The notes under the pieces were generated by a model that had not been told where the DNA came from, did not search any database, and worked only from the letters and a program-made list of their open reading frames with translations. Shown here piece by piece: positions 1-64,000 of a DNA stretch of 64,000 bases. Each line of letters opens with the position of its first letter. Position 1 is the stretch's first letter. Source of the stretch: Spizellomyces punctatus DAOM BR117. Its lineage: Eukaryota. The stretch is taken from the NCBI GenBank assembly GCA_000182565.2, contig KQ257461.1; one strand, given 5' to 3'. Both the position numbers and the translations under genes were made by a program.

Positions 1-1341
1 CTTTTAAAGACTGGTTATATCGTACATCCGGGACTTTCTTATCAGATGATAAACGTAGGGCCGCTTTGGTACTTGGTGGATTGGCATGCGGGAAGTACTA
101 AAAGCAGCATTAACCAACTGCTGGCCAAACCCTCTAACATTGCAGCCATCTATGCACCGGCTTTATAAGCTCTTGCTCTTCGGGACCGCGACGTGGGGAT
201 ATCGGTGTGGCAGGTTGCTGTAAGCATTGCGCACTACTTGGAGCAGATTCTGAGCATTGATGTGTTGGTTCCGCCATGTCCTCTGGAGACAAAGATACGA
301 TTCATTGCACCGGGTTTTGGGAATCAACTGATGCGCCTCTATAAGAGGACTCAACGGTTACCAAAAGGCTGGTGATTTTGTTTGAAGGCTGGTAAAAATG
401 ACTTCAGCGTTGCGACCATGAAGTTGTATCATAATACTGGAAAAGTTACAGTTTGGGTGAAATATCGGCAGTCCTTCAACGCCACCACATCTGCAAATAT
501 CGCACATATTATTGTATATTTCACTGTTTCTAGACACGAAAGGCAGGCAGAGCACCGAACTGGCTCAGGGCTTTTGGTCGGGGCTTACACGAACCTACGC
601 TCCTGTTGGGTGTCCTTGGTGCATCCATTTTGCGGATGCTCCAAAGTATCATGACTTTCAGCAGAGTGCCTCAATACGCTAGTCTCTTCATCTGTCTCTG
701 CATCTGAGTCGGAAAAGGACAATAAGCGGGACATGAGCAACAGCCAGAAAGCAAATGGGGAGCTCAAGGCTGCTACGTTGCGTTGATCATCCAGCCAAGA
801 TCAATGGTTTTAATTATTCCAAATCGGGTGTCATTGAGCGGGGGGAGGCTATAAAGAGTGCGAACCTCGAATGTTCTCACCCATCTTTCTTTCCCATCTG
901 CACATTGTTCATCTCGGTTGCTCGCGTTTCTTCTTTCTTTCAGAGGTTTCGGCACTCCGTTGTGGGCTCTGGGGTGGTAGTGCACGCTGGTGCGTGGTAG
1001 GCGTAGTACGCGACTCTTCTAGGGAAGCGTCCCTGAGAAGGGCGGTGGATCGTCACGCCGTCTGGTTGGACGACTGGTTTCCAATATATAAAGAGTACCA
1101 GTGGCATATGCGCTAACTGCGTGTTAGATACATATAGGTATGTTATTGCATATACTAGAATTGGTAGATTGAAGCTCTTGATCCGCCCTGAATTATTCGA
1201 TCTGATCTACGTTTTTGTCTACCCTTGGGCTCTGGTGACCAAGACCTCGTGCAACCTCCAGCATCTGACTGATACGTACTCAGTGCTGCTCACTACAAAG
1301 TATCAAGTCAAGTCCAGTCGCAAACCTATCAGGCACTAGAA

Positions 1342-4141
1342 ATGAATAGATCGCACGTCCCAACATTTACACAGCCGTCCCAGGATGTTCATGAAGATTC
1401 CCTGCAACCAGTTCACCAAACCAACATTTCGTATGCCCTTAATCTGGACTACTCTTACAGGAACACGAACGATGCAGGTACAGCTCTGTATCTGTGCATT
1501 TGCATATGCTTTCCCTAATCATCCTGTTCGTTACAAAATTCTNNNNNNNNNNNNNNNNNNNNNNNNNNNNNNNNNNNNNNNNNNNNNNNNNNNNNNNNNN
1601 NNNNNNNNNNNNNNNNNNNNNNNNNNNNNNNNNNNNNNNNNNGGCTATTTGCCATGGTTACATATTCATGCTGGTCACGTTATGGATCCAGGGAGGTATG
1701 TCTGCTGCTAATTGTGGCTCTTTAGAGAGCGCACACGAACGGAGAGGATCTCTATGGTGTATTCGAGGACCAGTGGCACAAACGATAAACCCTCTGCAAA
1801 GTATGCCAGGACATGAGCAAGGCATTCTTACGCACACAGCATACGGAGCATCCGACAATACGCGTTATGAGGCGGCACTCCCATCCCCACTAGGCAGTTT
1901 GTCTTGGCTTCAAGATCGAGCCCCGTCTTATATGTCCGCCAATACTCTTCAGTCAAGTCGTCAGCCGATGGAAAGTATTCCGCCCGCGGCAGAAGCGAGA
2001 AACCCTGTATCAGAGGACAAAGCCATTGATGTGACTACTGCTAAAGCATGCGGTAGCTCCCTATTGACTCTGTTACAACTGCGGCCCAACGTTCCATCCA
2101 CAACAAAATTTGCTGTCCTAAAGCTGAGCAACATAGCATGGAATCTCAGCATTTCTGACGTGGTTGCGTATTTTGCACCGTTCAAGGTAGGTTATATGCT
2201 ACCCTCTCATTGGTCGACATCTGCTGAAGTGAATTCATGGCTGCGTAAGGTCCCTGTATCTCACCTATCTCCGCACTATACTCAAGGCGTTCATATTATA
2301 ATGAACCGTGCCACTGGGAAGACCCAAAGCGATTGCTTTGTGGAATTTCCTAGTTATACTGAAGCCCAGCGATCTTTAGATTTGCATGCCCGAGGGATCC
2401 TGAAGGGTCGTATCGTCGTTGCGCAGTGGAGCAGCCAAGCGGAGCTGATGGATGCCTTGTTTCCGCATCGGTCTTCTGGGCTCCAGACTGATACACAGGG
2501 GAATCCGTCCGTTGAGACCTCGGCGCTACAGGGAACGATGGACAAGAGATGCAATGACACCTTCCAATCTCGACGGGCCGTTGGAAGTGGACTTGTGTAC
2601 GGTCAATCATCGTCTTCGCAACTGAAAGAAGGCGTTTATCTGCTACGCGAAGAGATTAATGCTCTGCTGCTTGTTTGCAGAAACTACAAGGTTTGGATGC
2701 AACCTGTCACTTTCATGCCAATGCCTTTATCCACTGATTACAAACCCCATCATCAGCTTCATTTCTCCCGCAAGTGCGCGGAAAGGCCTTTTGAAAATAT
2801 TATCTCAATTATTTGCAAGATACCCTGGCATGAACCACATTTAGTGTCGACATCTCATAGGGACCATGTATTTGAAATGCTCAAACGTATGTACTGCTGC
2901 TTTTTCGTGATGTCTGCGGCAAAGTTCACTCAACGTGTAATCTCGCAAAGTGTCGCTGGAGTCTCTCAGTATTCATCTATCCCGCCACGACCACCATATT
3001 GATGGCAGCTTGATGATGCGGATGGTACGAGCCGGTCTGTGCGTTCCGCTGTTTACAGAGCGACAGAAAGTAACCCTTTTAAACGTGGCTGTAAGGATAT
3101 GGTTGAGAATGTATTATAAACCGAGCAATCTACCTAACTGGCTTACATTCTCCTCAGGGTTTACCATGTCCCAAAGATCTTGCACCATTTGTGTACAATC
3201 CACCACAAGTGCAACCGTCTCGGTCTCCCGATGCGAAGGATCGTGCGAGGTCCGCGACCCCATCAAACCTCGGCGAGTCCTCTTTACAGGATCTATCATC
3301 GACCTCATCCACGTCCACTACCTTTTACAACACGGTATCAACTTTGGAAGAAATGACTTGCCACATCGAAGAACTCACTATGGACGATGAGGTTTGGTAC
3401 CAGTATTGTTCGGTGATTGTGAAGAGAGCGTCTGAAATTGCGTCCAAAATTCAAACAGCCTGCTCAGTCTACTCCTGTCGCCAAGACCTCGAATCAAGGT
3501 GCTGTTCAGAAGACTTTTAGCCAAGCTGTCTCTCGTTCGGCTGATCTCTACCCGTCTCCGCCAGATGCAGATGGTGAGCTCTCACTGCTTGGAGAATATG
3601 TGCCTATGAAGGATAGAACTGACGTCTTGTTGGCTGCCCAGGATCTGGGACATCCCATTGTGTCGCTACTGCGACCCCTAATCCTTTTTCTGAGCCGGAC
3701 CAACGACTTGATGTAGTCACCACTCCTGCCATGACTCTAAGTCTCTATGCTGCCCGCATCCGCATGCTTGAGCAAGCCCTTCGACAAAGTGAAACCCGAT
3801 ATGAAGAGTTACGAAGGCGGCACGAAGCATCTGTCACTCGCAGCCAAGTTGAGCAGCAAGAACTCATCAACGCCAAACTGCGTACCGAAGGTCAATGTCG
3901 GGACCTGGAGAGTTTAGTGGGTAATCTAGAAAAAGCCAACGCGGAACTTGAACGCCGCTGCTCCAAGCTTCAGCAATTGCTCTCAGCGAATTTGAGACAA
4001 GAAGATATTCAAGGAACTCGCAGGAGACATTCTGCTACTCAAAGTACCGGGAACAGCAACTATGAGCGCCAAAGGTCTCAAGTTGGTTATTTGACTGGAA
4101 CTTCCATCACTTCAGAAAGTGTCAAGAGTATTTGGAAGTAA
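1342..4141 (+). CDS. Multi-exon fungal RRM-like (qRRM-type) RNA-binding protein with C-terminal coiled coil; 5' part crosses an assembly gap
   Basis: Spliced reading gives VLKLSNIAWNLSISDVVAYF..GVHIIMNRATGKTQSDCFVEF..GRIVVAQWSSQAELMDALFP (RRM-like), then LHFSRKCAERPFENIISIICKIPW and a heptad-rich tail (3731-4141). The start (ATG 1342) and the end (4141, or about 4318 if gtaatg..cacag is spliced) are uncertain. Confidence 0.75.
1543..1642. other. Assembly gap (100 N)
   Basis: Run of exactly 100 Ns, a typical placeholder for a gap of unknown size. Confidence 0.99.
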
Positions 4142-4648
4142 TGTACATGATCACCTTTGATGGATCTACTTTATCACAGGTCTTGCGTTCGGACACAGCA
4201 AATCTCAGCTTACGACACGATAATTCAGCCTACACAGTTGAAATTGGAAAAGGACACTCCCTATTATCTGCGCCGAACGTGGGTATTACTGTGGAAATTA
4301 CTGCATAATTGCACATGAACGTTATAGATTGTCAAACACGCCAAAATATGCTTGTCATGATGTTTCGCGGGACACTAATATATATTGCAAAGTGAATTTG
4401 AGAGCAATCGAATAATGAGATGTAAAATGTAGATAGACTACGAGCATTGATGCAGAGTTTGTTCCTCCGTCTTGAATTTTCGCCAAATGCAAAAGCTTCC
4501 TATGTGTGCCCTCTGAATATAGATTACAACAATACTTGAGCTCCGTAACTAGTTACGATGGGGAAATTTCATACTACCGATTAATATTTCGACCGTCCAA
4601 GACGAACAAGAGAGCTAAACTACTGTTCGTCCCGCTATCACTGCAGTC

Positions 4649-4964
4649 TATATCCTTTGTAAAGCTAAAGGTCTCGTGTTCATTCCACGAAGGGTGCAGA
4701 GACAGGGGCTATGATGGAGCCAAGATTCGGTCGTGGGAGGAATTCAGCGAATATTGGTCAATATATTACGGTCAAAGACCTACTAAGTGGATAAACTACA
4801 GTTCAACTGCCAACTACTGTCGTCTATCCTATTCCTAGTCTTTTCGGTCGATATCTTCTCTCGCAGACAGGCACCCGGCGTGATCTCTGGGAACCACGAG
4901 CAATAAATCTCTCGTGCTCCTTTCGTGGAATGAACTATACTCTTTGTAAATCTAAAGGTCTCGT
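4649..4964. mobile_element. Putative MITE-like non-autonomous element (4678-4935) with TIRs, flanked by 29-bp direct repeats
   Basis: Left TIR 4678-4698 gttcattccacgaagggtgca versus the reverse complement of 4915-4935, gttcattccacgaaaggagca (19/21, first 14 exact). Direct repeats 4649-4677 and 4936-4964 match at 26/29 without gaps and abut the TIRs exactly. Confidence 0.6.
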
Positions 4965-5205
4965 ATTCATTCGTATTATTGTTGGTTTTTCACTTTTATA
5001 TTTTTTGGTGAATATCCAAGTCCTACTTCCGTATGTCTCGTCCGTTGACAGCGTATAATCGATAGCTAAAGACAATTACAGCTTCCTGTCTTGTGCTCGT
5101 GACAGATCAGGCCTCTCTGAATCCCAGTGCGTACCCTGTTATACCGCCTGTCGTTATCCGTACAGTGTAGTCGCTCTACACTGGTTGACGTTGCTGCCGT
5201 ATGAT

Positions 5206-5229
5206 CCCCACCCCCCCACCCCCCACCCC
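5206..5229 (-). repeat. G-quadruplex-forming motif (G4-T-G6-T-G7-T-G4 on the minus strand)
   Basis: The plus strand has four C-runs (4, 7, 6 and 4 nt) separated by single A residues. Confidence 0.7.
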
Positions 5230-5979
5230 GCCGTTACTAGCTTACTGGGCCTGCCCTTTTATCTCTCTACCTTTGGGCTGTGTTTTTCTCTTTTTCAGCC
5301 GCATTTGCTGAGCAGGTAAGAGCCCAATTTACCTGCAATAATTGCATATTGCGGCAAGGAGTCTTGGGGGGTAAGCTGCTGCGTTGCAAATGTCAAAAGT
5401 CGGCAGTCCCAGCATATCTGCAACATGCGTGATCCGTAACTTGTCGTCTGAACTAATGATTACTGAAATACAAAAGTTCTAGCTATTTAGCCAAACGACG
5501 GGCATTCATGTGTCGCCCAGAGCAGAAACTATTGTCTCTTCAGTTCTCAGTATGTTTTCCCCGCTGGACAAAACATTCTACCACATCCGTTGGTTTCCTT
5601 GTAGAGCACCTGCAACTCATCATGAGGGGATATGCTTCCATGTGAAGGAGCCTATATTTCCATGTTTGTTTTGAATTTACATTGTTTTCTCGGTTAGTAT
5701 TTCATATTCCGGCAGTCATTGCCAACGACATGCGTGGATGGGTATTTCAAGTGTTCCATTTTGAGTATAATGAAATCGTATTACATAATCGACCGATCAA
5801 GTTCCCACGCTCTCGCATCATGTTTCTTACTTTCCTTTTACGCTGCTGACCCGTTGATTGACTGACTTTGCATCGGCAAACTCTAGCGCCGATCATTTAT
5901 TTCTTTTCAGGTGCAGAAGATGCAAAGTTCAAAGCGCTGCTTTCTAAACAAAAACTACCATTGCGACTTGATACTTCAT

Positions 5980-8900
5980 ATGAGTCTGTTGGACCTCCCG
6001 CCCGAGGTTCTGTTTGCAATTCTACGCTATCTAGACGGTAAGATTCATAGGCTCATCGTTCACTGTCTTGTTTTCATGTAATTCCTACACTTGTCACTTT
6101 GGGTACTCATCTTTCTAACAATATCAGGAAGATCCCTCTCGCGTGCCGAGCAGGTCTGCAGATCGCTATCTGGCCTTATATCATCCTCAGGACTTTTATG
6201 GAAGGAGCTTTATTTCAAGCTCATATACTTTGTGGCTATTACCGACGTTGAACATGAGACTGAGGGATTACTTGCCGTGGGGACTTCGAATGCGCTCAAT
6301 TTTCCACATGTTCGGGCCGGATCTTTGCTTGGAGCAGAGGGACGAGGTGCCATGGTATTACACTCTCTCAGGGACAAGGAATGGAAAGTATGTACTTGAA
6401 TTATGTGCCATACCTGGTGACAATATTAACATGACTAAATATTCTCTGTAGATCCAGGTACGGATTGGTTCATGGTGTCATCTTACATCGTTTCGGATCG
6501 TGTTTTGACATTCCTACGGTTTTCCAGTATCGCGAAAGCTTTCTTTATTACCAGAGGCCACATTTATGTGCATGTTGTTATCGGGAAGATGCCTCTGTTT
6601 TCGCCATTTCACAATGGAATGTACGGCTTTGCCCATGTGCCTTATTTCAGCTGCTTACACCCAAAAGTGCACGAAGAGAATTTCTGCTCAAGGAAGAAGA
6701 CTTGCAGATGTTACGGGTACATAGTGCATTTCGTTATTCTATTCGTTGAAAGTAAGATGCTGATTAGCGTGTGTTCTTCATGTAGCCTTGGACCACTATG
6801 GTTCAAGAGTCATCACATCTTGTGCCAACCACCTTCTATTACCGCCCGCAGTGCTTGCGGCTGGCGCATCAGAAACATGGTGGCAAAGAGGGATATGAGG
6901 CGGCCCTTACAGCATACAGGCAAAAAGAAGCAGAACGCGCTAAGCGAAGAGCTGTAGTTAAACAGAATCAGTACTGTACTCGGGTACTATGGACAGAACG
7001 AAAACTTGCCCGGTTGGGGTGTCCGATGAAAATACAAGACCTTGTGCTGGAGCCGGCTATTACATTGAACATGCGGAATGAACTGGAAGAATTCTTGAAC
7101 GGGGATAATACAGCACCCTCTCATGCTCCAGTGGACAGCTCTGATAGCTCTGACACATCAGAGGACGAGCTAACATCTTGGAGTCGGAACATCATAGGTC
7201 GGCCAATCTCGTACTTACTTGAAGATATCTCAAGTGCATTGCTTTATGGAAAGCGAAAAGGTCTGTTGATGGATCGAATCGAGAAAATATACAGCCCGGA
7301 AGTTCTCGACCCTACTGACCGGGAATGGATCGAAAGGTGCACATCTTTCGAACGCTTTGCTACCGCTCTAGAGCGGGACTGCCTTCCAGTTGAGGAAGCG
7401 GAAAAGGAGGTCCATGACTGTGCGATAGGTATTCTTCGACAATTAAGGGAAGAAACACAAGTTCGTCTGGCAGTTACGCAGGGCTTACAGACTGCCTGGC
7501 ATCAACGTCCAATTGTGGAAGGATTGCATTGGGACGACCAGAATGCCTTCATAGAGAGCGGGCTAAAGTGGACTTACACAACTGGAGCATTGTCGAAATC
7601 CAAGTCCTTGCACAGTCGTATTCAAAAAGCCGGCAAGGCTGGTTCGGAGTACTTGTTACACGTTCAAAGCAGTTCGTAGAATGTCATTGCGGCATGCCCT
7701 GGTAAACGCCCCTCTAACCAATCGCCCTCTGCAGAGCACAAAGATTGTCAAGAACAGCAGGCTGCAAGAGATGCAAGTGATCAAAAGAGAATCGAAGAGT
7801 GGACGCAAAGACTAAATCAGGCTTTGACGGAGCACCCTCGCTGCGTCGGGCTCCGCCTACTTCCCATTACCCAAGACACGGACCCCGGAATATTTCAATT
7901 GTTTCAGGAATTCATCAATCCAAAAACAATTTGCCAGCACCATACTGAACTCTGTTTGCAAATGACGGTATGTCTGGAGAATTCTGCAAATTTTGATGAC
8001 ACGCCCTTGAATATTTCATACAGGTCAACGATATAATTGCTCGTTACCATACCCTGAAAAGCGTGAAAGTTATAGATGAGGAACTCAGCAAATGGATGGT
8101 GAACTATAATAGCAAGACTTCTCTAGAGAATACCCAGGCTTTGGAAATCTATAATAATTTCGTTATCCTTGGTATATCCCCACTCGCAACGCTCGTCATC
8201 ACGATATTCTTGACATTCTTATCTGGGGCAACAGGTGGAACGTCGCCCTGCAGCAGCATAGATGAGGCAAAATCGGAGGCAGCCATAAAGATTTACCGAG
8301 CGGAACTTCTCGGACGAGCCCTTAAGACAGTGGTCCCGAGTTTTAAAGAAAGTACCGCATTGCCCGAAGCTCTTGCATGTTACAAAAACTTCATCGCCAC
8401 TCCGAGTGGAGATTCTCCGGCATCCGGACCTTTGGACGTAACTGCCGTAGAGACCTATCACGTATTCCTTCCAGCAGACTCATTTCTCGAGGACACTGTG
8501 TCCAAGATATTTAATTTTGAATGCATACGCCAAAGTCGCGTACACCTTGTGGACATGTACGTGAGCAAAAGCGGTCTTGAGGGGTACTGGTGCAAAGAGT
8601 GGGTTGTAAGACCACATTCCTCCAACTTTCTCGAACTGAAGGAAGATTACTTGTCGGTTGAGGAGGAGCTGTGCCCAGAGTTTCAGCTATTAGTAAGATT
8701 CCTTTCCAATTTTTACCTACTGTTAACACCTACTGAGAACACATTCCCATCGACAGTTGAACCACTGGATATATGTAAGACAAGGCAAATCCCACTTCCT
8801 GCATGAAATCTCTGACTTTCAGAATTCTAGGATGAAAGCTTTCACAAGTTGGAGAGCCTGGAGGAGGTGATCCAACTTGGGATTCGCCGCAAACACACAG

Positions 8901-9241
8901 ATTATCGCAAGAAACTCATCTCGGAGCGTGTCCGGAACCATCCTGCTTATCAAGACTTATTCAACGATGCTTACGAACGCCATGACTTTCTTAACGGGCC
9001 AATGATGAAGTCTGCGTACACGTACGATGATGCCCACATGAAACCGTTCATTTTTCACGCTAATAACACGGTCGTTTCCATCAGATGTTGCCACCAGTAT
9101 CAAAGGTATATTTATTCATACCCCGAAATCCCACCAGTAAACGAGAGTCAAGTCGTCAATGCCCTAGTAGACATTGTTTGTCGTATCTTTGACGGCACTA
9201 TTCCTCGCGAAGCCTGTTACGTCGTTCAAAATTATTTCTGA
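5980..9241 (+). CDS. F-box protein with Cys-rich/XPA C-terminal-like module and a long helical C-terminus (multi-exon)
   Basis: MSLLDLPPEVLFAILRYLD|GRSLSRAEQVCRSLSGLISSSGLLWKELY is an F-box. The ORF fragments join through GT-AG introns, including an 18-nt micro-exon at 8757-8774. An in-frame upstream ATG at 5920 is possible. Confidence 0.8.
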
Positions 9242-9471
9242 AGCGTTTCTACCTATTAGTTTTTTTTATACATAGCATTAATGAGGTTATTAGTAAAAAC
9301 AACTTTGACATTATTGGAGTACTGAGACAAATGTAATGTAGACAAGAATACAAGAATAGAAAAGGTCGTTGGGTAATTCCTTGATGACTAATGAGAAATA
9401 GTTGCGCCACATCCACGCACACATCGAAACGCACTGCATCCATCGTTCATTTGCTTCCCTGCACCTTCAAC

Positions 9472-9810
9472 ATGGCCACACGCATCCCCCTCATCATCTT
9501 GGGACGAAAACGTGCAGTCGGCGAAACGATTGCCTCGTTCCTATCCCCCACATACCACGTCGTCGACATCATCCATACCCTTCCGGACATTCCACGCTCC
9601 CTCCAAGCTGCAAGCACGCGTCCAAAAGGTTTTGTCATTGGCGGCGGCTTTGACGATACATCCGCCAAAGAAGCGGAACAGCTAGCAAAAGCTTTTGACA
9701 AAGCGATTCAGGTTGTCCGCGTTCCGCAGGGGTACATGCAAAAAGTGGGACCTGATGGAGTTGCGACGTGGATAAAACAGCAGTTGGATGGGTGTAATTG
9801 GAAGCTGTAG
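9472..9810 (+). CDS. Small intronless alpha/beta (Rossmann/flavodoxin-like) hypothetical protein, 112 aa
   Basis: MATRIPLIILGRKRAVGETIASFL..PKGFVIGGGFDD..IQVVRVPQG..GPDGVATWIKQQLD; alternating strand/helix pattern and a good ATG context (caacATGg). Confidence 0.75.
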   Translation: MATRIPLIILGRKRAVGETIASFLSPTYHVVDIIHTLPDIPRSLQAASTRPKGFVIGGGFDDTSAKEAEQLAKAFDKAIQVVRVPQGYMQKVGPDGVATWIKQQLDGCNWKL

Positions 9811-10656
9811 AGATGTATTTGGAAGCGATGACTGGATTGCATATGCCAGGGTAGATTACGAGGGCCAATTTCTTAAGTATGGCAGCGGCGTGGAATAATA
9901 CTTTACGATATAGTACTCGGACATTCTGGCCAATGACTGTGAAAGTGTTTTGTGATTTTAAATACCACTGGCTTTCAGTCAGCCGTCTACCAAGTTCCTC
10001 CTTCTTACAACCAGTTGCCAAAAGCATATACCCAAAAGGGGCTTATAAATTGGAATCGGATTCAGATAATGCCAAATATCTTCGATAACTCCATGCAGGA
10101 AAGGGCCCTTTGATCAGTAGAAACATCTCAACCGCTTCTCGGGCTTCGTAGCAGCTTGGCATAGAAGGGCCGCGAATCAAAACACATTTGGCCATTTGGC
10201 CAGGACAGCAGACAAACGTGGGGTAAGCAAGGATGTGAGTGGTATCGTTCTTTGTTCACACAGGTGCGCCATTGGGTTTCCTGGGCGTTCGCGATGACTG
10301 CAACTGCAAGGAGCTTGACCATGGTGGTTGATCCGAAATTGTTTGAAGCTGTTGAAAGACGATATCGTGTCGTGAGCTGCATTCTTTCTACTTATTTAGG
10401 CTACCCCTCCCAATATCCAGATCCCTATGAGACATCTATTGCAGAAGTAGGTTACTGGCCCGCCCGTCGTTACAATTCGACCCGGAACAGGTATAGACCG
10501 TCTGAACGAGTTCCCATGCTTTTGCGACACGCGACTAAGCCAATCCAGGTTTGGAAACCGGCAATCCCTCATTTGAACCGTACGACCATATTTCTTTTTG
10601 ATTATCAAGGACGTTGCTAGTTCGCTCGCGGTTTCCCGGTTTTTCCTACTGGAAAC

Positions 10657-11841
10657 ATGACTACTGACGAGGAACGTCCTGGTTTCGGCCATGTCTCCTT
10701 TGCAGAGTCACATATGGCAAAGTTTGGGTGGGAGAAAGGACAAGGGCTAGGGAAGAATAGAGGTGAGGACGACTTTACGGTGAATTTGCTTGAATTGGTG
10801 GTTGACGCATTCTGGTTCGCAGACGGTATTAGCCGAGCGGTATCAGTTGGGTTCAAAAATGACACTCAGGGGGTGAGTTCTGCGATCTTCTCTTTTGGCT
10901 TTGCAGAAGCAATTTTGCTGATTGGTTTCAATTCCATTCAGCTGGGCGCCAAAGCCGACGAATGGTCTTTTGCGTGGTGGGACCACGTTTTCAACAAAAC
11001 CTCAGCGTCCATCCAAATCTCCAAGGACGAAACTTCCGAAACGATTCAAGTCAGTGCCCAAGTCAACAAAAAGGCAGAAAAAGCCCTATTATACGGATCG
11101 TTTGTTAAAGCCACACCTGAAAACGTGGTCAGCGAGGATAAGGACTATACAATCAAGGTGACGGACGAGGAGCTCTTGAAGGCGTGTGAGGGGAGGACAG
11201 CGAGGAAGGGCGCTAGGGCGCATCAACCTGGCAAGCTGGCCAGAGCGGGTATGGAGGAACTGACGGGTTCTGTGTCGGATGAGGAAAGACAGGTTGGGTT
11301 GAAGAGGAAGACAGTGTCGGAGGATGGAGATGAAGGCGATACCGTGGAGAAAAAGAAACGAAAAAAGGAGAAAAAGGAGAAGAGACGTAAGGAGAGAACG
11401 AACGAAGAGGAAGATAAAAAGAGCAAAAAGCGGGAAAAGAAGAATCGGGACAAGAAGGCTGAGAAGAAGGCCAAGACAAAGCGCCTATCCAAGTGTGATA
11501 CTCCGCCAAGCACTGAGGATGACTCTGAACCTGCCAAACCCGACACCGCTACACAAGAGAGAAATCATCAAGCAAATGACACAAAAGAGGACTTGTGCAC
11601 CACCCTTGCCCCATCAGACCCCATTCCCTCAGACAACCAAATAGAAATAAAAGACAAGAAGAAAAAGAAGCGACGAGAAACATCACCACCATCCGAGACT
11701 GCCGACGACGAAACGGCGCCACCAAAGGCGAAAAAGGAAAAAAAGAAAAAGACCAAAACAAAGACGACGACAGCGGATGCAGACAGCCAGGACAGGACTG
11801 TGCAAAAGAAGAAAAAGAAGCGAAAGGGCATGGATGCATAA
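10657..11841 (+). CDS. G-patch domain protein, GPATCH4/Tma23-like, with Lys/Glu-rich nucleolar tail
   Basis: FAESHMAKFGWEKGQGLGKN..GISRAVSVGFKNDTQG|LG..FAWWDHVFNK and VTDEELLKACEGRTARKGAR; two short in-frame introns near 10764 and 10873. Confidence 0.88.
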   Translation: MTTDEERPGFGHVSFAESHMAKFGWEKGQGLGKNRGEDDFTVNLLELVVDAFWFADGISRAVSVGFKNDTQGVSSAIFSFGFAEAILLIGFNSIQLGAKADEWSFAWWDHVFNKTSASIQISKDETSETIQVSAQVNKKAEKALLYGSFVKATPENVVSEDKDYTIKVTDEELLKACEGRTARKGARAHQPGKLARAGMEELTGSVSDEERQVGLKRKTVSEDGDEGDTVEKKKRKKEKKEKRRKERTNEEEDKKSKKREKKNRDKKAEKKAKTKRLSKCDTPPSTEDDSEPAKPDTATQERNHQANDTKEDLCTTLAPSDPIPSDNQIEIKDKKKKKRRETSPPSETADDETAPPKAKKEKKKKTKTKTTTADADSQDRTVQKKKKKRKGMDA

Positions 11842-11956
11842 ATAAAGAGCGCCGCATATATAGGCAATGGATTTTTTGCTACACAGATATACATTGTACA
11901 TAGTAATGATAACTGTCAGTTACATACGCTGTATCTATATACAGCCATACAGGGGT

Positions 11957-13406
11957 CTAATCAAGTGTTGGAGGGGGCTAATCGAAGAATACTAGTTACG
12001 CCAGTATGATCTGCCAGAGAAGGAGAGATCAATAATGAATACAAATGTCCTGGCACAAAAATTGTGGACACTAACCTGACAACTGATTGAACGGTCGATC
12101 TTGGACTCTAAAAGGTCTCAGACCCGTCTCATTGACAGAGACGCTCACATGTCCATGGTGAGCGTCTCGCGGCCTCCACTGTAAAATATAATCGAGGCGT
12201 TTTCCAGCCTGCTTATGATCATCCTCTGTCCCTTTCAGACACTGCTTCCATGGTTTCCATGTCTGAGGCTGTTGACCCGTCGCTTCCCTCAATGCGTCCA
12301 ACACCTCTGCATCACGAGATGTCAAGGTTTGCAACATGCGCAAGTACTCTTTGCCATCTCTCTGCGGCTCCCCTCCGAATCGCGCTCCAGGGACATTAAA
12401 GTCCCCCGCGAGAACAACAGCGTCGTTCACGGGGTCGTATGCCGATGCTTCTAGGACGGAATCTATAAAAGAGCGCATTTGAATGAATTGATCGTACCGA
12501 ATCGAGGATGCTGGCCCGGTTAGGTCGTCGCCGTCGTCGGGGTCATCTGGGAGGTAGGATGCTTGAAGGTGGGATGTAAAGAGGTGAAGACGGGTTTTGC
12601 GGTCGGGGGTATCGTCGAGAAGGATTTGAGTATACAAGACCCCTTTGGCTGCATACCTAACCAAAAATATGTCTCAATTTCGTGAAATTGGTGATAGAGA
12701 ATGTTGACTTACCTATCAGGACCGTACGCTCCTTGATACAATATGGTTTCGGTTTTAATGATGGGAAACCGACTCAACACCAACAACCCACTATCCACAA
12801 ATGTTCCCTTCCACCAATTCCGTTCGTTCCCATGCGCCCAATAGCGTAAGCCCCGTTCCGCAGCAGCATCCACCAACCGTTCCCGCCGTGAATTAAACGT
12901 CCCAAAAGTCTCCGACAATGCCATAATATCAAACTCATTGATCGCAGTCTCGATAAAAAGGTTTAACCGATCTTCTTTGTAGTCACGCCCAATGGATTCA
13001 ATCGGCGGGGGACGGAGATAAAAGTTGTATGCGAGCATGCGGATGCCGGTTGAGGGGAAGGAAGGGGGTGGGGTATCTGGAGTGGCCAGAGGAGGTGTCC
13101 GAGCGAATAAGGGTCTTGCTAAATTGTAGAATTGTCAAAAAGAGGTATACATTTATTGACACTCATCAGCAAACCATTCTTACCAAGTAACGCAAAAAGT
13201 CCTAATAAAACCACTAGAAAGCCGAATAGATATAACCCCAGTTTCCCCAAAACACGTTTCGTAGAGTGATTGGAGCGCAATCTCCGAAACCACCCTTCAT
13301 CCGCCCGTCCACCATGCCCATCCTCAACATCCTCAGACCGTCCAAGAAGCGGTTCACGCTCATCCTGATGCAGTGGGGCATCTACAGCATCCATATTCCC
13401 ATCCAT
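11957..13406 (-). CDS. Endonuclease/exonuclease/phosphatase-family protein (neutral sphingomyelinase-like) with an N-terminal TM helix
   Basis: Motifs LAYN, DIMALSE, DSGLLVLSRFPI, AAKG, TSHLQA, VVLAGDFN, RLDYIL and a spliced LS|DH end; hydrophobic LGLYLFGFLVVLLGLFALL. Confidence 0.88.
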
Positions 13407-13623
13407 CCTGTAAGATCACTAATACAAAAACCACGTACTGGTTGGCGTACGTCATCACCCGCCCGCTCAATCCATAGCTGCATCCATGGCAACAAACCAC
13501 ATCACGTGAAAGTGGGAAATGGAAGGGAGATTAGCGTGAGGTGAACGGAACTGAACGGACATCTTTACGAGTTTTTTCAATAAAAGCCCATCATTTTAAT
13601 TTACCATCCACTTTTATTACGCT

Positions 13624-14039
13624 ATGGGATTCGTTCGTGCTCTTGTTCGTCCTGCTGAGAATGGTACGTAGCGGACTGGAATAGAGTGTGTCATCTGCAA
13701 GTTGCTCTAATGACGGGAATACTGAATTGTGATTCCCACAGTTATTCGCCCACGCGAGGTGGCGAGTCGTATTTTCTGGCAGGTAAAGTACATTAGTAGA
13801 AACTAAAAAGTAGGACATTATCAAACAAAAAGTTTTTTAGAAACCCTCCCACATTCCAACCTACATTCGCGGAAAGGGCGATGCGCTTTGGTATGCTGTA
13901 ACGGTTGCGGGTATCACTGTTGGACTCGGGACCGCTCTCATTGAAGCCAACCAGTTGATCAAGGGGGTATGTAGATTGCGGGGTTCCTCTGTATTTGTGA
14001 ATGGGTACTAACTGGGTTGATGGTTTATAGAAGCAGTAA
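13624..14039 (+). CDS. Cytochrome c oxidase subunit VII/VIIa-like small protein (71 aa, 4 exons)
   Basis: Exons 13624-13663, 13742-13782, 13841-13966 and 14031-14039 splice in frame through GT-AG to MGFVRALVRPAENVIRPREVASRIFWQKPSHIPTYIRGKGDALWYAVTVAGITVGLGTALIEANQLIKGKQ. The PTY.RG..D motif plus one TM helix is typical of COX7/COX7A. Confidence 0.75.
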
Positions 14040-14304
14040 AGGGTTAGTTAGATGTGCATGGTGTAGAGTGTAGAGGGGAAGCTGCAAGGAAATCAAACAG
14101 AGGTTGCTTTATTGGTGTATTGACGAGACCTCATACCCACTGAACCCCCCGTCTGAGCCGTGTTGTTTTGTGTATGTTTTCTCTGTTGCATTTCTGTCAT
14201 GATGCACGACACGGATCCAAAAGCCCTTGAATGATGCACTGAAACGATCCATCTTTCTATATGCACAAAAGAAACTATACAAAAATGCACCACTAATAAA
14301 CATG

Positions 14305-17300
14305 CTAAAATGTTGGTTGCCGACACAAGGGACATGTAGACTGATTACTCGTGCGGAACCACTACATAATACCATGATGAGTGTCCACCAAATGTGGTCA
14401 AGAACAAGTAAACGAGAAAATAACTTTACCTTGTAAAGACAGGAGGAATGAAAGAGGTGTTTACACGTTTTACATTGTTTGGTGGGGAGAGTCCGATCAA
14501 TGACGCCAATAACCGAGTAACAGATAGCACAATCCTCAACACCTAGACAAAACCAAAAAAACACAATAAACAAACAAAAAACATCAACCAAAACAAAACG
14601 AAAACAACACACAAAAAAAACACCATACCTTGAAAATGCAACCCCAAATTCCTCCCAAACAATTTAACAGCCTCCAAAACACTCCCGCTCAAACTCCCAA
14701 TAACAGCAGAAGCACCCAACAACCAAGCCCTCCACCTCGCTTCACTAATCCCAGCAGAACGCCCACCAGCCCCACCTTCCACATCAACCAATTTCAAAGG
14801 AAAGGATCTCGGAATCCGAATCACCATTTCCAAAACCGCATCTTCAATAGCAAAACAAGCGACCACTTCACACCCCGTTTTATTGACACGCACAGAAAGG
14901 TCCGGGTACGCACTCAAATCAGCGTTCAGAATCTGAGACAATTCCGTTGAGATCAGGAGCGGTGAAAAGTACTTTTCAGTGTAGGATTCGACAGAGAGGG
15001 TTGTTTGTCGGTTTTTGCATTCTGACCACCAGATGCGGAGGAGGGTTGGTGTGTGGGTTAGTGTGCGGTAATAGAGGTGTGCGGAGAGGAGGGAAAATGA
15101 GAGAGGTGTCATATCAAAACCTAAAACATCACAAAATGAATACATGTCATCAAGGTGTTTGGATTCAACATCAAACAACAAGACATTACCTTGCAATTCA
15201 AAACTTTCGACATCCCATCGGGAACAATCAAACATTTTGGATCCCAACCCCAACAATCCAAACAAATCATCCAAAAACGTTGGTAGCAGGTCCAACCTCC
15301 TCAAATGCGACACATATTGGGATTTAAGATCAAACGTCTGCACATGACGATTTTAGCACAAACAAAAAACAAAAAAAAAGAAACACGTTTACATACAGCA
15401 TCTTGAAAATGATCAAAAAGAATCATCCAAGAAAGGAGGTACCCGAACGTTGAATGCGGATCATCCATCCCACGCTTTCGCACACTGTTTACAACATCCA
15501 CAGGAATCTCTTCCACATCTTCTTCTTTTCGCATCTCAACTCGAAGGCTCGCATCCGCAACATGGCGTACAACATGCTTGTGTATTAATCCATAGGCTGT
15601 TGTTTGAACCTGGTTGATAGGGACGTACAAGAGGTCGTAGAGCTATGACATGCGTTTTTTAATAAAATGCGTGTTGAAATGAGAATGGTAGATTGGTCAC
15701 GTACCGTGGACCCAGGCACCGAAAACAAGATGGAATCCGGAACAGAGCTCACGAAATCCGCAATACGTGTCCAAATATCCTGTTCTGGGTCCGATACACC
15801 CTCTGGACCTATACAACAGTTTAGCCCAATCTCCAAAAGTGGCATAGATAACATACACGTACTCGTGTTGACAAAAATGTCTAGTACCGTGCTATAAATC
15901 TCTTGTGCACGGTCTGTAAGGGTTGGATAGGTATCAGGGAACACTTGCGCGGCATCTTGAAGAGCACTGAATAACCCGAGTCCATAAAACAAGAGGACGC
16001 GAGATTCAGGTGTAGATTGGATACCCCCCTACATTCTCACATCATTAACCAATACCCCTATAAATACTAAAAAACAAATAAAAACGCTGTCAAACCTACC
16101 TGAATCCACTTTTGACACACCTCCAAAACCCACTGTCCAACATGTATCCCAACATCAACATGTCGTACCACACTCTCCAAAAAGATGGCAACATGTCGAT
16201 TCAAATCCAATCCAACAGGTTCGGTATACCACCCCCGAATCGCACGGACAAGATTCAAGAGTTTCGAGGTATCTACAAGTGTCGTCGAGTCTTTTTGTAG
16301 TAGCGCAACAAGAAGCCAGAGTCTCGTAATCGCCGTTTCAGATCCAGTCGTCCGTACGACCTTTCGTTCCATATCCAGTAATCGAGAAACAAGGGTCCGG
16401 ATCCCTCTATCCCGATGCTCAGCAAGTAAATCCAAAACCCAATCATTCCAAATCCCGCGTACAAATCGACACTCGACAGATAAACCAAAGTCCATCCATA
16501 GGACCGCATCCGTGTGGTGCAGGCCCACTTTTGGGAAGACCTTGTCAAGAGCCGTGTGTAGCGCCCGAGCATGCAAATTCGAGTCTAATGCAGAGCGTAG
16601 GAGCGAACAAAGCATGTCTGAAAGGAGATCAGGTGGTTGGACGGAGACATTTGAACCGTTCACAACGTCGCGAAATAAGGTTGCAAGGCGGGTATGGAAA
16701 TCCGGGTCAACGTGAATGGAATCCACCACGGTCTCCAACACGTTATTCAACTCTGATGGGATATTCCACTCTACGACTTTGGTTTCATGTTCATGGAGAG
16801 AGGTTAAGTCGTTCCAAAGGACGCCCCATACAACCACTTGACCCAACATCCATCCCCGGTCCTCGAAAAACGATGCATTCCGGGCAAAGGAGAGAATAAT
16901 GCCAATCCACCGGACTAGTACACTGTTCCCGTACACGTCTGTCTCATGCGTTGGGAGCGGGTGTGCGTCGTCAGTCAAGGGGATCAGGGGGTCTGTGAGT
17001 GCTAGGTAGGGTGTATACACATGATAAGTCGAATAAAGGGACTGCCAGAAGCTTGGGGTGTGAATGAGACGGGCGGTAAGAGAGTCAGAGACTTTGGATT
17101 GGATAGACTTGAATTGAGAGACAAATGTATCGATGCTTTATCAAACAGAGAAAAACAGTCAGCACCACGTAAATAAAGCAACATGAAGCAAAAAAAAAAA
17201 AAAAATGACATTACCTCCCACGGTACTCCACATTCCCCACATTCGCTTCCCACCTCTTCACCAACACATCAGAATCCACACACACATACCCCTCCCAAAG

Positions 17301-20300
17301 CCTTTTAGCCACCCCAAGCGCCTCACGCACATCCCCAGTCTCATCTTCTCCATCCACAAACGCCAGATCCAAAATATCCGGAATCATGGAAGCCATGATA
17401 GGCGTATTCGAGAGGTGTTGGAGAATATGGAGGACAGTGAATGCTCGACCGGTATGAGTTGCGTCATGGTACCCAATGACGAGATCAGTGGTAAAGTTTG
17501 AGAGAACGGTTTGGAGGATTGTTGTGATATACTGGACCGTTTCGGGAGTCAAGACAGGGGATTCTAAAAAAACCCGGGAAATCTTCAAACATACTGCACA
17601 CTCGATGACAACATACAATATACATACCAGGTCCAAACCGCAAACATGTTGCAACAACCACTTCGACACTCGACACATCCTCACCCCTCTCCAACCGATT
17701 TGTCGCACATTCTGTCACGAGGGCATCGATCCGGGGGTCCGTTAAATCCGCTTGTACGGTATCAAGAACGAGGGTCATCAAGTTTGCAAAACATGGTATA
17801 ACGTTGTCCATCCCAAACACGAAATCAAGAACTTGGGTCCATACACTACGGACAGCGGTGGAAGGGAGAACCGAAAGGTAAATGACAAGCATGGAGAGTA
17901 TATTTGATGCGGGTTTGGGGTGGGTTGTCAATGATTTGAGGCGGGTTAAAAAGGTGGTAAGAAGTGTGTGGGTTTCAGGACATGTCAAGATGGATGAAAA
18001 GGACGTGGACAAGGTTGCGAGGAGATGGGCGTGCCCAGAGAGACGTTCTAATCCATATACGTTTAGAGGGTTGAAATTCACAATAAAAAAAGAATCATGA
18101 CTGTTACTCACCGTTGGGTGATATCACATCAAGTATCCGACAAAACAACCGTGTCGCAATCCGTTCAACAGAATCCTACACAAACATTTTGCATTGATAC
18201 CAACATTCTACACTCGATATCAGACAAACGGTACTTACCCGCACGCTCCCACCCTGCTCAGCAAGACACGCTAAAAGCTCTCCACAGCGCACAGACATGC
18301 TCTCAAATTCGGGTCCAATGGCTGCCTCATCCGGATACACACCCCGCACAATCGCACCCTCCAACACGCGTTCCAGCGTCTTCATAAAGCAGTCCACAAG
18401 AGAAGCTATGGCACAACATCCAGAATCAATCCGTCAGTATACGTATATGCAATATGAACTACGTGACAAGATACGAACTAGGTATCTGCGAGCTCGTGCT
18501 CAATTTATAGACATATTTGGCCGTGATCGTTGACACGTTCCGTGGTTTAAGCCGTTTAGACACATCATACTAAAGGAACTGTCAACACAACAAAAAACCA
18601 CAAAATACAAAAACACAGACGCAAACCTTTTCCGGAAACAAATATACAAAAACAGGTCGAAAGAGGTCCCCCTCCACTCGTTCTTGAGCTGTATCCTGCC
18701 CTCTGCATGGTTCATGAGTCATGGTCCAAAGTTAACAGACACCCAAATAATCCATCCAAGCACACTCTTACCCAGACTGGACAATCAAAAACAGGGTACA
18801 CTCGAACCAAGATTCCAAGAAGATATGATCGTTTGTTTTGTCAATGGAACCACTCTCTAACCCTTGCCAAAAGTTTGATAAAAACTCGGGTGCAAATGTC
18901 TCCTTCGATAGAATCTACGCCAATATGCGGAGTATGCCCAAACATTAACATCCCGTCATGTCACAATTGCTTTCGAGACTTTTACGTACCTCTGGAGGGA
19001 GACAAGCAAGCAACGCCAATAAACTCGGATAAGAAACACCAACCGAACCAAACGCTCCATGCCGTAGAAACCCAAACAACTTCTGAAGAGGTGGACGTTT
19101 AGAAGGGAGGAGCCAAGATTCCGGACAAGCCTTCGTGAAAAACACAAGGGATTCCCAGAGTTCGCTGTGCGTGGACGGGTCCTTGTCTGAAAAGACCTTT
19201 CCTGGGAAGATGGGAACAAGAATGTCCAGCCGCTTTTTAAGAATCTCTTTGGAATATGTATCAGTGTCTGTTGATATTTCATGTAGGGGGACCTACGCAC
19301 CAGGTTCAACGCGACTGATCGTCTTGATCAAGGCATAACTTGCTCGTCGGATCGGGGCAAGGGGGTGCGTACACATGTTCCAAAAAGTCGGATTATCAAA
19401 GAGTGTGTCATATTTGGATATCGATTTTGTGATCTCGGAAAGGGGGAGTTGGTCTATAGAGTGTACGTTAGCCATTAGCAATAATAGTGATACTTGACAA
19501 TACATACCAAAGAGATAGGCAAGCATGTAAAAGCAGCTCGATACCACCCGCGCGTATTTGGACATGACATCTTCCGGAGTGGTGAACCGTGGGTCGCCTA
19601 ATGGTGGATTTGTGGTCAAAGGAGCCTTCCCAACCCGGCAAAGCAAAATAGACGCATACTCATTGTTTCTGGAGTCTGATGCAAAAGGGTGTCGATAACA
19701 AAATCCAGAATCTCCGATTGACAATACACGAGGACCTCGACTTGCTTGCTCGGAAACGCCGTCTACGACACACATTTAGTTATGTGCAGTATACCAAGAC
19801 TCATTGCACATCTTACCTGAAAGGCCTCGCCAGCAATCCTCGCAACCTCTTTATTCGCATCAAACCGCGCACAAAACCAAGACCCAATAACTTGCTTCAA
19901 GTACGGCGCAAACTGTTTACGAACTTGACGGACCAACCCCAACTGGACCGTGACCGTCATTTCACGAACACGCCGATCCGCGTCAATGACGAGCCGGTTA
20001 AAGGATTTAGACTAGAGTGCACATTGATACTTGATCAGCTTTCTCATTTTTTGCGTGGGTGATTTGGTGAAAGGGGACCAAGAGGGGACGTACCCGATAC
20101 GCACCCATGCCGGTAAAATATCTTTAACAGTCTCAGAGGGTTCGGAAGAGACATATGCAGAGAGGTCTTCAAGGGCCTTAATACGGGTAACTGTATCCCG
20201 TTTTGAAAGGCGCTTGAATAGGACCTATCGGAAGGTGACGCAAAGTGTGAATAGTTTTCAAAAACCATTTTAGACTTTAAAGTCATGTACGCACCTTGAC

Positions 20301-20527
20301 ATCCCCATGCAAATCTCCCAACTCCCATTCAGCACCAGCACCAAACGCAGGTGCACCCAAACCAACCGTAAGGCCTCCAAACCCCTCCGTCAAGAGCTCG
20401 GCCGCACGACTAGAAAAAAAAGGTTGCTCAAACAAAAATATTACGGTTCCAATTGACCAAAGGAAACGTACCTGCTTGCGGCGGGTTGAATATTGCCCTT
20501 GACTCTTCGTTCCTTTTCCCTACCCAT
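14305..20527 (-). CDS. LTN1: E3 ubiquitin ligase listerin (Ltn1/Rkr1), many exons
   Basis: N-terminal [18 protein letters not shown] and [19 protein letters not shown]-like [21 protein letters not shown]-terminal [51 protein letters not shown]. Confidence 0.96.
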
Positions 20528-20908
20528 GCCAGGCACTAACACTAACAAGGTACAATTTGCAAATTGCAAACTGGACATTTGGTAACTTGCGTCGATCTTG
20601 CTTATGTGACTCATCCGCATTACCACGGCAACAGCGACTTGTGGTATAACCAAAATACAGTACACTGCGCGGATGGAATCAACTTTAGCCATCATGTTTG
20701 AACCGCAAAAATGTGATCAACTGGGCACAGTCAACGATGATACTAATTTGGTTGTTTCATGCTTCCATATTTGGCTAAATCGTTTATGTTAAGTTTTATA
20801 TTTGGTTGAAACTTGCTTGTTATGAGACACTCAGCCACATTGATTTCGCTTTTCTTTAAGACCCTGCCTGCCCAGTTTGCTGTTGATTCCTGCCATATTC
20901 TTTGCACC

Positions 20909-22043
20909 ATGTCAGCAATCACCGACAAGATATTCTTTCGTTTGGCCATTGCCAAGTCAGACGGAACAATGACCACCGACAAGATTATTCCATTCCCACA
21001 TAGCAATGGTATTGTGAATATGCGTGAAGTCCAGGAAGCATTCGGCCTGCAGAGTGTCGAAAGAGTCGGTTCCACCCTTGCGGATACGCAACCCATTTAC
21101 ACCGATGCCAGAGGTGGAAACTTGGTTCCGTTTATGCCTGGAGAAATTGTGTTGATAACGGGACCAGAAGGTTTGGAAAACAAAAAACAAACATTCCAGC
21201 TTGTCATGAATATCAATGGAAGTATTTCTTCTAGGTGTAGAACGAAAGCAACCTTTTGGCCAAACTACATGGTCGCATGTCCTAGAGGCTACCGGCTGCA
21301 AGTATAATGGAGAGGAATGGGAAATCAGAGCTGAAATGGAAATGATTGAAGAACCGGACGAATGGTTATGTAAGTTTGGTATCACTCCGTGCATTGTACC
21401 TCAGATTTGCCAAAACTCTTTTATGTTATTAGTACAATCCCTTCAACGGTATATTTCCATATGGCCTCTGACCAGTGAACACGCACGGCGGGCCATTATA
21501 GATCTCATTCTCACTGCAGTGCTTAGCCGCGCTGAATTTAAGAAGCAGTTACGGCCCTACACTGAAAAAACCATGGGAATTTCTCAGCTCACTCCTAGTG
21601 GTATGCGTACGCTGTCCGGTCGTCCTGATTACCTCATCGGTCACGGTAATCTTGTGCCCATAACTGTACCGGATCCACAACACGAATCCCATCTGGTAGT
21701 CTTGGAAGCCAAACTTGCATGGGACGAGGAACAAGATATACTGCAATGTGTAGCGGGTGCAGCTGTAGTACATGCAAAAAGGCGGGAAGCTAACAAAAGT
21801 AACCGGAAAACGTGGGGTGTGCTAACCAATGCACGTATCTGGACAGGATGTGCAATTGACGATAACGGTGAAATTAGCATCGCGGGGGATCCGTTCATTC
21901 TGTTCTATTATAGAACGAGAAGAGATCTCGTATGGGCAGATATCAAAGACGTGTATTCCTTTATTGTTCATATTATGAGGCTCTCCTATGAGGCTTCTCC
22001 GACGACAACACCATGTACATCGGTAGAATCAATGGAAGGTTAA
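20909..22043 (+). CDS. PD-(D/E)XK restriction-endonuclease-fold protein with a small N-terminal header domain (Crinkler-like architecture)
   Basis: Intron 21171-21234 and a probable in-frame intron 21370-21432. The C-terminal domain has SEHARR..E..LSGRPDYLIG..VVLEAK..LQCV..WGVLTNARIW. Confidence 0.78.
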
Positions 22044-22207
22044 TTTTATTTAATTAGTATCAGGGGTTGAGTTGATCACATTCGATTCCATCCGCGCACT
22101 TGCTTTCCTTTTATGGCACATACCAAACCAATTCATCTGGATACAATGCACAAGCACTGCAGCCTATCTGCCAAGCGCATAGCTTGCCTATTCACATTAG
22201 CCAAAAC

Positions 22208-23529
22208 ATGCCAAAAACCGAGCCGGAAACCGAGGACCCGCCACCGCACAACTTTGAGCAAGACCCATACGACCCACCACCACCCTACGAAGCCCCCTCA
22301 ACACATCCCATCGTCGACGCCCTCCGCATCCAACTCGCATCCCTCGGACTCGACACACGCGGACGAAAACGGGATCTACAAAAACGGCTCCGAAGCGCTC
22401 GTAAAAAGGTTGAGCGGGCAAATGAGGACAGTGGGTGGAGTGTACCGATTGAGCATTTGGATACGACGACGAGACCCAAGGAGGATCTTTATGCATGGTT
22501 GGACGAAAAGCGACCAGACGGGTAATTAATTATACAAAAACAACATGACCTCCATAGGTAATGACCTTTTCTCTTGATAGTGCCCAACCGTTTGACTATT
22601 ACTGCGTACTAGACGTGGAAGCCACATGCGATGCAGACTCGAATTGGGACTATCCGAATGAGATTATCGAGTTTCCTGTTGTGGTGATTGATGGGAGGCG
22701 GATGGAGGTTATTGGGGAGTTTCAAGAGTATGTCCGGCCGTTGGTATTTCCGAATGTGTCGGCGTTTTGTACAGAGTTGACTGGGATTACTCAGGTGGGT
22801 AGAATCAAGGGGGCAAAAGAGTGAAGTAGCTGAGGGAAGGGAATGGAAGGGATTGCAGCAAACCGCTTATGAGTCAATCCACCAAGCGACGAGTTTAGGC
22901 ATAAAGGGGAATGCCGCGTATATCCGTGTTATAAACGTCATATCTGATATCTTTCTTTTCACCATCTCTCCCACTCTCTATCTCTCGGTTCTCGTTATTC
23001 CCTGCTCTCTCTCTCTCTCGTCGCCCGTCACTCTTGTCTCTCTCGCCCATCACTCTTGTCTCTCTCGCACATGACTCACTGACATTCGTGATGACGTTCG
23101 TGATGAGGATAGTCTATTGTGGACGCAGCGGACCCGTTCCCGACCGTCTTGAGCAAATTCGAGCAATGGCTGACGCAATACACACGATATCCCTTTTCCA
23201 ACACACTCTTTATCAGCGACGGACCATGGGACATTCGCGACTTTATCCGCAAGCAATGCGCGCACTCGATCATGGAGCGACCAGCGTATTTGCAACGGTT
23301 TGTGGATTTGCGACGCCTGTATACAGATTTTTATGGACGAGAGCGACAGAATCTGAATGGGATGCTGCATGGACTTGGGATGACGTTTGAGGGGCGACCC
23401 CATTGTGGGATGGATGATGCGAGGAATATAGCGAGGATTGTGGTGAGGATGATGAAGGACGGGTGTGTGTTTGTGTGGAATCGGGAAGTAGTGGCGAGTA
23501 AAAGAGGGCGGAACAAGGCGTCCCGCTAG
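22208..23529 (+). CDS. ERI1: ERI1-family 3'-5' exoribonuclease (SAP-like plus DEDDh domains)
   Basis: LRIQLASLGLDTRGRKRDLQKRL (SAP), YYCVLDVEATC, NEIIEFP, FCTELTGITQ, SDGPWDIRDF, FEGRPHCGMDDARNIA. Confidence 0.93.
23021..23106. repeat. Short tandem duplications (22-bp and 12-bp units) in the unusually long ERI1 intron 2
   Basis: tcgccc(g/a)tcactcttgtctctc x2 plus a partial third copy; gac(a/g)ttcgtgat x2. Confidence 0.8.
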
Positions 23530-23689
23530 TTTGCCCCTTGCCAATTGTTGAGATTGTCTGCATAAAAAGAATAGCATTTTTTGGAATGAATGCAGAGGTG
23601 TGCAAGTGTTAGCGTTGCATAAAGAACGAGTTGTAATTATGTGTTGAAGAAGAAGAAGAAGACTCTTGAATGAATACAATGTGATAAAA

Positions 23690-23900
23690 AGAGAGAGAGA
23701 GAGAAGCACTTTTGCAATCATGAAGGGATAAATTCAATCTTTACATAGTTATTTCTAATATTTCTATTGAATTTCACACTCTCCCTCTCTCTCACATTAG
23801 ACAATTCTCTCTCACATTCACACACACTCTCTCTCTCTCTCTCTCTCACAAACCATTAGTGCCCATTCCAACATCTCATCTCTCTCTCCCTCTCTCTCTC
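23690..23900. repeat. (GA)n followed by (TC)n/(CA)n microsatellite tracts between ERI1 and the bHLH gene
   Basis: gagagagagagagag near 23691 and several ctctctct/cacacaca tracts at 23778-23900. Confidence 0.9.
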
Positions 23901-24101
23901 ACGTGATATTCACACTAGAACGTGTATTCATTCTCACATTTGATTGGTTCATTTTCATATAATCATAATGGATATTCTCACACGGGTTATTATTTCTCAT
24001 GCTTCTTTGTAGGTTGGCTTTTGCTTGTTCATTCCCTCTTTCCAATCTCATTCTCATCTCATTCCCCCATTAGAGAATCATCTACACACACGCACACAGC
24101 A

Positions 24102-25694
24102 ATGGAAAAGGACATGTTTCTCTACTCGTCTTCTCTCTTGGACTCTTTTCAACAGAGCATGGATAGTACAGATTATTCACTCCACTCTCACGAGGATATG
24201 GACGTTGCTTTTCCTTCTCTCTCGCATATCGTCTCATCAGCATACAAGGGGGATGCCATTTATTCTCCCTATGTTCAACCAACCACCACAAACAACGAGG
24301 ATGACGAGGTCCTTCTCACGCCCCTCATTTCGCCCGCAATGACGCCCAGCACAGACTTTTCACGCATGACCATATCACAACACAATCAGCTCTTTAGTCC
24401 CCTCACTTCCCCTGCTCTCCATCCCCAAGACTCGATTGACTCAATATCCCTTGGATTCTCCTTTTCCTCTCTTGCAAACCTTGACTCGATATCGGCGTCC
24501 GTCTCGGCTTCCCCCTCGCTTCCTCCCATGTGCGCCATTAATGCCGCCCTGTCTTCTCCCGCCCTCCCACCTTCAAAGCCTTTCCAAACGCCCCATGTCG
24601 GCGCTTCCCCTGCTCTCCCACCACAGAATTTGGAAATGTCTTCGCCTGCTCTCGTGGGGATGCAGTCGCCCGCCCTAAATGGCATGGCATCCCCAGGGCT
24701 GGCTGGTCTCCGAGAACGCCCCAAAAAGACACCTCTGGCCTCTCCCTACATTGTTCCCCGCAAAGGCGCGCTCGTATCACCCGCTCTCAAACCCTTGCGT
24801 GCCCGTTCCACCCATTCCCCAGAGGCAACAAGTAGTACAACCACGACAACAACAACAACAACCACAACGTCGTCGTCGTCGACAGCTCCCGTGTTTAAAA
24901 CCCCCTTTCCCGTCCTCCCCGTCACCGCTACCTCGTCGCAACAACAACAACATGCGGCAGCGGCAGCGACCCTCATTTCACCCGCCCTGACACCCCAACT
25001 GGCTCCCTCCCTCCATGGCCTAGATCTGGCTCCCATCACACCGGCCCAGTTGATGAAATTGGACGGATTGGCCTCTCCTGATGGCACAGAACCAGCACCC
25101 AATGTCCTCAATGCGCTGGTATCGCCCTGTCTCAAGCCCCTCCTGCCCAATGGTAACGTCACGGCTGGGTTGCCTACAGCACTCGCAAACGTTGAATTCA
25201 TCCATTATTCATTTAGGATCTGCAAATAATATGGACGCTGCTCTTCGTCTCACGCAAAAGAGCAATTATCAAAACATTAAAGAGGGGCACACAGAGTACG
25301 TTTGTGTTGTGTTGTCCCTTGATCACTTGCTATTGCTCATCTCTGTACCCAATTTAGACAACTCGGTCTCAAATACAACAAGGACGTGACGGCGTCCGTC
25401 GAAGCCCGCCGAGACTGCCACAAGCAAGCCGAACAACGTCGTCGCGACTCGCTCAAACAGTGTTTTGACGAACTCCGACGGGTCTTGCCTCCCATCCACG
25501 AAAAGAATCCAAGCAAAGTGGTTGTACTCAAGAAGTGTAGGTTTTACCCTTTTGGACTTTCCGTTGCTCTCGTGATTTACTGTATTGAAATAGGTTGTGA
25601 GTACATTGCGGATTTGCAATTGCGTGAACAAGAAACAGAGCGTGTGCTGGCTGAACTGCGTCGAGAGTTGGCTGTTGCCAAGGGGAATGCTTGA
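24102..25694 (+). CDS. bHLH transcription factor, Pho4/NUC-1/PalcA-like phosphate regulator
   Basis: AALRLTQKSNYQNIKEG (the KSNYQNI motif of NUC-1/PalcA-type proteins), then HKQAEQRRRDSLKQCFDELRRVLP..NPSKVVVLKK|..EYIADLQ; many SPxL motifs. Confidence 0.85.
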
Positions 25695-26087
25695 TGGATA
25701 CCCATTTATTTAGAGTTGCGGAAAAGCATGTGGGGTTCTTTTTTTTTTTTTTTTTTCTTTCATCCTATCCCTCTAATTGCAAAGATTACTACCAATGTGA
25801 TACATCTTGGCTTTGCTTCGCACCCGCAATATATCATTCCCTTGGCACGTCATGTATGAGACCTTTTCCCAACATTCTTGCCCACCCGCCACCAAACATG
25901 CCCGACCTCCCGCTTGGCCATTTCCCAAACTCTGGACAATGGTCGGCCCTCCATCCAACCCGCTATCCGAAATACTCTTTCATAGGTTACTATTGTTGCT
26001 AGCTGCCCTTTGCTTTATTGCACTCGCCACAAAAATCATTTAAATATAACATTTACAGTCAATACCCCATGATGCTCAGTCCATCTG

Positions 26088-26342
26088 TATCTACACCCTC
26101 ACATGAACCACACACGCTCACTCGACTACTAATAACGATATCCCACAGGACCTCTCAACATGCCCCCACCTCCCGCTCAACAATATCCCAAACCCTCTTG
26201 ACATGCTCCCCCCAATCCCTCTTAAATTCCACCCGTTTTCCAACCCTCTTTCCAACACTCTTTGCAACATGACTCAATAATTCTTTATCTACACCCTCAT
26301 AAGGACCATACACATTCACTCGATTCGTAATAACGATATCCC
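26088..26342. repeat. Degenerate direct repeat: coding segment 26286-26342 copied at 26088-26144
   Basis: 48/57 identical without gaps, offset 198 bp. Confidence 0.85.
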
Positions 26343-26742
26343 GTACAGGGAGATCCAAATCATTCAACATGTGTCGAATGCGTTTAATGAGTCTGCCGTG
26401 GTGTTTTGTTTGTTTATTGGTGGTGTTGCGGTTGTCGGGGTTGGATGGTGATGAGATGGTTGATTCGAGTTGTTGTTGTTGTTGTGATTGTTGTGGGGTG
26501 CGTCGGAAATGGGACTGGTATTTTTGGGGAATGTAATGCGTTGCGTGGATATCATCATGTGTTGACGTGCTTGGTGGGATGGGTGTGATTGGGATGGCGG
26601 AACGTGAGGAGGGAGGTACGTGACATAACAACTCTGCAAACTCTTTAAAAGATCGTTGGGATATGGTGGATACCATGCGTGAGGAAACCATTCTTGTTAG
26701 ATGCATTGGTTTGCTTTCGTCAAATGGGATTCCTAACCTCAT
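26155..26742 (-). CDS. Hypothetical protein (possibly the last exon of a longer gene)
   Basis: 195-codon ORF with a Q/S/T-rich linker and a globular-looking C-terminus, showing the same C-rich to G-rich polarity as neighbouring exons. No family recognised. Confidence 0.6.
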   Translation of the reverse strand: MRLGIPFDESKPMHLTRMVSSRMVSTISQRSFKEFAELLCHVPPSSRSAIPITPIPPSTSTHDDIHATHYIPQKYQSHFRRTPQQSQQQQQLESTISSPSNPDNRNTTNKQTKHHGRLIKRIRHMLNDLDLPVRDIVITNRVNVYGPYEGVDKELLSHVAKSVGKRVGKRVEFKRDWGEHVKRVWDIVEREVGAC

Positions 26743-27413
26743 CGGCAGGCGTTTTCCTTTGATATCACGTGATGTGCATGATTAATGAGTGGGGGGTGGC
26801 TTGCTGTGGGATCTGACTAGATGAGCATGAATGTTTTTTAAAAAAATGGGTAATATAATCTCATTGAGCAGAATGGTATTTTGGATATATTCATCCAGAG
26901 GCATTTGATGTGTTTGTATTCAATCAACTGTGGTAAAAGCATATACATCCAATACGTATTTTTTGTTTAGATCGCGCACTGTAGGCGGCTCGTAAATGCC
27001 AAGTATAGTGACCTTCTGTCTTTAGGAAATGTATGATTGTGGACAAGATTATATCAAAGCTTTTGGGTACCGCTGCTCATCAAAAAACAGTTATTTGAAT
27101 AAAAGTGATTGAGTGGCAGTATATGAAATTACATTTATATTATTGTTTTTACTTGATTATGGCATACATTAGAGGTACGACTGTTTCTCTTATCATACAT
27201 GAATGGTAAACTATAGTCATTGGTTATACTTTTGCATGGCTGGCTATCGTATCATCCTTATAATACGGGCCAAGTCGTCGTGATCCCAGCACAGTCCAAA
27301 AAAAGGGGAAAGAATAACAGGACAGAAGAAACAGCCATTACACAAGTAAAAAAGTGTCACTGTATGCTCTTTGTTAAATAATCAATGGTATGCTCATGGT
27401 GTTTAATTGTTTT

Positions 27414-28265
27414 TTACGCCCGCTCAATCTCTTTCTGCTTGGCGCTCAACGCCTCATCAACTTGACCCATACACTTGTCAGTAACAACTTGAATCTACGA
27501 AACCCCACAACATTAACAAAGCACATACACCCCACAAAACCCAAAAAAAGCACACACAAACCTGTTTCTCCAATCCCCGCACCGTATCCGACGGAACACT
27601 TTTCAATTTCTTCAATTCCGCTCTCGCATCCGCACGAACAGTCCGTACATGATTCCGCGTCTTTTCCGCTAATTGTGCAGCTTGTTTTAATAGTGTATCT
27701 TTGTAGGCTTGTGTTAGTTTTGGGATGGGGATACGGAGGACGGTTGCGTCGTGTTTTTGGGGGTTGAGTCCGAGATCGGCATTTCGGATTGCTTTATCGA
27801 CGATAGGGACGAGCTAATATTTTATAGAATATCAGCCAGAATGAAACCCTTGATTGAAAAAAGTGCACTACAGCGTTTTACCTCCTCGTCATTGACAATC
27901 ACCATCAATGTATTCGCATCCTTGACATTCACTTGGGCAATAGCAGATAAGGCCACACGACTCGATTTATGCGCCACGACAACCGAATCCAATAAACTAG
28001 GTACAGCCCTCCCGAGACGGATCGACCCGACATCTTCTCTAAACCGCGTGACGCCTCGGTGCATATCAGAAGCATACTTTTCAATATTGAATGCAATATC
28101 GGGAGTCGGTGTCAATATGGGTTCTTTGGTGGTGGGTTTCCCCTTTTTTTTGGCGTAGGTTCTTGTTTGGATGTGGGGGCTTATTGGTGGGCGTGGTGGG
28201 AGGATGCGGTACAAGGGTGGTGCAAGGCGGATGGCATGGAGGAGGGTACGCCTTGAACAGAACAT
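27414..28265 (-). CDS. RRF1: Mitochondrial ribosome recycling factor
   Basis: Arg-rich presequence, YAKKKGK, SIRLGRAVPSLLDSVVV..LSAIAQVNVKDANTLMV, AIRNADLGLNP and terminal IQVVTDKCMGQVDEALSAKQKEIERA. Confidence 0.92.
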
Positions 28266-28425
28266 GATTGTGGGGATTGGAAAATGACTAGGTTTTTGGA
28301 ACAGTCTGTTTTGATGAGTGACTATGTGGCTTTTGTGGCTTTTCATCCGATCCGATGCGTGTTACTATCTAGTGTGTAAAGTTACCTCTCCGAGAATTAA
28401 AGAACAGTTTTGAGCAACCAAGACA

Positions 28426-29600
28426 ATGGACATTGTGGATGACGACAACAAGGCGCAAACGACACCCCGTATCCCCATTACTGTCTTTACAGGGTTTCTA
28501 GGTAACCTTTCCAAACATGCCATTGTTGCCATTCATTTCTGATTATTCTCATGTACATTAGGTGCCGGCAAAACAACCCTCATCCTCTCACTCATCCAAC
28601 GTCTACCCAAGGGATACAATGTCGTATTGCTCAAAAACGAATTTGGAGACGTCAAAGGTATGTGTGTGTATACTTTGTTGGCGTGGGTTTCCATGTTTTT
28701 GCATTATCCGTTTACGCATCTATTCTAGTTGATAGTGAATTGGCAAGGGAATCTAATGTCAAGGTTACTGAGATGCTGAATGGATGCATGTGTTGTGTCC
28801 TTGTTGGACAAATGAAGAATGCACTTGAAGAAATCCGAGGTACCAACACACACACCACTGTCAGCACCCAGACAAGGTATACTCACATGATTCTAGATAC
28901 AATGTCCCCCTCCCGTATCATCATAGAAACCTCCGGCTCAGCCTTCCCCGCCCCAATCGCCTGGCAAATCCGTTCCCTCCCCTCCTTCTCCCTCGACGCG
29001 ATCATAACCGTAATAGACTGCCTAAATTTCAAAGGCTACGAAGACACATCCTACACGGCAAAACTCCAAGCCCAATACACAGACCTTCTCCTGTTAAATA
29101 AATACGAATTAGCATCAGAGCGACAATTGGAAGACGTCCTTGACCGCGTGAACGATTTGAATACGGATACACCCAAAGTACCCGCCCTGAACGGCTCCGT
29201 GAACCCGGATTTGGTATTTGGAATTGATACGAGTTTATTTGGACTTGATACAAAGGAAGCTGATACCAAAACCTGGGCGGGACTGGTTGATCCCCATCAC
29301 ATGGACAATGAAGTCGATGTCGTCTGCCTTGAATCATCCACTTTTGATTATACACTGAATCGAGTGGAGCTGGATAAACTGTTGGGTTCTATTCCTTCTG
29401 ATGTAATTTATCGTATCAAGGGGTTGATCCTCCTCTCTGATCCGGATGGATTATTTATTTTGAATTGGGCTTTTGGGAGGTATGAATTGACGCCTGTTAC
29501 GAGGGAGATTGTGGGGGTGCGAGTCAAGGTGACGGTGATGGGAGTGGATATGCAGCGGTGGGTTGAAACGTTGCGAGTTGGGTTGGGAATCGGTGTATAG
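28426..29600 (+). CDS. COG0523/CobW-family G3E GTPase (metallochaperone)
   Basis: IPITVFTGFL|GAGKTT, LKNEFGD, NGCMCC, IIIETSG, LLLNKYE, YRIKG. Confidence 0.93.
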
Positions 29601-29787
29601 AATGAGATGTGGAAGAATACAATATTTATTGTATTAAGAGATTGATTTTCTCCTCCTCTAATCCGGTGCCTCGATGTTTTATTTTGAATTGGGCTTTTGG
29701 GGGTTTGAATTGACGGTTTTGTTACGAGGGATATGCCACAGCGATGGGTTGAAACGTTGCGAGCTGGACTGGAAATCAGTGTATGAA
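29406..29787 (+). repeat. Degenerate tandem duplication of the CobW gene 3' end (29406-29602 copied at 29624-29787)
   Basis: Shared blocks tttattttgaattgggcttttggg, tgaattgacg, gttacgaggga and tgggttgaaacgttgcgag; the copy has an internal deletion of about 40 nt. Confidence 0.9.
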
Positions 29788-30137
29788 AGGTGGTTGTGAA
29801 AATGTTGAGAAACTCCTTGGACAAGACGGGCCAATGTCGCTTTGTGGGGACTATCCAGTGATGGGTCATTCTAACAATCAAACTTGAAAAGCGCATATCC
29901 AATCCGAACAAATCAACAATACATGTTGAAAGAATAATAAAGGACGCACATGTTGCGCACTGCAGACTATGTACAATGATATATAAACAAGGTTTTCCCA
30001 AACGTTGACGTTTCTTTGAAAAACTACCAAACCAAAAACTATATATAAAAAAAAGGAATGTTCCCTTTTTGCATGAAATGCAAATGAAAAACAAAAAGTG
30101 TTTTGTCTGTACAATGAAGCGTTCCCTTGCAAACTTT

Positions 30138-30702
30138 TCAAACCAACCGTTCAAGATGCATCACAAAACTCTTGACACTCTCTTCCTTTCCAACATCCGG
30201 CGCACTCGCCCTCCGTCCCCTCGGCAACGCCTTTGTGGAGGCTTTTTCCAATTTCCGAACATGGCCTCTGTAATGCTGTAACATGTTATCATGCCTCGAG
30301 AACCGTGATGAACAGGTCGGGATTGGGCATGCGTGGGGTTTGGATCCTGTGTGAAGGCGGCGGTGTCGGGATAAATGTCCAGATGTGCTAAAATCTTTAT
30401 GAAAACAGTCAATATAAACGATATGTATAAAATGTGTATGATTTTTCTATTCACTTACTTTTTCCACATCCTTCGACTTCACATACATATCTCCGTCTCG
30501 GCAACGAAGACGCCCTTCGTCGCTCCACTTTCTGCGTCACGGACAACCGAGCGGGAAGTGAGTTGCGCCGATTGGAATGAAGGAGGGGTTCAATGGGTGG
30601 TAAATGGATACTGTTGATAGGGTTAAGGAGACTTGCGATGAGCATTTTGGGGGATTGGGCGGGAGGTGTAGGTGAGCGGGTGCTAGTAGGTGATTGAGAC
30701 AT
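30138..30702 (-). CDS. NRG1: Nrg1-like two-finger C2H2 transcriptional repressor
   Basis: Spliced YVCEVEGCGKNFSTSGHLSRHRRLHTGSKPHACPIPTCSSRFSRHDNMLQHYRGH matches the Nrg1 finger signature (TSGHL.RH / FSRHDN..QHY); N-terminal IASLLNP motif. Confidence 0.85.
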
Positions 30703-30942
30703 TTTTGAAAAGGTTTGCGGGGGAGGGGATGTTTGTTGAAGGCCGAGTTCAAATAACTAGAAGTGGACCTTTTGTTCACCACTCTGCGCACGGGGAGGAG
30801 CGGGGGGTTCTTTGCTGAAAGGTTCCGAAATACCCTTTTTTTTAATGGAAAACTTGTTTAGCGCAAACTCCCAAAACCTGGTTTACTTGACCTCTTTATT
30901 ACCCTTATAAAGTTCTATAAACTTTCACTTGAAGAACGCAGG

Positions 30943-30949
30943 GGACCCT
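30943..30949 (+). promoter_or_regulatory. Nrg1-type binding motif GGACCCT in the NRG1-like promoter
   Basis: Exact match to the yeast Nrg1 consensus about 240 nt upstream of the ATG. Confidence 0.4.
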
Positions 30950-31654
30950 CAACAGCCGTCGACGTAAAAAGAAAAAAAGCAAAAAAGCTCCGTTAAAGGT
31001 TTAAAGTAACTTTTGAGGGGCGGCGAGTAATTCAAAAGACGACGGGGCCCAACAAAGAGTATCCCTTTTTTAACTGTAAGTGCCAGTAACGAAATGGGAG
31101 CGGATGTGGGTCTTCCCTCCCCTTTTTTTGTATCTTGACTCCATGGATAGAACAAAACTCGCTTCAAAGGAACATTATCTTGAAGTTGTGTTCTTTTCAC
31201 CTGGACGTTTGGCGTCCTTTAAAAGGTGGCATAAATACTGCGAGTCCTTGGTCTGGGAACAAAACTTGAGATCCGTGATTCTCAAGGGGAATGGCTGTGA
31301 TGGGTCATAGCATCCATTTTCTTACGGGGAGAGGCGGGGGGGAATGAGTAGACTTTTTTTAAAAACGCCGTCGTAGAAAGCACGGTGGAGAATATCCCGA
31401 GTTAATAGTCGCGTCTTAAAACTCTCAAGTGTGAAATAATCAATAAAACGTGACTAGGGGGAAAAGAGTCAAGATCTGGGGAGGAGCGAACTAGTTGGGT
31501 TATTTAACAGATAAAAATAAGTAAAAAGAATACATGCATAAATCTTTTTATTATTTGGAATTTAATTACTCTCCACTCTCCAAGTATAAAATACTCTTTA
31601 TAAACGCTCTTGTTTGTTTGTCAAGATTTGTTTAAAGAAAAACATACTTGTGAT

Positions 31655-33071
31655 CTACCTAGCATACACGGACCCGAACCCAACATAAATGTTTGGGTGC
31701 GAGAACTTGTGGATATTGTCCTCGAGTTCCTTCAGCTGCTGCTCCATGTTGACTTTTCTGTATGTATGTTTCAACAAGAAGCATGTGTTAGCAAAAGTAA
31801 GACTCCAATTTACAGGAAACCCAAAACAAAAACAAAACAAGAACCAACTCTTCAGACTCGCAAGAGAACACACAAACTAGAGTGACAACCCAAAATCCAC
31901 ACACACACACACAGACACATCACATCACATACACACACACACACACACACATACGCACACACACACACACACACACAAGGGAACGGGAGTAGTTATATAC
32001 CTACCTAGCAATCTTTGGCACAGTATCCACCGTCAGACTCAGCTTTTGATAATCGGAATTCAACTTTTGCCAATTCTTTTGTAAACCATCCAAAATCTCC
32101 AATCGCTCTGTTTCGGGTAACCTCACCAACCCCTCCTCTTGTTGAGCACGTTGTTGCCTCTCATTTGCAAGCTGCTCAAGAATCGTTTGGTTTCGAGTCC
32201 GTGTATCCGATTTGGAGTGGGATTGGGCATGGAGGGTTTGCGATGGATGCGGGACGGGGTCATCTTGCCGGAGATACGGTGGGACTTGGCCGTACGTCTT
32301 TTTGGTGAGGTATGAAGCTGGTGGGCTAGGTGGTTTTTTTGCCACTGTTATGCAACGAATGAGAAAAACAGAGGATTTAGTCGTAAAAAACGTGGAGTCT
32401 TTACCAGAGTTGATATTGTCTAGAGCGTTCGTCCGGACAAAGTCTTTTGTGGACGTTGACGGGAGGCGTCCGGGCTCTTTGGGTAAGTCGGCTTTGCGAA
32501 CTGTTCTATCAGGGTGCTGAGGAGGAGCTGTTGCATACAAAGAAAGAAAAAAAGCAAGACGTTAAACGGCTACTACAGTTTTTGCAAAACTATTTTTTTT
32601 AAACTCACCACGTCCAGCTCCATTCTCTCTCTCCCCTTTTTTCAAAAACTCTTTTGGATCCGGTACAGGAACTTTGAGGGGACCCATACTGGCAGCACTC
32701 TTCTTTCCCTTTTTAAACTCTTCGTGAGCCATTCCTGAGAACCTGCTCTTGTACCGCTCGGCCTTTGGAGGCACTGGTTCTTCAACTGGGATCAATTTAT
32801 AAACGCTTTCACTGAACGGATCAGAGGGCACATCTTTTTTGGATGGTTTGACCAGTGCGCTTGGATGAGGGACGGCTGCATCGATCCCTTTTTCACGGAC
32901 GGCGCTGGGCGCTGTGATGGTCACTGCGGCTTTGGTCGTAGCGTCCGATGGGAGCGCTGCGGGACGGGGACCGACGGACGGGCCTGTCATGGCTGCCTCC
33001 GGGTGGTCTACTCGACCTGGTAGAGACGCAGAGGCATGATGAGCAGGCCCCGGACCAGTACTGACAGGCAT
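31655..33071 (-). CDS. ENKUR: Enkurin (axonemal microtubule inner protein)
   Basis: ESVYKLIP..PPKAERYKSRF, SMGPLKVPVPDPKEFLKKGE, KDFVRTNALDNI, YLTKKTYGQVPPYL, LPETERLEILDGLQKNWQKLNSDYQKLSLTVDTVPKIA|RKVNMEQQLKELEDNIHKFSHPNIYV. Confidence 0.93.
31899..31977. repeat. (CA)n microsatellite in the last enkurin intron
   Basis: Interrupted cacacaca tract of about 80 nt. Confidence 0.95.
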
Positions 33072-33579
33072 CGTTTAAAAAAAAAGCAATCTGGGAGCAG
33101 AAGCAATCGTCCTCTGATAAGAAACACTTGACAGAAATTTCAAAAAGAGGATTATATAATGATCTGGATGGACAAAACTCCGCTCCTATGTAAATTTCTC
33201 CCCGTTTTAATGCCCATATCCCTTTAATCCCCCCTATTTTTTTTTGTGGATATCGGAGAATTTATTATAGATGATGATTTTTGGATGCCGACTGTTTTAC
33301 TGACATTTTTGTCGTTGATATAAAGCTCCTTCGTCTGGCAAAGATGCTGCCTGGCTATTGATTTCATGCCATTCCCCAATGGCATATCCATCAAATGCTT
33401 GCTGGGACATCTTTCGTGTTGACGAGAGCATTCGGGCACGTGCCAGCATCAAGCCTCTGATTACGCAATCCATCGCAACCCCAGGGACCTTGCTTACTCA
33501 TGTGATCATCTTCCCCCGTGTGTGCTGTCCCGTCCGTTTTGTTGGCTCATCATTACTCTTTAGTTGTCCATTGTTCAAG

Positions 33580-35912
33580 ATGAGCTTCCAGGATCACAAC
33601 TACATGGACCCGTCGACAAGTAGCACGGATCGGCAATCCCACTCGTTGACGACAGAAGAAATGTTTGGCTTTTCAATGTCTGATCCTACACTCATGTCAC
33701 CCGCGTCCATGGTCAGCCACGGCTCAACTCTTTGTGAAGGCCAGCACATGATCGACCCACTTTTGGAACAAGCTTATGACAAAGTCCAGTTGGTATGTCG
33801 GGTGAATCTTTTTGTGCTTGTCATGATTGGATCCTGACATGATCTTGCCAAACAGGATGCATCCACACTGGCTGCCCAGTCCAATATTCTTCAGGTTATT
33901 AATCAGTTTTGTGCGCATGTTCTTGATAATGCGTTCCTCCCGCGCCCTCTCTCCGCCTTTGATGATCTACCCCCCCTTCCAGACGCATACGTATTGAATG
34001 AAATTCTTTGCATCTATTTCGAAAAACTGCCTCCAACCATTGCAATCATCCACGAAGATGCCTTTTATAAATCCGCGTCATTGCCTCCCAACCAGGATAC
34101 TACTCCCATGCGTCCACCCTATCATCATAATCCCCCGCGACTCGGGTTGAGTCCTGTACTGCTGTACTCTATGATGGCGTGCGCCGCGCGATATCATCCA
34201 CAATATGAGGGCAACTCGGATATTGTCCGACAAGTCTTTTATGAAAGGGGCAAACGGTTGATGTTGGAAAATCTCGGCAAACCGGATTTGAACCTTCTCA
34301 AAGCCCTGTTGCATTTGACGCTGTTTGGTGTAGAGCATTCCTTGTGGATGGAGGCGTACATGTGGCTTGGTAACTCTGTGGCCATGGGCAGATTTTTGGG
34401 ACTGTACAAAGAGATACCTGTTATTCCTATGGGGCCTGGTGGGAACGGCGGCATTGGTGCCGAAGAAGATCTGATAGGCGGCTTGTCACTGCAGCAAATC
34501 ACTGCCGAAGAATCACGCCGATGTTGGTGGTGGATGCGCAACTATGATGCATCTGGATCTGCCGCATCAAAACGTCCCCAAATGATATCGGACGCAGAAT
34601 ACGCATCGACCCTTCTCCTTCCTTGCCCAGATTCGCTCTTTTACGCCACGCGATATGGACTGAAACCGGACACACCCGTCATCCCGCGTACACAAACATT
34701 GGATGAATTCTACAGTGAATTATTCTCGGCGGATTTGACTCACTCCTCTATTGGTCCGAATGGATACATTGCTGCCCTGACCGCCCTATTCAATCGCGTC
34801 ACCCGATTCCGGCAGCAATGCAATAATGATAATATTTTGCCCTTTTGTCCAGGTCCTGGTACGCATACCCAATTACTACGTGAATTGGAAAGGCATCAAG
34901 CGGAGCTGGATATGTGGTATGGTAAATTACCGCAATGGGTGCAAGTCTTAAATAGTGGCGTGAGGGATCCGAATGATCCCATTGTCGGGGGTGGCATGTG
35001 CTGGGAGGAACAATGGGTGAGGGAGACCTATGAATGGGGTATTGCTCTGGTATGAATACACCGTGTTCCTGAAATGGTCGTGCTGTTCTTCTCACTTTTG
35101 TGTTCTAAAGGTGATTTGGCACGCGACGGTGGCAACGCTTCATGGTAAGCACCATCCCTTGCTGACTTTTGCACGATCTCTAACACTGTCCCGTAGGCCC
35201 TGACTACAATATGATGACGATGGGCTCACAGATTGTAGGATCGCTCCAATCTATGGCAGGAACCCAGAGGCCCCCCTCTCACATCACTGCCGGGTTCATG
35301 ACAGCCGCGCGACTGGACGAAGTCCTGGCAGCCTGGCAAAACAGTCCGAGCTTTGGAAAAGCCATTGAGCATGCTGCTGTTGGCAGTCGGTTGTTGGAAG
35401 AGATGGCCGCCAGGGTTGAGGCGAAAAAGAGGAGAGACACGCCCTTTTTTGGGTATTGCGTCTGTCAGCTGGTGAGTGCCATGCATTTACATTTGTCGGG
35501 CGTGATCTGTACTCTAATGGATTTCCAGGGCCTCCTCAACCTTATTGCAGCCCGTCAACTAGCTCTCATGCAGCGCACCGCAAACCCAGATGAAACGGTA
35601 GCGTCCGTCCTCAAACACCGCGCCACGAGTAGTATTTCCATCCTTTACCACCAGTCCCAGGTCTTTAGCGCCAGTAAAACCGGCATGCAGCTTTTGGAAC
35701 GGGTCATGACAGAGATTGCTGGTGGGGAGGTTACCATGCGGGTTATGGGCGAGCTTGCTCGAGAAGGACGATCGGGCACAGAGGATGCGGCGGTGAAGGA
35801 GATGCTAGTAAGGAAGGCTATGGGGCAGACGGCTCAAAAGGTCTTGGAGGAGCCGGGCCAGTGTGCAGGCACGATGGGGATGGGAGGACAAAAGTTTGGG
35901 ACTTTGCTTTGA
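33580..35912 (+). CDS. Fungal-specific transcription factor domain (Fungal_trans/MHR) protein with no visible Zn2Cys6 cluster
   Basis: LPPLP..ILCIYFEKL..IIHEDAF, LLYSMMACAARY, LLKALLHL..AYMWLGNSVAMGRFLGLYKE, EESRRCWW..YD, LPCPD; multi-exon. Confidence 0.85.
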
Positions 35913-36099
35913 CAGCGTATCCGATTTATATCTTTGTTGAGGGATTTTACCGAGTTGGGATTAGCAAATATTGCGTTGATGACGTACGGCGAAACAAAAC
36001 TATTTTTGTAGATATTGTCTTTTTATATATACACTTGAAATTATGCGGTAACAATGGTAGCAGTAGATGAAGAATATGTATTCGTCACATCTAGCAAAG

Positions 36100-37115
36100 C
36101 TACCTAGCAAACCCATACTTTTTCGCGGCCATCCCGTCCACGAACCCTGGCACAAAGTTTCTCAAAACAACGCCCACCCAATACTTGCTTGGGATATAAA
36201 CCTCGGTTTTCCTCAGATCCCCCGCACGGATAATCTCCCTAGCACACGTCTCAGGGTCCAATTTGGATTCACCATCCTTCTTTCCACCACCACCAGTAGC
36301 ATCCACAGCACTCTCTCTTAACCCCGTGTCCACACTCGCGGGTAAACAAATACACACTGATACGCCATACTGCTGAACCTCTATTCTCAACGAATTAAAA
36401 AACCCATTTACGGCGTGCTTACTTGCTGCGTAGAGTGATCTCGTTGGTGCCGGGAGGGATCCAGCCAGCGAAGACACAACAATAAACTTTCCTCGAGATT
36501 GCTTTAAAAGGGGCATAAAGTGTTTTGCAATGTAGATTGGAGCCAGAGTGTTTGTTTCAAATAAGGGTTGTATAATCCTTGTCGTATCCTTCTCACACAC
36601 TTGCTCAAATGGGAGGATAGATAGTATCCCCGCATTGATGACTACTGTATCGCATCCGTCTAATTGGTCTTTTGTAGCGGCAACAATTCCAAGTAGATCT
36701 GCTTCTTGAGTAATGTCGCCCACAATATACGAGGCCTGTTTGCATGTTGGAAAAGAGAGGCAGCCCGAGGTGACGGATTCTAGAAGAGCTTCCCGCCGAG
36801 CGACCAAGACAAGACGTGCGCCCCGCCGAGCATATTGTAGAGCCAGTTGTTCGCCGATACCTATCTAAAAGGTTAATGGGGCCATGTAGCATTACCACAT
36901 TTGGATAATTAACCAACCGGATGAGGCACCGAAAATGACAACCTATACGCTCAGTGAATAACATGATTCGCGTGGGGTGCTTACAATAGACATTGACATA
37001 CCCGCTCGCCCGTATGGTCTTTAAAAGTCACCGCAGTATTTCGTCTACGATATGCACGACTTAGCCAGAAACATAGCCCTGCAATAATGAGGTACGATAG
37101 CATCATTGTTTTCAT
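36100..37115 (-). CDS. Membrane-anchored short-chain dehydrogenase/reductase (DHRS7/11beta-HSD-like)
   Basis: N-terminal TM helix; VVIFGASSG|IGEQLA (25-nt micro-exon), VINAG, VSSLAG, catalytic YAASK. Confidence 0.92.
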
Positions 37116-37300
37116 TCCAGCAGCGCAACTGGATGCTTCCTGTTCGCTGATGCTTGTCCACGTGAGGATACAGCATAAGCAGCACTCGAACCATAAATCG
37201 AGGCTGGAGCCAGCTGGCGAGGCTAAGCCACTAGATACTAAAATCACATGATTGACAAGCACATGACCAAGCTGAGGCAAGATTGCGTAAATATCCGAAT

Positions 37301-37314
37301 GTTGCCATGTCAAC
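37301..37314. promoter_or_regulatory. RFX X-box-like palindrome GTTGCCATGTCAAC in a divergent promoter
   Basis: 13/14 match to GTTGCCATGGCAAC, lying between the SDR and methyltransferase start codons. Confidence 0.45.
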
Positions 37315-37531
37315 TTGATTGTAAAGCCACAACCCCTTATTTATTAAGTAAGCAATTACTAAGAATGGAATAATTGCAATCTGAGTTGCGGCTAATAATA
37401 AGCCAAAAGGTCAATTTTAGATTTCACATTGAAAATATGGCTGCTGCGCTGGCAAGGGGAAAGTGTGGCGGTAGGCTCATAGCACAGGTGAGCGCTTTCT
37501 CCAACAATTTCCCGATCTGTTCATCATCATC

Positions 37532-38821
37532 ATGTCCAACACGGCTCGGTTCATAATCGCAGCAGTCTTTATCATCAGCACCAGTTTCTTTGTGCTGTTC
37601 TCGTTCTCTGATACTCCCGTACCCTTTATTCGAAGTGAACCTACTGATACCAAGATAACAGCCCTTGAGAATCAATTGGCTGAGCTGAAACTGGGACGGA
37701 ACGACCAAGTGGATGCCTATGTCAAGTGTTTGACCAAGCCGGAAGGGCATGAAACCTTTTACAATGTTCAACGGTGTTTGGCAGATATCAAACAGTGGGT
37801 GATTTGATCAAGTAAACAAAGGATCGAATGTGAGCTTCACGTAAAAACTTTTGTTTATTAGCAAGCACATTATGAAAGTCGTGGATGTCATTGAAAAGCT
37901 TCCGGCAGAGGAGCTGCAGCGATTTGCTGGCCAGGGGGGCTGGGATTCCGTTCCCAAATGGATTGTATTTGACCTCTTTCAACCAACGTACGAATGCAAC
38001 GCCATGGATTTCATTCGGTATGCATGTTGTGCTTAAGCTTTTTGGTGGATTGTGATTAATGGTTTGGTCCGACAGTATTGGGGCGCCATCCAAAACCGGG
38101 GATACAGGTAAATGGATCTGTACAGATAAACTGGACTTTGGCCCCCAAAAGAAATGCGTCATCTATTCCTTGGGATCGAACAACCAGTTTGACTTTGAGC
38201 AGGATATGCATCGCTTGTTTCCCGAGTGCAAGGTATGCCGCGTCGTTTTCCTTATTGAGATGAACCAAACCTGAGATCTTTTTTTTTTTTTCTTTTAGAT
38301 CCATACACTTGACTGTACGGGCAACTGGGCCGACCCTTCGACAACCTTTCACTCGTGGTGTGTAGGGGGTGAGGACAAGACGGATGATAAGGGTCGGCAA
38401 TACAAGCGCTTGTCAACCGTTTCCAAGGAGTTGGGTGTGGACACCATCTCCTTACTAAAGATGGATATAGAAAAGTACGTGTGGTAATGCCTTTGCTACT
38501 GTGGGACGCTATACTCACGATTTATCTTTATGAAACAGCTTTGAATGGCCCTTCTTCATTGACCTCCTAAACGAACCAGTCGATCACCGCCCAATGCAGA
38601 TTCTCGTTGAATTCCACGCCGGCATGCCATCTGGCAGCGTCCCCCGTCCACACGAAATTGCGCCAACACTCTTTGAGGGATGGAACAAAAACTGGGCTAT
38701 ACCTATGGTGAAAATGTTGAAATTGTTTGACCAGTTGGGGTACCGAATTGCTTGGCAGGAGAGGAACCGGTGGGGAGAGTTTGCTACTGAGATTATTCTA
38801 ATTCACGAGCGGGCGTTATGA
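37532..38821 (+). CDS. Type II membrane methyltransferase-domain protein (Methyltransf_22/METTL24-like)
   Basis: Signal anchor, FDLFQPTYEC, GDTGKWIC, CVIYSLGSNNQFDFE, IHTLD, ISLLKMDIE, QILVEFH. Confidence 0.88.
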
Positions 38822-39160
38822 ATAGTTAGATATATTTAATTTGGTGGAAGATTACCGTATTTTATGTAGAATAGTTTGGACAAGATAGGTATATCTTAGG
38901 TTTCTGGTCATTATCAAAATAATAGCGTGGTACAGGGTTCCAATAAAGCAATAAACTTCATCTACCGTATAGAAATCTAAAGAAAACTCATTGCAAGGAG
39001 TATTTTGAAAATTGCCAATTCACAAGGTTGGGCTTTTGATGTCATTAAGAGGAGCGCTGGATGGGCAACGAACAAGGGCTTGTTCAGGTCACGTGTTGTC
39101 ATTGAGCTTGAAATGGGTTAAATGGCAAGACTAGCAAGCAACTCAACCGCCATCTCCATC

Positions 39161-40589
<1,429 letters not shown>

Positions 40590-40888
40590 ATAGACATGTA
40601 AAACCTGTACTTGGATTATAATGTGATCATTGCATAATGTCATTGGCATCCTGCTCCGATGTCGATTTACACTGTCAGTTTTCCACCTATCCTTTAGTAA
40701 CCACAACCTCCATCCCCTATAAAGTGCTGTTAGCTGGCCTTCTGTTCATCTAATGCTTTGCTTCCGTGGTGTGAAGATTGAGACGCGACGCTAAGCCACC
40801 GCGGTAGTGAATTTCACCGCCGGGAAGATGGACAAGCTTTTAAAGTTTCAACCACCCATCTTTCAACAACCGCACCAACTCGCTCAAG

Positions 40889-42094
40889 ATGACAGACATT
40901 GCTACCTCATACGCTGAATTTCAAACACTGAGAATCACATCTCCAAGCGAGCATGTCCTTCACGTGGAACTCAACAGGCCAAAACAAATGAACAGCATGA
41001 ATCACCAGTAAGCGTTTATATCGTGGACGGTTGGGCCAACACTCTAGTTAAAACGAAACGCATGTATAGATTCTGGCATGACATGCGGGACGTGTTCAGA
41101 CGTATTCGTGCTGATACCAATGTCCGTGCTGTAGTCATCTCTGGGGGAGAATGCAGGATGTTTACAGCTGGGCTTGACCGTAAGGAACTTTCCGTTTTTG
41201 CTTGACCAGAGTGTCCTTGCTGAGAGATATACTGTAGTCAAGGCCTTTGGGTCCACCTTTACTACCGGCGACGAAGATCCAGCACGTAAAGCGCTCAACT
41301 TCTTGCCCCTCGTTCACGACATGCAGGAATCTTTTACGGCAATCGAAAACTGTATGCGGCCGGTTATTGTTGCTGTGCATGGAGCTTGTATTGGCGGAGG
41401 TTTGTCAGTATCGTTTCAAAGTTGTCAGCATGTGTTTTTGACGGGCGTTTTAGGAATTGATTTGATTACGGCTTGTGATATACGGTTTGCCACCAAGGAT
41501 GCCTTTTTCTCGATCAAGGAGGTCGATATTGGTCTCGCTGCAGATATTGGCACCTTGCAGAGACTGCCGAAAGTTGGTGAGTTGTCGTAATACGTGTCTG
41601 TGAAATCACGAACTGGATCTTTATACCCTGTATTCCTAGTTGGCAACGACAGTTGGGTCCGAGAACTGGCGTTCACTGGCCGTAACTTTGGTGTTGCCGA
41701 AGCCCTCCAATTCGGTCTGGTCAGCAAAATAGTTGAAAATAAGCAAGATCTCGTGGGTATGTATCAGTATTTATCCACACACTGAACTTTACTGACAATA
41801 CCCATAGCGGAGGCCATTAAAACAGCTACATTCATCGCCACCAAATCGCCCATAGCCGTTGTAGGAACAAAGCAAGTTCTAAACTATTCACGGGATCATA
41901 CAACAGCAGAGGGACTGCAGTATGTTGGACTGTGGAATGCGGCTATGACGAACACCCAGGTGAGAAATTGCATTTCGACGTTTGATGTCATGTGTCCATT
42001 TTGGATTGACCCCCAAATGGCTGGTGGTTAGGATATTCCTATTGCAATTCAAGCGAATCTGGCCAAGACGAAGCCTGTTTTCCCGAAATTGTAG
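40889..42094 (+). CDS. ECH1: Delta(3,5)-Delta(2,4)-dienoyl-CoA isomerase (crotonase family), peroxisomal
   Basis: VELNRPKQMNSM, FTAGLD, VHGACIGGGIDLITACDIR, FSIKEVDIGLAADIGTLQRLPK, LNYSRDH; PTS1-like C-terminal PKL. Confidence 0.95.
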
Positions 42095-42411
42095 AATGTA
42101 GGCTTTATACAGATCTGTAGAAATTACTGCAGAATATTAGGAGCATGCGTAGAATACGCGATGAAGAACGCTGTCAGTATCATTGGGCAGCTTGAGGAAT
42201 TAAGAGTACGGTCAATGGGTAGACGTGTCCATGATATACCGCCCAAATGGCGAAATCACCAATCTGGAAAAATTGCTGCCTCACATCAACAGTGGCCCGC
42301 GTAAGGAAGAAATTCATCAACAGGTCTCCATAAAACTCTTAGACAAAACGGTCTATTCTGCTTTTTATACAAGGACACATTTTCAAAAAACCACATTTGC
42401 TAAAACTGCCA

Positions 42412-43168
42412 CTATTTGCGAAACGCGGTAGGTACCCGTTCCTCTGAGAAATGAGCACGATCATGAGGCGTCAACGCCAAATATTTTCCTCCATTTTCCA
42501 TATCATCCAACGTGGTTATTTCTCGCAGGTTCTGGTCGACAATGACTTTGGGTATGCCTGGAGGAATGAGCGTTGCGGCGTGTTCGCGGAGCTGCCGTGG
42601 ATTCAATGTGTAGAATGTTAATAGCCATTAATTGTCCGCAGAATAAATGGATGGGCCATATACCTTGTCTATGGAAGGATATGACTTGTTGAGAACGATA
42701 TCCTCACCGTGGGAGTATCGCTCAGCATATTCAAAAATCTTGATTTTCTTTGCGGTAACTCCAATATCCGATTCACGAGATTTGGATCGAACAATGGGCT
42801 TTTCCCTCTACAAAAAAAAAAAAGTCCAAAAACGTACATCAACATCCTCACTCTATTTTCAATCCTTGACCCAATCAAAAACATACATCAACCCTCTCCC
42901 TCAAATCTTGATCACTTCCAAAAGGTACGTGACCACGATGCGCAGAGGTAGTGTTTCCATCGTACTCGACAAGATCCTTCCGGCCCGCCATTCCACGTCC
43001 ATGGCCTTCCTCGTCAAATCTTTGTTTATGCGTACCCTACAGAACATTCAATAAAGAACCAATGTGGGTTCGTGTTCATCAAAGTTGTGAACGTACTGTG
43101 TAGGTTCGAGGATCCGTCAAGCGGGCAGTCACATCCGCTGCGCGAGGTGCAAGGTGCTCAGTGCTCAT
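42412..43168 (-). CDS. Apicortin (partial p25alpha domain plus doublecortin domain), 181 aa, 4 exons
   Basis: Exons 43168-43097, 43036-42887, 42807-42664 and 42591-42412 splice in frame: DVTARLTDPRTYTGTHKQRFDEEGHGRGMAGR (partial p25alpha with a GxGxGxxGR motif) plus KKIKIFEYAERYSHGEDIVL..LREITTLDDMENGGKYLAL (DCX-like). Confidence 0.88.
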
Positions 43169-43479
43169 ATCTGGAAAATTGTATAATTGGTTTGTACTAA
43201 CAAAGAGCGGGAAGGAAAATAAACTCTTGCTTTTTATGCCTTTTGTTTAGCTGCCAATGACGACATGTTTGTTTCAGCAAGTGGGTATTAACAATCGACC
43301 GAATTTTTGGGGGATGTCACATCACGAGATGTGGATAAGGGGTTGTGAGGTCATGTTGATGTGTGTTTGTCCAATGCTTGTATTGGATGTTTGCTATATG
43401 CATTTTCGTTGGGGGTGATGGTGTTGAACATGCTCCCAGCATAGCGCTGGTGGACAGTAAAAGTTATCCTGTAATTACA

Positions 43480-44454
43480 GCACTGTCCAAAATGGAATGC
43501 TATGGCAGGCTCCTTGCGATATCTACAAGACACGATTTTAGATTTAGATAGATCAGATTCGACAAAGCCTTGCTCTGTAGATCTCAGCAGCAAAACCTAT
43601 CAGTTCCTGATTAGCATCGTTACAGTTTGCAAGAGAGCTGTTCAATGTCGCATACCTGCGACAGCTCTGGTCGGAGCCGTCGGAGTCCATCATGTATGAT
43701 GACATAAGCCGCAAAATGGTTCACGTGGAGGGTAGGTTCAGAGAACTCTTATTTCGATCTGCCTTTGGAGGTCGTATCATTGCAATTGCTGTGTCAATCA
43801 TATTGATTTAATCAATGGTTTGTTAGGGTGACATGCAGTAGCGACGATGTAAAGGTTGGATCTAGTTATGCAGATAAGCATTCGTAATTGTTATCGTTAT
43901 TCGCCGCATGGTCTGCGTCCACAAGTACTGGAACTACTCATGCTGCACCACAACATGTGCCTTATGTACCGCTTGAGCTTGGAAATGGGCAGGGAACAAT
44001 AACGCAAGGAATATAATAACATGCAATTCACGAAGCAATGGCTCAAAGATACTAGTAGGAAGGCTGAATCAATTGCATGTACAGTATAGTAACATCTAGG
44101 CGTGGCTTTGTTTGTGGCTTGTCTTTGATTAGTGCGCCACAGTGTTTGGATGCAGCTATTTGAGATTCCGCTGTCTTTACACAATTCCAAGTAATGCTCT
44201 CTAAGCGTCCATATGATCAATTGCGAAAGCAGTTTGTTCAAGGTATGTTTGCACCGCTGTCCCACTTTAGCCTCACCCACCGACATTTCAAATCCCAAAT
44301 AGGGTCGTTACCGGACCTTCTCCGGGACAAGGTGGTGTCGGTCTCAGAGTGGGATCGATCGCAATTGGCAGCTTTAAAGCAGGTAGTAGAGGAGAATGTC
44401 CCTGTTGAGAAGGTCGTTCCCGCGGTTTATGTTGGGAGTGAGGAGGGTGAGTAG
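43480..44454 (+). pseudogene. Possible decayed gene
   Basis: Protein-like frames broken by stops, ending in a clean intron (gtatgt..aaatag) and a terminal exon GSLPDLLRDKVVSVSEWDRSQLAALKQVVEE; no intact upstream model found. Confidence 0.3.
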
Positions 44455-45181
44455 GCCTAGAAACACTCTTTAAATATCTTGGGTCAGGTGAATCGTTGGT
44501 TGGGAAGTTGTTGGGTCAAAATGTTTAGTGCACACTTTTTTTTTTTTTGCAGTCCGGACGTGTCCCGACAATCAGGCTTCTGGACCTTTTCATGGAGTAT
44601 CACTGGAAATTAACAGTCATCTATTATGCGGATTCGTTCATGTAGCTCCTTGTCGCACGCTACATCAAGCAACACCAATTACAATTATGAATGCTCGCCT
44701 GCCGAACTAGATCCAATCATTACATGGCAGCTACTGCATGTCATGGTAACAATGCATTTATCAAATTGCGGCTGCTTCTATTATGGTCGAATTCCTAGAG
44801 CACCCAGAAACGGAAACGGGAAAGCATAGAAAGGGTGTTAGGGTTTACGGTTGTCGGGAGAGAATGGATGGAATGGTATCCTTCACAAATTAAGCTACTT
44901 TATAATTAAGCAGGAATTATGATCGTCTCAAATTCTCATTGCAGCAATGGAGGCTGTTGCTTTACGTGCAATCCGGCCTCGCGATCTGCCATCCATTGTC
45001 GCCTCTTTTCACCTTTTCTGCTTACTCAACCAGATCATTTGTTGAGGGTAAAAATAGTAGCAATGCGTTTTGAAATGAATTTAGTTCCAATTTGATGAAC
45101 GTACGCTCAAGTAGTAAGCGAACAATGAAAATGGCCACACTGACTACGACCAAATAGTTATTTTCTGCCTATTTTGTGTTC

Positions 45182-45652
45182 ATGCCCAGTAAACTCTCCC
45201 CACCGGTTTCCCCGTCCACGACAACAGTCTCTCGCGGTCGCACCATCTCCAAACTCATGCCGAAAACAGAGACGAGAGAAAAGACTGACATGGCTCCCTC
45301 AGCAGTCAAGAAACCACAAAATGAAACAGGCGACACTGTGGTGCGACAGCGTCGTAAGCAACAAGACTCGTCGCCGCCTGATTCACCGCCTGATTCACCG
45401 TCATCCTCAACCCCCGCATCACCAACATCACTACCAAAAGTTCCGCTTCTACGTCGCATGTCTTCCTCACTCCTCCATCCCACCTCCCGCGAAAAGGGAA
45501 TTTTCCTCATTGGACTCGCGATTGTGATTGCTGTGCTGCTATTTTGGGTATTGGACAAAGAGGAGGGTGGAGTTTATAGGGTAGTAAGAGGGCGTGCAAG
45601 TGCTGTGGAGGTTAGAAGGTGGGATTGCGATGGGGACTCTTGCGATAACTGA
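45182..45652 (+). CDS. Small single-pass membrane protein with a Ser/Pro-rich disordered N-terminus
   Basis: Intronless ORF; TM helix GIFLIGLAIVIAVLLFWVL near the C-terminus. Confidence 0.7.
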   Translation: MPSKLSPPVSPSTTTVSRGRTISKLMPKTETREKTDMAPSAVKKPQNETGDTVVRQRRKQQDSSPPDSPPDSPSSSTPASPTSLPKVPLLRRMSSSLLHPTSREKGIFLIGLAIVIAVLLFWVLDKEEGGVYRVVRGRASAVEVRRWDCDGDSCDN

Positions 45653-46091
45653 GGGTTTTGGTGATAAGATGGGTAGATTAGTACACTGCCCTTGTTTGAT
45701 TTTTTTGATATGAATGTTGAATGATAACACTGCCTGGCATGATCCGACAAGGATGATACCCAATACATTATCATTGCATGTAGTAGTAGGTGATATTAAG
45801 CAATTCATGCAAAACAGGACTCGCTAAATTTGTCGCCGTCTCGAGAGAAGCGACTGGAGCGACAAATGAGGACGACTGATTGTAAAAAGCAGAGTCCACA
45901 ATATCAAAGACAGAATAAAAAGCAATGAATATGGCATGTTTGCTCTGGCCATGACCAGCAAGACATTAACAAAAAGAAAAAAAAAACGCAAAAAGAGAAG
46001 CTATCCATAAACGCACCCACACATATCGGAGGCAAGACTCAGTTTTACATGCGAGCAGGAATATACATAGTGAACAACAAAAAAAAGCCCG

Positions 46092-46382
46092 CTAAACCTT
46101 ACTCCCAACGCACTTTTCTCCCAACAATCTCTTTTCAAGCACACCAACGGCATTCTTCTTACAACCTTCCATTCCTGGGCACTGATGCGCCTCAGGCAAC
46201 CGGTGCTTTGCACAGAATTTCGCTTGGCACCACCGGCAATCACCAACTATTTTGACAGCGGGAGCACCGCATGAGAGGGAGCAAGGTGTGGGACGGTTGC
46301 GTTTGGGTGTAGGTGTCGTGGCGGTTGGAGTTGAGTTGGTGGTTGATTCTGGCGTTGTGGTGGTCGTGGCGGTAGAGGACAT
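46092..46382 (-). CDS. AN1-type zinc finger protein (Tmc1-like)
   Basis: CSLSCGAPAVKIVGDCRWCQAKFCAKHRLPEAHQC..LLGEKCVGSKV. Confidence 0.9.
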   Translation of the reverse strand: MSSTATTTTTPESTTNSTPTATTPTPKRNRPTPCSLSCGAPAVKIVGDCRWCQAKFCAKHRLPEAHQCPGMEGCKKNAVGVLEKRLLGEKCVGSKV

Positions 46383-47443
46383 TCTTTCAGAGACGGTGTA
46401 TTCGAGTGTTTGTTTTGCAATTGGGGAGTAAACTGTCTGCGAGTACAGCAATGTACGGTGGTGGACTCTCTCTAAGTGAGTGCGTTCAGAAACAAGAGCT
46501 CTAGTCAAAAGTAAATGTAAAAAAACAAAAGATGAGGAAGGAAGGGCTTTATATAAAAAGTGTTCCGCCCCCCAAATTCCGCAGTTCCTTTTGCTTAGAG
46601 CGCGTCGTCACACTTCTCTCCCCTCCCTCTCCTTTTGAACCGTCACGCCGCGTTTTGTCTCAAGAATAACGCCACTATCAGTAAATAAAGCGGAAACTTG
46701 CATCTGCTTTTAGGATGAGGGTTAATGGGGGTCTTGCAGGAAATGGACCCGCAAATCAGCCCCCATTTGAATTGGATTTCAGTAGCCAACCCTTGAATTG
46801 GAGCATCCTTGCAACAATGGATGGTATAGGGACCATAGCATTGAGCTCCTCCACTGGATTCAACGGTCATTGGGGAAACATGGCTATAGCTAACTAACCA
46901 GAGAGTGGTTGCAAAACAGAGACAGGGTGTGAGATATGTCAGAGGGGGTAAACACGGCGCGCCCTGTGGCAAAAGGCAGGGCGGGTGGGGATTGGGATTT
47001 AAGGCACTATGGAAAGAGGTCGGGGGAAAATGGGCAAGGCTTGCTGAAATCAGGCAGAGCCATAAAGTCTTGTTACAACAGCACACTCCTCCTGCACAAG
47101 CGAAGAATGACCACAAATATTTGTACAAATGTCGACGGCCCAAACACGCAGAGCCCCAATGCAATGCATCAATGACTCCTGTGCTTTTGTTGAATACCAT
47201 GTTGGCTAAAAAAAACAGACATGGGTCGTCAAAAATATTGGATGTTTAAGCATACCATGTCGTTATCGTTGGGTAGAGCCTGGCGTTAACAGGAGCCCCA
47301 GTTGAACGCTTAGTCACGTGCGACTAGCAGAGTCGCACGTTCGATCCCTTCTCCAGGTCATAACTCGCTTCGAGCCTGGCACCACAGTGTATTTTTTTTC
47401 TGTATCGACATATGGCGAACAGCTTCTTGGGGAGTCTTGACTG

Positions 47444-50400
47444 ATGCAGTTACGGACACGGAGCGAAGCGAGCCAACCTACATATGCAAACGAGAGTCCA
47501 AATGGAGAGCTCAACGGGAGCGATCTGGCGATTTTGAACGCGACGACCAACGCAACGCCAATGGAGCACTATACTACTGTCCAAGGTCTCAACACCGCTG
47601 ACCAACCACAAGCGGTTGCATCCTCTAATATCTTGGGCACCAGTACCCCGAGGGGGCGAGGCAGGGGCCGAGGCAGAGGGAGAGGTGCAAGTAGTGCTCA
47701 AAGATCTAGAAAGGACGACACGGCCACTCTGGACAATGACACTGGACTAGTGACGTTCTTAGCTACCGCCCCTATCAGCAATGCAGAATTTCCACTTCAA
47801 CAGCAGTCTGGCGGGCCCTCCACGACGACCCAAGTCAAAGAAAAGCGGGCACGGAAGCGAAATGCTGACCAAGACGGGGACGAGTCAGACTTTGCAGTGT
47901 CCGACATTTCAGAGCCTGAAGAGGACGGCGACTCTGAGGAAGACTATGTCGAGGGCGACGAGGATGATGACGTGGTACAATCAACGGCTCCCGTCCCTGC
48001 TCGTACCCCAAGAAGACGTCGGCGGGGAGAGGATAGTCCAACTGTCGGCACGCCCACTGATGCTAATAGAACAGAGAACGCAGAAGAGGACTCGGCGGAT
48101 TATTCAAACCATCCTGGTTTACTTGAACTCCGGCTGAAGATTACGGAAGCGCTGGAGAAGTATGTGCTGGTGGATTTGACCCAGTCTCTACTGGAGATGA
48201 ACAGGGCCAACGAACCGGCGAGTCAGACATCTTCTCCTCGAGAGCGACGCGGTCGGCCGGCTAAAGGCGGAAAGCGGGGAAAGGCTGCTGACGAGTTAAT
48301 TGACACAGAGGCGAGAGACGGGTCTTCTGTGGACGTTAATATGCAAAATGTGTTTAGCGTCGCGGCAGCTGCAGCGTCATCGTCTGAAGCACCAGATGAG
48401 ATCGCTGGCATGAAACGCAAAGCAGGAGAAGATACATCTCAAATACCCAAAATCCCAAGAACGGAGCAAAGTGAGCTCAGCGGAGAGCCCAAGGTTTGGA
48501 AAATCGATATGGAAGCAGGGCGCTATAAATGCTTCCTGCCTTTGTGCAATAAAGACTTCCTTAATGTCCAAGGTCTTAGATATCATTCGACAAAGCACGT
48601 TCATGAGGTTTTGGACTTTTTGAGTTGGGCGTATCCACGAGAACAGACCACTGAAACGGGCAACTCATCAGAGTCGAAGTCAACTATCGTACACGAACCT
48701 GGTGTTGCCATTCCTGCTACTAGTGAAACGTCTCAAACAAATCCCGAACTTGACAAATCGCGTAACTCCATTCGCCCTGACATTCTGGCATTGTACGATC
48801 AGTTACCATTTGATGCATGGCCATTGGCCATCGAAGAGTACGATGCTCTTATTCCCGGCATTGCCAAGCCTAGCAAAAATACATTCCTGATTGGGTATGG
48901 CAAAGAGCGCGAAGTTGCGGAACGACGACGGCTCAAGGCGTTGCATGATCAGCAAGTTAAGGAAGCCAAGCAGCGAGCTCGCGAAGAAAAGAAAAAGGGA
49001 AAAGACGATGAGTCGAAGAAAAATCCTCGTAGCAGTGCGCCGGGTACACCAAAGTCTACCCCTTCGAAGCCGAGACGACCAGTGGATAGGAATGCAATGT
49101 CCATAGTGCCGCTTCCGACTTTAGTTTCAGCAGATGAAGATGGAAATGGTAGCTACACTGTTTCCGATTGCGCACGCCCGAAGCTCGAGGATTTTGAGGC
49201 TGTCCCAATAGCGTAAGTACGTGGACAGCGCTTTGCTCGATTCAGCTAACTTACACAGAGTTGGACCTAGTGAGGCGGTATCATACTTCCCGCTCCAATC
49301 CACGTGTATGGTGTCAAATGGAAACGAAAGCACATCCAATTGGAGTCAACCTGTGAATCTTTTTAGCTCATGTGCATTGCGTATGTCCATTCTGGCGTGA
49401 ACCTCTCCATCAATCTGTTCATTGTCTGATTTGAGTCCTTCTTGGCAACTAAGCGGACATTGGTACCAAGAAACGCAGGCGGTTTGTACTCAGTGCTGGA
49501 GGTTCCATATGGGGTCTGGACTGGTGTCCAATGCGAGGGGAAAATGGTGAGGCCAGATAACCGCTTCCTGATCTGGCGCGTTATTGATCATCTATACACC
49601 GTAGATGGAAGCCAATACCTGGCCGTTGCAGGCTACAAGAGCACGATAGATGAACATCACGTCATTGGCGTGCGTCAGCAGCCTGCTGGAGACAATATGA
49701 AGGGATGTATTCAGATATGGAATTTGGGGAATTTGAATGATGCAAAAAAGAATGTTGGCGGAGATCAACAACCTTCGCTGGCACTCTGTCTTTTGCATGA
49801 ATTTGGATGTGTTTTTGATGTCAAGTGGGCACCATGCGGATTCTATGAGAAGAAGGACCAGGTACAGCTTTGGATTGTCACTTTGGTGCGTGCGTTTGCA
49901 TTCAGTGTCGTTAACTTGGTCCCTCTCTATCCGCTAGCAAACTAATCCAGGCGAGATACGGAGACTAGGCCTACTGGCAGCAACATTCGGAGATGGGAGC
50001 ATGCGGGTGTTTAATATACCCCATCCGCAAGAATTGAGCATACGATTTCAAGTAGAAAATGGTCCGCTGTTCGGTAAGGCATACAATATCATGGTAGTTC
50101 ATATCATTTTCATATCATTTCTTGTTGACATTTATTTTGTGTGCGTAGTAAAAGCGAAAAATCCACTGTTTGAGGTGTCACTGCCTGACACCATGCTATG
50201 GAAGGTCGCGTGGGGAGGATGCGATCTAATCGCGACAGGATGCACGAATGGTGCGCGACGTTTTTCAAGGACTCCTTAATCCCATGTTTATTGTGAGCTC
50301 CTTGCCTGATAGGTAGTGTGGCCGTTTGGAGTTTGACCCAGGCTGTAGATTCGCGTCAGCCGCAAGCGAAGCAGGGTGATGTGGATGAGCCTGATCATGA

Positions 50401-51532
50401 AGGTATTGTCCGTAATGTCCCTTTATACCCAACATGTGGTATGCTAACATGAGCACACTAGCGCAAGACCCTTTGCTCTATTTTCCCGCCCACGACTCGT
50501 GTGTTCGGGATCTATGCTGGACAGGATCTCGTTTGCACGCATGCCCCGAATCCATTCCGACCACTCTCTTGACAACTGGCAATGATGGGCGGCTTCTTGT
50601 AAGAGATATTCGGGATCCATTGATGGCAGGGACTCTGTACCGTATTAGAGGTAACATATTCGTCATTATTGTGTGATGAACTGTTTTAACATTCCCACTT
50701 TGCTCTCTGATACTCTCAGCCTTTATGACGTGCACAACTTGGATCCCTTCCATATCAGGACTGGTATTCACTGATTCAGATAACGGCGCACGGTTTGTGA
50801 GACCGGGCGACGAAGATCCTAAAGGGCGCTCAAGGGTTGATGATGACGAAAGTGGGGGGATGCATTTCGTGCAAAAGACAACCGGTATTGCCATGCACAG
50901 AGCGTGTATTTGGGTGCGTTGAGCTTTTCATTTGTTGGCTGCATCAACGATCTGGCTAAAGAACCTGACCTTGAACGCAGAGCGCGGACGTGTCACCATA
51001 TTTTGATTTTCTGGCTACCGGCAGCGCGGATGGGACTGTGAAGATCTCCAATCTCAAGCGAATGAATCAGCGCAGCTTTGTGAGTCTTCATTCTTTGAAG
51101 ATCCTTTTTAGAGTATTGGAATGTGATTCATTTACATCGGTTTTGTATAGAAACCAACTCAAATTAACCTATACCGACTTGAATGGGATTTCCAAACGCA
51201 AGTATTCAAATTTGTGGAAAATACGAAACCCGAGGTAACCATGATCATTTCTGATTACTATAGCCATTCAGTTTTGTCTGACTTTGCATTTTCTTGGTTT
51301 AGGAATTGGCGCAAATGGTTCCTAGAGGTAGCGAAAGCATATTGACAATGTTTTACCCTCCCGAAGTGGCCATTCAAAAGGTGCGTGGGGGTTTCATCCA
51401 TTCCTTGTGCACAAACCCCGCTGATCCACTATGCTGTAGGTGGTCTGGAATCCTAATCGATGTGCGGCATCTTGGATTGCCTCGGGTGGTACCGGTGGGA
51501 TTGTGAGGGTTGAGACGACTTTTGGAATGTGA
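47444..51532 (+). CDS. TFIIIC subunit Tfc6/Sfc6/GTF3C2-like WD40 protein with a long disordered N-terminus
   Basis: GGSIWGLDWCP, YLAVAG, GCIQIW, LCLLHEFGCVFDVKWAP, LGLLAATFGDG, and terminal VVWNPN..SWIASGGTGGIVRVE; N-terminal RGRP AT-hook-like motif. Confidence 0.85.
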
Positions 51533-51722
51533 GATGGAGTTGTGGGTTAGGAATGGGATGTGTTCACTGCAGCGTTTTGTACAGTATTTAAAGACTACAG
51601 GAGAACTCTAATGCACGGGGATACCTTTTTTGTCAAACATGAGCAAGCACACTATAACTGTATACGCCCAAAAATTCCAACCTCGCTCACTACTACCATT
51701 ACATCCAAACCCCCATTCTGAT

Positions 51723-54236
51723 CTACTCCACAGCTGCCGGTAACGCCCCTGCCTGAGCTTCTGCCCTCAATGGTCTGAACATCTCCGCCCTCGGCGTCTG
51801 GTCGTCCGCTTCCACACCCCATTCCTTGGGTGGGGTGGGAAGCGGGAGGTTCCGCGGACGCATCGAAGCCGGAGAAGCCGAGGTGATTAGCGGCGGCTGA
51901 ACGGAGGTCCGAATGCTTTCTTCGGGATGCATCACTCCTTCTCCTACTTGTACCGCGACGTCTGCAGGTGTATGCATGCTTTCTTCTGTGGGTATTCGCC
52001 CGTGTGAGTGTGCCTGTACGGCGGAGTTGATGAGTGGGTGATGGGCACCGGCGGTATTTTCTAACATGTTGCCTGCAACGTGCAAGGCTGTATCTCCAAT
52101 AGATCCATCATGCCGGCCCCCTGTAAGAGCTTCTTCTGTTCGGCGTCCGCTGTGTGGATGATGGGCGCTAGGGGTTCTTCCTAACATGTTGCCTGCAAGG
52201 TTTACTGCTGTATCTCCAACAGATTCATCATGCCGGCCTCCTGTAAGAGCTTCTTCTGTTCGACGGCCGCTGTGTGGATGATGGGCGCTAGCGGTTCTTC
52301 CTAGCATGTCGCCTGCAAGGTTTAATGCTGTATCTCCAACAGATCCATCATGCCGGCCTCCAGTAAGAGCTTCTTCTGTTCGGCGCCCGCTGTGTGGATG
52401 ATGGGCGCTAGCGGTTTTTCCTAGCATGTTGCCTGCAAAATTCAAGGCTGTGTCTCCAGCAGATTCATCATGCAAGCGTCCCGGAACTTCCTCTTCTGTT
52501 CGACGTCGGACAAGTTCAGCAGAAAGTTGTTGTGGCGAACGGAAGATGGGAGCTGGGGGTCCAGCGGGAAGGTACGACCTTAAAAAAGAAATGACCAATC
52601 AAGTTAAAGCTAGAGGTCAAAGTGAACTGGATCTACATCAATACTTACTCAATCTTCCTATTGAGCACCGAAATCCAATCCAACATTTCCTCCTCGCTTG
52701 CGGCCTTCAATTCCACCTCTGATCCACTGTTCCGGAACAGCTTTCCAGTCTTACGCCGATCCATGCTAATTGTAAAGACGTGCTGGTGGAGCTTCCGTTC
52801 GTTGGGGGCAATGTTAATCCGAGGTGAAGCCAGGTTGATACTGAACGGCTTGAAGGGCGTTGGAAGGGGTGTGGATGTCAAAGGCAGGAGTGAGTTGGGT
52901 ATCTGGGATGCCGAAGAGGTCTCCGAAGTGGCCCTTGATCGAATACGCTCGTCTTCATGCATATGATGGGACCCAATATGGACTCCCCCAACACTGGTAG
53001 CCCTCCTCGTAAGTCGACTCAATTTAGTATCAAAACAATGAACCCAACCACTTTCAGTCAGCACTGCCACAACCGGTTTCCAATGTCCTTTTCGGACTGT
53101 TCCAGGACGATACAGTATTCCTTGTTTCTCAATCCGGATCGCACGAAGAGGGTATGGAAAGTCTTCCAACTTCCTTTCCGTTGTGAAAACGGGAGCGGTA
53201 AGAACTTCAAATGTTTCAGAGAAACGGGCAAACGGTCCAAAACAGTCAGTGTTGTTTAAGAGTGACCGCAGCGAAGATCCATGAGTCGCGGCTGCCGAGC
53301 CTTGCATCCCAATCGTGGTGAGGTATTGATCGATGGTTTGGCGGAGAGTATCAAATATCCCAGCATCGATTTGAGCAATCTCTCGATGAAAGTGCAGGAT
53401 ACGTTCTTGAAAAATGTTTTCGCCTTCAATCATTTTACGCAGCTGGGCTTGGATTCGAAGGTAGATTAACCAAGGGTCAACATTGTCTTTGGTGGGAGGA
53501 AGAATTGGCTCAGCAGCCATGACGGTTGGCCCAGTGTGCGAAACGGCCGAAGAAGATGTGCCGGTACGTCTTGACGTGCGATCATGCTTTCCCAAAATAC
53601 CAATCGTGTCATGTCTACTGGTGGTAACGTCCCTAACCAGCTGACCAAAAGTATGCTGATAATGTCGGCGCTGCTCATGAACTTGCTGTTTAAGCGATTT
53701 GAGGCGCCGAATGACCCTCTCGTGAATGTACGTGGCTGTCGCTTTATGCGCTGCAGCCATATCTTGAATCTGGTTCTGGACCGGTTGCATGAGGTTGCTA
53801 GGAAAAACGAATATTTCTTGCATGGCTGCTCCGTCCGGTGCACAGAGCACGTCGTTAAACTTGCTAAACTCGTCAGCGTACGCCGTCTCGAGCTTTCGAA
53901 TGCTCTCAAAGAACCGGATGAGTTGCTACAGGAGCCAATAGGGATTAGACATGAATGTCTTACACCTTTTTGCCTCCCGTCTATCCCACCCCACACAGAA
54001 TGGATTCTTACATTAAATATAACCTTCCACCCTCTAAACCGCTCAAGAACAATTGGCAAACGTTCACATTGCTCTCGGGCGTACGGCCACAGCTCCAAAT
54101 GATCACGGGGTATTTTGCGTCCACTTTTGGCCATCAGTGATTCTAAGCGGGCTGTGGGAAGACTTGCGTGCGTGGCCATTCCCGGTGGCCCCATCGCTGG
54201 TAACGGCGTTTGCCTGCGTAACGGCAGGATCTTCAT
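51723..54236 (-). CDS. BAR-PH protein (Slm1-like architecture) with a C-terminal 40-aa tandem repeat
   Basis: LERFRGWKVIFN|QLIRFFESI.., DPWL, PH motifs KQGILYR..HWKPVVAVLTESGWVHCF..LKAASEEEMLDWISVL; an intron gtaagt..ttaag joins ORF 51723-52598. Confidence 0.82.
52037..52505 (-). repeat. Coding tandem repeat, 120-bp unit, about 4 copies
   Basis: ggatgatgggcgcta recurs at 52156, 52276 and 52396; the unit encodes RRTEEALTGGRHD(G/E)SVGDTALNLAG(N/D)MLGRTASAHHPHSG. Confidence 0.95.
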
Positions 54237-55619
54237 GCTTGTCTTGTATTGTAGATAACGATCGTAGGTTGGGTTGAAGAATCAGATTTGATATCGATAA
54301 TGGTTAAGTTGCAAGAGGGGAAACTTGGGTCTGCGGATCTGGAGTAACAGTCAAGCGGGCAGACGTTGAGTCCAGCCCATATATAGACGATCAAAACGCG
54401 AGCTCACCATTAGGTCATCTTTGAGGGTATCGAACGCGAGTTCAAGACACATGGTAGCGCGCACCATATAAACACTTGATCGTTTGTGACTAGTGAACGG
54501 TCTCATTGGACAAAAAATAGTAAACAAAGCTTTTCATCTGTTTGAAAAACCTGTTCCAAAGTACGCGAGATGCCCTTTGTGTCTTTGCATGCGTCACAAC
54601 ACATCTTGCGCGTCTCGCCAAACTGAACATGAGACATCATGCCACGGTATTCCAAACAAGAATGCCACAGAAGCATTCTTTATTGGTCATCTTTTTCATT
54701 TTACATTGCTTTGAATATGTGGTTTGATTAGATTGAAGTCATCAACACAGTATTTTTGACTCTACAGACGTCATTGGAGGTTCTTCGCGGTACGTCTAAG
54801 GCAAGAAACGTGGGTATATACTCAATAACCGGGAGCAGCTCGGCTGTCCTTCTCTTCTAGCGCGATATACTCCAACTCAAAATTCACAGCCCTTGCATTG
54901 GAACAAAGTCCTTGACTTGCGAGCGACATTCAATGACATTTGCATGACCCTTTGCCAGACCTATGCATGTGAAAGTTCTGACACAGCCTATTAATGATGG
55001 GTTGGTGATTCTGAAGCAAGTGCCAGCCGAGGGTACTGACCCGTAGATCATCGTCCTAACCCCTCCGATGATCACATAAGCGAGACATCAGGGGCTTAGT
55101 TGCGTGACAGTCGCCATGGTAATCCAAGACATTTAAAAGCTCAAGAAAATCAAAGTCTTGCTTTCATCCTCGTTTCTCTTTCGACATTATTTTTTGTTGC
55201 TGGGAAAGCAACGACTCTGAGGTGCCCGTCGGCTTTTCAGACTCTTTCTTTCCGCGCAAGGAAGTTCTTGTGGATCACGACTTCCCCCTGGCTTTGGTTG
55301 ACTTGCACACTAGGAGGTTGGGGAGCATTATGTTTTCCTTCCTCCACATGTGTAGTATAGCTTTCTTCACTTACAGGGAAGATGGATGCATGTCGGCGTA
55401 AGCTGACATGCGGCGCTCTGGGCAAATTGAAGGTGACTTAATATCTGAACCTTTGATAATCAATGAGCGGAGATTTTCCACATGCAGAGTAGACCTGTTA
55501 CTACTCCCATCAATCATGCGTCCAAGACAAAGCATTCGATCATGACATATGCTATCAACTCGACGCTGCCATCGTGCGCGTCAGTAATGAACAATTCTTC
55601 ATCGCAGCCGATCCAATCT

Positions 55620-55693
55620 CAACTCTTATTATGGCGTTTAGCCACAGATTATGTACAACTCTTATTATGGCGTTTAGCCACAGATTATGTACA
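55620..55693. repeat. Perfect 36-bp tandem duplication
   Basis: caactcttattatggcgtttagccacagattatgta x2. Confidence 0.95.
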
Positions 55694-55893
55694 CTTTGCG
55701 TTCTTGCATGGATATCCTACTCTGTGAACCGTCCATACTATCCGCTAGAACCAGACAAAACCACTGTGATTCCTTTGCATGCCACGGCCCAAATCTTTCT
55801 GTCGCCGTTGATCCTCTCCTAGCCCATGTATCGCTCCAAATTCTGTATGCCAAAGTCCACGAAGATGACGTTCTTCACGACTTTCTTGGTATC

Positions 55894-58800
55894 TCATATG
55901 CGATGTCTCGGATTTCGGCTCCCTACAAGCTTCAAAGTACCGCCATCTTTAGCCACCTCCTGGAAGAGAGGCCGCTTTGAACGAGAAGGTTGGTTCTGAG
56001 AAGTCCTTTGCGAATGTTGCGCCCTTCGATTTTCGTATGAAACGATACGTATTTCTGTGACAGCATTCGAATATGCCGCCATGTATTTTGCCGCTTCTTC
56101 CTTGGTTTGTGCCATCTGCGCCTTGAGCCAAGTCATATCTATATGCTCCAAAAGTTGCCGCAGTCTGAGTTGACGTGCAGGACTTTGTGATTCATCTAAT
56201 CGTAGGCCAGGGAGTTTGTTCGCCCCGAACTGCCCGTTATCGGTTGGTCGTGCATCTGCATTCATCATTTGGGAAATTTCTGATATCGAATTCAGTTCCG
56301 AGCCGTATAGACTAGTCCGTCCGGATTCCTCTTTCCATTTCTTGATTTCATGTGCAATGCCGTAGATGTCCAAAGACCGGCCAAGTTTGACTGGTGTCTG
56401 GTTGGAAGGTGTCAAGCACTCCATATCCACTTCTTTCCGCAGACAATGATCAATATCGATTGACGAGAAGAAAGCAACGTTCTGCGCAAAAAACTATAAG
56501 TTATCACCACAAGACAGAACGTTCCACGTCATTGTAACCCTTACAGCTGGTAAATCACTAATCCCAACGCTCTCAGCAAACATCGCTCTGACCCAGAGAT
56601 TAGCAATCTGCAAGGCCAGTGCTGCTAGAATCTGATGTTCTTCCTTAACAAGAAACCGAACTTCGTCGTGAATGGACAACATAAAGCGACCGTCGATCTT
56701 CATTCGTCTCATTAAGTAGTCCATGGCAACGAGGAGAAGGTGGAGATAGTCAACTCCCGATGATTGCACTACCCAGTTAACCCTACTAGTCATAAACTAA
56801 AAACGCGGTCGGTAAGGAAGGGACCACGAACGTATTGCCAGATATGAGCTTACCTCTCGTCCGACATGTTCCGGTTTCAATGAATCTGGAATTTCACATC
56901 GCAGCACGGGTGTTTGAGGCGTCACATCCAACGCAACACCTTCCAGCTTATTAAACATGTAACTTTCGCTTCCACCGTACCAGAATGTTAGCTGCTGCTT
57001 TTCCTTCCACGGATGTGGACATGTATGCCTTTGTCCTTTGGTCTTCCTGTACAGTTCGCTAACCTTCGCCATGGCGTCGTCTCTTGCAATCCCCGGCGAG
57101 TGCTTTAATAGTAGTTGGACAGCATACTTCATACCAGCTCCATAAATTCGGCTATAGTTGAAGATTTTCGCTTGATCGCGTGATATCCCAAGGATTCTAC
57201 CAGTGACCGTATGCAAATCCGTACCAGCTTTCTTTGTACCTTGCAAAGTCATGAAGCTTATGGCTGACGCTCCGTGAATCCGAAATTGTGCGTCCCCAAA
57301 CAACGAAGCGATCCACAACTCTTCGCTATCCACGTCCGCCCCCAGAATTTTGTAACCTACAGGTGCCTGCACCTGAGACTTCAGCTCAGACCCGATACGA
57401 TTCTTCTTTGCATTTGCAGCGGTCATCCAAGTCGACTCCACAGCCCGTCTTGTTACGGTTCCCATCGCTACAGACTGCGGTAGAATGACCCCATATTCTT
57501 TCCCCGCTGTCACCTCGACATCATTTCCGATCTCGTTGTCCCAAACGATAAACTGATGTCCCACTCTCTGCTTGGCGCTCGCCCAATACGTACATTGCGC
57601 ATTCCGTTCCAAAATGTGCTTGGCAGCTTTGTATTGAGACGTCAACGTACCATCTTCAAAGGCAGATATAAACGACTTGGAAAGAGGTGACCCGCAGTTC
57701 TTGCCTTCTCCATCGGGATGGGGAATACGATAATAAGCATTCTCAATATCGTTGGACGCGCGAGAGTCGTAGGTCTTCTCTGAGGGGTCTTGGCTGAACT
57801 TCAAACCTGGAGCGATGAGCAATTCAGGCGATTCAGGCTTCGGCATATAATAGGTCCAACCAAACCCCTTCGTGTAATAAACCGGATGCTGCTTCCATTG
57901 TAATCTCAACAAATACGGAGTGACCCGCTTACTTAGAGTAATACGAAGCTTGCCCTCCGTTTTATCCCACAATTCCAAATACCATTTGGGCTTCCCGATA
58001 GGTGTATTAGACTGGTTTTTGTGGAGACGAGGGGGTGTGATCTGCCCATTCTTTCTAACTACTTGCTTGGTCATTCGAGGTGCAGGTTTCTCCCAGTCCA
58101 GGTTTCTCAGCCATGGATCATTTTTCCACCTTCCATCCCCAAAGTTGTCAACCGCATCCTCGGCCAGCAACGCCAATCGAGAACAAATATCTTCCTGGTA
58201 CTCGTCAAATTTCGTCTGGGAGTTACTCACGTATTTATTCCAGTCGTTCGATACAGGCAGATACCCCTTTCCCATGTGGAGCATCCCTGCAAACGAGGCG
58301 GGATGTGGACATTTCTGTCGAAACCTTGAGAAGAGCTTCCCAAATAGTTCGTGGGTGATGGCGACATCTTTAGCACAGTAAGTGAGGAGCTCCTGAAAAT
58401 GACTACGGACTGCCGCGATATCGGTACCGTCAAATTCTGAACGCATTGATTTGTCGATTTCCTTCTGCAGGTACAGCTCAGCGACGTCTTTTAGACTGTT
58501 CATCGAGCTAACCTGATACCATGATCGATGTTCATCCGGCTGGTATCGTGGGGGGACATCCTTTGATGCGGATGATGTGGAACGTTTTGGATTATTTTGT
58601 TGTGCATCGAGGGAACGGCTGTCAGTGGACGCCATGAGTGCATCATGCTCATCCCACCATCGTTGCTCGGCTTCCTGTATCCGCCGTTCCTCTTTCTTAT
58701 ACTTGCGCCAGGCAGGCCTCTGCTGCGACGACAATCCTCCTACAGCACAATGCAAACTCATTGTATCAAGGAAGGCATACCGCGTTGGACGCAATCGGTA

Positions 58801-59611
58801 TTCTTCGCGAATTCGAGCTCGATCGTAGGAAACATGATGACCGATAAACACGCGGTCATCGTCCGGACGACCTAAAGGTATTAGCTGATTGGGTATAAAA
58901 GGGGTCTGGGTTTCGTTCGAAAAAAGTCCTGGTGCTACCCAGGAGTACCAATGCGTTTTGGACACCGCAACAGCAATTACAGGGTATGGACTGATATTAT
59001 ACACGACCTCCACGTCGAAGACCAAAGCGTCTTCTGGAGGATATGCTACTGAAGTGGGAATTGCTTTATCATTTTTCCAGTCGTACCGGATCCAGTTCTC
59101 GCGGCCATATGCCCATTCTGAGGGCATACGCGGTAACTGAGCGGTTGCCATTGCATGAGCCTTCTGCAAATAGGGCAGCGACTGTTCCTCTCCGAGTACT
59201 CGAAAATGTTCACGAATGGAACCAGTGGTGAGGTCAGGAAGTTCGATATCAACATCGGGAAGGGGTTCCTGGGACTTGCCAATCAAATCCCATTCTTTCA
59301 GGTGGCTCGTGGCTAACTCGATTTGTTGTGCAGTGGGCTCAACCCCAGTATTCGGGAAAACCTTCCGATGAATAGCAGGAGACAGCATTTGGATGCCGAT
59401 GTGATTTTTTCGTGGGCCATGCTCTAGTTGGTACCACTCAGGTTAATATCTGCGTCCTGATACAAAATAGGCCAAGGCACTAACCTTCGTTCTGGTCCGC
59501 GGGAATGCTGGCATATAACCTATGTACATTGCGAGGTGCGATCGGCAGTGAGACGACATGACGGACGAGTGATCTACGCGCTTGGCAGGATGGACATCGG
59601 CTGAAGATCAT
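55894..59611 (-). CDS. MIP1: Mitochondrial DNA polymerase gamma
   Basis: IGIQMLS, Exo I VFDVEV, Exo [13 protein letters not shown], Exo III YCAKDV, Pol [15 protein letters not shown], Pol [17 protein letters not shown], Pol [12 protein letters not shown]; first exon from ATG 59611. Confidence 0.97.
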
Positions 59612-60105
59612 GGACCTTGGGATTCGCCATCTGGCAGACATTTTAGACCACGTTCAGGGCCAACGTTCTTTTGAGTTGGGTAATGTGCGGTCCAGATCCT
59701 CTTGTCAACACTGTGATCTGGAAATGACTCAAAAGGAGCGTGTAGTAGCAAGGGATATCGCAGTGAAGAATGCCTTGGGCAAGAAATCTCTAGCCAAAGG
59801 CTGGTTTCATGCGTACAAGAATGGTGCAAAGTGCCAGCACCATCGTAAAAATGTTGTCGGGACCAAAATACCCAAAATATCGCAACAAGGACTGCCTGCA
59901 AGCTACTGTAATTTTATCTGCACAGTCATCCCACCCAACCGAACGCGCGGTTTCAACTGACTTTGACAGATATTCAACTAGATGCTCAACTATGACCATC
60001 ATATCTTTGCAAGTGTTCTTTTTACTGCATATGCCGTTACGCTGTGTTCAAAGGATGATATTGTTATTTTACATAATAGTGTCGAATCGCATTTGTACAT
60101 GCCAT

Positions 60106-63100
60106 CTACTCAGATTTTAAAAAAAATGCCACACCCGCCAAGAGCCAGCCGTCACCTTGTCCCTCACAGGGTACGCTGACTCTGCACACTCCTTTTTCCC
60201 TTGTTGCTTCCAGATAAACTGGAACTTCTATAACGGCTTTGTACACGGGAGGTGTGCTTTTCGGTGCCCAAGCCAAATTACATATGGGTGCTTGGACAAA
60301 CGTAGGCTCTTCGGCGCGGGCTTCAGATAAGCGGTTGCCATCAAATGTGCAGCCTTGGAGAAGCAGGCCAGTAATTGATATGGAAACGGGAACAGAGGGA
60401 AGCGGGGTAGTGGACCAGGTTGTTACGAGTTTTAAGTCGTCCATCGGAACGCGAACTGCTCAAATCGGTCAGCTACTGGACGTTCCTCTGCTAGATGATG
60501 CACACCGCACTTACTTATTCGTGATGTATGCTGCCTCAAAGCATTCAAGAATGTCACCGGATTGAATAGTCCAGCCATTCTCAACGAGCTTTTGAACAAG
60601 GTACCCGCATTACTTTTCTCTCGCCATTGGTCGACCTCCAATCCATTTGACATGGCTTCGCGAATAAACAGTTGTGGGGTCTCTGGTCCTTCCCAGAGCA
60701 ATAGCCAGCTATATCGAAATGCATTTGGTCAATGCCTGAAGTATTGTAAGCACGATAATCGATTATGGCAGACAGACCTTTGCGGAGTTACTCCCTCCAA
60801 GAGACATTTCGCAACTGCCATAATATCGTTGGTAAGCAGCATGGATCCGCGTAGGACTTTGGATATGGCAGCCAGGTCGGCGTCAATCCGGCGAAGGAGA
60901 GTCAGGGCATTTACCAGTTCCTTAGAGAGCGTCAAGTTCAGCATGTGAATTACCACAAGATTAAGTCGGAAAAGCACCTTACCAAAGCCAGGAAAGAACT
61001 AATTGGGTTTGCTTCGGGGTCCTGGCTCACCTTCCGCTGCATCAACTCATTACCAGTATTGAACTAGGTGATACAGGTAAACAAGTTACAATGAAGGACC
61101 ACCGATGACGTTTCCATTCCGGTGCGACCCACCTTTTTCCATAACTGCAAAAACGGTGTCAAGTCTCTAGCCCACTTTTCCTTTTCAAATCGCAAACCTT
61201 GGATATCAGCTTGACGCTGAAAGCCAATCATTTTAGGTACTGGCAACCATTTCAACATCACACTACGGCCTACCAGGACTTTCAGCTGCCCAATAACAGA
61301 CTGACTACTATATCTCTGTAACGCCCGATCAATGTTGGCAGGCAGACCGAATGTCGTGACATTGTCGACTTCGGGTAGGTCGGCAATCAATGCTTGATAT
61401 GATGTATGATCGGCAATGTTTGGCAAGTCTAGATGTGATGGTAAGAGTGTGTCAGACATGTGAACTCCCGCCCGAAACAAGATTTACAACGGGCACTTAC
61501 TCATGCCTTTGGCGAGCCTTCGAGTTGGAGATCGACCGGCAATCATAAAGACATCTATAGAATGACGTAAAATGTTAGCATGGGGCTACGAATCAAACTA
61601 GGCGTAGATTTCCGCCTTTCTCACCGTCATTGAAGTACTGGGCAAGGTACGTATTCAGCTTCATGGCGTCGTTCACATCATCAATCCTTCCGCCGTAGAT
61701 GGCATTCTCCAACAACCCATGCAGAACAGACCACTGGGGCGGCCTGTTCGATACGCACATGGTCTATAATTGAAAGTAACGTCCGATGAGTATCAATCGC
61801 AAAGTCAACGAAACATACAAATCCCTACACTAATTAGGTCTGCACTCGAGCGCAAATCTGCTGCGGAGAATTCATAGAACTTGTTCCAACCTTGTGGGAT
61901 ATATGTTCGACGCTCCTGAATGACCGCATGAAACCATGCGAGGGCAAACAGAGCTTGTGCCCTATGCACAGGGCCACTGGAAATGAAAGAAGGACTCCAT
62001 GCTTCGTAAGTTCGTTGAAGATTTTTCTTTACCCCTACAATGTTGTTGGTTGGATAGAGTACTCAGGCGAAGCAATTATTAGACACAAACCTGGTGGTGC
62101 TTCCACAGTAATCTTCAAACTATTCTGAAGCAGGTTTGTTGGAAACTTTGCGTGGGCTTCCGATGTCATCCATAAGCGGAAGCCTTCATGCGGTTTTATC
62201 GATGACAGCTCCTTTTCCAACTGCGGCAGCCACCCAGTGACAAGATGAACATTTTGAAGACATAACCAACCGCCACTCATAGCAGCTTCCCGAAGAAGGG
62301 ATATAGCCAGCTCCCCTTGACCTTGACCCATGGCCACCTAAGGGAAACCGAGTTATTGTTACAGTTAAAGACACTTGAGCGCACCCGGATAAGTCTTACC
62401 TGTTGGTATTTGTCTGCGCCTACATGTTGTATTGCGAAATCTTTCAGCTCCTGGGATGGATCGGCGCCTGCCGTAGTGATGAAGAGGATAGGTTCGCGAG
62501 CTGTGGTTTCTTCTGCGTGAAGTCTGCTCATATTTAAAGGTAGAGGAGCCAAGCTCTCGATGCCGATAACATTACAACAGAATTTGTTCACTGTAAAAAG
62601 GTCAATTCACAGTCATAAAATGCAGTCCGGTATTTTGCGAACTCACTTGTAGTCATCAATCTGTCGGGACGCAGAGCTTGAACAACCAGCAATTTTTGGA
62701 AGCCACTAAAAATAGGAGTAATTAGATTACTGCTTGGCACTCGCATCGTTGAGACTCCCTACCTCGTTTTGGGGTTAGGCAGTTCAACTTCGCAGCTGGG
62801 ATCTTTCATCCATCGGCTCCAACTTTCTGTATCGCTGAAGTTAAGTAGCTGACTCAGATTTGGCAAAATGGCCTACAAGTTCGCGTTAAAGTTTAGTGAC
62901 CGCCAATACCGTCTCAGTTGTTAGACATTGGCTACCTGCAGCTGCTTCAGCATCGGTCTTCGTTCGGCTGGTACCCATGCAGGAGGTTCAGGACCACCTT
63001 CCTCCTCCGCTGTCACAAGTTGACCACTGAAGAGCTCCCATTCATTGGGCTCAAAGATGCTTCCATGTAGCTGATGAACAAGATGCAACGCAAACATCTG

Positions 63101-64000
63101 GCGGTCGGCTTTGAAGAGAGATCGCGAAATGTAGTTGTAAGTCAACTTCTCCAAAATGTTCATGAGAAGCTTTATGCGGAGTTCCGTGCCATCTTTTGCA
63201 GCAGATCCTTCAGCTCGCAGAGACTTCTCAAAGAGGTGCAAAAATGAAGCGAGCGAGAATTGGTACATGTTATTAAGTTTTCGCAAATCACTGACGACGA
63301 AGAAGAGGGCACTGCCGAAATCAGAAAAGGGGGCAAACTTGTCTCGCTCTGCGTCCAGGGAAGCTTGGAGCTTTTGCGACTCTTGCAAACTGGTCGCAAT
63401 GATTGTACTCTTGTCGCGCGTTTCATTCAGTGAATCTATCAGGCTCTTATTCTCCAGGATATTTCCTTGAGAGCTTGCAAGTTCCTTCAACAACGACTCT
63501 TCCAGATCCACCAACTGTATCTTGAGCTCATCTTCTCTTTTCAGAAGTTCGATTTTTTCCAACTCAAGCTCGGGTTTCTCATGCTTTAATGTCACGCCGA
63601 GTAATTGGCCAGCTAAACCTGCACGAGTTACCGTGAAATTGATTTCTTGGACATAAGCCATCGCATCCGATGGAATCTGGAAAGTCGATTTAGAAGTAAT
63701 CAGGTACAATCGGAAGTCTTCATTGTAGTCCACGGTTTTGTCCCCAAGCTGAACAACGAACCGAGGGCCGTGTTTCTGCAAATTTTTCCGTAAGATGGGA
63801 TACAGGAACGACTCTAATTCGTTGAGCTCTTGAATAACGAGTGCTTTCCCAAAGCGTACTGCCAGTTCCACGGCCCTAACGAAGTTGTCGTCATGCTGGT
63901 TAATCACTTCAGGCTTTTTATCAGCCAGATGCGTCTTCAACCAGAGGACCGCCTGACCGGATGGGTCCACAATCAACGGAGTGACAGCGCTGGACAAAAT
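60106..64000 (-). CDS. DYNC2H1: Cytoplasmic dynein-2 (retrograde IFT) heavy chain, 3' part (AAA5 to C-terminus); runs off the window
   Basis: PLIVDPSGQAVLWLKTHL, VELAVRFGKALVIQE, GPRFVVQLGDKTVDYNEDFRL, SQGNILENK, GADPSQEL, VAMGQGQ, GGWLCLQNVHLV, LLENAIYGGRID, FNPVTFLNALRQ; these are dynein-2-type sequences. Confidence 0.95.

Follow-up and report, generated by a model that had tools for sequence, protein, structure and literature searches.

Genomic setting of the block

The window, by which we mean the whole stretch of 64,000 nucleotides (64 kb) that was analysed, is nuclear DNA of Spizellomyces punctatus; one of its ORFs is 100% identical to a DAOM BR117 protein (NCBI). Fungal nuclear genes recognized in it by Pfam include a gene with a fungal transcription-factor domain and those for a mitochondrial DNA polymerase exonuclease, galactose-1-phosphate uridylyltransferase, listerin and enkurin, among others. 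The block of 325 nt considered here, positions 4648-4972, lies in an intergenic spacer, where the ORF of the upstream gene ends near 4141 and the next gene starts near 5900.

Fifty-seven ORFs of the window were scanned with Pfam, namely the 12 largest, 42 of the 62 other ORFs of at least 130 aa and three short ones across the element, and none of them gave a match to a transposase, reverse transcriptase or Rep/helicase domain. The block is non-coding, in agreement with what an earlier, sequence-only reading of the window had said of its core: the three ORFs that cross the element have no Pfam match, and no Rfam family was found for the block. ARAGORN detected no tRNA in the block, even at 80% thresholds, which speaks against a tRNA gene or a tRNA-derived SINE. 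Likewise, no tRNA was found by Rfam in a search with 91 nt at E values up to 10, and the would-be anticodon stem is unpaired. By eye, 4674-4698 resembles the T arm and acceptor strand of a tRNA, and the other copies of this stretch, described below, carry the canonical loop A.

The depth of raw RNA reads is 0 from 4702 to 5079 in one RNA run, of which about 6% was read, and the block is without detectable transcription in that portion of the run. The 3' UTR of the upstream gene is covered at an RNA depth of up to about 140x and is ended by A-tailed reads at 4393-4396. These untemplated A tails represent the poly(A) sites of the upstream gene (last ORF ending at 4141), and the RNA coverage drops from about 140x to near 0 over a distance of less than 150 nt. 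In the same spacer, 240 nt downstream of the block, a C-rich tract, CCCCACCCCCCCACCCCCCACCCC, is located at about 5207-5230. An assembled contig covers 4151-4959 without a difference, and a second contig ends at 4412. No joints were reported in the sequencing runs aligned to the region.

Other repeats were seen elsewhere in the window. The arms of a 96-nt inverted repeat (43806-43901 and 44671-44766) are 77% complementary with 769 nt between them; no long flanking direct repeat was seen beside it, and its interior may hold part of a small gene. A 120-bp tandem repeat at 52034-52473 (3.7 copies, 89% matches) lies within a minus-strand ORF (51723-52598) and is probably a repetitive protein segment. 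Meanwhile, a perfect 36-bp repeat of 2.1 copies was located at 55620-55693, a (CA)39 microsatellite at 31898-31977, and an assembly gap of 100 N at 1543-1642, inside a large upstream ORF.

Repeats, predicted hairpins and read depth

The two ends of the block are connected by a direct repeat of 38 nt, in which 4648-4685 and 4935-4972 are identical at 34 of 38 positions at a spacing of 287. The mismatches are at 4653, 4654, 4664 and 4678, and the likeness stops at both sides with no further extension; its 29-nt part recognized by the sequence-only reading, 4649-4677 versus 4936-4964, shows 26 identities. In addition, 4678-4698 and 4915-4935 form an inverted repeat matched at 19 of 21 positions, with the outer 14 nt perfect. 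It reaches about 25 nt if one 1-nt gap is allowed, and the pair just outside it (4677/4936, T/T) is unmatched. With 216 nt between the arms, the segment including the arms measures 258 bp, and the 29-nt direct repeats and the inverted ends adjoin exactly on both sides. The arrangement described by the sequence-only reading, a 258-bp TIR segment exactly abutted by 29-bp direct repeats, is therefore present. The same is true of its remark that the 8 nt after the right repeat resemble the TIR start: ATTCATTC and the start of the left arm, GTTCATTC, agree at 7 of 8 positions, for which the chance is about 4e-4.

Neither repeat is due to chance, and the structure is real and non-random. When up to 3 mismatches are allowed, the 64 kb of the window contain exactly two occurrences of the 21-nt arm and exactly two of a 23-nt stretch of the direct repeat, and for both, two or more occurrences were seen in 0 of 100 dinucleotide shuffles. 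No further element-like sequence was found in the window by blastn (word size 7, 4601-5020 as the query; next best E 0.92). A scan of metagenomes with the TIR pattern of the element gave one match, in a coding region that is rich in GC, looks bacterial and is otherwise unlike the element; this is about what a rough estimate leads one to expect by chance. The junction pattern gave 0 matches in a scan of viral contigs.

The features are collected in Table 1 under the names that they would bear in the interpretation favoured below, which is read on the minus strand. The 3' inverted repeat is placed 30 nt from the 3' terminus at 4648, a terminus placed where the direct repeat stops and where, to the precision of the bins, the excess of reads described below breaks off. 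The shorter copy at 4935-4972 consists of the 30-nt tail preceded by the final 8 nt of the inverted repeat, and adjoins the 5' end of the full unit head-to-tail.

Table 1. Features of the 4648-4972 block, named according to the tentative Helitron2-like interpretation
Feature	Position	Strand	Basis
Complete 3' terminal module (unit U): 3' inverted repeat and 30-nt hairpin tail	4648..4702	minus	Repeat coordinates, read depth
Putative 3' asymmetric (subterminal) inverted repeat; left TIR of the sequence-only reading	4678..4698	minus	19/21 matched, outer 14 perfect
Putative 3' tail with hairpin; left direct repeat of the sequence-only reading	4648..4677	minus	Predicted fold
Non-coding core	4699..4914	minus	No Pfam or Rfam match, no excess DNA reads, no RNA reads
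Putative 5' terminal inverted repeat; right TIR of the sequence-only reading	4915..4935	minus	Repeat alignment
Predicted 5' hairpin CACGAG/CTCGTG	4895..4916	minus	Fold compared with shuffles
Putative 5'-truncated second 3' module; right direct repeat and the 8 nt resembling the TIR start	4935..4972	minus	34/38 to 4648-4685

The whole 325-nt block folds better than 100 of 100 shuffles (z -4.0). A tail hairpin is predicted 6 nt from the terminus, with a 5-bp stem (CCTTT 4654-4658 / AAAGG 4667-4671) and an 8-nt loop, and its stem is only 4 bp in the truncated right copy. In the minimum-energy fold, a second hairpin of 5 bp (TCGTG/CACGA, 4674-4690) involves the 3' inverted repeat. The folding of the 3' module is weak, with z -1.7 on the minus and -1.1 on the plus strand, where 11 and 26 of 200 shuffles, respectively, equal it. 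The predicted 5' hairpin has a 6-bp stem and a 10-nt loop and shares 2 nt with the inner side of the 5' inverted repeat; for 4885-4935 on the minus strand, z is -2.5 and 3 of 200 shuffles fold as well.

Copies of the left part of the block were detected in a ChIP DNA run carrying the same species label. Its raw reads are 38 nt long, and 130 of them fall on 4000-5600, for which the depth was recorded in 30 bins. The depth reaches about 10x (4.33 + 5.80) only at 4648-4701, the bins flanking this stretch having 1.9 and 2.9 and the other bins roughly 1-5x. The over-covered stretch comprises the left repeat and the left inverted end, i.e., the 3' module. At position 4683, T is replaced by A in 14 of the 16 reads, and these 14 begin at 11 different places. 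All of the 14 show at least one further mismatch (the cleanest read has one), and they correspond in number to the class of reads 90-95% alike, which contains exactly 14 reads; no read of the run is only partly aligned. Position 4683 is the only one listed as a consistent difference, without a second one among the reads. No excess of reads was found on the core or on the right end, an absence that carries little weight because the right end differs from the left by about 10% and no read of less than 90% identity was aligned in this run.

We infer that the reads with A at 4683 derive from other genomic places and not from a local allele, and that the homologous stretch extends over at least about 48 nt, lies almost wholly inside 4648-4701 and crosses the junction 4677/4678. 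The junction of repeat and inverted end, that is, the 3' module as one piece, is present elsewhere in the genome. Because every read differs further and yet no second consistent difference is listed, the reads suggest that several diverged copies contribute, although these are 14 short (38-nt) ChIP reads and ChIP enrichment could inflate one or few copies.

Interpretation of the block

The recurrence of the junction bears directly on the sequence-only reading, which had read the 29-bp repeat as a probable long target duplication and the 8 nt beyond it as part of a target mimicking the element end. Since the junction of repeat and inverted end recurs elsewhere, the 29 nt are not locus-specific, and the reads that cross this junction elsewhere imply that the repeat travels with the element end; the first claim is thus contradicted. 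The second is not needed if the right 38 nt are a truncated second copy of the terminal module, which calls for no targeting. A version with a fixed target would need a repeated target whose continuation equals the element end over about 25 nt, and taking 4648-4702 as a single unit is the simpler view. Consequently, a non-autonomous mobile-element origin is retained as the most likely reading, whereas a true target duplication of about 29 bp does not stand up to the check that the sequence-only reading itself had put forward, in which locus-specific flanking repeats would speak for such a duplication and identical ones for a repeat belonging to the element or to a fixed target. Most likely, the block is not a new long-duplication transposon.

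We tentatively interpret the locus, with a confidence that falls slightly short of an even chance, as an old, inactive, non-autonomous member of the Helitron2/Helentron (HINE/DINE-like) rolling-circle elements in minus-strand orientation. In full, the unit would be 287 bp long, from 4935 down to 4648. Its 5' end would be the inverted repeat (G)TTCATTCCACGAAAGGAGCA, which can form a hairpin with the next bases. Towards the 3' end, the inverted partner of this repeat would stop 30 nt short of the terminus and give way to a short tail with a hairpin. Positions 4935-4972 (38 nt) would hold another 3' module, truncated on its 5' side and attached head-to-tail to the 5' end of the full unit. Presumably, the element was mobilized in trans by RepHel, and the extra 38 nt originated either through an overrun past one unit on a circular or tandem donor, or through the landing of a new copy at the end of an older truncated one. 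This interpretation would account without extra assumptions for the 8-nt continuation into inverted-end sequence. Given the divergence of about 10% between the copies and the decay of the hairpin in the truncated one, the element appears to be old and presumably inert.

The geometry is consistent with such an element, one inverted repeat being situated at a terminus (4935/4934) and its partner 30 nt inward from the other end; the first 5' base becomes T only when C4935 is counted with the adjoining tail. On the 3' side the flanking sequence has A as its first base, and GT is all that the two flanks have in common, the true 5' flank being masked by the truncated copy; a T-rich or TT, TTTT^T/C or TNAT^T target, as in described families, was not seen in the flanks. 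No RepHel gene was found in the window among the 57 scanned ORFs. The fit to Helitron2 is modest evidence, one locus having been compared with a template that has several adjustable parts.

Among the other explanations, a local rearrangement without mobility is unlikely; it is akin to the alternative offered by the sequence-only reading, a direct repeat with a local inversion made by template switching, which keeps some probability. According to it, the 55-nt unit (4648-4702) served as the template for a patch of 60-65 nt (4908-4972), which was produced by template switches in one repair or replication event and in which the unit's inner half was copied in inverted orientation ahead of its first 38 nt in direct orientation. 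It fits this explanation that the two pieces of the patch correspond to overlapping stretches of a single template close by and meet with C4935 as their one shared nucleotide, that all three local 8-mers have T at the place where A is found in the reads from elsewhere, and that the direct and inverted copies have diverged to a similar degree (4/38 and 2/21), as is expected for one event. However, three switches would be needed with a microhomology of at most 1-4 nt, and nothing in the explanation requires the copied pieces to end at the limits of a genome-wide repeat unit. Moreover, the differences appear to be on the right copies only, the left copy seemingly differing from the reads of other copies at 4683 alone; such one-sidedness is unexpected because two copies should age equally. 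The model of the sequence-only reading, a cut-and-paste or otherwise site-targeted TIR element at 4678-4935 that duplicated 29 nt (or 38 nt) of a target resembling its own end, is in our judgement quite improbable. Target duplications lie immediately next to the ends of an element, and so do the direct repeats on either side here; the fold of the 325-nt block, better than that of all 100 shuffles, is expected of a TIR element. Nevertheless, reads from elsewhere cross the repeat/TIR junction, so the target itself would have to be a repeat continuing as TIR; in addition, neither the core nor the right junction shows excess coverage, and there is no other copy in the 64-kb window. We know of no eukaryotic transposase family that makes duplications of about 29-38 nt. 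A broader version, in which a chytrid mobile family settles beside or within copies of its own end, with duplication of a target of about 29-38 bp, seems to us just as doubtful as that model. The duplication could arise in it through a long staggered cut, or through a 287-bp circle recombining at an att-like site of 38 bp; to our knowledge, no described eukaryotic transposon superfamily gives insertion at its own end together with a duplication of about 29-38 bp. If a long duplication were real after all, it would point to an undescribed eukaryotic integration mechanism.

That the unit (4648-4702) represents the conserved 3' tail of a LINE, or of a SINE sharing a LINE tail, with truncated copies of 287 nt and 38 nt in tandem, is very unlikely. 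Over-represented termini are typical of 5'-truncated retro-copies, and here only the terminal 55 nt are over-represented and stem-loops are predicted in the tail. On the other hand, neither a poly(A) nor a simple-repeat tail is present at 4648, no tRNA-like head was detected by ARAGORN or Rfam, no reverse-transcriptase ORF was found among the 57 ORFs scanned in the window, and the inverted repeat (14 nt perfect, 21 nt in all) exactly at the other end of the unit is left unexplained. Highly improbable in our view is the integration of a 287-bp circle by a site-specific recombinase, with the 38-nt repeats as an att-like core and CCTTT-N8-AAAGG as a pair of binding sites around the crossover spacer. 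It would suit this idea that an insert as long as one unit lies between direct repeats which themselves contain an inverted motif of the 5-8-5 form, since recombinase core sites such as lox, FRT and att look alike in this respect. Yet the arms of the motif measure no more than 5 bp (4 bp in the right copy), no recombinase was found nearby among the scanned ORFs, and the inverted ends are again left unexplained; nor do we know of miniature recombinase-integrated elements of this kind.

Several known element types were also considered and rejected. An LTR retrotransposon, TRIM or solo LTR does not match, the 38-nt repeats lacking TG...CA and no TGG-type primer-binding site being visible by eye after 4685. 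The split repeats of DIRS/Ngaro elements and the "twin priming" of retro-copies have, as judged by eye, unsuitable orientations and signals. The Fanzor-carrying elements SPu-1, SPu-2 and SPu-3 of the same species were likewise set aside: three words of 11-12 nt from the repeat and TIR are absent from their printed sequences (PMC3627910 supplement 2), a comparison in which words broken by line ends could be missed. The TIRs of these elements measure 33 or 25 bp with a TA duplication, and their printed ends differ from those of the element here (PMC3627910 supplement 2). The 9-mer GTTCA[A/T]TCC (4678-4686) occurs near the 3' ends of SPu-1 and SPu-2 as well (PMC3627910 supplement 2); as a 9-mer common to both with no longer likeness, it is probably a matter of chance.

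If the Helitron2-like interpretation is correct, elements of this type or their relics reach the Chytridiomycota, a phylum reported to have very few DNA transposons (Muszewska et al. 2017, PMC5751038, cited from an excerpt), and the block would be the probable first sign of a Helitron2-type element in a chytrid. No Helitron of Spizellomyces punctatus, or of chytrids in general, is described in the available excerpts of the literature on Spizellomyces and Helitrons. The block would also show how such elements can imitate a "TIR element plus long target duplication", which is a trap for MITE finders. Apart from these two points, the result would amount to routine repeat annotation.

Comparison with known systems

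MITEs of DDE transposons share with the block a small size, non-coding sequence, TIRs (here 19/21) and flanking direct repeats. They differ in the nature of the flanking repeat, which here is 29-38 nt long and not locus-specific, without a duplication of 2-11 bp at the TIR boundaries. Casposons and IS1549-like elements produce a long, locus-specific duplication, and their autonomous copies possess Cas1 or a matching transposase; the duplication here is not locus-specific, as judged from the ChIP reads. Templated insertions and template-switch mutations at quasi-palindromes copy nearby sequence, inverted and direct, into one patch. In comparison with them, the patch here would be about 60 nt, located 210-290 nt from its template, and would require three switches with minimal microhomology.

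The closest parallels are offered by the Helitron2/Helentron group (HINE, DINE-1, FoHeli, and CRe-1 to CRe-3 of Chlamydomonas), whose features are given here from excerpts of the cited papers. In Helitron2, the inverted repeats are 8-15 bp, the 3' one lying 20-30 bp from the 3' end, and the 5' one, separated from the end by 0-2 bp, pairs with bases downstream of it into a hairpin (PMC3627910). Those of the Fusarium FoHeli elements are 12-16 bp and located 20-51 bp from the 3' end (PMC5148889, 2016); within that paper, the distance of the 3' inverted repeat from the terminus is about 20-40 bp in a figure legend and 38-51 bp for FoHeli2/FoHeli1 in the text. For HINE/DINE-1 elements, subTIRs of 12-15 bp are separated from the 5' end by 2-4 nt and from the 3' end by 38-60 bp, a palindrome is found near the 3' end, the last 60 bp define subfamilies, and the elements were formerly mis-annotated as MITEs (Thomas et al. 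2014, PMC4067079). The asymmetric inverted repeats and the 3' hairpin are the same in the block and in this group as far as the excerpts describe it, and a 5' hairpin involving the repeat is common to both. The terminal 55-60 nt of the 3' end are the conserved and over-represented part in the group and appear to be so in the family of the block; non-autonomous Helitron2 families are described as showing "3' overabundance / 5' truncation" (PMC3627910). Truncated and head-to-tail copies occur in the group and would be present in the block as well, and tandem or truncated Helitron copies, circles with joined ends and rolling-circle overrun are treated in the excerpted Fusarium paper (PMC5148889). 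The block departs from the group in showing no T-rich or TT target and no terminal 3' T run in its visible flanks, its inverted repeat is somewhat longer (14 nt perfect, 21-25 nt in all), and its host is a chytrid.

The flanking repeats have a partial counterpart in the one-ended Helitron2 copies of Chlamydomonas, for which the same excerpts give flanking duplications of 7-19 bp and sometimes 44-443 bp (PMC3627910). Both cases would be of the rolling-circle type, with flanking repeats far beyond the length made by DDE transposases. In Chlamydomonas, however, the repeats are described as host target sequence downstream of TTTT, whereas the flanking repeat of the block, because it recurs elsewhere joined to the inverted end, is apparently the tail of the element itself.
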